The notes under the pieces are model-generated. The model had not been told where the DNA came from, did not search any database, and saw nothing but the letters and a program-made list of their open reading frames with translations. Shown in pieces: positions 1 to 27,462 of a stretch of DNA of 27,462 nt. This stretch comes from a virus. The stretch lies in UHGV virus genome UHGV-1840938. The stretch is one strand, 5' to 3'. The number at the start of each line of letters is the position of its first letter. Positions within the stretch are counted from its first letter, which is position 1. The translations under genes were made by a program, and so were the position numbers.

Positions 1-95
1 TGAATAAAACCACGAGTTCCTGGTGTGCCTTATTCGGCCTGCTAGTTCGAATTTAATTTACGGTTTTTATGTGGTTTTAGGGATAAACACAAGGA

Positions 96-170
96 TGGTG
101 TCCCCTGCAGGAATCGAACCTGCAATTAGCCCTTAGGAGGGGCTCGTTATATCCATTTAACTAAGAGGAC
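96..170 (-). tRNA. argW: tRNA-Arg (anticodon CCU), 75 nt, complete with CCA end
   Basis: Reverse complement folds as a cloverleaf: acceptor stem GTCCTCT/AGGGGAC, T-arm GCAGG-TTCGATT-CCTGC, anticodon stem AGCCC/GGGCT with loop CTCCTAA (anticodon CCT), 3' CCA. Matches E. coli argW as I recall it. Confidence 0.9.
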
Positions 171-290
171 ATTGTTGCGTATTGATTTTGGTTGTTCACC
201 ATATGACTGATAATACCGTCTTTATGGTTTTAAAATCAAGGTGTAAGTTCGTTTTTGTTCATGGTTGATTATCTTCTTTTGCGTTGAAAA

Positions 291-1535
291 GTGTTTTGTT
301 CACTTGCTAATGCGTACATATTGAGTACAGAATACATTATAAACTTGTGTACAGGATATAAAGCATTGGCACTGAGCGACACCAAACTACGAGGCCTCTA
401 CGGAAAACCCTACTCTGGCCCTGCTGAAATCACCGATGGTGACGGGTTAAGTGTGCGGATTACTCCAGCAGGAACTATCACGTTTCAGTACCGTTATCGC
501 TGGAATGGTAAGCCAGTACGTCTTACTGTCGGGCGCTATCCGTCTACTTCACTGAAGGACGCGCGTGTTATCGTCGGTGAGATGCGCGCATTGTACATGA
601 AGGGAGTTAACCCTAAAAATTATTTTGCGCCCAGTGACGGCGAACTGACATTAAAAGAATGTCTGGATCAGTGGTGGGATAAGTATGTTACTGATCTGAA
701 ACCCAATACACAGACGCTTTACAGATCCGTCGTGTACAACACTATGTACACACAGTTTGAAGGCTCGCCAGTTGCCAGTATCCCAGTATCGGCATGGGCT
801 CGTTTCTTTGACAAACAAGAAAGCCTCAACAAGAAAAAGGCTCGTGTTTTGTTGTTACAACTGCGTTCAGTTATTAACTGGTGTATCAGCCGCCAGTTAA
901 TCCCATCATGCGAATTACTCAAGCTTAGTGTTAAGAATATTGGGAAAAAACCAGATGTAGGGAGTCGTGTACTTACCTATACGGAACTGGCAAAAATTTG
1001 GCTGGCGCTGGAGAACTCAAAAGTAGTTACTTCCAACAAGGTGTTACATCAATTGCTATTGCTATGGGGGGCCAGACTTTCTGAGCTACGTCTCGCGACA
1101 GCCAGTGAGTTCAACATGGAAGATCTGGTCTGGACAACCCCAAAAGAGCATTCAAAAATGGGGAATATTATCCGGCGTCCGGTATTCACTCAGGTTAAAC
1201 CTTATATCGAGAGATTGCTTAATGCGGGTTTTGATGTGCTATTCCCCGGGCAGGAAATAGATAAACCTATTGATCGTTCGTCGGCTAATTTGTACATGAA
1301 AAAGTTAAGGGAGAAAATTGATATTCCTGAATGGAGAACGCATGATTTTAGGCGTTCTCTGGTAACGAATTTATCTGGGGAAGGAATTATGCCCCACGTC
1401 ACTGAAAAAATGCTGGGGCATGAACTTGGGGGAGTTATGGCCGTGTATAATAAACACGACTGGTTGTCGGAACAGAAAGATGCGTATGAGTTGTATGCTG
1501 ATAAAATTTTCTGGCACGCTAAACAGCTCGGTTAA
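291..1535 (+). CDS. int: Tyrosine-type site-specific integrase (P4/CP4-57-like); likely true start is TTG at 366 (AGGA 9 nt upstream), giving about 389 aa
   Basis: N-terminal arm-binding-like region (ALSDTKLRGL...TFQYRYRWNGK), C-terminal catalytic HDFRRS (H-x-x-R) and tyrosine in VMAVYNKHDW; lies beside the tRNA. Confidence 0.9.
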   Translation: MFCSLANAYILSTEYIINLCTGYKALALSDTKLRGLYGKPYSGPAEITDGDGLSVRITPAGTITFQYRYRWNGKPVRLTVGRYPSTSLKDARVIVGEMRALYMKGVNPKNYFAPSDGELTLKECLDQWWDKYVTDLKPNTQTLYRSVVYNTMYTQFEGSPVASIPVSAWARFFDKQESLNKKKARVLLLQLRSVINWCISRQLIPSCELLKLSVKNIGKKPDVGSRVLTYTELAKIWLALENSKVVTSNKVLHQLLLLWGARLSELRLATASEFNMEDLVWTTPKEHSKMGNIIRRPVFTQVKPYIERLLNAGFDVLFPGQEIDKPIDRSSANLYMKKLREKIDIPEWRTHDFRRSLVTNLSGEGIMPHVTEKMLGHELGGVMAVYNKHDWLSEQKDAYELYADKIFWHAKQLG

Positions 1536-1701
1536 TTCCTCCGGCTTTAAGCCATTGTTCAACGGCCTGACGACTATATCGCGCCGGATGAGTAAGTACT
1601 GGTTCCGGGAATCCGTGTTTTTTTCGCAAATTATACAAAGCTGTGCGCCTTTTTTGTAACAAATCAGAAACCTCTTTTTCGGTCATTAAGTTGACTTCCA
1701 T
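1519..1701 (-). CDS. AlpA-family HTH protein, likely excisionase or transcriptional regulator
   Basis: 60 aa; pattern LYNLRKKHGFPEPV...RYSRQAVEQWL typical of AlpA/Xis-type proteins; AAGGAG 9 nt upstream of the ATG; convergent with and overlapping the integrase 3' end by 17 nt. Confidence 0.7.
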   Translation of the reverse strand: MEVNLMTEKEVSDLLQKRRTALYNLRKKHGFPEPVLTHPARYSRQAVEQWLKAGGINRAV

Positions 1702-1779
1702 AGTATGCGCTCCTTTTCTACATGTATTTCAACAGCCTGATATCATCCACGCCCTAAAGGACGTGGATTCCCGCTACGT

Positions 1780-2148
1780 TCACTCTGACAATTCGTTGAT
1801 CAAGTCACGGTATTTATTCAGTTCTTGCAACGCCTTACATGCACCCTCCCATCGTTTCTGTTTCCGCCCGGCGCGGCGCGCTTCTTTCCGTGATTTACGT
1901 AGCAGGTCACCTATAATGTTGTGCTGAACTGGCTGAACTGGCTGAACTGGTTGAACTGAATCAATATCTGTTTTGCTTCCAACTCCCTCTACTGCCTGCC
2001 AGATGCCGTTTTTTACCTTTACGATCCCCTGGTTTTTCAACTTCCACAGCGTATCAATGACGTCATTCAAATCATTATTGAGACCTTTAGAAATGCTGTC
2101 GGCTGTTGCTTTTCCTAATTTGTTCAATTCTGTGAGTACGGCGTTCAT
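1780..2148 (-). CDS. Hypothetical protein with internal (QPV)n repeat
   Basis: 122-aa ORF with AGGAG 7 nt upstream of the ATG; contains VQPVQPVQPVQ encoded by a 9-bp tandem repeat. Confidence 0.6.
   Translation of the reverse strand: MNAVLTELNKLGKATADSISKGLNNDLNDVIDTLWKLKNQGIVKVKNGIWQAVEGVGSKTDIDSVQPVQPVQPVQHNIIGDLLRKSRKEARRAGRKQKRWEGACKALQELNKYRDLINELSE
1924..1959. repeat. 9-bp tandem repeat (CTGAACTGG x3 plus one imperfect copy) inside the 1780..2148 CDS
   Basis: Direct reading of sequence; in-frame, encodes QPV repeats on the minus strand. Confidence 0.9.
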
Positions 2149-2183
2149 TTTTTTCTCCTGATATTTTAATGTCGGTGGGGGTG

Positions 2184-2396
2184 TTATGCGATTGGTGAGG
2201 TGTCAGCTTCTTCTACCAGCTTTTCCAGTTCATCCAGCTTTCGGGAAAGAATTTCACCAAACAGATGAAGTTCTGCATCTGCTGTGATCGGGATTGGAAC
2301 AAAGCGTATTCCACTTCTGGCAAGTTGATTTGCGATTTCCAGACACTGCCTTAATTCAACTGGTGATGCCTTTGTCAACGTCGTTTTTTCGCTCAT
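2184..2396 (-). CDS. Hypothetical small phage protein (70 aa, starts MSEKTTLTKASPVELRQ)
   Basis: Internal ATG at 2396 with GGAGA 7 nt upstream; the ORF-track version (to 2480) would overlap the methyltransferase gene extensively. Confidence 0.5.
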   Translation of the reverse strand: MSEKTTLTKASPVELRQCLEIANQLARSGIRFVPIPITADAELHLFGEILSRKLDELEKLVEEADTSPIA

Positions 2397-2982
2397 TGGT
2401 TTTCTCCAGAAATTTAACAATACCCGGAACCATCTCAATGGATGGTGTTCCGCATTGGTTACCCCATACATCAAATCCATGCGAGGTGTGGCGGGCGAAC
2501 AGTTCTATCCGGGGAACATCGCCAAGAAGTTGCACAAGTTTTTCTCGCGCCATATCCGGCTTGCGGGAGTGATCAAGGCGTGGTGCAGTAAATGACTGAA
2601 TTATTCCGGCGTTAATGCGTTCAGGCAGATTTCCTTTCACTGCAAAAAGGCAGTCTTCGCTGTTAGCGCGAGTGGTGCTACCCATACCCATGACCAGCTT
2701 GTCGGTCTGTCTTTTCCCGCATTTGTTCCAGGTTAATCCTTTCATCGTCACCAGGCGAAAGCCCCATGCTTCTACAACCTTCAATGCTTCAAGTGGTTGT
2801 GTAGGCACCCACCACATAGCCAACAGGCAGTTATCTGCTGCCAGTTCCCATACCGGGAGGCGGCAGATATCGAGAAGGCTCATGACCGGATATTTAAAAC
2901 TTGCACCGCGTTGACCATCGGTTGCTTTGTCGCGGAATGTCCAAGGTGGATCTGCGTAAATGAGAGTGTATTTGTTAGTCAT
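2356..2982 (-). CDS. MT-A70-family N6-adenine DNA methyltransferase (phage orphan methyltransferase)
   Basis: N-terminal IYADPPW catalytic motif and overall MT-A70-like layout; start overlaps the upstream gene's stop (ATGA). Confidence 0.85.
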   Translation of the reverse strand: MTNKYTLIYADPPWTFRDKATDGQRGASFKYPVMSLLDICRLPVWELAADNCLLAMWWVPTQPLEALKVVEAWGFRLVTMKGLTWNKCGKRQTDKLVMGMGSTTRANSEDCLFAVKGNLPERINAGIIQSFTAPRLDHSRKPDMAREKLVQLLGDVPRIELFARHTSHGFDVWGNQCGTPSIEMVPGIVKFLEKTNERKNDVDKGITS

Positions 2983-3410
2983 AGCGCCTTTTCAAACTCA
3001 TCAATGTAAAGTCCTGCTTTAATCAGTCGGCGACGGCGTTTGGCCTTTTGCTCGTATTCCTCGCGGCAGTTTTTTGCTGCGTGTTCACGGCTTCTGCGAC
3101 TGAATGGAGGAACGGCATTGCGTGAACGAGGTGTGTCACGACGAGGATTTGATTCGAGGGAGAAAAAGCGATCAACGATTCCGGTGTCTGTGGTGAATGA
3201 CTCTGAAGCCTTGATTTTCACAACCTTACTGCCTTTTGTCAGGCTGCGAGCTACCTTGTTGAACTCGCAAAGTGAAACACCAAATTTCTCTGCTATTTCA
3301 CTGCCAGTAACAGGACGACCACGAGACTGAATCATCCAGGTGACGCGTTCTTTTAACCCACGGAAGACACCGGGCCTTCCAGAACGCCTGTAGAAAGCGA
3401 TCTGTTTCAA
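2979..3410 (-). CDS. Hypothetical basic DNA-binding protein (putative HTH); TTG start
   Basis: 143-aa ORF, GGAGA 8 nt upstream of TTG; HTH-like stretch VTGSEIAEKFGVSLCEFNKVARSL; translationally coupled to the methyltransferase gene. Confidence 0.55.
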   Translation of the reverse strand: MKQIAFYRRSGRPGVFRGLKERVTWMIQSRGRPVTGSEIAEKFGVSLCEFNKVARSLTKGSKVVKIKASESFTTDTGIVDRFFSLESNPRRDTPRSRNAVPPFSRRSREHAAKNCREEYEQKAKRRRRLIKAGLYIDEFEKAL

Positions 3411-3433
3411 ATTTTTGTCTCCAGATATGAAAA

Positions 3434-3452
3434 CCCCGACGGGATGTCGGGG
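3434..3452 (-). terminator. Candidate intrinsic terminator (weak U tract) downstream of the 3466..4173 gene
   Basis: Stem CCCCGAC/GTCGGGG with loop GGGAT; on the minus strand it is followed by TTTTCA. Confidence 0.35.
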
Positions 3453-3465
3453 GTAGTGGGGGAGG

Positions 3466-3755
3466 TCAGAGGCTTAAGGTGAAGCCTTTTCGGGAATTTC
3501 GATCTGACAGTCTTGAAATATCCTGTAGCGTGCGGCGCATTTCTTCCGTCAGATGTTTGAAGGCGTTAAATTCGGCGACAGCGGCGTCAACGTTATAGCC
3601 CTTGCTGTGTAGCTCGTTGAGGATGCGCATAGTTGGGCTTGGCATGTCGAAGAGCACAGAAACGTCCAGGTTAAGAGTTTTTCGATCAACATAGCTCATC
3701 ATGGAGTAGGGGTGATGCTCAGAAAACCACGAGAGAGGGTAGTTGATAGATAGCG
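3466..3755. repeat. Direct repeat copy A (~290 bp; near-identical ~125-bp core at 3533..3660) matching 12827..13116
   Basis: Core differs from 12893..13020 at only a handful of positions by eye; encodes the shared C-terminal domain. Confidence 0.85.
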
Positions 3756-4173
3756 TTGATTCTGGAAGCTGAAGTTGTTCTGGGATTTTTTGACTGAAAT
3801 AGCAGTCTTCCAGTTTTTCGAACACCTCCCACGCCCGATCGGTTTCGAGCATTTTTGCGTGACGGGCTGCGCCGCGTTCTGTCCAGAGAATGAGGGAGCG
3901 AACGTTACGGGCGATTGCCACAGAGTTACTTTGAGTAACCTTGTGACTCACAGAGTGACTTAAAGACACTCTGTGCTTAAACTCACGCAATTCTGCACCT
4001 TCCAGCAAAAAATAATGTTTACCAATAACAAAACGTTCATGGTTTCGGCTGTGGTTTTTGCGAATATTAGTTACTTCTGTGCCGTAAAGCTGCGCAAGAA
4101 GTTCAGTTGTAATAACGGGAATTTGGTTATGGCTGATCTGGGGTACTGTTTCTACGGTGATTTGAGTAGACAT
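3466..4173 (-). CDS. Phage antirepressor-like protein, ORF6N/KilA-N-type N-terminal domain plus a C-terminal domain shared with the Rha-family gene at 12827..13474
   Basis: N-terminus ITTELLAQLYGTEVTNIRKNHSRNHERF... resembles the ORF6N/KilA-N pattern; the C-terminal ~95 aa are near-identical to the 12827 gene; start chosen at ATG 4173 (GGAGAAG upstream) rather than ORF-track 4185. Confidence 0.75.
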   Translation of the reverse strand: MSTQITVETVPQISHNQIPVITTELLAQLYGTEVTNIRKNHSRNHERFVIGKHYFLLEGAELREFKHRVSLSHSVSHKVTQSNSVAIARNVRSLILWTERGAARHAKMLETDRAWEVFEKLEDCYFSQKIPEQLQLPESTLSINYPLSWFSEHHPYSMMSYVDRKTLNLDVSVLFDMPSPTMRILNELHSKGYNVDAAVAEFNAFKHLTEEMRRTLQDISRLSDRNSRKGFTLSL

Positions 4174-4445
4174 AGTCTTCTCCATATGTGTTTTAGTCTA
4201 CGCTCACCAGTTAGTAGCTGGTGATCGGGTGTCAACTAGAGCCACATATGAAGCTCCGGGCATATTCCCCTTGCGGGTGTTGTATTACGCCTCTCCACCC
4301 GACCTTTGTACGGATGTAACTATGCCAGATTGCAGGCATAAAAAAGCCGCAAGGCTATCGGGTGCGGTGACCGCATATGTGTTCTAGTGCGGTCAGTATG
4401 CGATAAGCGCTGCGGCATTGTCAAATCATGGGTATGAAAGATGGG

Positions 4446-4784
4446 TTAGTTTTCTCCTGGCTTCAGGCACTGGTAGAGTTTTGTCACGCTACCATTTAGT
4501 AATTGACCATACATGTTTTGCATCCCTTTAATACGGGTATGAGGGGTTAATTCAAGTGCGCGCTCATATCCCCAGCGAGCGCATACCCTACTGGCAATGC
4601 TGGTTGCTTCGCCCCAATGGGCATAACGACCATCGTCCGTCAAAGGGATGTTCGCTGAATGAACAAACCCCACCTCAACAGTTCCGGCGGATCTATTGGC
4701 ATCCACAACCTCAACAGGTTTACCTTTTGATGATGCGCATCCAGCTAAAATACAAACAGATACAATCAATGCTATATTTTTCAT
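4446..4784 (-). CDS. Putative lipoprotein (signal peptide with LAGC lipobox); likely moron
   Basis: N-terminus MKNIALIVSVCILAGCASS; AT-rich flanks; isolated transcription unit. Confidence 0.7.
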   Translation of the reverse strand: MKNIALIVSVCILAGCASSKGKPVEVVDANRSAGTVEVGFVHSANIPLTDDGRYAHWGEATSIASRVCARWGYERALELTPHTRIKGMQNMYGQLLNGSVTKLYQCLKPGEN

Positions 4785-4849
4785 TTCCTTCCTGTTCTCT
4801 CGTGATATTTATTAACAAAGATGTAAATTTTATATTGCTGAGTTAATAA

Positions 4850-5011
4850 ACATTCACCGTTTTACTGTCAATCATCCATCTGTCAAATCGTGATCTGGCA
4901 GGGAAACGCATCATTATGCTGCATAGCTTCATTAAGAAAACGCAGAAAACACCGCCAGCCGAACGCAAAAAAGCTGAAGCCAGAATGAAGGAGGTTAAGC
5001 ATGACTGGTAA
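4850..5011 (+). pseudogene. N-terminally truncated RelE/ParE (HigB-like) type II toxin remnant
   Basis: Open frame encodes ...GKRIIMLHSFIKKTQKTPPAERKKAEARMKEVKHDW, matching the conserved C-terminal motif of this toxin family; no plausible start yields more than 31 aa; stop overlaps the antitoxin start. Confidence 0.55.
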
Positions 5012-5309
5012 ACGCATTACACCTACCATGACACATGACGAAATGGCAGCCAAATGGATGGAGGATCCGGCTTTCAAAGCAGAATACGACGCCATCGCCG
5101 ACGAGTTCGCACTGCTTGATGAAATGCTGGCAGCACGAAAAGAAGCTGGCTTAACCCAGGCTGAAGTTGCCGAACGTATGGGAACAAAAGCGACTGCGAT
5201 CACCAGAATGGAAAGCAATCTTGCATCAGGTACAAGCGGCCCATCATTTGCCACACTGAAAAAATTCGCCCGTGCTACAGGGAAAAAACTCCAGATCCGC
5301 TTCGTTTAA
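5001..5309 (+). CDS. XRE-family HTH antitoxin (HigA-like antidote protein)
   Basis: 102 aa; GGAGG RBS upstream; HTH segment LTQAEVAERMGTKATAITRME; start overlaps the toxin-remnant stop in classic TA arrangement. Confidence 0.8.
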   Translation: MTGKRITPTMTHDEMAAKWMEDPAFKAEYDAIADEFALLDEMLAARKEAGLTQAEVAERMGTKATAITRMESNLASGTSGPSFATLKKFARATGKKLQIRFV

Positions 5310-5363
5310 CTCTCCACTACCGCGCCGTCATTCTGGCGGCGCTTTACCCCAGAGAAATATCAA

Positions 5364-5609
5364 TCACCGGATTACCACATCCCACTCCGGCTCCTGCCAT
5401 CTCAAATCCGGTGAATCATTTCTCTCAGGAATAACCATTACGTTCCTTTCCATCCGCTCCCTTTCTATCGCCATCACAGCCAATGCTGCAACCATGATGT
5501 ATTTTTGCTCGTCGGTTCCTGTTTCATAGCGCCACATGAGGGTAAACTCGGGGCGATCAGTAACCTCAATGATTTCGTTAATTTCTTTAATTTCGCGAGG
5601 AATATCCAT
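5364..5609 (-). CDS. Hypothetical acidic small protein (uncertain)
   Basis: 81 aa from the ATG in the CCATGG at 5606..5611, which also supplies the plus-strand start of the next gene; no recognisable motifs. Confidence 0.25.
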   Translation of the reverse strand: MDIPREIKEINEIIEVTDRPEFTLMWRYETGTDEQKYIMVAALAVMAIERERMERNVMVIPERNDSPDLRWQEPEWDVVIR

Positions 5610-6282
5610 GGGTTTAGTCTCCTTTGACATTACATGCCCGCACTGTTTAAAAGAGCGAGCTGTTATTGAGGCATTTGCCGAAAAACAAATTGAAAAAACA
5701 CCTCTTTTTAACGTCGCTTTTGTATGCAGAAGTTGTCATCAAGGAGGTGTTGCTATTGTTGAAATCCCATCAGACCACTATCACGGCCCTATGGCGGAAA
5801 GCCAGAAAAAAGACCTTGATATTCTGATTTCAGGAAATAGCCAGTACCGTTTCCGCAAGATCTATCCTGCGGTCAAAAAAATTACCGCACCAGAATCTAC
5901 GCCCCCGGTTGCAGACCGTACTTTTGTTGAGGCAAAAGAGGATTTACAGAGGAGGCGGTACGACACAGTGGTTATTCTTTGTCGCAGAGTCCTCGATATC
6001 TCAACGAAAAAACTGCTCGGCGATGAAGCAGGAAAAGAATCTCTGTCGCAACGTATTCAGATGATTTACAAAAAAGGCCTGATCACTGAACAGATGAAGG
6101 AATGGGCTCATATTGTACGAATAGATGCCAATAAAGCAGTTCATACAGATGAAGTATTCACACCAATTGAGGCAAGCCAGATACTGAGTTTTACCGAAAT
6201 GTTTTTAGTCTACGCCTTCACTCTGCCTGCAATGGTGGAAGCCAGATGTGACCAAAAAAGATCAGATTCAGCCTCTATATGA
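5608..6282 (+). CDS. Zn-ribbon plus DUF4145-like domain protein (candidate defence/abortive-infection protein)
   Basis: N-terminal CPHC...CRSC zinc-ribbon; C-terminal HIVRIDANKAVHTDEVFTPIEASQILSFTEMFLVYAF resembles DUF4145; GAGGA RBS before ATG 5608. Confidence 0.7.
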   Translation: MGLVSFDITCPHCLKERAVIEAFAEKQIEKTPLFNVAFVCRSCHQGGVAIVEIPSDHYHGPMAESQKKDLDILISGNSQYRFRKIYPAVKKITAPESTPPVADRTFVEAKEDLQRRRYDTVVILCRRVLDISTKKLLGDEAGKESLSQRIQMIYKKGLITEQMKEWAHIVRIDANKAVHTDEVFTPIEASQILSFTEMFLVYAFTLPAMVEARCDQKRSDSASI

Positions 6283-6355
6283 ATCTCTTTTCTGAACACG
6301 TAAATACTACTCCGACACACAGTAAGCCTCCCCCCCGTCATTCACGACGGGGATG

Positions 6356-7093
6356 TCATGTTCCAAACTCTGCGTTGTTCTCCGCCTCCAGGATTTCTTC
6401 GATCTTCTGTACTCCCCGATTATTATAGCGAAAGGTTTCTACCTGCTTATCCGAGTGCGGGGATTTGTCGATGAACCATTTCCCGTATTGTTCTGTTTTG
6501 AGCATGTAGGTATTGGCAATGCGACCAACCTTGTTAGCGGATATTTTGAGTTGCACTCCAACTTCTGACGCCGAATAGTAATGTTCATTGATCATCGGTA
6601 GCGGGATTACGTTAGCGCCTACAACGGGATTAACCAGGCTGGCGGCAACGACCTGTTTGGCTTCAGGGGCAAGGTTGGGGAGGAATCCGAAAAGGTCTTT
6701 CATTGTATCGACGGTCATTTTCAGCGCCCGCGCTTTGCGGAATTCCTCAAGGCCGTTAGTCGAATGTTTCGTGGTGGTTTTTTGTTGCAGTTGCTGTTGC
6801 ATTGACTCCAGTTGATCGACCAGCGAACGACGGACGGATTTAGATTCACGAGCGGCAACCCGAAGCGCTTGTTTATAGGTCATCACAATAACAACCTGAT
6901 CCGCACCACCTTTTTTCTTATCCATGGGGGTTACGAAATTTTCGTAACCCTCCCCCTCAAGTTCATCTTTGATGCGTGCAATGAAGTCGTTGTTGCGTAC
7001 TTCTTTTTCACCGCACAGTCTCCGCGCTTCATTCACCATTTTCAACAGAGCCTGGCTGTCGATAGTTCCATTTTTCATTATATTATTTTTCAT
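6356..7093 (-). CDS. Phage antirepressor/regulatory-like protein (KilAC/ORF6C-like C-terminal domain)
   Basis: 245-aa ORF; C-terminal YSASEVGVQLKISANKVGRIANTYMLKTEQYGKW...TFRYNNRGVQKIEEIL resembles antirepressor C-terminal DNA-binding domains. Confidence 0.6.
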   Translation of the reverse strand: MKNNIMKNGTIDSQALLKMVNEARRLCGEKEVRNNDFIARIKDELEGEGYENFVTPMDKKKGGADQVVIVMTYKQALRVAARESKSVRRSLVDQLESMQQQLQQKTTTKHSTNGLEEFRKARALKMTVDTMKDLFGFLPNLAPEAKQVVAASLVNPVVGANVIPLPMINEHYYSASEVGVQLKISANKVGRIANTYMLKTEQYGKWFIDKSPHSDKQVETFRYNNRGVQKIEEILEAENNAEFGT

Positions 7094-7182
7094 CGTGTTA
7101 ACCTCTCAAGCTCGCCGTAGCGAGTTCGCATAAAAGAAATCCCCGCGAGTGCGAGGATTGTTAGTTGCGCTCTGCTGCTGAT

Positions 7183-7464
7183 TTAGCCATCAATATTTAC
7201 CTTTATCGCGTATACCTTTACCGGTTTATCACCGAAGTGCGGATGTGTGATTGTCTTGATTTCATATCCGCCATACGGAATATCAATTCTGCGGCTGGAA
7301 TCGTCGCGCTTCGGATATCCCTTTGTGATAATCAGGCGGTCATATTCCCGGAACATGATTCGCTTATTCCAGTAGTCATTACACAAGCGATACTCTTCCG
7401 TTTTCTCCCCGCGAATCATGGCATCGAAGTATTCACCTTTGACGGCAAGTTGCAGGTTAGCCAC
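7183..7464 (-). CDS. Small phage protein, ASCH/DUF3850-like
   Basis: 93 aa; pattern LAVKGEYFDAMIRGEKTEEYR; typical lambdoid early-left small gene. Confidence 0.6.
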   Translation of the reverse strand: MANLQLAVKGEYFDAMIRGEKTEEYRLCNDYWNKRIMFREYDRLIITKGYPKRDDSSRRIDIPYGGYEIKTITHPHFGDKPVKVYAIKVNIDG

Positions 7465-8047
7465 GGTTAACCTCCTGAGGCGGTTCTGGTAGCGGCATCC
7501 AGTGGGTTACTTTCGATGCCGGTTCTTCCCCATTGTCAGTAACTGCCCACCATTTGTTTCTCGACCAATCGTAATACCCTTCGAAGGTATCGCACTCAGT
7601 CCAGCCGTAAGACTTACCCCAACACCAAACATACTGTTTATCGTTCGGCATTCGCTCACTACAGCTTATCCAACCATCCGGAGTTACCGGATAGTTGTCC
7701 GATAGCGCGTTCTGCAGTCGCTCCAGTTTCACGTATTCCTGAACCCTGTTTCCGTCGCATGCCTGAAGCCATTGCGCAGCCTTTTGTGCATCAGTGTGAA
7801 AGGCGCAAGTGCGTCCGTCATCAAATTGCATTTCGTAGAGGTCAGCAACCTGTTCAAACTGCGTTTGTGGCAACCTGTAAGTTTGGCTTACAGGTTCTGC
7901 ACTATCAGCTTCGCGCCGCTTCTGTAGCTCTGCTGCCATTGCTCTCACGACTTCAACTGGTGCCCTTGCAGCAAACTCTATGTTGGTGATCAGCTCATTA
8001 AGATATTGCTCGCTGGGATACTGTTTCTTATTGGTAATAGTGGTCAT
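7457..8047 (-). CDS. DUF551 domain-containing phage protein
   Basis: C-terminus WISCSERMPNDKQYVWCW...VTHWMPLPEPP matches the DUF551 signature. Confidence 0.75.
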   Translation of the reverse strand: MTTITNKKQYPSEQYLNELITNIEFAARAPVEVVRAMAAELQKRREADSAEPVSQTYRLPQTQFEQVADLYEMQFDDGRTCAFHTDAQKAAQWLQACDGNRVQEYVKLERLQNALSDNYPVTPDGWISCSERMPNDKQYVWCWGKSYGWTECDTFEGYYDWSRNKWWAVTDNGEEPASKVTHWMPLPEPPQEVNRG

Positions 8048-8048
8048 C

Positions 8049-17492: not shown

Positions 17493-17696
17493 ATGGCGAT
17501 GAAAAAAGAGACCCTGGCTGATTACGTATACAGGTTCGGTCAGAAGAAAGCCGCTAAGGACTTTGGTGTGGCGCAGAGCGCGATCAGTAAAGCGCTTCTT
17601 GTCGGACGTGAAATTTACGTCAAAACCTTTGATGACGGCAGAGTTGAGGCGGAAGAGGTTCGACCGTTCCCTGCGTTCGTAAGAGGCGATGATTAA
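17493..17696 (+). CDS. cro: Cro-like repressor
   Basis: [55 protein letters not shown] aligns closely with lambda Cro as recalled; start at ATG 17493 with AAGGAG 6 nt upstream. Confidence 0.85.
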
Positions 17697-17726
17697 TCCT
17701 GGACACACAGCCCATCGGAGGTGTGA

Positions 17727-18008
17727 GTGAACAGGCAAATCAAAACGGTTATGCCCGATCAGTACAGCGATGCTGATCGGGACTGGATACAGGAGCAATT
17801 GTTACAGCTAGACCCGACCACCCGGGTAAAAATTGCAGCAGAGTACGCGAGAGTGTACCAGGAAGAGTGGGACAAGGAGCCTGTATCGTTCAGGAAGGGC
17901 AACAGGGCAAGACGGAGCGCCAACACCCGGTTACGGGTGTATGTCCAGAAGTACGCGAGAGCCAGCCGTGGCTGGATGCTTTCGCCAGTAGCGATACGGA
18001 AGGAATAG
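17727..18008 (+). CDS. Hypothetical early-right protein in the CII position (function unassigned)
   Basis: 93-aa ORF with GGAGG upstream of GTG start; basic C-terminus. Confidence 0.5.
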   Translation: MNRQIKTVMPDQYSDADRDWIQEQLLQLDPTTRVKIAAEYARVYQEEWDKEPVSFRKGNRARRSANTRLRVYVQKYARASRGWMLSPVAIRKE

Positions 18009-18230
18009 ACCTCATCAAGGTGATTATTTTTTTGTGAAATAATTTCATATGAAATTATTTGGCTTGAAATTTTACTAAGAAGGGGGTAAGGGGGCAGATC
18101 TGTAACATCCGTGCCCGTAAGGGCACTACCAGAGGAAGGCAGCTCCATAGGTTAGGTAGATCACTGTATAGGGCGCGATAGTTTCTGGCGAAATTATTAT
18201 TGTGCTAACTATCACAGTGGAAATAGTACC

Positions 18231-18617
18231 ATGTTCATCAAACATGTGGTTATCAGCCTGCTCGGAAACAAATTCTACACCGGAAAAGACAAGGTCACGT
18301 TTGATTATGTGCTGGCTGCCAAATTGCGTGATGCCGGACTGGCGATCGAACGTAATTATCTGGTTGATATGGGCAACGGTAAGCGCGGATTCGTCGATAT
18401 CATGGTCGTTGCCCCATCTGGTGAACGGTGCGCGATCGAGGTGGACAGAGCGTCACCACGGGCACGTTCAATACTGAAACTGCGCAGACTCAAGCTATAC
18501 GGCATTCCTGGTATCGTGCTTCTGCGCTGTTCACGTAATCCGGATCAATACGTTAGCGATGAGATCGACGTGATCCCGGCAACGGGTAAATCACGTAGCA
18601 AGGGGGCGTCATGCTGA
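18231..18617 (+). CDS. Hypothetical protein
   Basis: 128-aa ORF immediately upstream of and overlapping the helicase gene start. Confidence 0.5.
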   Translation: MFIKHVVISLLGNKFYTGKDKVTFDYVLAAKLRDAGLAIERNYLVDMGNGKRGFVDIMVVAPSGERCAIEVDRASPRARSILKLRRLKLYGIPGIVLLRCSRNPDQYVSDEIDVIPATGKSRSKGASC

Positions 18618-20131
18618 AAATAATCCCAAACTTTGCTCAGGAGCGCGGTTTAAACCAGCTGCGGCACCAGTGGAAACAGCATCGCACGTACTTGATGTAC
18701 GCACCCACTGGCTCTGGCAAAACTGGTCTTGCAGCATTCGTCACCGCCGGAATGGTTGAACGTGGTATGCGGGTGATGTTTGTCTGTCCGTACACCATCC
18801 TGCTGAACCAGACAGCGGAACGTTTCACCGAATACGGTTTACCGTGGGAAGAAATCAGTTTTGTATGGCGTGATCACCCTAACTATGACCCGTCACGACT
18901 GATTCAGATTGCCAGTGCCGACACGCTGATCCGTCGTGAGTTTCCTGACAACATCGATCTGCTGATCATCGATGAAGCACACATGAAGCGTCGTGCGTTA
19001 CTTGAGGTTATCCGGGACAGAGACATCAGGGTTCTTGGACTTTCCGGCACCCCATTCGCAGCCTGGATGGGGAAGTACTACGAATGCCTGATCAAGCCTA
19101 CAACGATTCGTGAACTTATTCAGCGTGGTGATCTGAGCGATTACGAGTTTTTTGCCCCCTCAATGCCTGATCTGACTGGCGTAAAAACCAGTAACACCGT
19201 ATTTGGACGGGATTACAACGAGGAACAGCTCGCATCCATCATGGGGAGTTCGGATCTGGTTGGCGATATCGTTAGCAACTGGCTTGAGAATGGCGAGGAT
19301 TTACCGACGATCTGCTTCTGCGTGAACGTGGCTCATGCGAACTTTGTTACCCGTGAGTTTTTACAGTCTGGCATTGGCGCAGAGGTGATGACGGCAGATA
19401 CCCCCCATGATGAACGGCAGGATATCATTCGCCGTTTTGAAGATGGTGCGACCAAAATAATTGTCAACGTCGGCGTACTGGTTGCGGGATTTGACAGCGA
19501 TGTTCGCTGCCTGATCTACGCCCGTCCGACCAAATCAGAAATCCGCTGGTTGCAGTGCATCGGGAGAGCGTTACGTACTGCGTCTGGTAAAAAACGCGCA
19601 TTGATTTTCGACCATTCCGGTACGGTTCATCGGCTGGGCTTCCCCGAGGATATCGAGTATGACGAACTTCCGGGAAAAAATGACGGAATGAAAGCGTCTG
19701 CTGGCGGTGGCGAGGTTAAAGCTGAAAAACTTCCCAGAGAATGCCCCAAATGCCACTTCATGAAGCCTGCTGGTGTACACATGTGTCCCAAATGTGGATT
19801 TCGCCCACTTGGTGGTGATGACGTGGCGACAGATCGCGATCGTAAGCTTTCACGCGTCAACAAAGGGAAACGCGAATACACCCGTGAGGAAAAACAGCGT
19901 TGGTGGAGTGAGATCAAGGGTTATCAGAATTACCGCAACGCGACGGGTAAACCCCTGAGTGACGGATGGTGCGCTCATACCTACAAGGAGAAGTTCGGTG
20001 TGTGGCCTAAAGGCTTCAGTAATGCGCCGCTGCAAACCTCAGTTGAAGTGTACAACTTCATCAAGTCAAAGACCATTGCCTATGCCAAAGGGCGCAAGAA
20101 AGCCATGACAGGAGGCCAGCATGCAGACTAA
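18611..20131 (+). CDS. SF2 DEAD/DEAH-box-type helicase (phage replication helicase)
   Basis: Walker A YAPTGSGKT, DEAH-like IIDEAHM, later helicase motifs, C-terminal zinc-ribbon CPKCHF...CPKCG. Confidence 0.85.
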   Translation: MLKIIPNFAQERGLNQLRHQWKQHRTYLMYAPTGSGKTGLAAFVTAGMVERGMRVMFVCPYTILLNQTAERFTEYGLPWEEISFVWRDHPNYDPSRLIQIASADTLIRREFPDNIDLLIIDEAHMKRRALLEVIRDRDIRVLGLSGTPFAAWMGKYYECLIKPTTIRELIQRGDLSDYEFFAPSMPDLTGVKTSNTVFGRDYNEEQLASIMGSSDLVGDIVSNWLENGEDLPTICFCVNVAHANFVTREFLQSGIGAEVMTADTPHDERQDIIRRFEDGATKIIVNVGVLVAGFDSDVRCLIYARPTKSEIRWLQCIGRALRTASGKKRALIFDHSGTVHRLGFPEDIEYDELPGKNDGMKASAGGGEVKAEKLPRECPKCHFMKPAGVHMCPKCGFRPLGGDDVATDRDRKLSRVNKGKREYTREEKQRWWSEIKGYQNYRNATGKPLSDGWCAHTYKEKFGVWPKGFSNAPLQTSVEVYNFIKSKTIAYAKGRKKAMTGGQHAD

Positions 20132-21092
20132 GAAGGCAGCGGCCGGGCATTGGGGGCGAATTTTTGAATATTACGGCATGCCTCCTGTTACTGGCTTGAA
20201 ACATTATAGCGGCCCCTGCCCGATATGTGGTGCCAGAGGTAAATTTCGCTGTGATGATAAGGATGGTTCCGGTTCATGGATTTGTGTCTGTGGTCACGGG
20301 GACGGGATGAAGTTGTTGCAACTTGCCACGGGTAAGCCCTGGGTTGATCTGTGCGATGAAGTCGATCGACTGGTTGGTAATACCTGGAAGAGAGGGCATG
20401 CCAGACGCACTGTAACGGATATTGCCAGAGAACGGGAGCGGGTCATGGATAAGTTTGCCGGACTCCCGTGTCTGCGGGGCACAACAGGTGAGGCGTACCT
20501 GCAGGGGAGGGGAATACTCCAGTTACCGACCGAATCCGTGCGTTTCTGTGACCGTCAGATCGCCAGCGGGCGCGAATATCAGGCAATTTACGCCATTGCA
20601 ACAGATGACAAAGGTTCTCTTTGCTATCTGCATCGTACGTTGCTGGATGGTGATCGCAAGGCGAATGTAGAGGCGGCTAAAAAAATGACTGCGCTACAGG
20701 AGTTGCCTGGTTTGCAGCATGCCAAATCGGTGGCAATACGCCTGTATCCGGTGTCGTCCACTCTGGGGATAGCCGAGGGTATCGAAACTGCGCTTTCATG
20801 CCGTCAAATCTTCCGCTGCAATGTGTGGTCAACAATGAACTCCGGTTTTATGGAGAAGTTTATTGCGCCACCAGGCGTTAATCACCTGATTATCTTTGCA
20901 GACAATGATGAGCACGGCGCAGGTCTGGCGGCTGCCTTTAAATGTGGGCATAAGAATCTCATGAGTCGTAATGACGTTGAGAAGGTCAGCATTCGCTGGC
21001 CTGACTTGCCGGATTTTAACGACATGCTCATTCAGGGGTGTGAAGCCCGTGAACATGTGTTGACGCGCAAATTCAAAGCGGAGGCTGCCTGA
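20121..21092 (+). CDS. Zinc-ribbon/Toprim-domain DNA primase-like protein
   Basis: N-terminal CPICGARGKFRCDD...CVCGHG zinc-binding motif and Toprim-like FADNDEHG; overlaps helicase stop. Confidence 0.8.
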   Translation: MQTKKAAAGHWGRIFEYYGMPPVTGLKHYSGPCPICGARGKFRCDDKDGSGSWICVCGHGDGMKLLQLATGKPWVDLCDEVDRLVGNTWKRGHARRTVTDIARERERVMDKFAGLPCLRGTTGEAYLQGRGILQLPTESVRFCDRQIASGREYQAIYAIATDDKGSLCYLHRTLLDGDRKANVEAAKKMTALQELPGLQHAKSVAIRLYPVSSTLGIAEGIETALSCRQIFRCNVWSTMNSGFMEKFIAPPGVNHLIIFADNDEHGAGLAAAFKCGHKNLMSRNDVEKVSIRWPDLPDFNDMLIQGCEAREHVLTRKFKAEAA

Positions 21093-21541
21093 TGGAAATA
21101 GAGATGATCAAGGCGGCTAATGGCGTATTTGTACCGGCGTATGAGCGCGATTTACCCCGACTGGCAAAATTTAAAAACGGTGAGCTGTATACACTGGAAG
21201 CAAAACTTACCCGTAACCCATCTTTTCACCGGAAGATGTTCGCTTTTCTTAATTTCTGCTTTCAGTACTGGTGCGCTGAACATGCTGGATACGAATTCTC
21301 TGATGAAGCGACGCAGTTTGATGAGTTTCGTAAAAATCTGACAATTCTTGCCGGGTTCTATGATGTGGTCACAACCATAAGAGGCGAGGTGAGATATCGG
21401 GCAAAAAGCCTGAGTTACGCGAATATGGATCAGGATGAGTTTGAACGTTGCTACAACGCAATGATTAATGCCGCGTTAAAGCATGTGTTTGGGCGCTCAA
21501 ACAGCCCTGAACTGAATAACCGCCTGCTGTCGTTTTTCTGA
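21092..21541 (+). CDS. Conserved phage protein (possibly DUF1367 family)
   Basis: 149-aa ORF translationally coupled to the primase stop. Confidence 0.55.
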
Positions 21542-21542
21542 G

Positions 21543-22112
21543 GTGATGATGAAGCAACGTAAACCCAAAAAATGCAAAGTGTGCGGCTCCTCGTTTGTGC
21601 CGTTCCGCTCATATCAGAAAGTTTGCTGTGGTCAGTGCGCACTGGAACTGGTCAGAAAAGAAAAGGCGATAACTTCAGCAAAAGAGCAGGCAGACAAGCT
21701 GAAAGCGCGCAGGAGGGACTTACAGCCCCGCAGTTACTGGATTAAGCAGGCACAACAGGCTGTGAATGCTTATATCAGGGAGCGGGACCGTCATTTGCCG
21801 TGTGTTTCATGCGGGACGTTAGATTCAGCCCAGTGGGATGCTGGCCATTACCGTACAACAGCTGCGGCACCTCAGCTCAGATTTGATGAACGCAATATCC
21901 ATAAGCAATGCGTGGTGTGTAACCAATACAAAAGCGGAAATCTCGTTCCGTATCGCGTCGAACTGATTAACCGCATCGGGCAGGAAGCAGTAGACGAAAT
22001 CGAATCAAACCATAGTCGCCACCGCTGGACTGTCGAAGAGTGCAAGGCGATCAAGGCAGAGTATCAACAGAAATTTAAAGGCCTGCGAAACAGCAGAAGT
22101 GAGGCCGCATGA
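21543..22112 (+). CDS. ninG: NinG/Rap-family recombination protein
   Basis: Cysteine-rich N-terminus CKVCGSSF...CCGQC and C-terminal pattern typical of NinG. Confidence 0.85.
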
Positions 22113-22309
22113 CGTTCACCGTAAAAATCATTCCTGACATGCTTGTTGAGGCATATGGAAATCAGACCGAGGTGGCCCGAATACTGAACTGTAATCGTGC
22201 CACGGTCAGAAAATATATTGGCGATAAAGAAGGCAAACGGCACGCCGTCGTCAACGGTGTCCTTATGGTCCATCGTGGATGGGATAAGGGTAAAGACTCT
22301 GATGCGTGA
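22109..22309 (+). CDS. ninH: NinH-like protein
   Basis: [26 protein letters not shown]...VLMVHRGW closely resembles lambda NinH as recalled. Confidence 0.8.
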
Positions 22310-22727
22310 TATTCAGCAGGTGCTTGAACGCTGGGGCGCATGGGTGGCCAATAATCATGAGGATGTGAGCTGGTCGCCCATTGCCGCCGGATTTAAGGGG
22401 CTGATCCCGTCAAAGGTTAAATCACGGCCTCAGTGTACCGATGACGATGCGCTGATTATCAGCAATTGCATGGCGCAACTGAACGTCAACAACAGCGATT
22501 TGCATGATTTTCTGTATGATTATTATGTGTTCGGGATGACGCTTATGTCACTGGGCCGTAAGCATGGGCGCTCTGATTGCTGGGCCGGGCGGGTACTGCA
22601 AAAAGCAGAAGGTGTTATTGAGGGGATGTTGATCATGCAGGGAGTAAAGCTGGAAATGGACAGGTACGTTGAGCGTGAACCATCAGGATCACAGGCCAGT
22701 CAGTTTGCCGGACGTGCGGGAAATTGA
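22302..22727 (+). CDS. Q-family late antiterminator (QuuD-like); start at ATG 22302
   Basis: [45 protein letters not shown] closely resembles DLP12 QuuD-type Q proteins as recalled; overlaps ninH stop. Confidence 0.85.
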
Positions 22728-22751
22728 AAGCGCGAGTTTTTACTGTAGAAT
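22724..22751 (+). promoter_or_regulatory. Candidate late promoter (PR'-like) overlapping the Q stop
   Basis: TTGAAA at 22724..22729, 16-bp spacer, TAGAAT at 22746..22751. Confidence 0.4.
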
Positions 22752-22926
22752 AGCTGCGGGTGCTTGAGGCTGTCTGCCTCGGGCATGCAGCCGTAAGGCA
22801 GACAGAGAAAAGCCCCAGTTAACATTACGCGTCTTGCAGGACGCTTAACGTTAATCTGAGGCCAAATCTATGACTTACAAACTTAGGTTAGCCTCTTACG
22901 TGCCGAAAGGCAAGGAGAAGTAGGCT

Positions 22927-23082
22927 ATGAAGCAGCAAAAGGCGATGTTAATCGCCCTGATCGTCATCTGTATTACCGTCGTAGTGATAGCACTGGTAAC
23001 GAGGAAAGACTTCTGCGAGGTACGAATCCGAACCGGCCAGACGGAGGTCGCTGTCTTCGTAGACTACGAATCTGAGAAGTAA
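22927..23082 (+). CDS. Hok/Gef-family type I toxin (51 aa; absent from the ORF track)
   Basis: Translation MKQQKAMLIALIVICITVVVIALVTRKDFCEVRIRTGQTEVAVFVDYESEK has the transmembrane helix and the LTRK..CE.R...G..EVA.F..YES motif of Hok family; preceded by a 17-codon upstream ORF ending just before the ATG. Confidence 0.7.
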   Translation: MKQQKAMLIALIVICITVVVIALVTRKDFCEVRIRTGQTEVAVFVDYESEK

Positions 23083-23268
23083 GAGACCAGGCAGGGGAGT
23101 AATCTCCCGCCACCTCTGATGTGTCTGGCATCCTCAACGCACCCGTACTTTATTTGTCATATGCTCCGCAAAATGCAGGTTGTCGTTGCAACCAATGCGG
23201 TAATTTTTTGTGTGCGAGTGCTCAAAAAACGTTGATTTTCATAAAAGGATGATTTTATGCTGCCAGAC

Positions 23269-23317
23269 CAGCGACCAGCGACCAGCGACCAGCGACCAGC
23301 GACCAGCGACCAGCGAC
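23269..23317. repeat. Heptanucleotide tandem repeat (CAGCGAC)x7 between an ATG at 23257 and the large restriction-modification ORF
   Basis: Seven perfect copies counted directly; unit length 7 is not a multiple of 3. Confidence 0.95.
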
Positions 23318-23411
23318 CAGCAGTAAATCAAGAAAGTCTGTAAAATCTGTTGAGCCGGAAATTACCGAACTGGCGAACTCATGGCTTAAATCTTACAGGC
23401 TTGATTACAAG

Positions 23412-25373
23412 TTGCAGAATGCATCACTTAACGGAGAGATCGATAACGCACTGGACGCTTATTTTTCGAAAAATGGCGGCGCAGGCGGTAATCGTCCCGA
23501 CGTAAAACTCCTTGTTAAGGACAAATACGGCAAGCAGTATCCCGTTCTCATCGAGTATAAAGGCTACAAGGACAGGCTTATCAGACTTGGCAGCAACGGT
23601 ATTATTGAGAACAAAGATGCCAGAAAAGAATGGAATTTTAAAAATATTAATGGATACGCGGTGAATGGCGCAGTCCATTATGCCAACGCACTTCTTCAGT
23701 TCACCAATTACCCTGATATTATTGCTATTGGTATGACCGGCTGGCGCGATGATGGTACAGGCGAACTGCATCATGAAATCGGCGTGTGGTACGTATCAAA
23801 GAATAATTTAGGAGCCGGACAGAAGGTTGGTGAATTCACCGACTTATCGTTCCTTGCTGACAAAAATGTTGATGGATTTCTCAACAAGATAAAGCTGCTT
23901 AATCTTCCTCCCGAAGAACTGGAAAAAATCAAGGCCAGCAAAGAGGAAGAGATAGACACGCGACTTTCCCGTCTGAATAACGATATTTACCAGAATGAAA
24001 AGGGGCTTGGTGAAAGCGATCGTGTTTACCTTGTTGTGGCTACCGTTATTGCAACGTTGGGGATTCCGGGAAAGTTAGCACCGCTGGATAAAAAAGAACT
24101 GACCTCTTCAACGGAGGAGGACTTGCGTGATGGTGATATTATTTTCAGGAAAATAAGGAATTTTTTAAGGCTGAAAGCTGTTCCTGAAACAAAAAGAGAA
24201 ATGATTTTGCGCTCGTTGCAAAATACGCTGTGGACTGAAAACATTAACAAACCAGTCAACGGTGAAAGCCAGTTAAAGCGCGTGTTTGTTAAAGTTGTTG
24301 ATGATCTTGGGGAGTATTACAAAATTGGACTGACCACCGATTTTACGGGCAAACTGTTTAATGAGATGTATCGCTGGCTTGGATTTACGCAGGACAAGCT
24401 CAATGACGTCGTTCTGACACCACCTTATGTTGCCACATTGCTGGCACGACTCGCCAGAGTAAACAAAGATTCCTATGTGTGGGATTTTGCTACAGGTTCT
24501 GCGGGATTGCTTGTGGCTGCAATGAATGAAATGCTCATTGACGCCAGAGAAAATATTCACTCACCGAACGAACTACAACTTAAGGAAGCGCAAATCAAGG
24601 CTGAACAGCTTCTTGGCCTTGAGGTGTTATCCAGTATTTATATGCTGGCCATCCTGAATATGATTTTGATGGGGGATGGTAGCTCGAATATCCTCAATAA
24701 AGACTCGCTGGCCGATTTTGACGGCAAGTATGGATTTGGGAAAACAGGAGAAAAATTCCCTGCGGACGCATTTATTCTCAATCCTCCGTATTCAGCTAAA
24801 GGTAACGGCATGATTTTCGTGCAGAAGGCGCTGTCGATGATGGATAAAGGCTATGCTGCAGTGATTATCCAGAGTTCAGCTGGCACAGGAAAGGCTACGG
24901 AGTACAACAAAAAAATACTCAAGGAAAATACCTTGCTGGCAAGCATCAAAATGCCTGCGGATCTGTTTATTGGTAAATCAAGCGTTCAGACGTACATTTA
25001 CGTTTTTCAGGTAAAAATTCCGCATAACGCGAAACAGGCTGTTAAGTTTATCGACTTTTCCAATGACGGCTACGCTCGCTCTAATCGCAAAAAGGCAAGA
25101 AACAATCTTGTTGATGCCGATCGTGCAAAAGAGCGTTATCAGGAGGTTGTGGATCTGGTTCACTTCGGGAAAGGTTGCCTTAATATCTTTACGGAGGATG
25201 AATATTTTGAGGGAACAATCGATCCTGATAGTGGTGAGGACTGGAATCAGACCAGGCCAGTAGATGCTAGGCCAACGCTGGAGGATTTCAAAAAGACGGT
25301 AGGTGATTACCTTGCATGGGAGGTCTCGCAATTACTGAAAAAACAAGGTGAAAACAATTTTGCGGGAAAGTAA
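23412..25373 (+). CDS. Restriction-modification subunit: N-terminal PD-ExK-like region plus gamma-class N6-adenine methyltransferase (BcgI-A-like Type IIB/IIG candidate). The open frame extends upstream to 23253 through the repeat tract.
   Basis: Methyltransferase motif I VLTPPYVATLL...VWDFATGSAGLL and motif IV FILNPPYSAKG; N-terminal RPDVKLLVKDKYGKQYPVLIEYK fits a PD...ExK nuclease motif; the only start at the head of the ORF is a TTG with weak RBS, and the first in-frame ATG is far downstream. Confidence 0.85.
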   Translation: MQNASLNGEIDNALDAYFSKNGGAGGNRPDVKLLVKDKYGKQYPVLIEYKGYKDRLIRLGSNGIIENKDARKEWNFKNINGYAVNGAVHYANALLQFTNYPDIIAIGMTGWRDDGTGELHHEIGVWYVSKNNLGAGQKVGEFTDLSFLADKNVDGFLNKIKLLNLPPEELEKIKASKEEEIDTRLSRLNNDIYQNEKGLGESDRVYLVVATVIATLGIPGKLAPLDKKELTSSTEEDLRDGDIIFRKIRNFLRLKAVPETKREMILRSLQNTLWTENINKPVNGESQLKRVFVKVVDDLGEYYKIGLTTDFTGKLFNEMYRWLGFTQDKLNDVVLTPPYVATLLARLARVNKDSYVWDFATGSAGLLVAAMNEMLIDARENIHSPNELQLKEAQIKAEQLLGLEVLSSIYMLAILNMILMGDGSSNILNKDSLADFDGKYGFGKTGEKFPADAFILNPPYSAKGNGMIFVQKALSMMDKGYAAVIIQSSAGTGKATEYNKKILKENTLLASIKMPADLFIGKSSVQTYIYVFQVKIPHNAKQAVKFIDFSNDGYARSNRKKARNNLVDADRAKERYQEVVDLVHFGKGCLNIFTEDEYFEGTIDPDSGEDWNQTRPVDARPTLEDFKKTVGDYLAWEVSQLLKKQGENNFAGK

Positions 25374-25432
25374 ATTCCCCGCTCAGCGATAAATTAAGAA
25401 GCGTTGAGTGGGGAGAGTTCAGGATTGGCGAT

Positions 25433-26527
25433 TTGTTCTATGTGAGCACAGGCTCGCTTATCTCCTCAGGAAGATTAAAACCAGGCAAAATCAAACGTGT
25501 TTCAGCAAAGAGCGATCAAAACGGTATCATCGGAGAGTTTGATACCGAGTTTATGGATGATGCAAGACATTATGAAAATTTTATAAGCGTTAATTTTTTT
25601 GGAGATGCTTTTTATCATCCTTATTGTGCCAGCGTAGAAATGAAGGTGCATGTTCTTACATTAAAATCAAGTAAGTCCGACTTTAATGCAAAGCGCGGAC
25701 TGTATGTTGCCAGTATGATTAATAAAGCTTTAAAGGGGCGTTTTAATTATGGTCAACAGTTATCGAGTTCCAAACTCAGAGATGGAGAATATTTCATCTC
25801 ATTACCAGTGAAAAATAATGAAATTGACTGGTTTTTTATGGATAATTATATAGAAGAGCTGGAAGCGGCCCATATAGAAGAGCTGGAAGCATACCTGATA
25901 GCTGCTGGGCTGAGTGATTACCAACTAACGGAAAAAGATTATCTTATCCTGGAACATTTTAAAAATATTGAATTTTCAGGCTTTCCTGTTACTGAGTTAT
26001 TCTCAGTGTGCAATACAGGAAACATATTGTCTAGAGACATCATAGAAAATAGTGGGGATGTTCCTTATCTTTGTGCTAGCCGTGATAATAACTCTGTTAG
26101 TTCTTATATCGCCTATGATGACTCACTCTTGGAAAAAGGGAACTGTATTTTTATTGGTGGTAAGACATTCGTTGTAACTTATCAGGAGCGAGACTTTTTT
26201 TCAAACGACAGTCATAATTTGCGACTCTATGTTAACAATGAGGATGGAAGGACAAAGTTTGCTTATTTGGGCATTATTTCATGTATTTATAGGTCTATTT
26301 CACATAAATATTCATGGGGGGATAGTGTTAGTAATAGAAAAATTAAGAACGATGTTATTTGGTTGCCAGTGAAAAATAAGTCACCTGACTTTTGTTATAT
26401 AAATGACCTTATTTCAGTTGTTCATAAGCTTGTCATTAAAGATGTTGTCCAGTACGCAGAACGCAAAATGAACGCATACAGGCAAGCTATAACAAGTCGC
26501 GGTTATGATGATTCTGGTGTCAGTTAA
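25433..26527 (+). CDS. Specificity (S) subunit with two target-recognition domains (HsdS/BcgI-B-like)
   Basis: Two repeated TRD-leading motifs (RIGDLFYVSTGSLISSG... and PVTELFSVCNTGNILSR...), central IEELEA repeats; TTG start with AGGA RBS; very AT-rich. Confidence 0.8.
   Translation: MFYVSTGSLISSGRLKPGKIKRVSAKSDQNGIIGEFDTEFMDDARHYENFISVNFFGDAFYHPYCASVEMKVHVLTLKSSKSDFNAKRGLYVASMINKALKGRFNYGQQLSSSKLRDGEYFISLPVKNNEIDWFFMDNYIEELEAAHIEELEAYLIAAGLSDYQLTEKDYLILEHFKNIEFSGFPVTELFSVCNTGNILSRDIIENSGDVPYLCASRDNNSVSSYIAYDDSLLEKGNCIFIGGKTFVVTYQERDFFSNDSHNLRLYVNNEDGRTKFAYLGIISCIYRSISHKYSWGDSVSNRKIKNDVIWLPVKNKSPDFCYINDLISVVHKLVIKDVVQYAERKMNAYRQAITSRGYDDSGVS
25850..25897. repeat. 24-bp tandem duplication in the central spacer region of the S subunit (encodes IEELEAAH / IEELEAYL)
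   Basis: ATAGAAGAGCTGGAAGC appears twice at a 24-bp period (25850 and 25874). Confidence 0.9.
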
Positions 26528-26595
26528 AAAACATTTTACAATCGTAAAAATCCTCATATCATGATAAGAATGGTTACATTGCCACGCAGCCGAAT

Positions 26596-26617
26596 CCGCC
26601 GATGAGCGGGCTTTTTT
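26596..26617 (+). terminator. Candidate intrinsic terminator downstream of the S gene
   Basis: Stem CCGC/GCGG (loop CGATGA) followed by CTTTTTTG. Confidence 0.45.

Positions 26618-27462: not shown

What the first reader, a model, noticed from the sequence alone, without database searches (positions are those of the whole stretch)
4446..5309. Lipoprotein moron beside a decapitated RelE/HigB-like toxin with an intact antitoxin
Only the C-terminal part of a RelE/ParE-family toxin (ending ...LHSFIKKTQKTP...) remains at 4850..5011, yet its XRE-HTH antitoxin (5001..5309) is intact with the classic stop/start overlap. The missing toxin 5' end coincides with an AT-rich insertion carrying an oppositely oriented lipoprotein gene. 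An orphan antitoxin could act as an anti-addiction or cross-regulating factor.
Basis: partly seen in the sequence, partly recalled or inferred. Interest (0 to 1): 0.45.

Follow-up and report, generated by a model that had tools for sequence, protein, structure and literature searches.

The report
Decayed HigBA remnant beside lipoprotein gene
A prophage toxin–antitoxin pair has lost its promoter and the first two-thirds of its toxin gene but keeps an intact antitoxin, next to a small YecR-like outer-membrane lipoprotein gene; this is the usual way such modules decay, not a new system.

Summary
Window 4895-5011 encodes only residues 72-109 of a 109-aa Gp49/HigB-type toxin that is full-length in E. 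coli EC2 and Shigella phage POCJ13. The overlapping 102-aa HTH antitoxin (5001-5309) is intact and identical in protein sequence to the EC2 antitoxin, which sits beside an intact toxin. The divergent gene (4446-4784, minus strand) is a YecR-family lipoprotein with an LAGC lipobox.

The interpretation needs three corrections:
- The low-GC stretch is only the spacer and signal-peptide codons (4745-4893). Its GC (31%) matches the native higB upstream region.
- The 31 nt left of the junction resemble native higB upstream DNA. This suggests a roughly 300-bp deletion or mosaic event that also removed the promoter and a 16-bp palindrome likely to be the operator.
- The same 1-kb cassette, with an identical junction, occurs in two prophage positions and at least three chromosomal sites. 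It is very young (1 difference in 616 bp), so antitoxin intactness says nothing about selection.

Orphan antitoxins are abundant in E. coli, and the same slot in O157:H7 prophages holds other toxin-antitoxin debris. Verdict: an ordinary decay intermediate beside a lipoprotein cargo gene. An anti-toxin role is possible but has no support here.

The parts
4333..5342 (.). About 1-kb cassette (lipoprotein gene, spacer, truncated higB, higA, hairpin) that recurs as a unit
   Evidence: 97.3% identical block in nin-region loci L010-L012, and identical in early-left loci L003-L009. The right edge at 5341/5342 is also the recombination point in L004, L007 and L036.
4446..4784 (-). YecR-family outer-membrane lipoprotein gene (112 aa; lipobox LAGC, Ala at +2)
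   Evidence: ORF. PF13992 YecR E 8e-4, below the cut-off, and 8 of 9 family members hit it. 62% identical to the PGAP-named 'YecR family lipoprotein' WP_032666102.1. AlphaFold model pLDDT 83; best PDB match is chain 1 of 7bgl, the Salmonella flagellar LP-ring entry (E 4.8e-3).
4785..4893 (.). AT-rich (31% GC) divergent spacer. Holds a candidate leftward promoter for the lipoprotein gene (-35 TTGACA 4871->4866, 17-nt spacer, -10 TATTAA 4848->4843). Only weak rightward promoter-like sites (TTTATT-17-TATATT, 4808-4836). Also holds the inverted repeat 4805-4816 / 4842-4853.
   Evidence: Composition. Relaxed promoter scan; the strict scan found none here. Inverted repeat I2. No homologue of 4740-4900 in E. 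coli complete genomes or plasmids.
4866..4896 (.). 31-nt block resembling the native higB upstream region; it ends exactly at the junction
   Evidence: 25/31 identical to L013:3671-3701 and L001:2671-2701. Local score 32 against dinucleotide shuffles of mean 17.9, sd 2.6, with 2 of 2000 reaching it.
4894..4896 (.). Junction (TCT shared by both parents; TCTnnCAG microhomology)
   Evidence: Alignments. BLAST homology to intact loci starts at 4894.
4895..5011 (+). higB remnant: codons 72-109 of a 109-aa Gp49/HigB toxin. The ATG-initiated ORF 4916-5011 is 31 aa.
   Evidence: 1 nt difference in 118 from the EC2 toxin.
5001..5309 (+). Intact HigA-type HTH_3 antitoxin (102 aa), with Shine-Dalgarno AAGGAGG at 4988-4994
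   Evidence: Pfam HTH_3 E 4e-11. phrog_1373 E 4e-37. Matches HigA of S. pneumoniae HigBA, 6af3_B, E 6e-4. Protein identical to the EC2 antitoxin.
5322..5342 (+). Stable 9-bp hairpin after higA (possible terminator; weak U tract)
   Evidence: I7.: -16.5 kcal/mol, z -4.6.

Best explanation
This is a decay intermediate of a prophage type II HigBA toxin-antitoxin module, lying beside an unrelated YecR-family lipoprotein cargo gene.

What the sequence shows:
- A single deletion or mosaic recombination event removed the higBA promoter, a 16-bp palindrome that is probably the HigA operator, and codons 1-71 of the 109-codon toxin.
- The last 38 toxin codons are now fused to the AT-rich spacer upstream of the divergently oriented lipoprotein gene.
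- The event most likely spanned about 300 bp between short TCTnnCAG repeats.

What I infer:
- The remnant cannot be toxic. It lacks the region aligned to the antitoxin-binding N-terminus and to four of the six proposed catalytic residues of the solved homologue.
- The antitoxin survives because losing the toxin first is the only viable order of decay, and because the event is very recent. It may be made at a low level from weak spacer promoters, but it has no target in this element.
- The lipoprotein is the functional cargo. It probably has its own sigma-70 promoter, is exported, lipidated and sorted to the outer membrane, and is expressed in the lysogen.
- The cassette spreads among lambdoid prophages by homologous recombination through its flanks and through higA.
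For: - Truncation and full-length comparators.
- Both partners match the solved S. pneumoniae HigBA complex: toxin 6af3_A at E 8.7e-6 and antitoxin 6af3_B at E 6e-4. In the alignment, E66, R68, D61 and R73 of that toxin fall in the deleted part, and only F90 and K92 fall in the remnant. The HigA-contact residues F17, M20, D40 and L44 are N-terminal (PMC7984235).
- Intact loci carry a perfect palindrome, ATAACAAATTTGTTAT, 11 nt upstream of the higB ATG. It is absent from the whole window at up to 3 mismatches.
- The junction-adjacent 31-nt block resembles native upstream DNA.
- The cassette has an identical junction in two prophage positions and at least three chromosomal flanks.
- It is very young. 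Between the two contexts there are 0 differences in the lipoprotein coding sequence and the remnant, 1 in the spacer, and 13 in higA, of which 12 are third-codon positions. That pattern indicates allele exchange with intact loci.
- The intact module is the common state. The exact antitoxin protein is indexed in 485 blocks of the collection against 50 for the lipoprotein, and 10 of 10 long contigs carrying the antitoxin have the intact toxin.
- Orphan antitoxins are abundant in E. coli (PMC10790755). The equivalent slot in an O157:H7 prophage holds a ParD-type antitoxin, a 69-bp relic of this higA and another lone HTH antitoxin.
- Lipoprotein homologues sit in cargo hot spots of Salmonella and E. 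coli prophages, with or without neighbouring toxin-antitoxin modules.
Against: - No undeleted ancestor (lipoprotein gene next to a full-length higB with this spacer) was found in any collection.
- The 31-nt block is only 81% identical, while the DNA to the right of the junction is 99.6% identical. A simple in-place deletion therefore needs a second mosaic boundary inside the deleted segment.
- The cassette moves as a unit into two prophage positions with both antitoxin alleles intact, which is also what selection for the antitoxin would produce.
- Promoters are consensus matches only. Expression of either gene is not shown.
Confidence: 0.7

Rival explanations
1. The orphan HigA is kept by selection as a trans-acting anti-toxin. 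It would neutralise the cognate HigB of co-resident or incoming lambdoid phages, acting as an anti-addiction or counter-defence factor. The lipoprotein-antitoxin cassette would then be a functional mobile unit.
For: - The antitoxin protein is identical to one paired with an intact toxin, so it should bind that toxin.
- It keeps a strong Shine-Dalgarno sequence.
- The cassette occurs with an identical junction in two prophage positions and several chromosomal sites, and both antitoxin alleles are intact.
- There is a precedent for phage orphan antitoxins that defeat toxin-antitoxin defence (DarTG1; PMC11825919).
Against: - The cassette is too young for intactness to carry information: 1 difference in 616 bp outside higA.
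- The native promoter and operator are deleted, and only weak promoter-like sites remain.
- The cognate toxin is rare: 19 of 5426 complete E. coli genomes hold at least 80% of higBA, and 73 hold any match.
- The higA differences between contexts look like exchange with intact alleles, not post-truncation evolution.
Confidence: 0.15
2. HigA has been re-used as a stand-alone transcription factor. It would control the divergent lipoprotein promoter or other prophage genes through the inverted repeat in the spacer.
For: - The arrangement is divergent.
- A 12-nt inverted repeat (4805-4816 / 4842-4853, 92% complementary) overlaps both the candidate lipoprotein -10 element and the weak rightward -35 element.
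- A TAACAAA half-site, like that of the native palindrome, is present at 4813-4819 (read).
Against: - The native 16-bp palindrome is absent at up to 3 mismatches anywhere in the window.
- The spacer to the left of the 31-nt block shows no significant similarity to the native operator region (z -0.9).
- The half-site resemblance is at chance level for AT-rich DNA.
- The spacer has no homologue elsewhere from which conservation could be judged.
Confidence: 0.1
3. The toxin is still functional, either as a naturally short peptide or through a non-canonical start.
For: The reading frame is open from 4850, and the remnant keeps the most conserved Gp49 motif, LHSFIKKTQKTP.
Against: - Two in-frame stops lie at 4844-4849.
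- The family profile is 108 aa and is matched end to end by the 109-aa homologue.
- Only residues 72-109 are encoded anywhere in the window.
- The proposed catalytic arginines and the antitoxin-binding region map to the missing part.
Confidence: 0.01

Closest known systems
Intact prophage higBA of E. coli EC2 (WP_001624509.1 / WP_001624508.1) and Shigella phage POCJ13 gp23/gp22
   Same: 99.6% and 97.3% nucleotide identity from the junction through higA and, for POCJ13, on through the 81-aa and DUF4145 genes. The antitoxin protein is identical to the EC2 one. The gene overlap is the same.
   Different: The window lacks the promoter, the 16-bp palindrome and toxin codons 1-71. Upstream there is a lipoprotein gene in place of the 117-aa and 223-aa hypothetical genes.
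Streptococcus pneumoniae HigBA (PDB 6AF3/6AF4; PMC7984235)
   Same: Both the full-length toxin homologue and the window antitoxin match the two chains of this complex by sequence. The gene order is the same: toxin first, then an HTH antitoxin that binds promoter palindromes.
   Different: The relationship is distant (E 1e-5 and 6e-4). Here the toxin is reduced to its last 38 residues, so this is not a working pair.
Orphan antitoxins in E. coli genomes (PMC10790755) and phage-borne orphan antitoxin-like counter-defence (PMC11825919)
   Same: An antitoxin gene without a functional cognate toxin on a mobile element.
   Different: No function has been tested here. The phage example concerns DarTG1 and lytic T4-like phages, not a HigA in a temperate prophage.
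YecR, the lipoprotein bound to FlgH on the Salmonella flagellar L ring (PDB 7BGL; bioRxiv 10.1101/2020.12.05.413195)
   Same: Small lipobox protein. The match to the YecR Pfam model is sub-threshold. The best PDB fold match of the model is chain 1 of the LP-ring entry 7BGL. That this chain is YecR is my inference from its 84-residue length and the paper's description.
   Different: The branch is divergent and rare: 9 clusters among 5.8 billion proteins. It is carried on prophages and plasmids rather than in the flagellar regulon. Binding to the L ring has not been tested.
Lipoprotein morons of lambdoid phages, such as lambda Bor (from my own knowledge, not tested here)
   Same: A small lipoprotein gene present in some and absent from other otherwise homologous prophages, with a promoter-like site of its own.
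   Different: Different protein family. Base composition is not atypical and no clear terminator was found.

Membership tests
Type II HigBA toxin-antitoxin module (Gp49/PF05973 toxin + HTH_3 antitoxin) | Toxin gene upstream of, and overlapping, the antitoxin gene | tested here: met
   The remnant frame ends at 5011 and the antitoxin ATG is at 5001, an 11-nt overlap identical to that of intact loci.
Type II HigBA toxin-antitoxin module (Gp49/PF05973 toxin + HTH_3 antitoxin) | Complete toxin (about 108 aa) with its catalytic and antitoxin-binding regions | tested here: not met
   Only residues 72-109 are encoded. The Pfam match covers profile positions 61-90 of 90 only. The family profile is 108 aa long. 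Four of six proposed active-site residues map to the missing part.
Type II HigBA toxin-antitoxin module (Gp49/PF05973 toxin + HTH_3 antitoxin) | HTH antitoxin homologous to a HigA of a characterised pair | tested here: met
   HTH_3 E 4e-11. 6af3_B HigA E 6e-4. Protein identical to the antitoxin paired with an intact toxin in EC2.
Type II HigBA toxin-antitoxin module (Gp49/PF05973 toxin + HTH_3 antitoxin) | Autoregulated promoter with a palindromic operator upstream of the toxin gene | tested here: not met
   The palindrome ATAACAAATTTGTTAT is present in three intact loci and absent from the window at up to 3 mismatches. That it is the operator is my inference.
Type II HigBA toxin-antitoxin module (Gp49/PF05973 toxin + HTH_3 antitoxin) | Growth arrest by the toxin and rescue by the antitoxin | not testable with these tools
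   Requires expression experiments.
YecR family lipoprotein (PF13992) | Signal peptide with a lipobox cysteine | tested here: met
   MKNIALIVSVCILAGC-ASS. The LAGC lipobox cysteine is invariant in all 9 homologues.
YecR family lipoprotein (PF13992) | Score above Pfam's gathering threshold | tested here: not met
   20.1 bits against a cut-off of 27. 8 of 9 homologues match at E<0.01, with a best E-value of 1.6e-5.
YecR family lipoprotein (PF13992) | Sequence or fold similarity to recognised YecR proteins | tested here: met
   62% identity (E 2e-53) to the PGAP-annotated 'YecR family lipoprotein'. The top Foldseek PDB hit is chain 1 of the LP-ring entry 7bgl (E 4.8e-3, probability 1.0, TM 0.46/0.60). 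No hit reached E<=0.001, so the fold evidence is modest.
YecR family lipoprotein (PF13992) | Association with the flagellar L ring (FlgH) or the flagellar regulon | not testable with these tools
   Known for Salmonella YecR. Nothing here bears on it.
Prophage moron (independent cargo transcription unit) | Present in some and absent from other otherwise homologous phage genomes | tested here: met
   Absent from 5426 complete E. coli genomes and from the INPHARED phages, whose flanks do match. Present in at least 23 contigs read.
Prophage moron (independent cargo transcription unit) | Own promoter and terminator | tested here: inconclusive
   A TTGACA-17-TATTAA site was found only with relaxed rules; the strict scan found none. 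No canonical terminator follows the gene, only a hairpin.
Prophage moron (independent cargo transcription unit) | Base composition different from the neighbouring genes | tested here: not met
   The coding sequence is 45.7% GC and the window is 46.5%. Only the spacer and signal-peptide codons are AT-rich.
Anti-addiction / counter-defence orphan antitoxin | Antitoxin without a functional cognate toxin on the element, and a cognate toxin circulating in the host population | tested here: met
   No toxin N-terminal coding sequence in the window. Intact higBA is present in E. coli but rare, in 19 of 5426 complete genomes, and in many draft assemblies.
Anti-addiction / counter-defence orphan antitoxin | Antitoxin expressed, and maintained by selection after toxin loss | tested here: inconclusive
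   No convincing promoter. The cassette has almost no post-truncation divergence on which to measure selection.

The most novel reading that the evidence does not exclude
The lipoprotein / truncated-higB / higA cassette could be a selected, mobile two-gene unit. The orphan HigA would disarm HigB toxins of rival lambdoid prophages, giving a temperate-phage counter-defence based on a type II antitoxin. The YecR-like lipoprotein would alter the cell envelope, for example by docking on the flagellar L ring.
Probability: 0.1. Interest if true: 0.55.

Novelty: new member of a known kind. Interest (0 to 1): 0.2.

Why it matters
Mostly as a clean, mapped example of how prophage toxin-antitoxin modules decay. 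The toxin and its promoter go first, the antitoxin lingers, and the remnant is then shuffled between prophage positions by recombination. It warns against reading function into orphan antitoxins when the truncation is recent.

If the antitoxin were shown to be expressed and protective, it would extend phage-borne orphan-antitoxin counter-defence to type II HigBA systems of temperate phages.

Separately, a rare prophage- and plasmid-borne branch of the YecR lipoprotein family may be worth testing for effects on flagella or phage adsorption.

Tried and rejected
Search for an undeleted ancestor (lipoprotein gene beside a full-length higB):
- The lipoprotein protein against GTDB species-representative genomes found no relative.
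- The junction 24-mer found nothing in the GTDB genomes or in IMG/VR.
- A spacer 25-mer in JGI metagenomes found one locus, which carries the same truncated cassette.
- The spacer alone against E. coli genomes found nothing, and against plasmids found only chance hits.
- The closest lipoprotein homologues (71-74% identity) sit on contigs too short to help, or next to AntA.

Ideas tested and dropped:
- That the whole spacer is homologous to the native higB upstream region. The global alignment without the 31-nt block is not better than shuffles (z -0.9).
- An operator-like match at 4803-4832 to the native palindrome region. It is not significant and not collinear.
- An internal higA promoter inside the higB remnant. 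None was found even with relaxed rules.
- A known non-coding RNA within 4446-5309. Rfam found none; the only hit lies outside that range.

Uninformative or unavailable:
- PHROGs and PADLOC gave nothing for the lipoprotein.
- The afdb50 fold library was unavailable.

Self-correction: I first read 407 of 5426 E. coli genomes as carrying the TA module. Most of those matches were to the unrelated conserved leader at 4204-4434. The higBA-only query gives 73 genomes with any match and 19 with at least 80% coverage.
Full report
**What is in the sequence**

The region lies in the early-left arm of a lambdoid prophage. The window is 100% identical over positions 1-10784 to the ENA contig held as L008. 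The gene table for L008, converted to window coordinates, gives this order:
- integrase, then an HTH_17-domain protein (probably excisionase)
- DUF1627, DUF1382, an MT-A70 methyltransferase and a 143-aa protein
- an ORF6N antirepressor (3466-4185, minus strand)
- the lipoprotein gene (4446-4784, minus strand)
- the antitoxin (5001-5309, plus strand)
- an 81-aa gene, a DUF4145 gene and further early genes

**The toxin is truncated**

- The toxin frame is open only from 4850, after stop codons TAA TAA at 4844-4849.
- It matches Pfam Gp49/PF05973 only over the last third of the model: positions 61-90 of 90, E 6.7e-8, 32.9 bits against a cut-off of 23.9.
- DNA identity to intact loci begins at 4894. 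It is 97.3% to Shigella phage POCJ13 and 99.6% to E. coli EC2.
- PGAP annotates the EC2 toxin as a 330-bp, 109-aa RelE/ParE-family toxin. That protein matches phrog_2523 end to end (1-108 of 108, E 4e-45).
- tblastn of the 109-aa toxin against the whole window finds only residues 72-109, at 4895-5008 (37/38 identical, T73A), and no other fragment.
- The first ATG/GTG/TTG-initiated ORF in the remnant frame is 31 aa (4916-5011).

**The antitoxin is intact**

- It is 102 aa with an HTH_3 domain (E 4e-11) and matches phrog_1373.
- AAGGAGG lies 6 nt before its ATG, and it overlaps the toxin frame by 11 nt.
- Its protein sequence is identical to the EC2 antitoxin, with 1 synonymous nucleotide difference.
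- The full-length toxin homologue and the window antitoxin match the two chains of one solved complex, S. pneumoniae HigBA: 6af3_A at E 8.7e-6 and 6af3_B at E 6e-4.
- I mapped that paper's residues onto the alignment, allowing for a 20-residue tag offset that reproduces all six residue types. E66, R68, D61 and R73 fall in the deleted 71 residues. Only F90 and K92 fall in the remnant. The HigA-contact residues F17, M20, D40 and L44 are N-terminal (PMC7984235). The remnant is therefore almost certainly inert. This is an inference from the alignment.

**What happened at the junction**

- Low GC (29-31%) is confined to 4745-4893. The mature lipoprotein coding part is 48.5% GC and the window is 46.5%. 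The native higB upstream region in EC2 is equally AT-rich, at 31.6%. AT-richness is therefore not evidence of a foreign insertion.
- The 31 nt immediately left of the junction (4866-4896) align 25/31 with EC2/POCJ13 sequence 88-118 nt upstream of the higB start codon, and the alignment ends exactly at the junction. The score is 32; 2000 dinucleotide shuffles give mean 17.9, sd 2.6, and 2 reach it.
- The two parental sequences share TCTnnCAG at the breakpoints.
- The rest of the spacer shows no significant similarity.
- Intact loci carry a perfect 16-bp palindrome, ATAACAAATTTGTTAT, 11 nt upstream of the higB ATG. It is absent from the entire window at up to 3 mismatches.
- The simplest reading is a deletion or mosaic event of about 300 bp that removed the promoter, the probable operator and codons 1-71.
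- There is a caveat. The block is only 81% identical, whereas the right side is 99.6% identical. No undeleted ancestor was found. I put the in-place deletion model at about 0.5.

**The cassette recurs**

- The exact lipoprotein protein is indexed in 50 blocks of the assembly collection.
- In seven of the loci shown, the cassette sits in the same early-left context as the window, but beside three different chromosomal flanks: LysR/GntP, a LacY-type permease, and a second integrase.
- In three loci shown (three more similar places not shown), it lies in the nin region, between NinB/HNH/NinE and AntA.
- The shared block is window 4333-5342. The right edge, 5341/5342, lies just after a stable hairpin and is also a recombination point in L004, L007 and L036.
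- Between the two contexts there are 0 differences in the lipoprotein coding sequence, 0 in the toxin remnant, 1 in the spacer and 13 in higA. Twelve of the 13 are at third-codon positions, and there is one amino-acid change, T78I, which POCJ13 also has.
- This points to one recent truncation event followed by spread through recombination, including exchange of the higA allele with intact loci. Because almost no divergence has accumulated since the truncation, an intact antitoxin is expected under neutrality and is not evidence of selection.

**How common each state is**

- The exact antitoxin protein is indexed in 485 blocks. All 10 long contigs shown carry an intact 109-113-aa Gp49 toxin next to it.
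- Among 5426 complete E. coli genomes, none has the lipoprotein cassette.
- 19 of those genomes have at least 80% of higBA. Others have a variant with a diverged toxin 5' end.
- Many of the remaining rows listed, largely O157:H7 and other STEC strains, keep only the last 69 bp of higA.
- In one such O157:H7 prophage, the same slot after the ORF6N gene holds a ParD-family antitoxin, a 90-aa protein with no Pfam match, the 69-bp higA relic, and an unrelated lone HTH_3 'HigA family antitoxin'.
- This slot is therefore a graveyard and exchange point for toxin-antitoxin parts.

**Expression**

- The strict promoter scan found nothing in the spacer.
- A relaxed scan found a good leftward candidate for the lipoprotein gene: TTGACA, a 17-nt spacer, then TATTAA (4871->4843). 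Its -35 element lies inside the 31-nt block shared with EC2.
- The relaxed scan found only weak rightward candidates that could serve higA, such as TTTATT-17-TATATT at 4808-4836, and none inside the higB remnant.
- Whether higA is transcribed is therefore open.

**The lipoprotein**

- It has a classical lipobox (LAGC) with Ala at position +2, which predicts outer-membrane sorting. This rests on established Lol sorting rules.
- The family is rare: 9 clusters among 5.8 billion proteins, all from E. coli or Salmonella where a source gives a name.
- It scores below threshold on Pfam YecR, as do its homologues; 8 of 9 match at E<0.01.
- It is 62% identical to a plasmid protein that PGAP names a YecR family lipoprotein.
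- An AlphaFold model (pLDDT 83) has as its best PDB match chain 1 of the Salmonella LP-ring entry 7BGL (E 4.8e-3, probability 1.0, TM 0.46/0.60). I take this 84-residue chain to be YecR, which decorates FlgH on the L ring. The fold evidence is modest.
- Homologues at 66-72% identity lie just downstream of the Q antiterminator gene (L015-L021, L030-L031, L033-L034). Several of the Salmonella loci also carry an intact, divergently oriented HigB-like/HTH or ParDE module nearby, and others have none. A more distant homologue is chromosomal, next to an AAA_13 gene.
- The association with toxin-antitoxin modules therefore looks like co-residence in cargo hot spots, not a functional link.

**Verdict**

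This is a recent decay intermediate of a HigBA module, fused to the promoter region of a YecR-family lipoprotein cargo gene and shuffled among lambdoid prophages.
- It is a new instance of well-known phenomena: orphan antitoxins, lipoprotein cargo genes and mosaic junctions.
- A trans-acting anti-toxin or regulatory role for the orphan HigA cannot be excluded, but nothing here supports it.
- Interest is low, at 0.2.

Noticed in passing
window 4215-4304 (minus strand): Full-length Rfam hit to sRNA-Xcc1 (RF02221; 65.4 bits against a gathering score of 53; E 3.5e-11). It lies in the 5' leader of the ORF6N antirepressor gene, downstream of a sigma-70-like promoter, TTGACA-18-CATACT, at 4424->4395. 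The surrounding 4204-4434 is about 91% conserved in many of the 151 lambdoid/Stx phage records matched, and 72-82% conserved next to most lipoprotein homologues. It looks like a conserved leader RNA of prophage antirepressor genes.
   Followed up: partly
window 4446-4784 (minus strand): The lipoprotein belongs to a rare prophage- and plasmid-borne branch of the YecR family. Salmonella YecR binds FlgH on the flagellar L ring. I found no paper on phage-encoded YecR-like proteins. Whether it docks on the flagellar bushing or affects phage adsorption is unknown.
   Followed up: partly
window 5364-6282; L013:4471-5389: An 81-aa gene (phrog_8371) and a DUF4145 gene (phrog_1305; weak PADLOC PD-T7-4 hit, E 9e-4) follow higA in both intact and truncated loci. 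They travel with it as a conserved block. This may be a small defence-type island.
   Followed up: no
L048 (E. coli O157:H7 NZ_CP089270.1, 1544092-1545070): The equivalent prophage slot holds a ParD-family antitoxin followed by a 90-aa protein with no Pfam match. Next come a 69-bp relic of this higA's 3' end and an unrelated lone HTH_3 'HigA family antitoxin'. This shows recurrent turnover of toxin-antitoxin parts at this site.
   Followed up: partly
L015-L018, L030-L031, L033-L035 (Salmonella prophage loci): Lipoprotein homologues (66-70% identity) lie downstream of the Q antiterminator gene. The repeated layout is: antitoxin-toxin pair (minus strand), a small unknown gene, the lipoprotein gene, then a Bro-N gene (in L033-L035 a Hexapep gene lies between). 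The toxin-antitoxin pair is either HigB-like/HTH_3 or ParDE.
   Followed up: no
L047:2250-2820 (IncA/C-type plasmid pTB-nb1): The plasmid yecR-family gene, 62% identical to the window protein, is immediately followed by an N-terminally truncated HTH-domain pseudogene and is flanked by IS elements. This is another lipoprotein gene beside a broken HTH gene.
   Followed up: no
window 4805-4816 / 4842-4853: A 12-nt inverted repeat (92% complementary, 25 nt apart) in the AT-rich spacer. It overlaps the candidate lipoprotein -10 element and a weak rightward -35 element. It could be an operator for an unknown regulator.
   Followed up: partly
L013:3683-3724: In intact loci, a 17-nt imperfect inverted repeat (82% complementary, 8-nt loop) lies upstream of higB. 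The left breakpoint of the inferred deletion falls in its loop.
   Followed up: no

Follow-up and report, generated by a model that had tools for sequence, protein, structure and literature searches.

The window, a stretch of 27,462 nucleotides (UHGV virus genome UHGV-1840938), is a lambdoid prophage that resembles Stx phages, from E. coli or Shigella, with genes of the early left operon (Ea22, exo/bet region) on its minus strand. The locus described here consists of a gene for a 224-aa protein with a predicted N-terminal zinc ribbon and a C-terminal DUF4145 (HEPN) domain, an 81-aa open reading frame (ORF) on the opposite strand, the palindrome CCATGG in which both reading frames begin, and an upstream antitoxin gene with a hairpin 3' of it (Table 1).

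Table 1. Features of the locus and its surroundings; positions are those of the window
Feature	Position	Strand	Details
Integrase gene	291-1535
CI-type repressor gene	16684-17397
Transposed block: toxin 3' remnant, higA-like antitoxin, small ORF, DUF4145 gene	4902..6303		95.2% identity over 1,403 nt to a cassette of E. coli G1/2
HigA-like HTH antitoxin gene	5001..5309	+	Pfam HTH_3 E 4e-11; 298 nt 5' of the 224-aa gene
G+C-rich hairpin, 9-bp stem, then UUUA	5322..5342	+	Left edge of the conserved module, 3' of the antitoxin gene
81-aa ORF (PHROG 8371), coding uncertain	5364..5609	-	ATG 5609 (complement of CAT 5607-5609), stop 5364-5366
Shine-Dalgarno-like GAGGAA for the 224-aa gene	5597..5602	+	7 nt 5' of ATG 5608
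CCATGG with both starts; best read as mosaic breakpoint	5606..5611		ATG 5608-5610 (+), ATG 5609-5607 (-)
Zinc-ribbon + DUF4145/HEPN gene, 224 aa (RAZR-like)	5608..6282	+	Pfam, PHROG 1305, codon-position variation, AF2
Predicted zinc-ribbon domain, residues 1-86	5608..5865	+	Cys codons 5635-5637, 5644-5646, 5725-5727, 5734-5736
Shine-Dalgarno-like AAGGAG for the 81-aa ORF	5619..5624	-	9 nt upstream of the start; inside codons 4-6 of the 224-aa gene
Linker, residues 87-100, PAVKKITAPESTPP	5866..5907	+	Aligns with the RAZR linker
HEPN (DUF4145) domain	5905..6273	+	Catalytic-type motif R171 (6118-6120), N175 (6130-6132), H179 (6142-6144)

The initial annotation had described a 224-aa gene that starts at the ATG at 5608 and encodes a CxxC...CxxC pattern, and on re-reading the sequence all of this holds, with cysteine pairs C10-P-H-C13 and C40-R-S-C43 and a plus-strand stop codon at 6280-6282. 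The methionine encoded at 5608 is the first residue in all 34 aligned homologues, which rules out a 248-aa reading from the ATG at 5536, and the GAGGAA ahead of it is kept in every E. coli-type locus. The C-terminus had been called DUF4145-like. Pfam DUF4145 (HEPN clan CL0291) matches residues 118-197 (E 3.4e-9) with 37.1 bits, exceeding the gathering cut-off of 23.1 bits, and PHROG 1305 matches with E 2.5e-62. Thus, the combination of a Cys4 ribbon with a DUF4145 domain stands, and the outcome that the initial annotation had set against itself, no DUF4145 or defence-related profile match, did not occur. The initial annotation had also linked DUF4145 to restriction and abortive infection. DUF4145 is a divergent family of HEPN RNase domains, with zinc ribbons among the listed fusion partners (PMC3710099), and the nearest characterised relative of the protein is the anti-phage protein RAZR/PD-T7-4 (PMC13017515).

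The AF2 model of the 224-aa protein has a mean pLDDT of 90, with a beta-rich N-terminal domain (strands at residues 4-8, 18-27, 33-40, 46-52 and 81-86) and a helical C-terminal domain. The sole weak stretch of the model, residues 173-177, is the active-site loop. RPB9-type zinc ribbons, a comparator that was also used for RAZR, give a weak match to the family profile (E 0.25). From sequence and model, the Cys4 motif appears to form a zinc ribbon and is predicted to bind metal.

RAZR, the ring-activated zinc-finger RNase of E. coli UMB1727 (PDB 9y9c), is the same protein as PD-T7-4 and acts as a single protein, in which a conserved linker joins an N-terminal Cys4 zinc-ribbon domain to a DUF4145/HEPN domain and both R146 and H154 are essential (Zhang et al., Nature 2026, PMC13017515). 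It is harmless alone and requires no antitoxin; 24 copies assemble around rings of phage portal or Erf-like recombinase, and the assembled protein cuts RNA non-specifically, which aborts the infection. Its specificity is set by the zinc-finger domain, which is also its most variable part (PMC13017515). For our comparisons, the RAZR sequence was rebuilt from two database fragments and its numbering was checked against PMC13017515.

A search of PDB sequences with the 224-aa protein gave RAZR 9y9c as the sole match, a weak one (E 1.1), with RIDANKAVH opposite RIVGNQAVH. BLASTP aligned the two proteins with E 8e-6 over 139 aa. Using hhalign, small profiles gave 91% probability (E 1e-6), and profiles of 202 and 121 sequences gave 98.1% (E 1.2e-13), with residues 85-200 aligned to RAZR 64-178; within this, residues 85-100 fall opposite RAZR 64-79, and the RAZR linker (residues 66-79, PAAGNVELPNPDMP) is matched to the linker of the 224-aa protein by both hhalign and BLASTP. 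The HMMER family profile did not connect the two families (E 0.22 against 9y9c), and hhalign found no alignment between the zinc-ribbon domains, with small or large profiles. The initial annotation had proposed a check with defence predictors; the PADLOC PD-T7-4 model barely detects the 224-aa protein (E 7e-4, 17.1 bits) and does not recognise it along its full length, as the alignment covers model positions 62-158 of 211, or 46% of the model. The same model matches 13 of the 34 family members, at best with E 2.8e-7.

The two proteins are thus alike in being single proteins of about 210-225 aa with an N-terminal Cys4 zinc ribbon that in both has CPHC as its first knuckle, a homologous Pro-rich linker and a C-terminal DUF4145/HEPN domain with the same R-x7-H spacing, and the zinc-ribbon domain is the most variable part of each. 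RAZR needs no partner gene, and the clade of the 224-aa protein has no conserved neighbour across lineages, the 81-aa ORF being dispensable by its distribution. The differences are that the homology amounts to only 24% identity and is confined to the linker and HEPN domain, and that the 224-aa protein has ∼30 extra residues between the second cysteine pair and the linker. In its clade 113-139 residues (median 121) separate that pair from the catalytic Arg, against ∼94 in RAZR. The genomic settings also differ: genes of the RAZR clade lie co-directionally behind an integrase of 538-544 aa in small islands, whereas those of the 224-aa clade lie antisense inside temperate phages. On these comparisons it is very probable that the 224-aa protein has a zinc-ribbon + HEPN build and that its linker and HEPN domain are homologous to those of RAZR. 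Because the zinc ribbons cannot be aligned and the Cys-to-Arg spacing is longer, we treat it as belonging to a sister clade with the same architecture and not as a proven RAZR.

The family is large. With a profile built from the 34 homologues (37-69% identity), 3,323 cluster representatives are found at E<=1e-3, of which 206 reach E<=1e-30. Among the best 150 listed, nearly all have a length of 205-235 aa and match over their whole length, and CxxC...CxxC and Rx3Nx3H are both present in 102 of 128 full-length representatives. Among the 34 homologues, C10, C13, C40, C43, R171, N175 and H179 are invariant, as are the linker prolines P87, P95 and P99. The core of the zinc ribbon (residues 14-86) is the most variable region, with a median identity of 31% and an entropy of 2.18 bits, against 59% and 0.90 bits for the HEPN domain. 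A C-terminal helix motif, FTExFLxYxFTLPxM, is specific to the clade. Close variants of the gene have 3, 4 and 16 variable sites at codon positions 1, 2 and 3 and a pN/pS of 0.37, and from these values it is clear that the gene is under purifying selection.

An identical protein is encoded on 149 E. coli contigs, and phage PhiR12_3 of strain ECOR13 also encodes a protein that is 100% identical. The block from toxin remnant to DUF4145 gene matches a cassette in the nin region of E. coli G1/2 at the identity given in Table 1, with unrelated flanks on either side. In E. coli G1/2 the cassette lies between a ren-like gene and ninB, as does the related cassette of Shigella phage 75/02 Stx, whereas in the window and in PhiR12_3 it is found near the integrase; the cassette therefore moves as a module. 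In the window, the RelE-type toxin gene retains its last 38 codons only, its 5' part having been lost, and the 224-aa gene is intact. The homologue of the antitoxin gene is annotated as a HigA antitoxin in related records.

All five contexts of the family that were inspected closely are Enterobacterales prophages, with insertions in the nin region, beside int/xis, or in the gap between lysis and terminase genes, and in all five the gene is on the strand opposite to its neighbours. Among 63 IMG/VR loci, in a count that used crude ORF calling, 52 have opposite-strand ORFs on both sides, and the flanking coding is overwhelmingly on the other strand. No conserved neighbour gene was seen outside E. 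coli in the contexts inspected. Such an antisense layout is typical of a prophage accessory gene expressed in the lysogen, and we infer lysogen expression here. Family carriers are temperate phages, and they include Stx-converting phages of E. coli and Shigella.

Since the divergent starts leave no intergenic space, the initial annotation had concluded that at most one of the two genes is likely to be expressed from a conventional promoter. This does not follow, for three reasons. In every context the 81-aa ORF points the same way as the phage early operon and so can be read from a distant early promoter; a promoter for the 224-aa gene could be embedded in the opposite-strand ORF; and among other family members, in unrelated contexts, the gap upstream ranges from −14 to about 200 nt and in some is only −14 to 33 nt. 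No sigma-70-like promoter scoring >=9/12 was found within 350 nt upstream of 5608, and a looser scan of the upstream DNA returned only an 8-of-12 match with a 19-nt spacer. DNA upstream of the gene family is not conserved between contexts. The truncation of the toxin gene means that the promoter region of the toxin-antitoxin operon is missing in the window. The hairpin has a minimum free energy of −19.1 kcal/mol (z −4.6), and its sequence is the same behind each of three different toxin-antitoxin modules. No RNA family matched the region 4300-6600 in an Rfam search at E<=1.

In E. coli phages the 224-aa gene always lies on the same strand as a toxin-antitoxin operon (of several types) and ∼300 nt downstream of it, which, with no promoter of its own detected, could make it a co-transcribed third part of a RelE/HigA-type module or a gene that serves the phage as a lytic RNase or in the lysis-lysogeny decision. 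We consider any such role unlikely, as the strong invariant hairpin stands between the operon and the gene, the type of toxin-antitoxin system varies, the RNase gene has outlived the truncated toxin in the window, and outside E. coli there is no toxin-antitoxin neighbour; moreover, its placement antisense to the early and late operons argues against a lytic function. A HEPN-MNT toxin-antitoxin reading was also considered and is ruled out. The toxins of that type (SO_3166 in 5yep; 7ae2/7ae6) are without a zinc ribbon and are neutralised by an adjacent MNT nucleotidyltransferase antitoxin, whereas neither neighbour of the 224-aa gene (the divergent 81-aa ORF, which has no Pfam match, and the upstream HTH antitoxin of the RelE-type module) has an NTase domain.

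The divergent 81-aa ORF is present in the sequence as the initial annotation had it. PHROG 8371 matches it with E 2e-52, and the 81 positions of this profile cover only residues 8-88 of a longer, 88-aa reading, so the start is placed at 5609; the 88-aa reading, from ATG 5630, is ruled out by the extent of this match and by the position of the Shine-Dalgarno sequence. The evidence on its coding status is mixed. In favour are the profile match, two independent 5' contexts that each supply a Shine-Dalgarno sequence and a start codon, the three-helix N-terminal part of its model, and the absence from distant family genes of the CTCCT that yields its Shine-Dalgarno sequence. Against it, full-length relatives in a protein search come from E. 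coli only, with >=87% identity. The variable sites of the ORF (6, 7 and 9 by codon position) have no third-position bias, its pN/pS of 0.56 compares with 0.44-0.86 for the five other frames, and it is broken in two variants, by an in-frame stop in one and a frameshift in another lineage. The model of the small protein has a three-helix N-terminal part (pLDDT about 85), for which Foldseek found nothing below E 1; the sequence has no match in Pfam or NCBIfam, and PADLOC gave a chance-level match only.

The back-to-back starts sharing CCATGG were likewise confirmed, the two start codons overlapping by 2 nt, as they do in each of the 44 loci with both genes. The full palindrome is dispensable: 39 of these loci have CCATGG and five have CCATGA. 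The Shine-Dalgarno sequence of each gene sits within the coding region of the other. Only the E. coli lambdoid lineage has this tight junction; elsewhere in the family unrelated DNA lies upstream, and the CTCCT from which AAGGAG arises is absent from the first 30 nt in all 61 more distant family genes listed. Homology to phages without the DUF4145 gene stops at 5605, directly before CCATGG, and in such loci the small ORF has a different N-terminus (MNNKIN...), a GTG start and its own GAGG. Because homology ends at this point and the N-terminus beyond it differs, the shared start site is a mosaic breakpoint. The back-to-back starts are therefore best read, from the sequence comparison, as the junction of mobile phage modules, and a regulatory device is without demonstrable support. 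At CCATGG, the 224-aa gene would have been joined to a small ORF of the early operon, at the 5' end of that ORF, and the first six codons of the RNase gene would then provide the small ORF with its Shine-Dalgarno sequence and start codon.

It has to be asked whether the 81-aa ORF and the RNase gene could instead be a two-gene system, in which the small protein is an antitoxin, an immunity protein or an anti-RAZR factor and the overlapping 5' ends couple expression. The constant 2-nt overlap, the reciprocal placement of the Shine-Dalgarno sequences, the confinement of CTCCT to the E. coli lineage and the predicted three-helix unit would all suit this arrangement, which we nevertheless regard as very unlikely. 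The small ORF was absent beside every non-E. coli family member inspected and, as it is thus missing from all other family lineages, the RNase cannot require it as a partner. Moreover, 8 of 27 viral loci, as well as ST866-type genomes, have the small ORF but no DUF4145 gene. The site pattern and pN/pS of the ORF, which resemble those of other frames, its two broken variants and the lack of a structural match for its model tell against the arrangement as well, and RAZR, non-toxic alone, needs no antitoxin. That the 224-aa protein is a DNA-binding or regulatory zinc-ribbon protein with a non-catalytic HEPN-like domain, as the description 'DNA binding protein' of PHROG 1305 and the same label in RefSeq NC_029120 would have it, is least credible of all, because these labels are unreferenced annotations, an invariant R-x3-N-x3-H would be unexpected in an inactive domain, and fold and homology are those of HEPN RNases.

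We conclude that the 224-aa gene is probably an anti-phage effector that is carried by a prophage, acts as a single gene and has the zinc-ribbon + HEPN RNase build, with RAZR as a distant sister. That it works as an abortive-infection-type RNase against phages, expressed from the prophage, seems reasonably likely. By analogy with RAZR (PMC13017515), the lysogen would make the protein in an inactive state, the variable zinc-ribbon domain would bind a protein of an infecting phage, and binding and oligomerisation would bring HEPN dimers into an active arrangement; non-specific RNA cleavage would then stop translation and abort the infection. Activation by assembly around ring-shaped phage proteins, as in RAZR, is a more tentative part of this scheme and rather doubtful on the analogy; since the sensor domain differs from that of RAZR, the trigger may differ too. 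A point against a ring sensor is that a phage carrying one builds portal and recombinase rings of its own, so that tolerance would be needed.

The antisense placement of the RNase gene in phage operons might itself act as a switch for self-tolerance, although we think this improbable. The lysogen would make the RNase mRNA only; upon prophage induction, early or late transcription would cross the RNase gene in antisense, giving a transcript that could pair with the RNase mRNA along its whole length, ribosome-binding site included, and the sensor would be silenced before the phage assembles portal and recombinase rings of its own. In the E. coli lineage, the overlap with the 5' end of the early-operon ORF would strengthen the effect, and the 81-aa protein could add a block at the protein level. 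Such a switch, if true, would account for a phage's ability to harbour a sensor of ring-shaped phage proteins and yet not kill itself.

The locus encodes a prophage-borne form of a type of defence protein known from work published in 2022-2026, and it introduces no new principle. RAZR is a small zinc-finger RNase that senses the shape of phage protein rings, and the 224-aa gene represents a second large clade of the same build, whose sensor domain is larger and cannot be aligned with that of RAZR, and which standard defence-finder models barely detect. If active, the clade would be a widespread means by which prophages exclude other phages and a natural comparison for how changes in the sensor domain retarget this class of effector. 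It also leads one to ask how a phage can live with a sensor that recognises structures of its own making.

Three further systems bear comparison with the 224-aa protein. DS-38 (HEP2; WP_001313577.1), an experimentally validated defence protein of E. coli that combines HEPN and zinc-finger domains, from DefensePredictor (Science 2026, PMC13092281; bioRxiv 10.1101/2025.01.08.631726), stands in the same relation to PD-T7-4 as the 224-aa protein does, its HEPN domain aligning and its zinc finger not. However, the DS-38 gene is 1,101 nt long (about 366 aa), a length that rules out identity with the 224-aa protein. The DUF4145 domains of restriction enzymes and helicases (Anantharaman et al. 2013, PMC3710099) belong to the same Pfam family and are predicted defence RNases, but they form the C-terminal module of large restriction-modification and helicase proteins, whereas the 224-aa protein is small and stands alone; a zinc ribbon-DUF4145 fusion is given in that paper only as a table entry. 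HepS of the Salmonella prophage Gifsy-1 (PDB 9oik) is, like the 224-aa protein, a prophage-encoded HEPN protein of similar size and, according to the title of the entry, was solved bound to the J tail tip of phage lambda, a structural protein of another phage.

An allele of the DUF4145 gene encoding a protein 69% identical to the 224-aa protein (P0002) lies at 4001-4675 in the E. coli loci L006/L007, adjoining a HigB-type toxin-antitoxin module different from that of the window. Its first 11 and last ~39 codons are nearly identical to those of the window gene and the middle is divergent throughout, while the small ORF that overlaps its start and the upstream region keep ~91-95% identity. This pattern suggests allele replacement through recombination inside the gene. 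In one further strain, E. coli S1-CAM-02-A, the DUF4145 gene (L004, 3299-3712) is interrupted after about codon 125 by an IS3-family insertion, a natural inactivation.

Upstream of the DUF4145 gene, only the end of a RelE/ParE-family toxin gene is left, with 87% identity to residues 72-109 of the toxin in G1/2, an E. coli strain with a closely similar nin-region cassette. The intact HigA-like antitoxin gene that follows is an orphan, the 5′ part and promoter region of its operon being gone. In place of the missing toxin-gene start there is now other DNA, which holds a 112-aa ORF whose YecR-like match was below threshold (E 8e-4; 20 bits, cut-off 27).

Features of the window and of a related locus lacking the DUF4145 gene (L003)
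Feature	Position	Strand	Remarks
112-aa ORF	window 4446-4784	-	N-terminus lipoprotein-like
RelE/ParE-family toxin gene remnant	window 4895-5011	+	last 38 codons only
HigA-like HTH antitoxin gene, intact	window 5001-5309	+	downstream of toxin remnant
ClpP-like SDH-type serine protease domain protein	window 15344-16255	-	Pfam E 1.7e-11
653-aa protein, N6_Mtase domain	window 23412-25373	+	inside prophage
364-aa protein, Methylase_S (type I restriction-modification specificity) domains	window 25433-26527	+	after N6_Mtase gene
PHROG 25397 gene, 166 aa	within L003 3304-4106	-	phages without DUF4145 gene
96-aa ORF	L003 3437-3727	+	strong GGAGG Shine-Dalgarno; overlaps PHROG 25397 gene

Where the DUF4145 gene is absent, as in L003 (E. 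coli ST866), its slot (3304-4106) is filled by a 300-nt hairpin-bearing spacer and the PHROG 25397 gene; no family match was found for the 96-aa ORF of this locus.

Genes of the sister RAZR clade occur in a different setting: in L123-L128 (E. coli, Klebsiella) they lie in small islands, where each immediately follows a tyrosine integrase gene (538-544 aa) on the same strand. Most RAZR-clade database entries are annotated at 146-168 aa, without the first zinc knuckle, and their start codons may therefore be miscalled.

Elsewhere in the window, the N6_Mtase and Methylase_S genes may form a phage-borne type I-like methylase/specificity pair. The ClpP-like protease gene is possibly another lysogen-expressed accessory gene; it adjoins the CI-type repressor gene (16684-17397, minus strand) within the immunity region, and the corresponding position in lambda is occupied by rexAB.

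Follow-up and report, generated by a model that had tools for sequence, protein, structure and literature searches.

We found that the 27,462-nucleotide stretch of DNA analyzed here (hereafter the window) very probably carries a complete and canonical hok/mok/sok type I cassette, which would be autonomous and represents an allele of the hokW-sokW/hokC group. The cassette is carried by an insertion of approximately 3.85 kb into an stx-negative, Stx-phage-like lambdoid prophage. Our confidence that the cassette is active at present is somewhat below our confidence in its identity and in the type of mechanism that it uses. Sequence and predicted folds established the family, the elements of the RNA and where the promoters lie; transcription, coupling, toxicity and physiological role were inferred from the published model of R1 hok/sok and from the experiments carried out with hokW-sokW (PMC8621323).

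The hok toxin gene extends on the plus strand from the ATG at 22927 to the TAA ending at 23082; it comprises 51 codons, is preceded by a Shine–Dalgarno sequence (AAGGAG, 22912-22917), and its product is MKQQKAMLIALIVICITVVVIALVTRKDFCEVRIRTGQTEVAVFVDYESEK. The first-pass annotation had proposed that a 51-codon ORF in this region encodes a membrane peptide with the Hok/Gef signature, and the comparison with Pfam bore this out. The peptide aligned with the HOK_GEF profile (PF01848) over all of its positions (1-42 of 42) with a score of 77.2 bits against a cutoff of 22 (E = 7e-22), far beyond what is expected by chance. It shares 47 of 51 residues (92%) with HokW and is 82% identical to HokC/Gef of K-12, and in RefSeq relatives the identical peptide is labelled "Hok/Gef family protein". 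According to the Pfam match and the identity to HokW, the 51-residue product has the makeup of the toxins of this family, in which about 50 residues comprise a basic N-terminus, a single transmembrane helix and, towards the C-terminus, a conserved region that includes Cys. The conserved RKDLCE motif is altered in it by the change L29F. With the NCBIfam subfamily model NF007279 (Hok family toxin), the peptide scored 51.3 bits, under the curated cutoff of 73; this shortfall means that it is not filed under that subfamily model, and leaves its membership of the family at the Pfam level unaffected. PADLOC has no Hok model among its profiles.

A covariance search of the whole window gave a full-length match to the Rfam hok/sok model (RF01794) at 22758..22932 on the plus strand, scoring 119.3 bits (gathering score, 59). 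The same model reached only 16 bits on the reverse strand, which indicates that it matches the hok-sense strand and describes the leader of the hok mRNA, where the Sok target lies. Apart from this match, the search of positions 22600-23400 at a permissive threshold returned only chance-level matches to RNA families (ceN48 with 23 bits and the reverse-strand sok match with 16 bits). The predicted full-length hok mRNA spans 22758..23146 on the plus strand (approximately 389 nt), as suggested by the Rfam match and the fold. Its start was placed from the −10 sequence and from position 1 of the Rfam model, and its 3′ end from the fbi element and the end of the module homology (~23152). The scan for intrinsic terminators on the plus strand between 23083 and 23256 passed none, which is a weak negative.

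The 389-nt RNA folded with a minimum free energy (MFE) of −155.8 kcal/mol (z = −6.7), and in both the MFE and the centroid structures its 5′ end (22758-22769) paired with positions 23132-23144, a complementarity that was also recovered as inverted repeat I4. These two segments correspond to tac (22758..22769, plus strand), which forms the 5′ end of the mRNA (GGGUGCUUGAGG), and to fbi (23132..23144, plus strand; CCUCAACGCACCC), which is complementary to it. In the predicted full-length fold, the ucb element (AGCCCCAG; AAGCCCC, 22810..22816, plus strand) pairs with CUGAGGC (22856-22863), a segment that includes dcb and the mok Shine–Dalgarno sequence. When the last 38 nt were taken off, the predicted MFE structure of the remaining 351-nt RNA (22758..23108) refolded tac onto ucb, GGG.GCUU pairing with AAGC.CCC. 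According to these models, the locus would reproduce the published hok switch, in which an end-paired full-length RNA refolds after 3′ trimming. Since tac and fbi are both invariant in all the aligned loci that carry fbi, covariation between them is uninformative.

A conserved 5′ hairpin occupies positions 22770..22805 of the hok mRNA (plus strand). Its perfect 10-bp stem is formed by CTGTCTGCCT (22770-22779) and AGGCAGACAG (22796-22805) and lies within a longer imperfect repeat (22759-22779 / 22796-22816). This hairpin is the 10-bp inverted repeat that had been noticed in the leader at about 22771..22806, so that element of the earlier description proved to be real. The hairpin has undergone a compensatory two-sided change, CTGTCTG/CAGACAG in the window versus CTATCTG/CAGATAG in 933W and in the related prophage locus L010, and compensatory changes between alleles were also found in the hairpin that follows the hok stop codon. 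The mok start (22869-22881) is also complementary over 13 nt, with a 77% match, to positions 23149-23161 (repeat I2); this is not conserved in 933W, and we took it as a chance occurrence. The mok reading frame itself (22870..22923, plus strand) begins with an ATG at 22870, is provided with a GAGG Shine–Dalgarno sequence, and consists of 17 codons and a TAG, in frame with hok.

A Sok-like antisense RNA had been expected at this locus, and we could place it on the minus strand from 22878 to approximately 22806 (about 70 nt). The annotated 5′ ends of sokW (933W) and sokC (K-12), transferred by alignment, both map to 22878, and the transferred annotations place the 3′ end at about 22802-22808. The predicted Sok promoter, read from the sequence, is TTGCCT-17-TAACCT (22913..22885, minus strand); its −10 ends 7 nt before 22878. 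It was below the threshold of the promoter scan, and its sequence is identical in 933W and in the related loci L006-L008 and L010. In the predicted fold of Sok (−30.9 kcal/mol, z = −6.3), about 15 nt at the 5′ end stay unpaired as a tail over the mok start; a long terminator hairpin comes next, and the RNA ends in CUUUUCU. With these predicted elements, the locus has what is found in the family, a cis-antisense Sok with its own promoter and terminator that covers the start of mok.

The Sok region also differs between alleles. The G at position 22850 is unique to the window, the others having an A, and it turns a G-U pair of the Sok stem into a G-C pair. With respect to 933W, 10 of the 27 nt in 22861-22887 (the Sok 5′ tail and the mok start, a region chosen post hoc) are different, as compared with 27 of 381 elsewhere. 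From this concentration of differences in the Sok 5′ tail and mok start, we consider that cross-neutralization between the two systems is unlikely; the clustering is consistent with a possible divergence of antisense specificity among co-resident copies.

Taking these elements together, we propose that the hok mRNA would be transcribed constitutively from its own σ70 promoter (22724-22751), starting at about 22758. The full-length RNA would be locked, with tac paired to fbi (23132-23144) and ucb hiding the mok Shine–Dalgarno sequence. Slow trimming of the 3′ end would strip off fbi, and the 5′ end would then move onto ucb, leaving the mok initiation region free. Sok, a short-lived RNA made from its own promoter (minus strand, 22878 to ~22806), would pair with the freed region, turning off the translation of mok and the coupled translation of hok, and the duplex would be passed to RNase III. 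Once the supply of Sok ends, Hok would be made; the trigger could be the loss of the prophage, the shut-off of transcription by an infecting phage, or induction. Hok would then enter the inner membrane through its N-terminal helix, and the membrane potential would collapse.

The promoter assumed in this proposal had been read differently in the first-pass annotation, which placed hok downstream of the Q stop codon and of a PR′-like promoter, coupled to late transcription. The position relative to Q was confirmed. The antiterminator gene, of the Q933W type, spans 22302..22727 on the plus strand (Phage_antitermQ, PF06530, 162 bits; alignment with 933W; RefSeq relatives), its stop codon is the TGA at 22725-22727, and a σ70-like site, TTGAAA-16-TAGAAT (22724..22751, plus strand), is present there, its −35 overlapping the Q stop and its −10 lying inside the conserved hok module. 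This site matches the σ70 consensus at 10 of 12 positions, and by itself such a promoter-like site is not above chance (1 found versus 0.8 expected in shuffled sequences). The assignment to late transcription did not hold. The distance from the −10 to GGGTGCTTGAGG is identical in the window, in 933W hokW (TAGAAT), in K-12 hokC (TATAAT) and in the L010 prophage of strain E7-1N7 (TAAAAT), and the −35 varies with each genomic context. Given that hok loci of independent origin keep the −10 at a constant spacing from the start of the mRNA, 22724..22751 is the promoter of hok itself, whose −10 belongs to a module shared with hokW and hokC in unrelated contexts, and not a PR′-like late promoter.

The alternative in which hok is a late gene, transcribed from a PR′-like promoter after Q and switched on with the lysis genes by Q antitermination, is suggested by the location of hok right after the Q stop, by its orientation, which is that of Q, and by the good σ70 match. 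It would also agree with the increase of HokW in Sakai prophage 5 (Sp5) after mitomycin C, which aids phage release (PMC8621323). Nevertheless, both the −10 and the start of the transcript are parts of the hok module, which keeps them where there is no Q context, and the alignment of the 933W Q-PR′ region with the window ruled out a coupling of hok to the late promoter. The true late promoter PR′ (TTTACA-16-TATCAT, 26535-26562, plus strand; 933W annotation, alignment and scans) is followed by a qut-like motif (ACATTGCC, 26576-26583) and by tR′, which consists of a hairpin and a T run (26595-~26618), these last two located on the plus strand by homology to 933W. The whole region (26535..26618) is near-identical to the annotated 933W elements and occurs a single time (one 32-nt match, 0 expected), approximately 3.6 kb downstream of hok and 3.8 kb downstream of the promoter at 22724..22751; no second copy of the qut-like motif was found near hok, in 22724-22760. 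Since PR′ and qut lie downstream of hok, hok is uncoupled from Q-dependent late transcription, and it does not occupy the place of a lambdoid late gene, downstream of both sites. We therefore regard the late-gene alternative as extremely improbable.

The displacement of PR′ is explained by the insertion. According to the annotation of 933W, pR′, qut and the first terminator directly abut Q, and relative to 933W the window has about 3.85 kb (~22680..26530) between Q and PR′. Q is homologous to its 933W counterpart up to about 22679; its last 16 codons or so and its stop codon therefore come from the inserted DNA. The insertion contains this new 16-codon Q tail, hok/sok, a heptamer tract, a gene for a 653-residue nuclease-methyltransferase and a specificity-subunit gene. 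Two corrections follow for the annotation of this prophage: the promoter after Q is that of hok, and the late promoter has been moved 3.8 kb downstream by the insertion. Models of late-gene or toxin expression for this type of phage must begin at 26535 and not at 22724.

The activity of the preferred cassette could be affected by codon 18 of mok, which is TAG in the window (22921-22923) and CAG in hokW, hokC and all the other relatives compared. As a result, mok stops 3 nt before the hok ATG with no overlap, whereas in the relatives mok reads through into hok. This change could weaken or abolish the coupling to hok. A cassette that is silent or decaying, with the amber mok uncoupling hok and a transcript made without toxin, as at the inactivated chromosomal hok loci of K-12, would agree with the presence of TAG for CAG in this lineage only, with sister loci at the same position in which hok is dead, and with the loss of the 3′ end of K-12 hokC to IS186. 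The sister loci are L006 and L007 (4828..4984), with a +T frameshift after hok codon 9, and L015 of E. coli E110019 (2528..2683), where hok codon 4 is changed from CAA to TAA; all three have the Q-hok arrangement of the window and retain the neighboring restriction-modification gene despite the dead hok. Against this reading, the window has an intact hok ORF together with intact promoters for hok and Sok, tac, ucb, fbi and Sok hairpin, and the amber allele persists without change in some 16-18 genomes (an exact match to the 60-mer that contains it was found in approximately 18 of 20,395 E. coli records). Moreover, the TAG is positioned 3′ of the hok Shine–Dalgarno sequence, 3 nt from the ATG, so a ribosome translating mok would open the hok start and could reinitiate there; with the amber mok, the coupling to hok would occur by termination and reinitiation instead of overlap. 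We consider a silent cassette unlikely. This amber-truncated mok is a natural variant that could serve to test the dependence of hok translation on the mok overlap.

Two further proposals go beyond the autonomous cassette. In one of them, antiterminated delayed-early transcription from PR would cross hok on induction, raising hok-sense RNA and disturbing the convergent Sok promoter; Hok would be an early, Q-independent lysis helper or an abortive effector, and the role of the cassette in the lysogen would be to stabilize the adjacent restriction-modification island. The scan found no plus-strand terminator between Q and hok, and on induction of Sp5 the sokW RNA is lost and HokW appears in a RecA-dependent manner (PMC8621323). 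The joint travel of hok, its spacer, the repeat tract and the restriction-modification gene in a different prophage (L010, strain E7-1N7) also speaks for it; the L010 enzyme is 87% identical to that of the window, and the specificity subunits differ. However, this proposal draws on position alone, N-type antitermination in the window is putative, most copies of the hok module stand alone without restriction-modification genes, and hok is dead in some of the loci that keep these genes; we find it quite unlikely. In the other proposal, hok/sok would not stand alone but would head an island of three parts that move together, placed between Q and PR′; it would be followed by the hypervariable (GACCAGC)n switch and then by the BcgI-like restriction-modification pair. 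Hok would then be an addiction module as well as a Q-independent early lysis or abortive effector, and the amber mok would tune translation by termination and reinitiation, an extended scheme that we hold to be decidedly improbable. If this island existed as such, the restriction-modification gene might be fed in the lysogen by the constitutive hok promoter, as no separate promoter is recognizable for it (no σ70 promoter passed the scan from 23083 to 23256, a weak negative), and read-through from PR on induction might also cross the island. The autonomous cassette remains our preferred explanation.

The module that corresponds to 22745..23152 (about 408 bp) is widespread: of 5,426 complete genomes of E. 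coli, 4,691 contain it, the median being two copies and the maximum nine. The Q-hok arrangement of the window is rare, found in only 30 of these genomes and, among 50,697 phage records, in PhiR12_3 alone. Among 13 related loci, hok is inactivated in three, by two frameshifts and one stop at Q4, which suggests that selection on the cassette is not uniformly strong. L008 and ten other loci have an intact hok.

Downstream of hok, a BcgI-like/Type IIG nuclease-methyltransferase gene (23257..25373; PADLOC, 757 bits) is followed by a Type II specificity-subunit gene (25433..26527). Within the 5′ coding region of the former there is a (GACCAGC)n tract (23266..23321) with 8 perfect copies in the window and 23 to 99 in 13 related loci, examples being L002 (6567..7014) and L003 (6567..7147), as well as L006, L007, L011 and L013. 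Its length varies even among isolates of one study (about 93 copies in G1/2, 83 in G6/7 and 99 in G8). Several observations bear on the inclusion of the tract in the gene: the ATG at 23257 has a good Shine–Dalgarno sequence, the frame of the enzyme stays open upstream across the tract, amino-acid conservation is seen in the peptide that separates the tract from the annotated TTG start, and the PADLOC Type IIG profile begins 35 positions before the annotated start. The tract is in frame in 4 of 14 loci, where the ORFs encode 812-917 residues, and out of frame in the others, including the window. This gene looks like a candidate phase-variable BcgI-like restriction-modification system in E. coli prophages. 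In the literature searched, which was limited in scope, we found no description of a heptamer-repeat restriction-modification gene in E. coli prophages. This tract is a better lead than the hok/sok finding itself.

RefSeq labels the heptamer repeat as a spurious minus-strand 'YXWGXW repeat-containing protein'. The end of the window (27416..27462) is the Nextera transposase adapter (CTGTCTCTTATACACATCTCCGAGCCCACGAGAC), that is, adapter contamination at the end of the contig; this points to a short-read assembly, in which the 8-copy tract has probably been collapsed. In the middle of the specificity-subunit gene (25850..25901), a 24-nt unit of the IEELEA type is repeated 2.2 times and is shared by the relatives. 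In Type I specificity subunits, central repeats set the spacing of the half-sites, and the 24-nt repeat could be a second source of variation.

Other elements were observed elsewhere in the window. Approximately 100 nt downstream of tR′, an Rfam match to the STnc100 sRNA (26714..26930, plus strand, 149 bits) ends in a strong terminator (26899..26925), and a nanS-p-like esterase gene comes next, from 27139. Between PR′ and the esterase gene there are no tRNA genes and no stx genes, unlike in 933W. On the minus strand, adjoining Rfam matches to the C4 antisense RNA (79 bits) and isrK (65 bits) were found at 13529..13716; this pair is the P1/P7-type RNA module for antirepressor control that is seen in Stx-like and Gifsy-type prophages. 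The early-left region has a match to sRNA-Xcc1 (4215..4304, minus strand; 65 bits, the gathering score being 53). The left end of the window has a tRNA-Arg(CCT) gene (96..170, minus strand) next to an ORF for 414 residues (291..1535, plus strand); they probably represent a putative attachment site of the prophage and its integrase.

[quoted passage not shown] The kind of system, the family, the prophage setting and the peptide itself were already known and annotated; the only features that seem to be undescribed are the amber mok and the placement of hok between Q and PR′, and the literature searched, limited in scope, contained no description of either. The cryptic prophage Qin, which is lambdoid, likewise has a Hok-family gene, hokD (relF), close to a gene resembling Q. 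Over 60 nt surrounding the hok start, identity is 97-98% in many genomes; the match begins only at query position 21, from which we conclude that the upstream mok/sok elements are absent there. The K-12 hokD is found behind relBE and upstream of ydfT, which is the Q-like gene.

The R1 hok/sok (parB) locus has a stable end-paired mRNA, 3′ processing, coupling through mok, and an antisense RNA that is unstable and recognizes its target through a 5′ tail. The mok of R1 uses a different frame from the hok that it overlaps, and the locus stabilizes the plasmid. The mechanism and the set of elements of R1 are reproduced in the predicted folds of the window, and the identity between HokW and R1 Hok is about 44% at the protein level (PMC8621323). 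The K-12 hokC (gef)-mokC-sokC locus resembles the window in that mok is in frame with hok, the 5′ end of Sok is at the same position, and the −10 and the 5′ leader are conserved; it is different in being a chromosomal locus in which 18 nt of the Sok-target hairpin are missing and the 3′ end, with fbi, was lost to IS186.

The hokW-mokW-sokW locus of 933W and Sakai prophage 5 shows 91% DNA identity to the window over 22745..23152 (megablast; also VT2-Sakai), and it shares with the window the Sok promoter, the Sok 5′ end, tac, ucb, fbi and the setting in a lambdoid prophage. HokW is a toxic inner-membrane protein that is neutralized by sokW, expressed from its own promoter, and the locus approximately doubles phage release after mitomycin C (PMC8621323, Takada et al. 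2021). In contrast with the window copy, which lies between Q and PR′, hokW is at the far end of the genome, beyond the tail-fiber gene and in the opposite orientation; its −35 region differs from that of the window, and mokW continues into hokW (CAG) whereas the mok of the window stops (TAG). The cassette is one further allele of a well-studied toxin-antitoxin family, with this degree of identity to a locus for which experiments have been published, and little changes with it.

Follow-up and report, generated by a model that had tools for sequence, protein, structure and literature searches.

A hypervariable heptanucleotide tract as the likely phase-variation switch of a type IIB-like restriction-modification system in an Escherichia coli prophage

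Switching of a gene through a repeat tract of variable length is an already published principle, and it has been published for the very repeat considered here on a different E. coli methylase gene. M.Eco131I is a phase-variable type III mod of Shiga-toxigenic E. coli (STEC) that carries a CAGCGAC[n] tract, and fragment-length analysis of M.Eco131I cultures found several tract lengths within populations (Atack et al. 2018, PMC5909438). A second close case is neuO of the E. coli K1 prophage CUS-3, which has an (AAGACTC)n tract and requires n to be a multiple of 3 for the on state; its repeat is translated as an N-terminal heptad, and NeuO activity rises with repeat number (PMC8653822). Further afield, Cj0031 of Campylobacter jejuni is a phase-variable type IIG enzyme (PMC4889913), and the main text of a survey of type I systems does not mention E. 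coli (PMC7383803). In Cj0031, as in the type I and type III phasevarions of Haemophilus, Neisseria, Moraxella and Helicobacter, it is also a change in the length of a coding repeat that switches the methylase. Those systems, however, use homopolymers or units of 2-5 nt and are chromosomal in small-genome, host-adapted pathogens, whereas the locus described here has a very long tract of 7-nt units and is carried by a temperate E. coli phage. We know of no 5' repeat switch for BcgI or BsaXI, type IIB enzymes that the present system resembles.

The locus lies in a window of 27,462 nt from the viral genome UHGV-1840938. It shares with M.Eco131I an identical repeat unit, a homologous leader of about 45 nt, the start ATG-CTG-CCA and the encoded N-terminus MLPDQRPATS... 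The two differ in the genes that follow, which are a type III Mod with a Res helicase for M.Eco131I and a type IIB nuclease-methylase with an S subunit here. They also differ in their carriers: M.Eco131I is plasmid-borne, while the window locus is situated in a lambdoid prophage after Q and hok. With neuO it has in common that it is carried by an E. coli prophage and has a heptanucleotide tract of tens of copies at the 5' end of the coding sequence. The neuO repeat unit is a different one with no sequence relationship, its product is not a defence enzyme but a capsule O-acetyltransferase, and its tract has 14-39 units, in contrast to up to 120 at the window locus. The initial annotation of this DNA was not aware of such an architecture having been described for a system borne by a lambdoid prophage. 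The novelty implied by this was overstated, as the heptanucleotide switch of neuO on CUS-3 is long established (PMC8653822) and CAGCGAC[n] is known from the STEC mod (PMC5909438).

Upstream of the restriction-modification (RM) genes, we found the following features, all on the plus strand:

22197-22727, +: antiterminator Q (Pfam Phage_antitermQ)
22724-22751, +: late-promoter-like site (promoter scan)
22758-23082, +: sok/hok module (Rfam sok, and PGAP annotation of identical loci)

The RM system follows directly after Q and hok, with an sRNA downstream of the pair, and thereby sits at a cargo position of lambdoid prophages. A Providencia prophage carries a repeat-free homologue in the same slot, between antiterminator and holins. 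The promoter scan found no promoter between hok and ATG 23257. A TTGATT-17-TATGCT match that can be picked out by eye was rejected as a promoter, since transcription from it would begin inside the tract.

The switch region itself is composed of these elements:

23213-23265, +: leader, about 45 nt upstream plus ATG-CTG-CCA
23222-23256, +: imperfect 17-nt duplication within the leader (Tandem Repeats Finder)
23246-23250, +: Shine-Dalgarno sequence AAGGA, 6 nt before ATG 23257 (from the sequence)
23249-23251, +: second ATG, in the third frame; in frame with the RM gene at n = 1 mod 3
23257-23259, +: ATG, native RM start (from in-frame alleles, deposited proteins and repeat-free homologues)
23266-23321, +: heptanucleotide tract (GACCAGC)x8 (Tandem Repeats Finder)
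23324-23326, +: TAA closing the frame of ATG 23249 (ORF 23210-23326)
23341-23343, +: TAA closing the frame of ATG 23257 in the window, n = 2 mod 3
23412-23414, +: TTG start chosen by PGAP (653 aa, WP_001178557.1)

Tandem Repeats Finder describes 23266-23321 as a repeat of period 7 with 8.0 copies and 100% matches (score 112). A heptanucleotide repeat had been recognised here before, correctly, but as seven copies of CAGCGAC; the program finds eight copies of GACCAGC, and the count of seven results from reading the same 56 bp in another phase, with no effect on the frame arithmetic. The tract starts 9 nt past ATG 23257 and its unit length is not divisible by 3. All six frames are open across it, with the plus strand encoding a DQRPATS repeat, and the conserved N-terminus of the protein family starts 8 codons downstream. 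The sequence and the ORF listing agree with the initial annotation that ATG 23257, preceded by AAGGA, opens a frame that reads through the repeat and stops at TAA 23341 after 28 codons. They likewise agree that the large ORF is open from 23253, just after TGA 23250-23252, in the adjacent frame and without an ATG upstream of the repeat. Between 23253 and TTG 23412, the RM frame contains neither ATG nor GTG. It follows from this arrangement that ATG 23257 is in the RM frame only at n = 0 mod 3 units; TAA 23324 also ends the frame of this ATG when n = 1 mod 3. The AAGGA sequence is kept in all 26 E. coli genomes compared and in more diverged alleles, which also retain both TAA 23324 and TAA 23341.

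The number of repeat units varies widely between genomes. About 30 of 5,426 complete E. coli genomes carry the RM gene, 26 of which were retrieved for comparison. Among these 26, the tract ranges from 16 to 120 units with a median of about 69. It is perfect in 19 of them and nearly perfect in the others, and some of the interrupted tracts may be long-read errors, in which case individual frame calls could change. Nine genomes with 100% identical flanks, compared over 450 bp upstream and 2,050 bp downstream of the tract, have 31, 56, 58, 64, 73, 76, 79, 83 and 83 units, and four other genomes with identical flanks have 65, 83, 93 and 99. The repeat number thus changes much faster than the flanking sequence, and the comparison of homologous loci that had been proposed as a check on the switch does reveal copy-number variation (16-120 units overall, 31-83 with identical flanks). 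The phage PhiR12_3, from ECOR13, contains the locus at 100% identity, with a span that implies 83 units. At the short end, some enterobacterial alleles are in frame with only about 3 units (P0004, P0017).

All three frame states occur among the 26 genomes, in roughly equal numbers: ATG 23257 is in frame with the RM gene in 6, ATG 23249 in 9 and neither in 11. The resulting ORFs are 812-966 aa long when in frame and 42-220 aa when out of frame. That gaining one unit or losing two would fuse ATG 23257 to the gene had been predicted from the window, and is borne out by alleles with n = 54, 66, 99 and 120, which are the ORFs of 812-966 aa.

The 8 units of the window itself are probably a product of assembly collapse rather than the biological copy number. 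We draw this from three observations: 56 bp is the first multiple of 7 to reach k=55, a k-mer size common in assemblers; none of the 26 complete genomes has fewer than 16 units; and draft assemblies break at this place, about half of the IMG/VR draft contigs with the locus starting or stopping within the tract. Where IMG/VR drafts do span the tract, it measures 9-34 units, with one at about 102. Atack et al. stated for their CAGCGAC tract that it is always understated in deposited short-read sequences (PMC5909438). The OFF state read at 8 units would then carry no information.

Taken together, we consider it likely that a translational phase-variation switch controls the type IIB RM system of the prophage, with the tract as its hypermutable element. 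The architecture of slipped-strand phase variation, which the initial annotation had proposed, is upheld by the polymorphism between identical flanks, by the distribution of 6, 9 and 11 genomes over the three frames, by the conserved ATG, Shine-Dalgarno sequence and stops, and by a dN/dS of about 0.05 in the gene behind them. Translation would start at ATG 23257 behind AAGGA and read through (GACCAGC)n. Slipped-strand mispairing during replication would add or remove 7-bp units, and every change of one unit would move the reading frame beyond the tract by one position. The full enzyme, with an N-terminal (DQRPATS)n/3 extension, would be made only at n = 0 mod 3, while the other two frames would end at TAA 23324 or TAA 23341. 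Switching within a clone would be reversible. The off states would lose both restriction and methylation, because both activities reside in one polypeptide. The presumed benefit would be bet-hedging, in which exclusion of phages and plasmids is weighed against the cost or self-toxicity of the enzyme, for the lysogen or for the phage; switching might also have epigenetic side effects. By analogy with NeuO, we assume that up to 280 repeat residues are tolerated at the N-terminus of the nuclease domain.

Tract length might, in addition, grade the output of the gene, either through three levels of expression from two ATGs or through an effect of DQRPATS length on activity or stability. In Haemophilus influenzae lic1, several start codons in different frames lead to graded expression, and our locus has two ATGs ahead of the tract, each in a frame of its own. 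A median of about 69 units is also far beyond the need of a binary switch, and the heptads of NeuO form a "poly-psi" domain with activity rising with repeat number (PMC8653822). Against the first of these routes stands the nature of ATG 23249. AAGG abuts this codon directly, leaving no properly spaced Shine-Dalgarno sequence; the codon is changed to ATA in strain 48 and L035, and it is missing from the leader of the type III gene. Some pipelines call proteins beginning MILCCQTSDQRPATS... from ATG 23249 (P0005, P0010), and it is doubtful that it serves even as a weak second initiator. Against the second route, the in-frame alleles with about 3 units indicate that the full-length product can be made without a long extension. 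We therefore regard grading as a minor possibility beside the on/off switch.

Considerably less probable is a reading in which the tract is part of an untranslated leader and translation of the enzyme begins at TTG 23412, with the repeats at most modulating transcript length or stability. PGAP does give the same 653-aa model from this TTG (WP_001178557.1) in nearly all genomes, whatever the tract length, and in 20 of the 26 genomes ATG 23257 is out of frame with a gene that is nonetheless intact. Several lines of evidence nevertheless place the start upstream. More than 100 repeat-free homologues (about 72% identity) are found in Neisseria, Providencia, Methylophilaceae and many metagenomes. 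Their starts map 20-30 residues upstream of TTG 23412: they begin with Met and 2-12 variable residues, followed by S[IV]EPNIADLANGWLKSY. The N-terminal block of the homologues, S[IV]EPNIADLANGWLKSYxLDYKL (shorter consensus S[IV]EPxIAxLANGWLKSY), is conserved across genera, and the window encodes it between the tract and TTG 23412. With an alignment starting at residue 10, the PADLOC IIG profile covers the block upstream of the TTG, as do a helix (11-24) and a strand (29-31) predicted within the confident N-terminal nuclease domain of the AlphaFold model. In the 30 codons before TTG 23412, synonymous change outweighs non-synonymous change (pS 0.54 versus pN 0.13), and stops occur in both alternative frames directly after the tract. 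Efficient initiation at this TTG, which the initial annotation had set against the switch, is accordingly unlikely, with more than 100 homologues starting upstream and no correctly spaced Shine-Dalgarno sequence before the codon, although initiation at a low level may occur there.

TTG 23412 is probably an annotation fallback rather than the native start; PGAP picks it because the RM frame has no in-frame ATG. Annotated full-length proteins open with MLPDQRPATS... (P0004, P0006, P0009), and full-length products beginning MLPDQRPATSDQRPATS... are present in public protein sets. The native start is ATG 23257, and translation must therefore cross the repeat.

The gene behind the tract and its partner comprise the following features:

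23322-25373, +: RM body, type IIB/IIG alpha subunit, with its stop at 25371-25373 (PADLOC, Pfam, Foldseek)
25370-26527, +: S subunit ORF (Pfam Methylase_S, PADLOC Specificity_II)
25850-25901, +: 24-bp tandem repeat, 2.2 copies, in the central spacer of S (Tandem Repeats Finder)

The RM protein carries a PD-(D/E)XK-like nuclease at its N-terminus, then a helical linker and then an N6-adenine methyltransferase containing NPPY. It matches the PADLOC profile REase_MTase_IIG (PDLC03616) with E = 3.4e-232 over residues 10-675 and Pfam N6_Mtase with E = 5.5e-21; a Pfam match to VRR_NUC at its N-terminus is weak and sub-threshold. Across 27 aligned homologues, the motifs RPD...IEYK and NPPY do not vary. 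The S ORF matches Methylase_S in 2 stretches (Pfam, E = 2.6e-24), and both Pfam and PADLOC Specificity_II describe an HsdS-like subunit, separate from RM, with two target-recognition domains. A third copy of the 24-bp repeat in its spacer accounts for a 24-bp insertion in SCU-104 and JNEC-KY173. PGAP annotations of a "split or partial S subunit" were considered as a second switch and rejected, as the sequences are identical to those of genomes annotated with an intact S.

No match to the RM protein was found in a sequence search of the PDB. An AlphaFold model had a moderate mean pLDDT of 69.7, from a shallow alignment, with a confident N-terminal alpha/beta domain. With this model, Foldseek retrieved HsdM proteins, and the full-length matches were to the type IIB enzyme BsaXI and the type IIG enzyme BpuSI. 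The BsaXI chains aligned with E = 5e-8 to 2e-6 over 635-729 columns, at a TM of only 0.27-0.30 for this moderate-quality model. Like the locus described here, BcgI and BsaXI combine an N-terminal nuclease and a gamma-class N6-adenine methylase (NPPY) in one polypeptide and use a separate HsdS-like subunit with two target-recognition domains; depositors, too, have named homologues "BcgI alpha chain-like". We assign RM and S to a BcgI/BsaXI-like type IIB restriction-modification system. The locus is set apart from BcgI and BsaXI by an S ORF without a start codon, behind a putative -1 frameshift signal. The PGAP name "HsdM family" would suggest a type I system, which we rejected because no HsdR-like ORF adjoins the genes and the M-like protein has its own nuclease domain. 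The helicase at 18611-20131 belongs with the primase in the phage replication module and not to the RM system.

The RM ORF is under strong purifying selection. Its 2.05 kb are intact and nearly invariant in 26 of 26 genomes, and dN/dS between repeat-bearing RM alleles is about 0.05 at a dS of 1.3-1.5. Diverged alleles, with 85-87% identity, keep the Shine-Dalgarno sequence, ATG-CTG-CCA and a perfect tract, and in a metagenome homologue with 72% identity a similar leader is followed, at this position, by another heptanucleotide, (AACAGCC)x3. That the gene is a decaying pseudogene and the repeat a microsatellite expanding neutrally in dead DNA, as one might propose from the many out-of-frame alleles and from annotations that give a truncated methylase plus spurious minus-strand "YXWGXW repeat" ORFs, is highly improbable given an ORF intact in all 26 genomes, a dN/dS of 0.05 at saturated dS, a conserved S gene, junction signals, ATG and Shine-Dalgarno sequence, and the frequency of in-frame alleles.

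We then considered how S is translated. Relative to the RM gene, the S ORF is in the -1 frame. It opens at 25352, but an ATG, GTG or TTG is absent before 25433; the later candidates are TTG 25433 and GTG 25442. The Methylase_S domain, however, starts near 25403, at residue 11 of a translation from 25373. Two elements lie at the junction:

25364-25370, +: canonical -1 slippery heptamer G GGA AAG in the RM phase, directly before the stop
25376-25414, +: 13-bp hairpin, putative frameshift stimulator, 5 nt past the slippery heptamer

The RM frame ends GCG GGA AAG TAA. We compared nine homologues from different taxa: eight of them carry the heptamer as G GGA AAR, and the ninth carries A AAA AAG, a form also found at the junction in diverged E. 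coli alleles. A hairpin of 12-13 bp follows after 5-6 nt in all nine homologues, with z-scores of -4.5 to -6.8; that of the window has an MFE of -23.3 kcal/mol and z = -6.8. In the alignment of the hairpins, 89.7% of cells are paired, versus 37-52% in slid controls, three pairs show compensatory changes, and the covariation score is reached by 0 of 500 shuffles. These data are best read as a candidate programmed -1 frameshift that would yield an RM-S fusion, and natural in-frame RM-S fusions exist in more distant homologues. Termination-reinitiation is a less likely route to S: the codon overlapping the RM stop is GTA or ATA in eight of the nine homologues and ATG in one, and a TGA stop, which would create ATG or GTG at the overlap, is used only once among the nine. 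We found no paper on programmed frameshifting in restriction-modification systems. Because S has no start codon of its own and would be reached by the -1 frameshift, the one switch at ATG 23257 would gate R, M and S together.

The leader of this switch is found elsewhere. The same leader, ATGCTGCCA and (GACCAGC)n also precede a type III mod on E. coli plasmids of 92-117 kb that are mobilisable or conjugative, where the mod locus lies beside mobA/relaxase and trbC and its tract varies between strains. When the window was aligned with the plasmid pOkiPb01677_2 (L054) and the diverged alleles, the similarity extended from the tract back to about -45, beyond which the sequences were unrelated. The mod tract of pOkiPb01677_2 has 35 units and is in frame. 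The alignment indicates that the same switch module is joined to two unrelated RM genes on different mobile elements, and we did not find a shared switch module on two RM classes stated in the literature searched. The possibility that the window simply contains the published mod locus was rejected, as the primers of Atack et al. are absent from it; an IMG/VR scan with their forward primer gave no match.

A fuller reading, to which we give about even chances, joins these observations: the leader, ATG-CTG-CCA and (GACCAGC)n would form a portable cassette on two RM classes, and in the prophage the RM-S frameshift would place DNA slippage and RNA slippage in series. As part of this reading, the ATG of the cassette would be the only translation start of the whole prophage RM system.

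Repeat-based contingency loci are usually considered scarce in E. coli. The present locus would be the third clear case in this species, after neuO and the type III mod of STEC, and units of 7 nt occur in all three. Mismatch repair in E. coli is limited to loops of about 4 nt, so that 7-nt loops escape it, and this limit may explain why all three E. coli cases are heptamers. The locus stands out through a cassette in common with the type III mod, tracts of great length, its place in a type IIB system on a prophage and a putative frameshift signal. That the two genes have their leader in common suggests that such switch modules are exchangeable between defence genes.

Stx phages carry their toxin genes at the position after Q. 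In the window, it is stochastic on/off control of a phage-carried defence system that appears to have been placed at this post-Q position. Populations of lysogens would then be mixed for restriction and methylation, with effects on superinfection, plasmid uptake and methylome typing. There are practical consequences as well. Short-read assemblies collapse or break at the tract, and annotation pipelines mis-call the gene as a TTG-truncated "HsdM" together with spurious minus-strand repeat proteins.

Finally, we looked for further copies of the gene and of the repeat. No copy of the RM gene was found in the plasmid collection, and a scan for ATGCTGCCA followed by three units gave no match in 100,044 species-representative genomes; from this empty scan, we conclude that the cassette is rare outside the sampled E. 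coli and Salmonella strains. When proteins were searched with the DQRPATS repeat alone, no more than 7 matches emerged, all of them weak; one, P0121, lies upstream of an alpha-amylase gene on an unrelated metagenome contig.

The type IIB restriction-methylase gene (RM) of the prophage and a plasmid-borne type III mod gene, the published M.Eco131I (Atack et al. 2018, PMC5909438), have in common a leader, an ATG-CTG-CCA start and a (GACCAGC)n tract. The segments compared were:

Segments compared between the two genes
23213-23265 of the window, prophage
6035-6088 of L054, plasmid pOkiPb01677_2

Because all three elements are common to both genes, their sequences suggest that leader, start and tract together form an exchangeable switch cassette. 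Separately, the sequence ATGCTTGCC(GACCAGC)n, with approximately 14 units, lies at the start of a 96-aa ORF, with an alpha-amylase gene downstream of that ORF, on an unrelated contig from JGI metagenome 3300027985 (L056, 369-470); this tract could be a chance occurrence or a candidate third use of the cassette.

Repeats at the 5' end are also found in other homologues. A homologue that is 72% identical (L055, 752-790; Logan SRR18824222) has a heptanucleotide repeat with another unit, (AACAGCC)x3, immediately 3' of its ATG, with a similar leader upstream. Heptamer repeats at the 5' end may be a trait that recurs within the RM gene lineage. Near the N-terminus of two Neisseria homologues, P0097 and P0046, in-frame KSN repeats vary (MTQASKKSNKSNKSNKS versus MTQASKKSNKS), a small polymorphism at a position equivalent to that of the E. 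coli tract.

Annotation of this locus is prone to error. All six frames are open across the tract, and annotation pipelines have called spurious minus-strand proteins over it (loci L001-L026 and L057) under the names 'YXWGXW repeat-containing protein', 'hypothetical protein' and 'EmrB/QacA'. The gene for the specificity subunit (S) is likewise annotated inconsistently, as split or intact, although the sequences are identical.

The RM-S pair is flanked on either side by matches to Rfam families:

Rfam matches flanking the RM-S pair
22758-22932, sok, overlapping the hok leader (119 bits)
26714-26930, STnc100 sRNA, downstream of S (149 bits)

A prophage of Providencia alcalifaciens (GCA_051693905.1; L059, 1-6933) encodes an RM-S homologue lacking the repeat, in the gene order helicase, primase, antiterminator, RM, S, holins. 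Judged by this equivalent prophage position, lambdoid phages in different genera carry the RM-S system as a conserved cargo.

The S ORF has no canonical start codon (window 25352-25445) and lies in the -1 frame, downstream of a conserved slippery heptamer that is in phase. We compared this junction in the window and in loci L055, L058-L064, L022, L023 and L039.

Features of the RM/S junction and S gene in the window
25364-25370, conserved slippery heptamer, G GGA AAG in the window; across homologues it is either G GGA AAR or A AAA AAG
25376-25414, hairpin with covariation, 12-13 bp across homologues
25850-25901, in-frame 24-bp tandem repeat, 2.2 copies, in the central spacer of S

Next after the heptamer come the stop codon of RM, a spacer of 5-6 nt and then the hairpin, and RM-S fusions occur naturally among homologues. 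From this arrangement, the junction is probably a programmed -1 frameshift, of which we found no description in the literature searched.

Strains SCU-104 and JNEC-KY173 carry a third copy of the 24-bp repeat, which adds 8 aa to the S spacer. By analogy to EcoR124I/II, a change in the copy number of this repeat could make the spacer in the recognition site longer or shorter.

Follow-up and report, generated by a model that had tools for sequence, protein, structure and literature searches.

The module and its setting

We start from the question that this locus raises: does the DNA between Q and the esterase gene of an E. coli prophage code for a two-gene BcgI-like (Type IIB) restriction-modification (R-M) system, as the first-pass annotation had proposed, and how are its two proteins made? 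The window, by which we mean the whole stretch of DNA that was analysed (27,462 nucleotides, UHGV virus genome UHGV-1840938), carries a BcgI-like cut-and-methylate module made of an RM gene and an S frame, with no HsdR. Judging from sequence comparison, we consider it likely that this is a Type IIB module in a 933W-like prophage in which a repeat would switch the reading frame of RM and a -1 frameshift would join RM to S.

The two open reading frames are present with the motifs described for them, as called at 23412-25373 (+, 653 aa, TTG) and 25433-26527 (+, 364 aa, TTG). Their place between Q (22197-22727, PF06530 1e-47) and the SASA/NanS-p esterase is as annotated, and the GC contents of 0.44 (RM) and 0.36 (S), against about 0.50 for Q/NinG, agree with the description of the locus as AT-rich. 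The suggestion that the module occupies the stx slot does not hold in the sense of an alternative to stx: the gene order in strain 04-00955 is Q-hok-RM-S-tRNAs-stxA2b/B2b, and a module that can also be found 5' of stx2b is no replacement for stx. The best explanation is that a 933W-like lambdoid prophage carries the module as cargo in its late region, just 3' of Q, pR' and a hok/sok cassette. Two flanking signals are found by scanning:

22724 to 22751, + strand: pR'-like sigma-70 promoter, TTGAAA-16-TAGAAT, a 10/12 match at the end of Q
26595 to 26620, + strand: terminator-like hairpin with a T-run, 68 nt past the S stop, from a consensus scan only

The former is the only strong promoter-like site that the promoter scan gives upstream of the module, and its place after Q suggests that it is pR' itself. 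The promoter and terminator pattern is compatible with either expression or silence of the module in the lysogen. The worry about self-restriction that comes with this placement is reasonable and concerns mostly the switching from OFF to ON that is discussed below. The module would belong to a large family that has spread horizontally, for which at least 504 species-level genomes contain relatives.

The 5' end of the RM gene and the heptanucleotide array

The RM start called at TTG 23412 is an artefact of ORF calling, as this codon specifies a Leu within a conserved N-terminal segment; the 653-aa call misses about 30 conserved codons at the start of the gene. The features of the gene are as follows:

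23246 to 23259, + strand: translation start region with SD AGGA (23246-49), ATG-1 (23249-51) and ATG-2 (23257-59)
23266 to 23321, + strand: perfect tandem array (GACCAGC) x8, whose length decides the frame of the RM body relative to the ATGs
23322 to 23411, + strand: conserved N-terminal RM coding segment, ..KSVKSVEPEITELANSWLKSYRLDYK, left out of the 653-aa call
23412 to 25373, + strand: body of the RM (A) subunit, with PD-(D/E)xK nuclease, helical connector and gamma-class N6-adenine methyltransferase (MTase)

Conserved RM codons run upstream as far as the array, homologues of 677-686 aa span the 23322 to 23411 segment, and adding this segment raises the PADLOC score from 756.7 to 770.8 bits, with the alignment reaching profile position 15. 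The two ATGs are in different frames; ATG-2 (23257) lies 7 nt past the SD, while ATG-1 has no usable SD because it overlaps it. This start region of SD and ATG is kept in all E. coli alleles, including one that is only 85% identical.

The array begins 6 nt 3' of ATG-2, is 100% perfect, translates as (PATSDQR)n in all frames, and has a 7-nt unit that is not divisible by 3, as is expected of an SSR contingency locus. Eight copies are present in the window, 83 in G6/7 and phage PhiR12_3, and 16-99 in the complete E. coli genomes examined. At 50-99 copies, an array greatly exceeds the classical contingency tracts in length. The copy number is unequal among near-identical strains (G1/2, G6/7 and G8; UCPROB-001 and -002; three O111:H8 isolates), and the 20 complete genomes fill all the frames, with 4 in the ON state, 7 in frame with ATG-1 and 9 OFF; strains 09-00049 and G8 exemplify ON, and G6/7 exemplifies OFF. 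This strain-variable copy number is again what an SSR contingency locus would give, with assembly errors as a caveat: the long-read assemblies contain 6-nt variant repeat units that may be sequencing errors in the repeat counts. A reverse-strand 'YXWGXW repeat protein' annotated here was considered as a gene and rejected because its length simply tracks the array. Literature searches returned no mention of the repeat sequence, and MLVA locus names were uninformative on the array.

From these features, (GACCAGC)n looks like a slipped-strand ON/weak/OFF switch of RM, with the window copy OFF. The OFF state of the window is uncertain, because short reads may have collapsed the array to its n = 8 (56 nt); of 17 IMG/VR contigs, 8 break within the array. 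Alternatively, the array could be a neutral VNTR in the 5' leader, with RM translated from TTG 23412 or a similar codon at any n and no phase variation at all. In favour of this, RefSeq gives every genome the 653-aa product with the TTG start, the OFF and ATG-1 frames together account for most of the genomes, and arrays of such length are unusual. We nevertheless find this unlikely, as TTG 23412 lies inside the segment conserved in the longer homologues and has no good SD, the ATG served by the SD is kept just ahead of the array in all alleles, and there are in-frame database proteins that begin MLPDQRPATS...

The S reading frame and the proposed frameshift cassette

The next question is how the S protein is started. 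Its called start, TTG 25433, is also an ORF-calling artefact: the open frame of S already begins within the RM stop codon, S has no canonical start codon, and the -1 frame of RM leads straight into it. Around this junction we find:

25364 to 25373, + strand: slippery heptamer G GGA AAG (25364-70) with the stop codon of RM, TAA (25371-73), right behind it
25376 to 25414, + strand: stem-loop 5 nt past the heptamer, 13 bp (25376-88 with 25402-14) with a 13-nt loop
25370 to 26527, + strand: reading frame of S, in -1 to that of RM and 385 codons long when counted from the shift site
25850 to 25901, + strand: 24-nt (8-aa, IEELEAAH) tandem repeat, 2.2 copies, in the central conserved region of S

The S frame is laid out as a linker (VNSPLSDKLRSV), TRD1, a central coiled-coil region, TRD2 and a C-terminal conserved region. 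[quoted passage not shown] The IEELEAAH repeat varies from 1 to 4 copies among E. coli variants with identical TRDs.

We examine the junction in 84 related loci, and in every one of them the stop of RM is preceded, at a distance of 0-1 codon, by an X XXY YYZ heptamer in frame. The heptamers are GGGAAAA (47), GGGAAAG (30), AAAAAAA (4) and AAAAAAG (3), all of them slippery, and G_GGA_AAG and A_AAA_AAG are known to be highly shift-prone in E. coli (PMC5009743). Elsewhere in the RM gene GGA makes up 28% of the Gly codons and G-ending codons 16%, so that the heptamer is conserved beyond codon usage, as in programmed -1 frameshifting. The S frame that follows has a median length of 372 codons; its first codon is GTA, ATA or ATG, fixed only by the Lys and stop codons, and 46 of the loci have no ATG, GTG or TTG ahead of the conserved Trp. 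A long conserved -1 frame with no initiation signal of its own is a second mark of such recoding. The third would be a 3' stimulatory structure at 5-9 nt with covariation support, to which the stem-loop corresponds. In the window the stem-loop has a dG of -23.3 kcal/mol (z -5.6), and the mean folding z-score over 82 loci is -4.1. The stem-loop is kept with compensatory changes over 77 loci: 92.7% of its cells are paired, compared to 33-47% in slid controls, and 50 are compensatory, compared to 7.5 +/- 4.3 in shuffles, none of 500 shuffles being as high.

The proposed frameshift site is conserved in relatives from many bacterial phyla, and natural in-frame RM~S fusions occur in some relatives. 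Since the heptamer is present in all of the loci, the stem-loop shows compensatory changes and natural fusions exist, programmed -1 frameshifting is the probable source of S, as part of an RM~S fusion. Both frames of the proposed two-gene system are real; the plain two-gene arrangement is probably wrong, given an S with no start codon and a conserved -1 cassette. Also in favour of the frameshift, an engineered EcoKI M-S fusion is active given extra M (PMC3510504). Literature searches for frameshifting together with Type IIB returned nothing relevant. Transcriptional slippage was also considered and set aside, as it could fit the A7 variants only and not GGGAAAR.

A different possibility is that RM and S are separate subunits, with S arising from termination-reinitiation at the codon overlapping the stop or from a nearby non-canonical or internal start, and with the heptamer and hairpin serving otherwise, e.g., in mRNA stability. 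The enzymes BcgI and BsaXI are two-chain (PMC3592470, PMC11997821), and NCBI annotates S with ATT, GTG or TTG starts. An ATG overlaps the TGA stop (ATGA) in 7 of the 84 loci and an ATG or TTG stands at codon 7-8 of the S frame in 25, so independent initiation of S is possible in some lineages. In the other 77 loci, however, the overlapping codon is GTA or ATA, a very poor initiator, and translational coupling leaves unexplained the invariant NNG GGA AAR at synonymous positions, which is replaced only by other X XXY YYZ heptamers. A spacer of 5-7 nt followed by a stem-loop is, moreover, the classic frameshift layout. As a general account we regard separate initiation as quite unlikely and retain the programmed frameshift.

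We also consider whether the window module is an inactive remnant, one that has lost its frame at the 5' end and is free of selection. Neither ATG of the window copy is in frame with RM, and related alleles with split S genes exist. The RM and S frames are, however, unbroken in 20 genomes, with identities of at least 99%, the frameshift cassette of the window is intact as well, and one repeat unit reverses the out-of-frame states. A remnant is thus very unlikely.

The class of the enzyme

The N-terminal PD...ExK-like motif and the gamma-class motifs I and IV that had been read in the 653-aa protein are there. The former is PD(29-30)...E48-Y-K50 at nt 23496-23564 (D at 23499 and E-x-K at 23553-61, PD-x17-ExK), and the latter follow the gamma-class order of X (TPPY, 24417), I (DFATGSAG, 24483-24506) and IV (NPPY, 24780-24791). 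None of D, E, K, motif I and NPPY varies among 46 homologues. A defence-system predictor (PADLOC) run on both proteins matches RM to REase_MTase_IIG (E 6e-228, full length) and S to Specificity_II (9e-21), and Pfam matches RM to N6_Mtase (4e-21) and, below the family cut-off, to VRR_NUC. Nuclease and methyltransferase are thus in one polypeptide, by motifs and by PADLOC, as they should be in Type IIB.

A PDB sequence search gave no match up to E = 1 with the single protein or with the 46-sequence profile, and the AlphaFold2 model of RM is poor (pLDDT 61.7, from a shallow alignment of sequences at least 72% identical). Its Foldseek matches are HsdM (top), BsaXI, BpuSI and DrdV, which, given the quality of the model, lend weak support to the Type IIB reading; the N-terminal strand-helix order of the same model fits PD-(D/E)xK but is not proof of it.

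The absence of HsdR, claimed for the window, extends to the rest of the prophage, and RM+S pairs in Neisseria and Salmonella have no hsdR beside them either; the lack of an ATP-dependent translocase or HsdR partner across these neighbourhoods is in keeping with Type IIB. The sole helicase-like ORF within the window, a 506-aa SF2 helicase (ResIII/Helicase_C), was rejected as an HsdR, being too short and lying in the replication module adjoining the primase. An ordinary Type I M+S pair with its HsdR elsewhere can hardly be right, in spite of the RefSeq gene names ('HsdM family', 'subunit S') and of HsdM among the top Foldseek matches, because HsdM has no N-terminal PD..ExK domain, RM fails the hsdM equivalog test (TIGR00497, 36.3 bits vs a cut-off of 242.75) while matching the IIG/IIB models over its full length, and HsdR is missing from all the neighbourhoods searched. 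The preference of Type IIB/IIG over Type I holds, and by homology the locus would be a BcgI-like Type IIB/IIG R-M system, in which a nuclease and a gamma-class N6A methyltransferase share a chain and are accompanied by a two-TRD S module.

Proposed working and implications

Combining these elements, we propose the following working of the module. Translation from ATG 23257 would have to cross the (GACCAGC)n array. With n = 0 mod 3 the ATG served by the SD would be in frame (ON); with n = 1 mod 3 only the SD-less ATG 23249 would be, with probably weak expression; and with n = 2 mod 3, as for n = 8 in the window, neither would be (OFF). Slipped-strand changes in n could then give heritable and reversible phase variation. 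At G GGA AAG and the TAA behind it, comparative evidence suggests that part of the ribosomes would terminate and release free RM, and that the others, stimulated by the stem-loop, would slip by -1 and continue into S, giving a fused product of about 1068 aa. A free RM together with an RM~S would make up a 2RM:1S composition. By homology, the two-TRD S module would read a bipartite site, and by analogy to BcgI and BsaXI the (RM)2S unit would methylate hemimethylated sites and excise unmodified ones without ATP.

A broader version of this proposal is one toward which we lean with less assurance. It says that this Type IIB family makes S only as a frameshift extension of RM, that recoding sets the 2RM:1S ratio and bridges the 'RM + S' and 'RMS' classes, and that the E. 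coli/Stx-prophage module has also gained the three-state heptanucleotide switch, with one allele having a second, 8-nt switch inside S.

If true, R-M would join the short list of cellular systems that fix subunit ratios by programmed frameshifting, and the interconversion of fused and unfused Type IIB architectures would be explained. The annotation of the family would be systematically wrong, with RM truncated, S given ad hoc starts and a spurious reverse-strand protein placed on the repeat. E. coli, including Stx2b phages and O111:H8 EHEC, would have a prophage-borne R-M system that switches on and off, with consequences for phage resistance, gene flow and methylome heterogeneity. This phase-variable module for defence and epigenetic variation would be carried by a phage in a species regarded as having no repeat-based contingency loci of this kind. 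Strain typing could make use of the hypervariable array.

Comparison with known systems

We compare the module with the known systems that share one or more of its parts. BcgI, the Type IIB archetype (A2B), and BsaXI ((RM)2S, PDB 8W0P) likewise have PD..ExK and a gamma-class N6A MTase in one chain, and they resemble the prophage module in the two-TRD S, the lack of an ATPase and the expected 2RM:1S ratio. There is no detectable sequence match to the solved chains, and unlike these two enzymes the prophage module has an S with no start of its own, a -1 frameshift cassette that would link it to RM, and a putative 5' repeat switch. The Neisseria RM+S homologues (72% identical) belong to the same family and share the two-frame layout, the G GGA AAG with its stop and the hairpin. 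They differ in being chromosomal, in lacking the heptamer array and in having an ATG 7 codons into the S frame. NgoAVIII is a characterised BcgI-like enzyme of this genus.

The single-chain Type IIB RMS enzymes (the AloI, CjeI, TstI group) have the domain order of the predicted RM~S product. The prophage fusion, however, would depend on recoding, and free RM would be made too, supplying the second RM that hard-wired fusions lack. In the EcoKI M-S fusion, which works with extra free M, the stoichiometric logic is the one proposed here for RM~S (PMC3510504), but that fusion was made by mutagenesis, while RM~S would arise naturally by recoding. As for the recoding, dnaX tau/gamma and phage lambda G/GT use the same heptamers (A AAA AAG and G GGA AAG) with a 3' stem-loop to make two products in a set ratio (PMC5009743). 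They are from other gene families, and in the prophage the 0-frame stop adjoins the heptamer and what would be added is an entire specificity subunit.

The array has its counterparts in the SSR phase-variable R-M genes (Type III mod, Type I hsdM with 5' tracts, and the C. jejuni Type IIG cj0031), where a 5' tract likewise lies in the methyltransferase gene, the frame is set by copy number and the copies vary between strains. The prophage array differs from these in its 7-nt unit, its up to 99 copies, its E. coli host (a species not noted for SSR contingency loci) and its being prophage-borne. In H. influenzae lic1, two ATGs in different frames give three states, and the prophage module, with its two ATGs in different frames, would have three states in the same manner.

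The locus and its setting

We begin by considering the restriction-modification (R-M) locus, in which the two open reading frames called by the first-pass annotation are both present. The features of this region of the window are as follows.

22197-22727, antiterminator Q, the upstream flank of the R-M locus
22724-22751, pR'-like promoter, upstream of the R-M module
23246-49, + strand, SD sequence AGGA
23249, + strand, ATG-1, overlapping the SD and in another frame than ATG 23257
23257, + strand, SD-served ATG
23266-23321, + strand, perfect (GACCAGC)8 array, between the SD-served ATG and the conserved N-terminal segment
23412-25373, + strand, RM ORF (nuclease and methyltransferase) as first called, 653 aa
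25376-88 pairing with 25402-14, stem-loop of 13 bp (dG -23.3 kcal/mol, z -5.6)
25433-26527, + strand, S ORF (specificity) as first called, 364 aa

[quoted passage not shown] The PD...ExK motif and methyltransferase motifs I and IV claimed for the 653-aa protein are found in the order P29-D30...E48-x-K50, TPPY (motif X), DFATGSAG (motif I) and NPPY (motif IV). The order of motifs X, I and IV is that of the gamma class, and the residues of all four elements show no variation in an alignment of 46 homologues. The locus is AT-rich as described (GC 0.44 for the RM gene and 0.36 for S, versus ~0.50 for Q and NinG) and does lie between Q and a NanS-p-like esterase, a SASA/NanS-p protein forming the downstream flank. 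The starts given to the two ORFs, however, are both wrong, as conserved segments lie upstream of TTG 23412 and TTG 25433.

The window holds the left and middle part of a 933W-like lambdoid prophage with the gene order integrase, MT-A70 methylase, recombination genes, cI/cro, helicase-primase, NinG and Q. Its accessory genes (14461-16255, 2356-2982, 5536-6282) include a HicA/HicB pair, an SDH-type ClpP-like protease adjoining cI, an MT-A70 adenine methyltransferase and a DUF4145 protein; in sister prophages the gene next to cI is a BsuBI/PstI-type R-M or what remains of one. Directly 3' of the pR'-like promoter is a hok/sok-like type I toxin-antitoxin cassette (22758-23082; sok RNA, Rfam 1.2e-27; Hok/Gef ORF, 22927-23082), so any late transcript meets hok before the R-M genes. 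No intrinsic terminator is predicted on the + strand between this promoter and the RM gene, and a terminator-like hairpin is present 3' of S. Between S and the esterase, the sRNA family STnc100 gives a full-length match (26714-26930, 149 bits, E 3e-34), and a terminator-like hairpin belongs to this match.

Of 5426 complete E. coli genomes, 30 carry the 3.3-kb module, chromosomal in every case, and it is also present in one deposited phage, PhiR12_3 from ECOR13. Among its hosts are O111:H8 strains, aEPEC E110019 and the Symbioflor strains G1/2, G6/7 and G8. Strain 04-00955 carries a 93%-similar allele inside an Stx2b phage, where the genes run Q - hok - RM - S - tRNA Ile/Arg/Arg - stxA2b/stxB2b; the tRNAs and toxin genes (9034-10460 of this locus, L009) follow the R-M module immediately. 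This gene order places the module upstream of the stx position and not, as first proposed, in the stx slot; the module is no replacement for stx.

Class of the R-M system

The large protein matches the Type IIG/IIB 'REase_MTase' model of PADLOC over its full length (E 6e-228), together with two further models of this type, and for the small protein the matches are to 'Type II specificity subunit' models (9e-21 and 8e-16). Against the NCBI hsdM equivalog the large protein scores 36 bits, where the cut-off is 243 bits. The absence of a separate HsdR gene, on which the preference for a Type IIB/IIG-like architecture over Type I was based, holds for the window and for the remaining prophage as seen in strain G6/7 and PhiR12_3. 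A 506-aa ResIII/Helicase_C protein, the only such protein in the window, adjoins the primase and was rejected as HsdR. Homologous RM+S pairs without hsdR are also found in Neisseria flavescens, flanked by housekeeping genes, and in Salmonella, beside conjugative-element genes. With the PADLOC matches, the low hsdM score and these pairs in its support, RM+S is very probably a BcgI-like Type IIB system. No solved structure related to RM is detectable by sequence; Foldseek matches of an AlphaFold2 model of low confidence (pLDDT 61.7) are to HsdM proteins, Type IIB BsaXI and Type IIG BpuSI and DrdV, which is consistent with the Type IIB assignment. BcgI, an A2B enzyme, needs Glu53 of its PD..EXK motif for cleavage (PMC3592470), and the composition of BsaXI is (RM)2S (PMC11997821).

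A heptanucleotide array at the 5' end of RM

The PADLOC alignment of the 653-aa ORF starts at profile position 36, suggesting a truncated N-terminus. The RM frame is open upstream of TTG 23412 as far as 23253, and with these codons included the score is 14 bits higher and the match reaches back to position 15. Homologues of 677-686 aa (Neisseria, Providencia, Methylophilaceae) cover the upstream segment, and in comparison with homologues TTG 23412 is an internal Leu of the conserved motif LDYKLEQ.

The array has a unit of 7 nt, encoding (PATSDQR)n in all three frames, and therefore the reading frame shifts with every unit gained or lost. With a copy number n of 0 mod 3, RM is in frame with the SD-served ATG; with n of 1 mod 3, ATG-1 is the only in-frame start; and with n of 2 mod 3, RM is out of frame with both ATGs. 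The last case is that of the window (n = 8), whose ATG ORF stops after 28 codons. A 17-nt direct repeat (23222-23256; copies TCAAAAAACGTTGATTT and TCATAAAAGGATGATTT), conserved in all alleles, overlaps the SD and ATG-1, ends one base short of ATG 23257 and could be a regulator binding site.

Strain G6/7 and PhiR12_3 have 83 perfect copies in a locus otherwise identical to that of the window. In complete genomes n runs from 16 to 99; some long-read assemblies contain 6-nt variant units, perhaps errors. The near-identical strains G1/2, G6/7 and G8 have n of about 91, 83 and 99, UCPROB-001 and -002 have 76 versus 83, and three O111:H8 isolates have 56, 83 and 58. The three frame states (n = 0, 1 and 2 mod 3) are represented 4, 7 and 9 times among 20 genomes with the window-type allele. 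In-frame proteins starting MLPDQRPATS... exist in public records, and the RefSeq entry for one allele is a 739-aa protein running across the array. The window array of 56 nt is near a common de Bruijn k-mer size, 8 of 17 IMG/VR contigs are interrupted within the array, and n = 8 may be a short-read collapse of a longer array. On the array's reverse strand, RefSeq has a 'YXWGXW repeat-containing protein' or 'hypothetical protein' (19415-20032, - strand, of the compared locus L001, the equivalent of window 23266-23321); this is probably a spurious call, because its length follows array length.

The heptamer array is absent from the Neisseria gene and 80 loci from other species hold no comparable repeat, which makes it an enterobacterial prophage innovation. 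Both the domain content of the two frames and the dependence of the 5' frame on the repeat are evident in the sequence or by comparison. By its layout the array has the anatomy of a slipped-strand contingency switch, and functional phase variation through it seems reasonably probable.

Repeats within S

The S gene of a related E. coli allele has, between its two TRDs, a perfect (GCGGACTC)n tract of about 5, 17 and 19 units in three loci (L009 7892-7930, L010 8413-8547 and L011 7964-8114), and S is whole (429 aa) or split in the alleles with this tract. Known phase-variable hsdS genes have the same layout. In the window a 24-nt repeat (25850-25901), in the central coiled-coil region of S, encodes IEELEAAH, which E. 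coli window-type variants carry in 1, 2, 3 or 4 copies with identical TRDs. EcoR124I/II provide the precedent of a central repeat altering the spacer of the recognition site, and by analogy the IEELEAAH copy number could change the spacer here. In a homologue from a Bacteroidaceae MAG the S frame contains a poly-G(10) tract (L060 5652-5661) and is truncated at 209 codons, possibly an independent case of a repeat switch in S.

The junction between RM and S

We turn our attention to how S is expressed. ATG, GTG and TTG are all absent from its frame upstream of the conserved N-terminal motif (VEWGEFRIGDLF), and the called starts TTG 25433 and GTG 25442 fall within this motif. The 3' end of RM reads ...GCG GGA AAG TAA, and the -1 frame is open across the stop as K-VNSPLSDKLRSVEWGEF..., for 385 codons up to the S stop. 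Scanning one genome per species gave relatives in at least 504 species, of which the best 80 loci (69-73% identity; Firmicutes, Bacteroidota, Proteobacteria, Campylobacterota, Spirochaetes, CPR bacteria and others) were added to those already compared. An in-frame X XXY YYZ heptamer, ending 0 or 1 codon before the RM stop, is present in 84/84 loci (GGGAAAA 47, GGGAAAG 30, AAAAAAA 4, AAAAAAG 3). The Gly codon of the heptamer is GGA throughout, versus 28% of Gly codons elsewhere in the gene; the preceding residue may be L, S, E, A or V and its third base is always G, versus 16% of codons elsewhere in RM. The most shift-prone heptamers in E. coli include G_GGA_AAG and A_AAA_AAG (PMC5009743).

A stem-loop starts 5-7 nt 3' of the heptamer, with a mean folding z of -4.1 over 82 loci; enterobacterial A AAA AAG alleles have a different hairpin in the same place. 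In an ungapped alignment of 77 sequences, 92.7% of cells pair, versus 33-47% with slid partner columns, and six stem pairs are altered on both sides. Compensatory cells number 50, versus 7.5 +/- 4.3 in shuffles (0/500 reach 50). One pair, alternating among U-A, C-G and U-G, couples a synonymous Leu position with a Lys/Glu choice in S. The slippery heptamer, the stop codon and the stem-loop, all conserved, and the startless S frame are evident in the sequence or by comparison.

Alternatively, S may be produced by reinitiation at GUA or AUA. Whether the S frame opens with GTA, ATA or ATG follows solely from the Lys and stop codons; ATG is found there in 7 of the 84 loci, and a canonical start before the conserved Trp is absent in 46/84. 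Reinitiation leaves the heptamer and the stem-loop unexplained, though it may operate in lineages that carry an ATG nearby. The most economical reading, and a likely one, is a programmed -1 frameshift giving free RM and an RM~S fusion. Some more distant relatives are hard-wired in-frame RM~S fusions with two TRDs (983, 1046 and 1098 aa) or RM~half-S fusions (799 and 884 aa); the representatives P0242, P0269, P0271, P0246 and P0251 have 43-71% identity. These relatives show transitions among split, putatively frameshift-linked and fused architectures. An engineered EcoKI M-S fusion shows activity if given additional M (PMC3510504). Recoding of this kind in R-M systems is mentioned neither in a comprehensive review of recoding nor in the GeneTack survey (main text), and targeted searches gave no mention of it either; this absence falls short of proving novelty.

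Proposed mechanism and comparison with known systems

According to the proposed mechanism, repeat slippage would set ON, weak or OFF expression, frameshifting would yield RM~S, and RM and RM~S would assemble on a bipartite site, where hemimethylated DNA would be methylated and unmodified sites excised, as in BcgI. The self-targeting question raised for a late-promoter restriction enzyme takes its real form here, as survival of OFF-to-ON switching on an unmethylated chromosome. The interest of the locus lies in its pairing of a proposed switch, made of a hypervariable repeat, with a probable frameshift cassette found throughout the family. The two ATGs and three states of the switch recall the same layout in H. 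influenzae lic1, the IEELEAAH repeat of window-type S can be likened to the spacer change of EcoR124I/II, and free RM with RM~S would match the 2RM:1S composition known for BcgI and BsaXI.

Follow-up and report, generated by a model that had tools for sequence, protein, structure and literature searches.

[quoted passage not shown] Unit number varied in frame among natural alleles of a family to which the window genes belong; by analogy with other S subunits, we infer that the recognition sequence would change with it. The same locus carried a candidate signal for a programmed −1 frameshift joining the upstream RM gene to S. Features of the locus are listed in Table 1.

Table 1. Features of the RM/S locus in the window
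Feature	Position	Strand	Remarks
RM gene	23257..25373	+	PD..ExK nuclease and gamma N6-adenine methyltransferase
Shine-Dalgarno-like AAGGTGA	25345..25351	+	13 nt upstream of the heptamer
Candidate slippery heptamer G_GGA_AAG	25364..25370	+	directly before the RM stop TAA (25371-25373)
S-module coding frame	25370..26527	+	−1 relative to RM; open from 25352
13-bp hairpin	25376..25414	+	25376-25388 pairs with 25402-25414; starts 5 nt after the heptamer
TRD1 (variant A)	25403..25828	+	unrelated TRD1 variants instead in L003/L008 and L004
Central α-helix of the S module, holding both units	25829..25903	+	residues 152-176 (translation from 25376); AF2
Repeat unit 1, IEELEAAH	25850..25873	+	ATAGAAGAGCTGGAAGCGGCCCAT; unit duplicated in 3- and 4-unit alleles
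Repeat unit 2 (terminal), IEELEAYL	25874..25897	+	ATAGAAGAGCTGGAAGCATACCTG; sole unit of 1-unit alleles
Linker and TRD2 (variant A)	25904..26389	+	TRD2 variant widely conserved in the family
C-terminal 36-residue helix	26390..26497	+	predicted to pair with the central helix as a coiled coil; AF2

A two-unit repeat in the central helix of the S subunit

The two 24-bp units matched at 19 of 24 nt, the initial 17 nt being identical, and both lay in frame within an ORF matching Pfam Methylase_S. Tandem Repeats Finder reported 25850-25901 with a period of 24, 2.2 copies and a score of 69. The longest exact lag match in the S ORF was 19 nt, against a maximum of 13 and a mean of 8.2 in 500 codon shuffles, none of which gave a match of 17 nt or more. 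The repeat was far beyond chance, and alignment, Tandem Repeats Finder and the shuffles all confirmed the two tandem copies, IEELEAAH and IEELEAYL, described in the first-pass annotation. Its description as a duplication was not upheld: two units were the ancestral default of the family (consensus IAELEAER-IAELEAYL), and the pair in this gene is no recent duplication.

The window was assembled from short reads and contains read-through into a Nextera adapter at 27416-27462, and a nearby 7-bp array was clearly collapsed (8 copies, vs 23-120 in complete genomes), so that the repeat might be suspected of being an assembly or sequencing artefact; this is hardly conceivable. The 48 bp are far below read length, and the reading was already refuted because the identical 48 bp were found in three complete E. 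coli genomes with the TRD pair of the window (L001, L009 and L010, sequence-checked) and a near-identical region occurred in further genomes, namely 20 that matched it at 99% identity or more and the phage record PhiR12_3 at 99.9% (both by BLAST, identity only).

Pfam PF01420 matched S in two stretches (E=2.6e-24). The AF2 model of S (pLDDT 91.4) had the order TRD-helix(152-176)-TRD-helix(339-374), and the repeat, residues 159-174, fell within the first helix; it was thus inside the inter-domain spacer, where the first-pass annotation had put it, and not outside it. The top Foldseek matches of the model were 1YDX, 1YF2, EcoKI HsdS, EcoR124I HsdS (7BST_A) and the BsaXI S subunit (8W0P_C), full-length S subunits being matched at probability 1.00. 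Judged from the model, the window protein folds as a full two-TRD S subunit of the Type I fold. Sequence searches of the PDB with RM and with S gave no match at E<0.01, the fold search alone being informative.

In the AF2 model of a 4-unit allele the central helix was single, continuous and 41 residues long (pTM 0.60 vs 0.71, local pLDDT down to 75-88). The C-terminal helix was the same in alleles with 3 and 4 units. That a single helix of the coiled-coil pair varies in length, and the lower scores of the 4-unit model, tell against a gap set by unit number.

Resemblance to BcgI-like Type IIB/IIG systems

The first-pass annotation had taken the gene for a Type I S subunit. This assignment had to be replaced: to judge from its sequence, the system is a BcgI-like Type IIB/IIG module of two genes, one for a nuclease-methyltransferase fusion (RM) and one for S. 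The PADLOC profile REase_MTase_IIG (PDLC03616) matched RM end to end (E=3.2e-232) and Specificity_II (PDLC03591/03593) matched S (E about 1e-24). The methyltransferase polypeptide had an N-terminal PD..ExK/VRR_NUC region; RPD..EYK was conserved in distant RM homologues, and NPPY and DFATGSAG were present in the RM ORF. A small two-TRD S module adjoined RM in the window and, by gene order, in three distant loci, and neither there nor in 10 E. coli loci did an HsdR-like gene lie beside the RM/S pair. TIGR00497 (hsdM) scored 36 bits on RM against a cut-off of 243; among NCBIfam models RM had only sub-threshold hsdM and MADS2 matches and S had no match. The RM start ATG at 23257 was out of frame with the gene body as assembled, and a conserved RM N-terminus (23340-23411) lay upstream of the TTG at 23412 chosen by ORF callers.

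BcgI and BsaXI are two-subunit Type IIB enzymes of composition (RM)2S, BcgI having a stoichiometry of 2RM:1S. The window system resembled them in combining an RM with N-terminal PD..ExK and gamma N6-adenine methyltransferase with a small two-TRD S, in matching the PADLOC profiles for IIG (637 positions, E=1e-44) and Specificity_II (341 positions, E=1e-24), and in the fold of S, which matched that of BsaXI (Foldseek), but it matched none of the solved chains at the sequence level. For the PD..EXK motif there is a precedent in BcgI Glu53 (PMC3592470). The BcgI and BsaXI literature that was searched reported neither a central repeat polymorphism nor a frameshift cassette, and the BsaXI cryo-EM paper was silent on helix length, spacers and frameshifts. 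A methylome paper on O111 STEC was discarded as a source on this system, its novel enzyme being an unrelated Type IIG enzyme recognizing CRARCAG.

Several prophage copies of the locus were otherwise decayed or switched off: L002 had an IS1 insertion, S was split in the annotations of L005, L006, L009 and L010, and the RM start was out of frame.

Variation in unit number and its predicted effect on the recognition site

Across homologous S genes, alleles with 1, 2, 3 and 4 units were found, and not exactly two copies in all homologues; with some alleles differing in unit number alone, the first-pass proposal of a variability point held. P0003 and the window had 2 units, P0004 had 3 and P0001 had 4, with 0-1 substitutions outside the repeat, so natural alleles differing only in repeat number exist. 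Likewise, L003 (2 units) and L008 (3 units) shared the same TRD pair. P0015 and P0017 had a single unit, and P0014 and P0038 had four. Strains pairing one TRD combination with different unit numbers were G6/7 (CP060061, 2 units) and SCU-104 (CP053284, probably 3), and JNEC-KY171 (AP045167, 2 units) and strain 48 (CP166879, 3 units). Extra units in L007, L008, P0004 and P0001 were exact copies of unit 1.

Two units were the commonest state, with 57 such loci among the 71 whose centre could be recognised (the window and 10 E. coli loci included), and unit-to-unit DNA identity went down to 6-15/24 in many lineages; by sequence, the two-unit state can be old. Expansions from 2 to 3 units occurred independently across many phyla, in at least 8 lineages with ORFs intact. 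Independent 3-unit alleles were present in the species-level loci L014, L030, L040, L044, L074, L082 and L084, where the extra unit was 23-24/24 nt identical to its neighbour.

The central and C-terminal helices would hold the two TRDs at a fixed distance and rotation. Since the units are near-identical in DNA, slipped-strand mispairing or unequal recombination could add or remove whole units in frame, each unit adding 8 helix residues, i.e. about 12 Å and about 2.2 turns. In EcoR124I/II, two or three TAEL repeats give N6 or N7 (PMC3874165), and in group 2 Type I S subunits of H. pylori a change from 3 to 4 repeats gives 7 to 8 bp (PMC3983042). Extrapolated from 4 residues for 1 bp, each unit should add about 2 bp, possibly 3, to the non-specific gap. 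The excised fragment should change length along with the gap, because cleavage by Type IIB enzymes occurs at a set distance from each half-site. The Type IC HsdS of EcoR124I/II resembled the window S in having an in-frame tandem repeat in the inter-TRD central helix and the same overall fold (7BST_A), with sequence similarity between the two undetectable; it differed in unit size (12 bp, 4 residues, vs 24 bp, 8 residues) and in being part of a classical Type I system, which has HsdR and in which HsdM and HsdS are translated separately.

As two units are far the commonest, other numbers could be tolerated or mildly defective variants. The two units might then be a fixed structural repeat, and the 1-, 3- and 4-unit alleles neutral or loss-of-function products of slippage that confer no new specificity. 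We consider this unlikely. It would agree with the two-unit family consensus, possibly old given the low unit identity, with the many prophage copies that are decaying or switched off, and with the motifs of H. pylori Type IIG S alleles, which could not be assigned by Furuta 2014 (PMC3983042). However, 3-unit alleles with intact ORFs emerged separately in 8 or more lineages, such alleles were common in E. coli (P0004 on 107 contigs, P0006 on 69), and in all tested systems central S repeats changed the gap and did not kill the enzyme.

BLAST alignments with alleles carrying another TRD2 lost identity at 25890-25897, the end of unit 2, and TRD1 variants A, B and C paired with TRD2 variants A and B while the repeat between them was unchanged. 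These observations would fit a repeat serving mainly as a patch of DNA homology for the shuffling of TRD1 and TRD2 cassettes, with changes in copy number a by-product, as proposed by Furuta 2011 for H. pylori genes (PMC3077401). That this is its main role seems quite improbable: identical TRDs with differing unit numbers (P0003, P0004 and P0001) need no TRD exchange, and the extra units were exact local duplications. Shuffling is, moreover, compatible with a gap set by unit number and not exclusive of it. The prophage module stacked at least three variability devices, i.e. a heptanucleotide on/off array at the 5′ end of RM, TRD shuffling and helix-length variation. In sister alleles a further device was an 8-bp array truncating S.

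A related locus of H. pylori

A specificity dial with a 24-bp unit has apparently been described already, by Furuta 2011, in what appears to be the H. pylori orthologue: a homologous 24-bp unit was present in 0-4 copies in a Type IIG S locus (PMC3077401). The published unit, CAGTGTCGGCTCGCCGAACTTGAG, occurred exactly in locus L012. Hpy99XXII (JHP1364/JHP1365 in J99, HP1471/HP1472) methylates the bipartite sequence TCA N6 TRG (PMC3936762), and a poly-G tract (13-14 G) was described in the HP1471/JHP1364 S gene by Krebes 2014. From sequence comparison we infer that the unnamed S locus of Furuta 2011, with L012, is HP1471/JHP1364 (Hpy99XXII). No G or C run of 9 or more was found in L012 and L077, where the poly-G tract was sought, and the identification is accordingly based on gene layout and on the exact occurrence of the 24-bp unit.

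The S proteins were 48% identical over 98% of their length (P0053), and the two systems shared the two-gene RM+S layout, an 8-codon unit in the same place, variable copy number (0-4 there, 1-4 here) and an S frame that follows the RM stop at −1 and lacks an ordinary start codon. The H. pylori system differed in its TRDs, in its unit (LAELEQCR vs IEELEAAH), in its heptamer (C_CCA_AAG vs G_GGA_AAG), in its switch (a poly-G tract in S vs the heptanucleotide array at the RM 5′ end) and in host and context, the RM/S locus of the window lying beyond Q and hok, on their downstream side, in the late region of a lambdoid prophage of E. coli.

A candidate −1 frameshift signal at the RM/S junction

It is likely, on comparative sequence evidence, that S is not made as a separate protein in this widespread family of Type IIB systems and that a conserved programmed −1 frameshift gives both free RM and an RM-S fusion. 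Such a signal had apparently not been described until now. The Shine-Dalgarno-like motif, the heptamer and a hairpin 5-7 nt downstream were conserved in about 70 species-level loci. G_GGA_AAR abutted the RM stop in 67 of 73 of these loci, and C_CCA_AAG did so in one. The frameshift site of phage lambda G/GT uses G_GGA_AAG. This heptamer is highly shift-prone in E. coli (PMC5009743). Family-wide, the anti-Shine-Dalgarno energy was −6.75 vs −1.75 kcal/mol (p=1e-24). The hairpin of the window had a ΔG of −23.3 kcal/mol (z −5.61); across the family, 95% of cells were paired, vs 35-49% when the stem was slid, and 34 compensatory cells were counted against 4.4±2.7 in shuffles (0/500). RNAalifold recovered the same stem across the family, and no Rfam family matched the hairpin.

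The S frame had no ATG, GTG or TTG before its conserved N-terminus in 50 of 74 loci, and in the window the first such codon (25433) lay inside the conserved N-terminal strand. A coding signature was seen in the −1 frame, where Leu was encoded in 70 of 72 sequences by six different codons. Independent initiation of S (at TTG 25433, GTG 25442 or ATT 25424) was rejected as the main route because it loses the conserved N-terminal helix and first strand (KLRSVEWGEFRIGDLF), a segment under protein-level selection. Termination-reinitiation at a codon overlapping the stop was also set aside, this codon being ATG or GTG in only 5 of 74 loci and ATA or GTA in the others, and transcriptional slippage was unlikely at GGGAAAG, which has three A's only.

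By the proposed frameshift, a fraction of ribosomes would shift at the end of RM and continue into S, giving the predicted junction peptide …NNFAGKVNSPLSDK…. RM and RM-S could assemble as (RM)(RM-S), with 2 RM to 2 TRDs as in BcgI, and the 8-residue repeat would then set the half-site spacing inside a frameshift-built enzyme. The window resembled dnaX and lambda G/GT in its X_XXY_YYZ heptamer, and dnaX also in the Shine-Dalgarno-like stimulator upstream and the hairpin downstream. It differed from both in the zero-frame stop directly abutting the heptamer and in the products, here predicted to be an enzyme together with its fusion to the specificity module, and not polymerase or tail-chaperone isoforms. 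The predicted product, RM fused to a two-TRD S, has the architecture of AloI, CjeI, PpiI and TstI (RM~S1~S2). Those enzymes (about 1250 aa), however, are permanently fused in frame, whereas in the window system the fusion is predicted to come only from ribosomes that shift, beside free RM.

Implications

The repeat adds an example from E. coli and Stx-type prophages to the known diversification of restriction and methylation specificity. The series of alleles with the same TRDs and 2, 3 and 4 units could be the first to calibrate the 8-residue step on a Type IIB site and its cut positions. The frameshift, if confirmed, would be the most consequential point of the locus: recoding would set subunit stoichiometry in a restriction enzyme, and would do so across many bacterial phyla. 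It would mean that members of the family are systematically mis-annotated, S being given an internal GTG, TTG or ATT as its start and RM a TTG, would explain why H. pylori members look "inactive for lack of a start codon", and would offer a route to the single-chain architecture of AloI and CjeI.

Identity and setting of the system

The repeat-bearing open reading frame (ORF), designated S, contained two Pfam Methylase_S stretches, and a 653-aa ORF lying upstream of it, designated RM, contained an N6_Mtase domain and a weak VRR_NUC match. The pair had no adjacent HsdR gene, either in the window or at the ten E. coli and three distant loci inspected. RM (translated from 23340) matched the PADLOC profile of Type IIG restriction enzyme-methyltransferases end to end (E=3.2e-232), and S was matched by PADLOC "Type II specificity subunit" profiles. 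Homologues of RM in Microcystis, in H. pylori and in a metagenome all kept the nuclease motif RPD…EYK; in BcgI the catalytic Glu53 belongs to an N-terminal PD…EXK motif of this type (PMC3592470). These results indicated that the system is a BcgI-like Type IIB/IIG module, comprising an RM fusion and S, and not the Type I system named in the first-pass annotation.

The module was located in the late region of a lambdoid prophage, downstream of ninG, ninH, Q and hok/sok. Of 5426 complete E. coli genomes, 30 carried it, as did phage PhiR12_3, and stx2 followed closely downstream in some genomes. In some Shiga-toxin prophages it lay directly upstream of a tRNA-Ile/Arg/Arg cluster and stx2AB (L005 6880–7858; tRNA genes also in L009 and L010), thus occupying the Q-to-lysis "moron" slot, where the late promoter may drive its transcription. 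Matches that exceeded the Rfam gathering score comprised a sok antitoxin RNA (beside a hok/gef ORF, just upstream of RM), STnc100 sRNA (just downstream of S), C4 antisense RNA, isrK, sRNA-Xcc1 and a tRNA (at the window start); the matched segments were 22758–22932, 22927–23082, 26714–26930, 13529–13716, 4215–4304 and 99–170. The C-terminal half of RM was 77–80% identical between E. coli prophages and distant phyla (P0184, Bacteroides; P0206, Nitratifractor; P0221, Pasteurella) and far more conserved than S, which suggests either that it has recently spread widely by horizontal transfer or that it is very strongly constrained.

Features of the RM–S module (window coordinates unless a locus is named)
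Feature	Position	Sequence or composition	Remark
RM gene	23257–25373 (+)		nuclease-methyltransferase fusion
7-bp array	23266–23321	(GACCAGC)n	region 23246–23411
Junction cassette	25345–25414	SD-like AAGGTGA, G_GGA_AAG, stop TAA, 13-bp hairpin	
Heptamer	25364–25370	G_GGA_AAG	immediately before RM stop
S module	25370–26527 (+)		two target-recognition domains
13-bp hairpin	25376–25388 / 25402–25414		dG -23.3 kcal/mol, z -5.61; 5 nt after heptamer
Repeat unit 1	25850–25873	ATAGAAGAGCTGGAAGCGGCCCAT	encodes IEELEAAH
Repeat unit 2	25874–25897	ATAGAAGAGCTGGAAGCATACCTG	encodes IEELEAYL; head-to-tail with unit 1
8-bp array	L002 6594–6721; L005 5368–5431; L006 5865–5992; L007 5792–5839	(GGACTCGC)n	sister S alleles

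A 24-bp repeat in the central helix of S

The two repeat units were identical over their first 17 nt. Tandem Repeats Finder reported an array at 25850–25901 (period 24, score 69), and the longest exact lag match in the S ORF was 19 nt, against a maximum of 13 nt in 500 codon shuffles. The same 48 bp were present in L001, L009 and L010, sequence-checked complete E. coli genomes carrying the window's pair of target-recognition domains (TRDs), and 20 complete genomes were at least 99% identical over the whole region, confirming the 24-bp tandem duplication noticed at first.

The S module (383 aa from 25376) was modelled with AlphaFold2 from an alignment of 82 sequences; the model, with a mean pLDDT of 91.4, had the order TRD1, helix 152–176, TRD2, helix 339–374. 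The repeat formed residues 159–174 of the 25-residue central helix, and so lay inside the inter-domain spacer, where the first-pass annotation had placed it. A Foldseek search with the model retrieved full-length S subunits (1YDX, 1YF2, EcoKI, EcoR124I HsdS 7BST_A and BsaXI S 8W0P_C). In a model of a natural four-unit allele (P0001) the central helix was single, unbroken and 41 residues long, with a C-terminal helix of 36 residues as before; confidence in the domain arrangement was lower (pTM 0.60 vs 0.71).

Copy number among homologues

Two units were found in seven of the ten E. coli loci and three units in the others (L004, L007 and L008). L003 (two units) and L008 (three) shared both TRD variants and had few other substitutions. 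Database proteins with the window's TRD pair carried two (P0003), three (P0004, on 107 contigs; P0006, on 69) or four units (P0001 and P0002), and such alleles differed by 0–1 residues outside the repeat; with other TRDs, alleles of one (P0015, P0017) and four units (P0014, P0038) were seen. Copy number was therefore a variability point, as had been suggested, ranging from 1 to 4 across homologous S genes and even among near-identical alleles. Thus the proposed location and variability stood, and the Type I label did not.

The unit extended beyond E. coli, the family consensus being …FIAELEAER-IAELEAYL…. Where the centre could be recognised, in species-level loci together with the E. coli loci and the window, two units were counted in 57, three in 11 and one in 3. 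The extra unit of three-unit alleles matched its neighbour at 23–24 of 24 nt, and unit-to-unit identity in two-unit alleles fell to 6–15 of 24. Two units therefore represent the ancient default of the family, and gains and losses have been recent, recurrent and independent.

A variable unit of this kind has precedents. For a conserved H. pylori system, which they classed as a "Type IIG RM system with separate S", Furuta et al. 2011 described an S gene with 0–4 tandem copies of the 24-bp CAGTGTCGGCTCGCCGAACTTGAG between its TRDs, and they predicted that the recognition sequence would vary (PMC3077401). The S of an H. pylori homologue (L012) was 48% identical to that of the window and contained the exact Furuta unit, QCRLAELE, at the homologous place. 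Krebes et al. [quoted passage not shown] We infer that these loci, Furuta's locus and L012 are the same; the poly-G tract of Krebes et al. was not found in L012 or L077. The copy-number idea is thus a rediscovery, and what is new for the central repeat is its host and context.

Comparison of alleles showed in-frame gain or loss of units in the central helix with nothing else altered. Each unit would lengthen the helix by 8 residues (about 12 Å, with about 80 degrees of net rotation for an ideal alpha-helix), displacing TRD2 relative to TRD1 and so changing the gap of the bipartite site. In EcoR124I/II, two or three TAEL repeats give N6 or N7 (PMC3874165), and in an H. pylori Type I group a change from 3 to 4 repeats of 4 aa takes the gap from 7 to 8 bp; the same study was unable to assign motifs to Type IIG S alleles (Furuta et al. 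2014, PMC3983042). The unit here is of 8 residues, unlike the 4-residue repeats of those systems; additivity from them predicts +2 bp per unit, and +3 bp would also be compatible with simple coiled-coil geometry. Type IIB cleavage falls at a fixed distance from each half-site, on its outer side, so the excised fragment would grow by the same step. By analogy, unit number probably changes specificity; the main rival explanation, that non-default numbers are neutral or defective, seems rather unlikely.

TRD1 variants A (window), B (L003, L007 and L008) and C (L004) were combined with TRD2 A or B around a constant repeat, and in BLAST alignments with alleles carrying another TRD2 the identity stopped at 25890–25897, indicating that the repeat is also a TRD-shuffling junction. 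An IS1 sat between RM and S in L002.

Phase-variable arrays

ORF callers and PGAP begin the RM gene at TTG 23412, downstream of the conserved RM N-terminus KSVEPEITELANSWLKSYRLDYKL (23340–23411). RM started at ATG 23257, preceded by a Shine-Dalgarno sequence AAAGGA and followed directly by the (GACCAGC)n array. Because it follows this ATG, the array lies within the RM coding region and acts as an in-ORF on/off phase-variation switch. With the 8 copies assembled, the frame stopped early (OFF); the ON state requires n mod 3 = 1. Complete genomes carried 23–120 perfect copies (L001 1617–2197; L008 1617–2456), so the count of 8 is probably a short-read assembly collapse. On the opposite strand, a spurious "YXWGXW repeat-containing protein" was annotated by PGAP across the array. 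Nextera adapter read-through (CTGTCTCTTATACACATCTCCGAGCCCACGAGAC plus index-like bases) occupied 27416–27462; the final 47 bases are thus non-genomic, and a short-read library was the source of the contig.

In sister S alleles with a different TRD2, though not in that of the window, the 24-bp units were followed immediately by an 8-bp array, (GGACTCGC)n. S was intact at n = 3, 6 or 9, with GLADSRTR units added; at n = 8 or 16 the frame was shifted and S ended after TRD1. This array is a second phase-variable switch, which could toggle between full and half specificity modules.

A putative frameshift cassette at the RM–S junction

The S frame, -1 relative to RM (3′ end …TTT GCG GGA AAG TAA), was open from 25352, and its first ATG/GTG/TTG was at 25433, within the conserved N-terminal strand …KLRSVEWGEFRIGDLF…. 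Annotated S starts were GTG 25442, TTG 25433 and even ATT 25424. In 50 of 74 loci no start codon occurred in the S frame between the upstream stop and the conserved N-terminus, and an ATG or GTG overlapped a TGA stop in only 5. Separate translation of S could be possible in 19 of the 74, where an upstream in-frame start overlapped the RM tail.

A heptamer G_GGA_AAR abutted the RM stop in 67 of 73 species-level loci from many phyla; C_CCA_AAG stood at the stop in one other, and G_GGA_AAR lay 1–8 codons upstream of it in five. Other E. coli alleles had A_AAA_AAG one codon before the stop, and the H. pylori heptamer was C_CCA_AAG. G_GGA_AAG, A_AAA_AAG and C_CCA_AAG are all highly shift-prone in E. 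coli (Atkins review, PMC5009743). The codon before the heptamer always ended in G, whatever its amino acid (TTG, CTG, GAG, TCG, CCG, ATG, GTG). A coding signature in the -1 frame began at the heptamer, one position being Leu in 70 of 72 sequences through six synonymous codons; this frame is under protein-level selection from the heptamer on.

Over the 16-nt segment that stops 4 nt short of the heptamer, anti-SD pairing averaged -6.75 kcal/mol, against a background of -1.75 (p=1e-24). Across the family the hairpin began 6–7 nt downstream of the heptamer, the distance in the window being 5 nt. When 72 sequences were aligned without gaps, 95% of hairpin cells were paired, against 35–49% with a slid partner, and compensatory double changes numbered 34 cells against 4.4±2.7 in shuffles (0/500), one pair being seen as UA, UG, CG and GC. 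RNAalifold independently gave the same stem, and divergent E. coli alleles had a hairpin of different sequence at the same place.

Natural in-frame fusions of RM to a single-TRD half-S were found at this junction (P0144, P0151/L094 45–2225, P0152 and P0155), resembling HaeIV-type RM~TRD enzymes; none of them had the GGGAAAR heptamer in peptide context. An engineered EcoKI M–S fusion was active, but required extra free M (PMC3510504). Reported inactivity of H. pylori systems was ascribed by Krebes et al. to a missing S start codon (PMC3936762), yet in H. pylori J99 the native form of Hpy99XXII is active (PMC4490391). No matching Rfam family was found, and none of the papers searched linked Type IIB or BcgI-like systems to ribosomal frameshifting. 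Taken from the sequence comparisons, a programmed -1 frameshift is the likely arrangement; it would yield free RM and an RM–S fusion, supplying two RM per two-TRD S module. The putative frameshift cassette, rather than the repeat, is the part that merits experimental follow-up.
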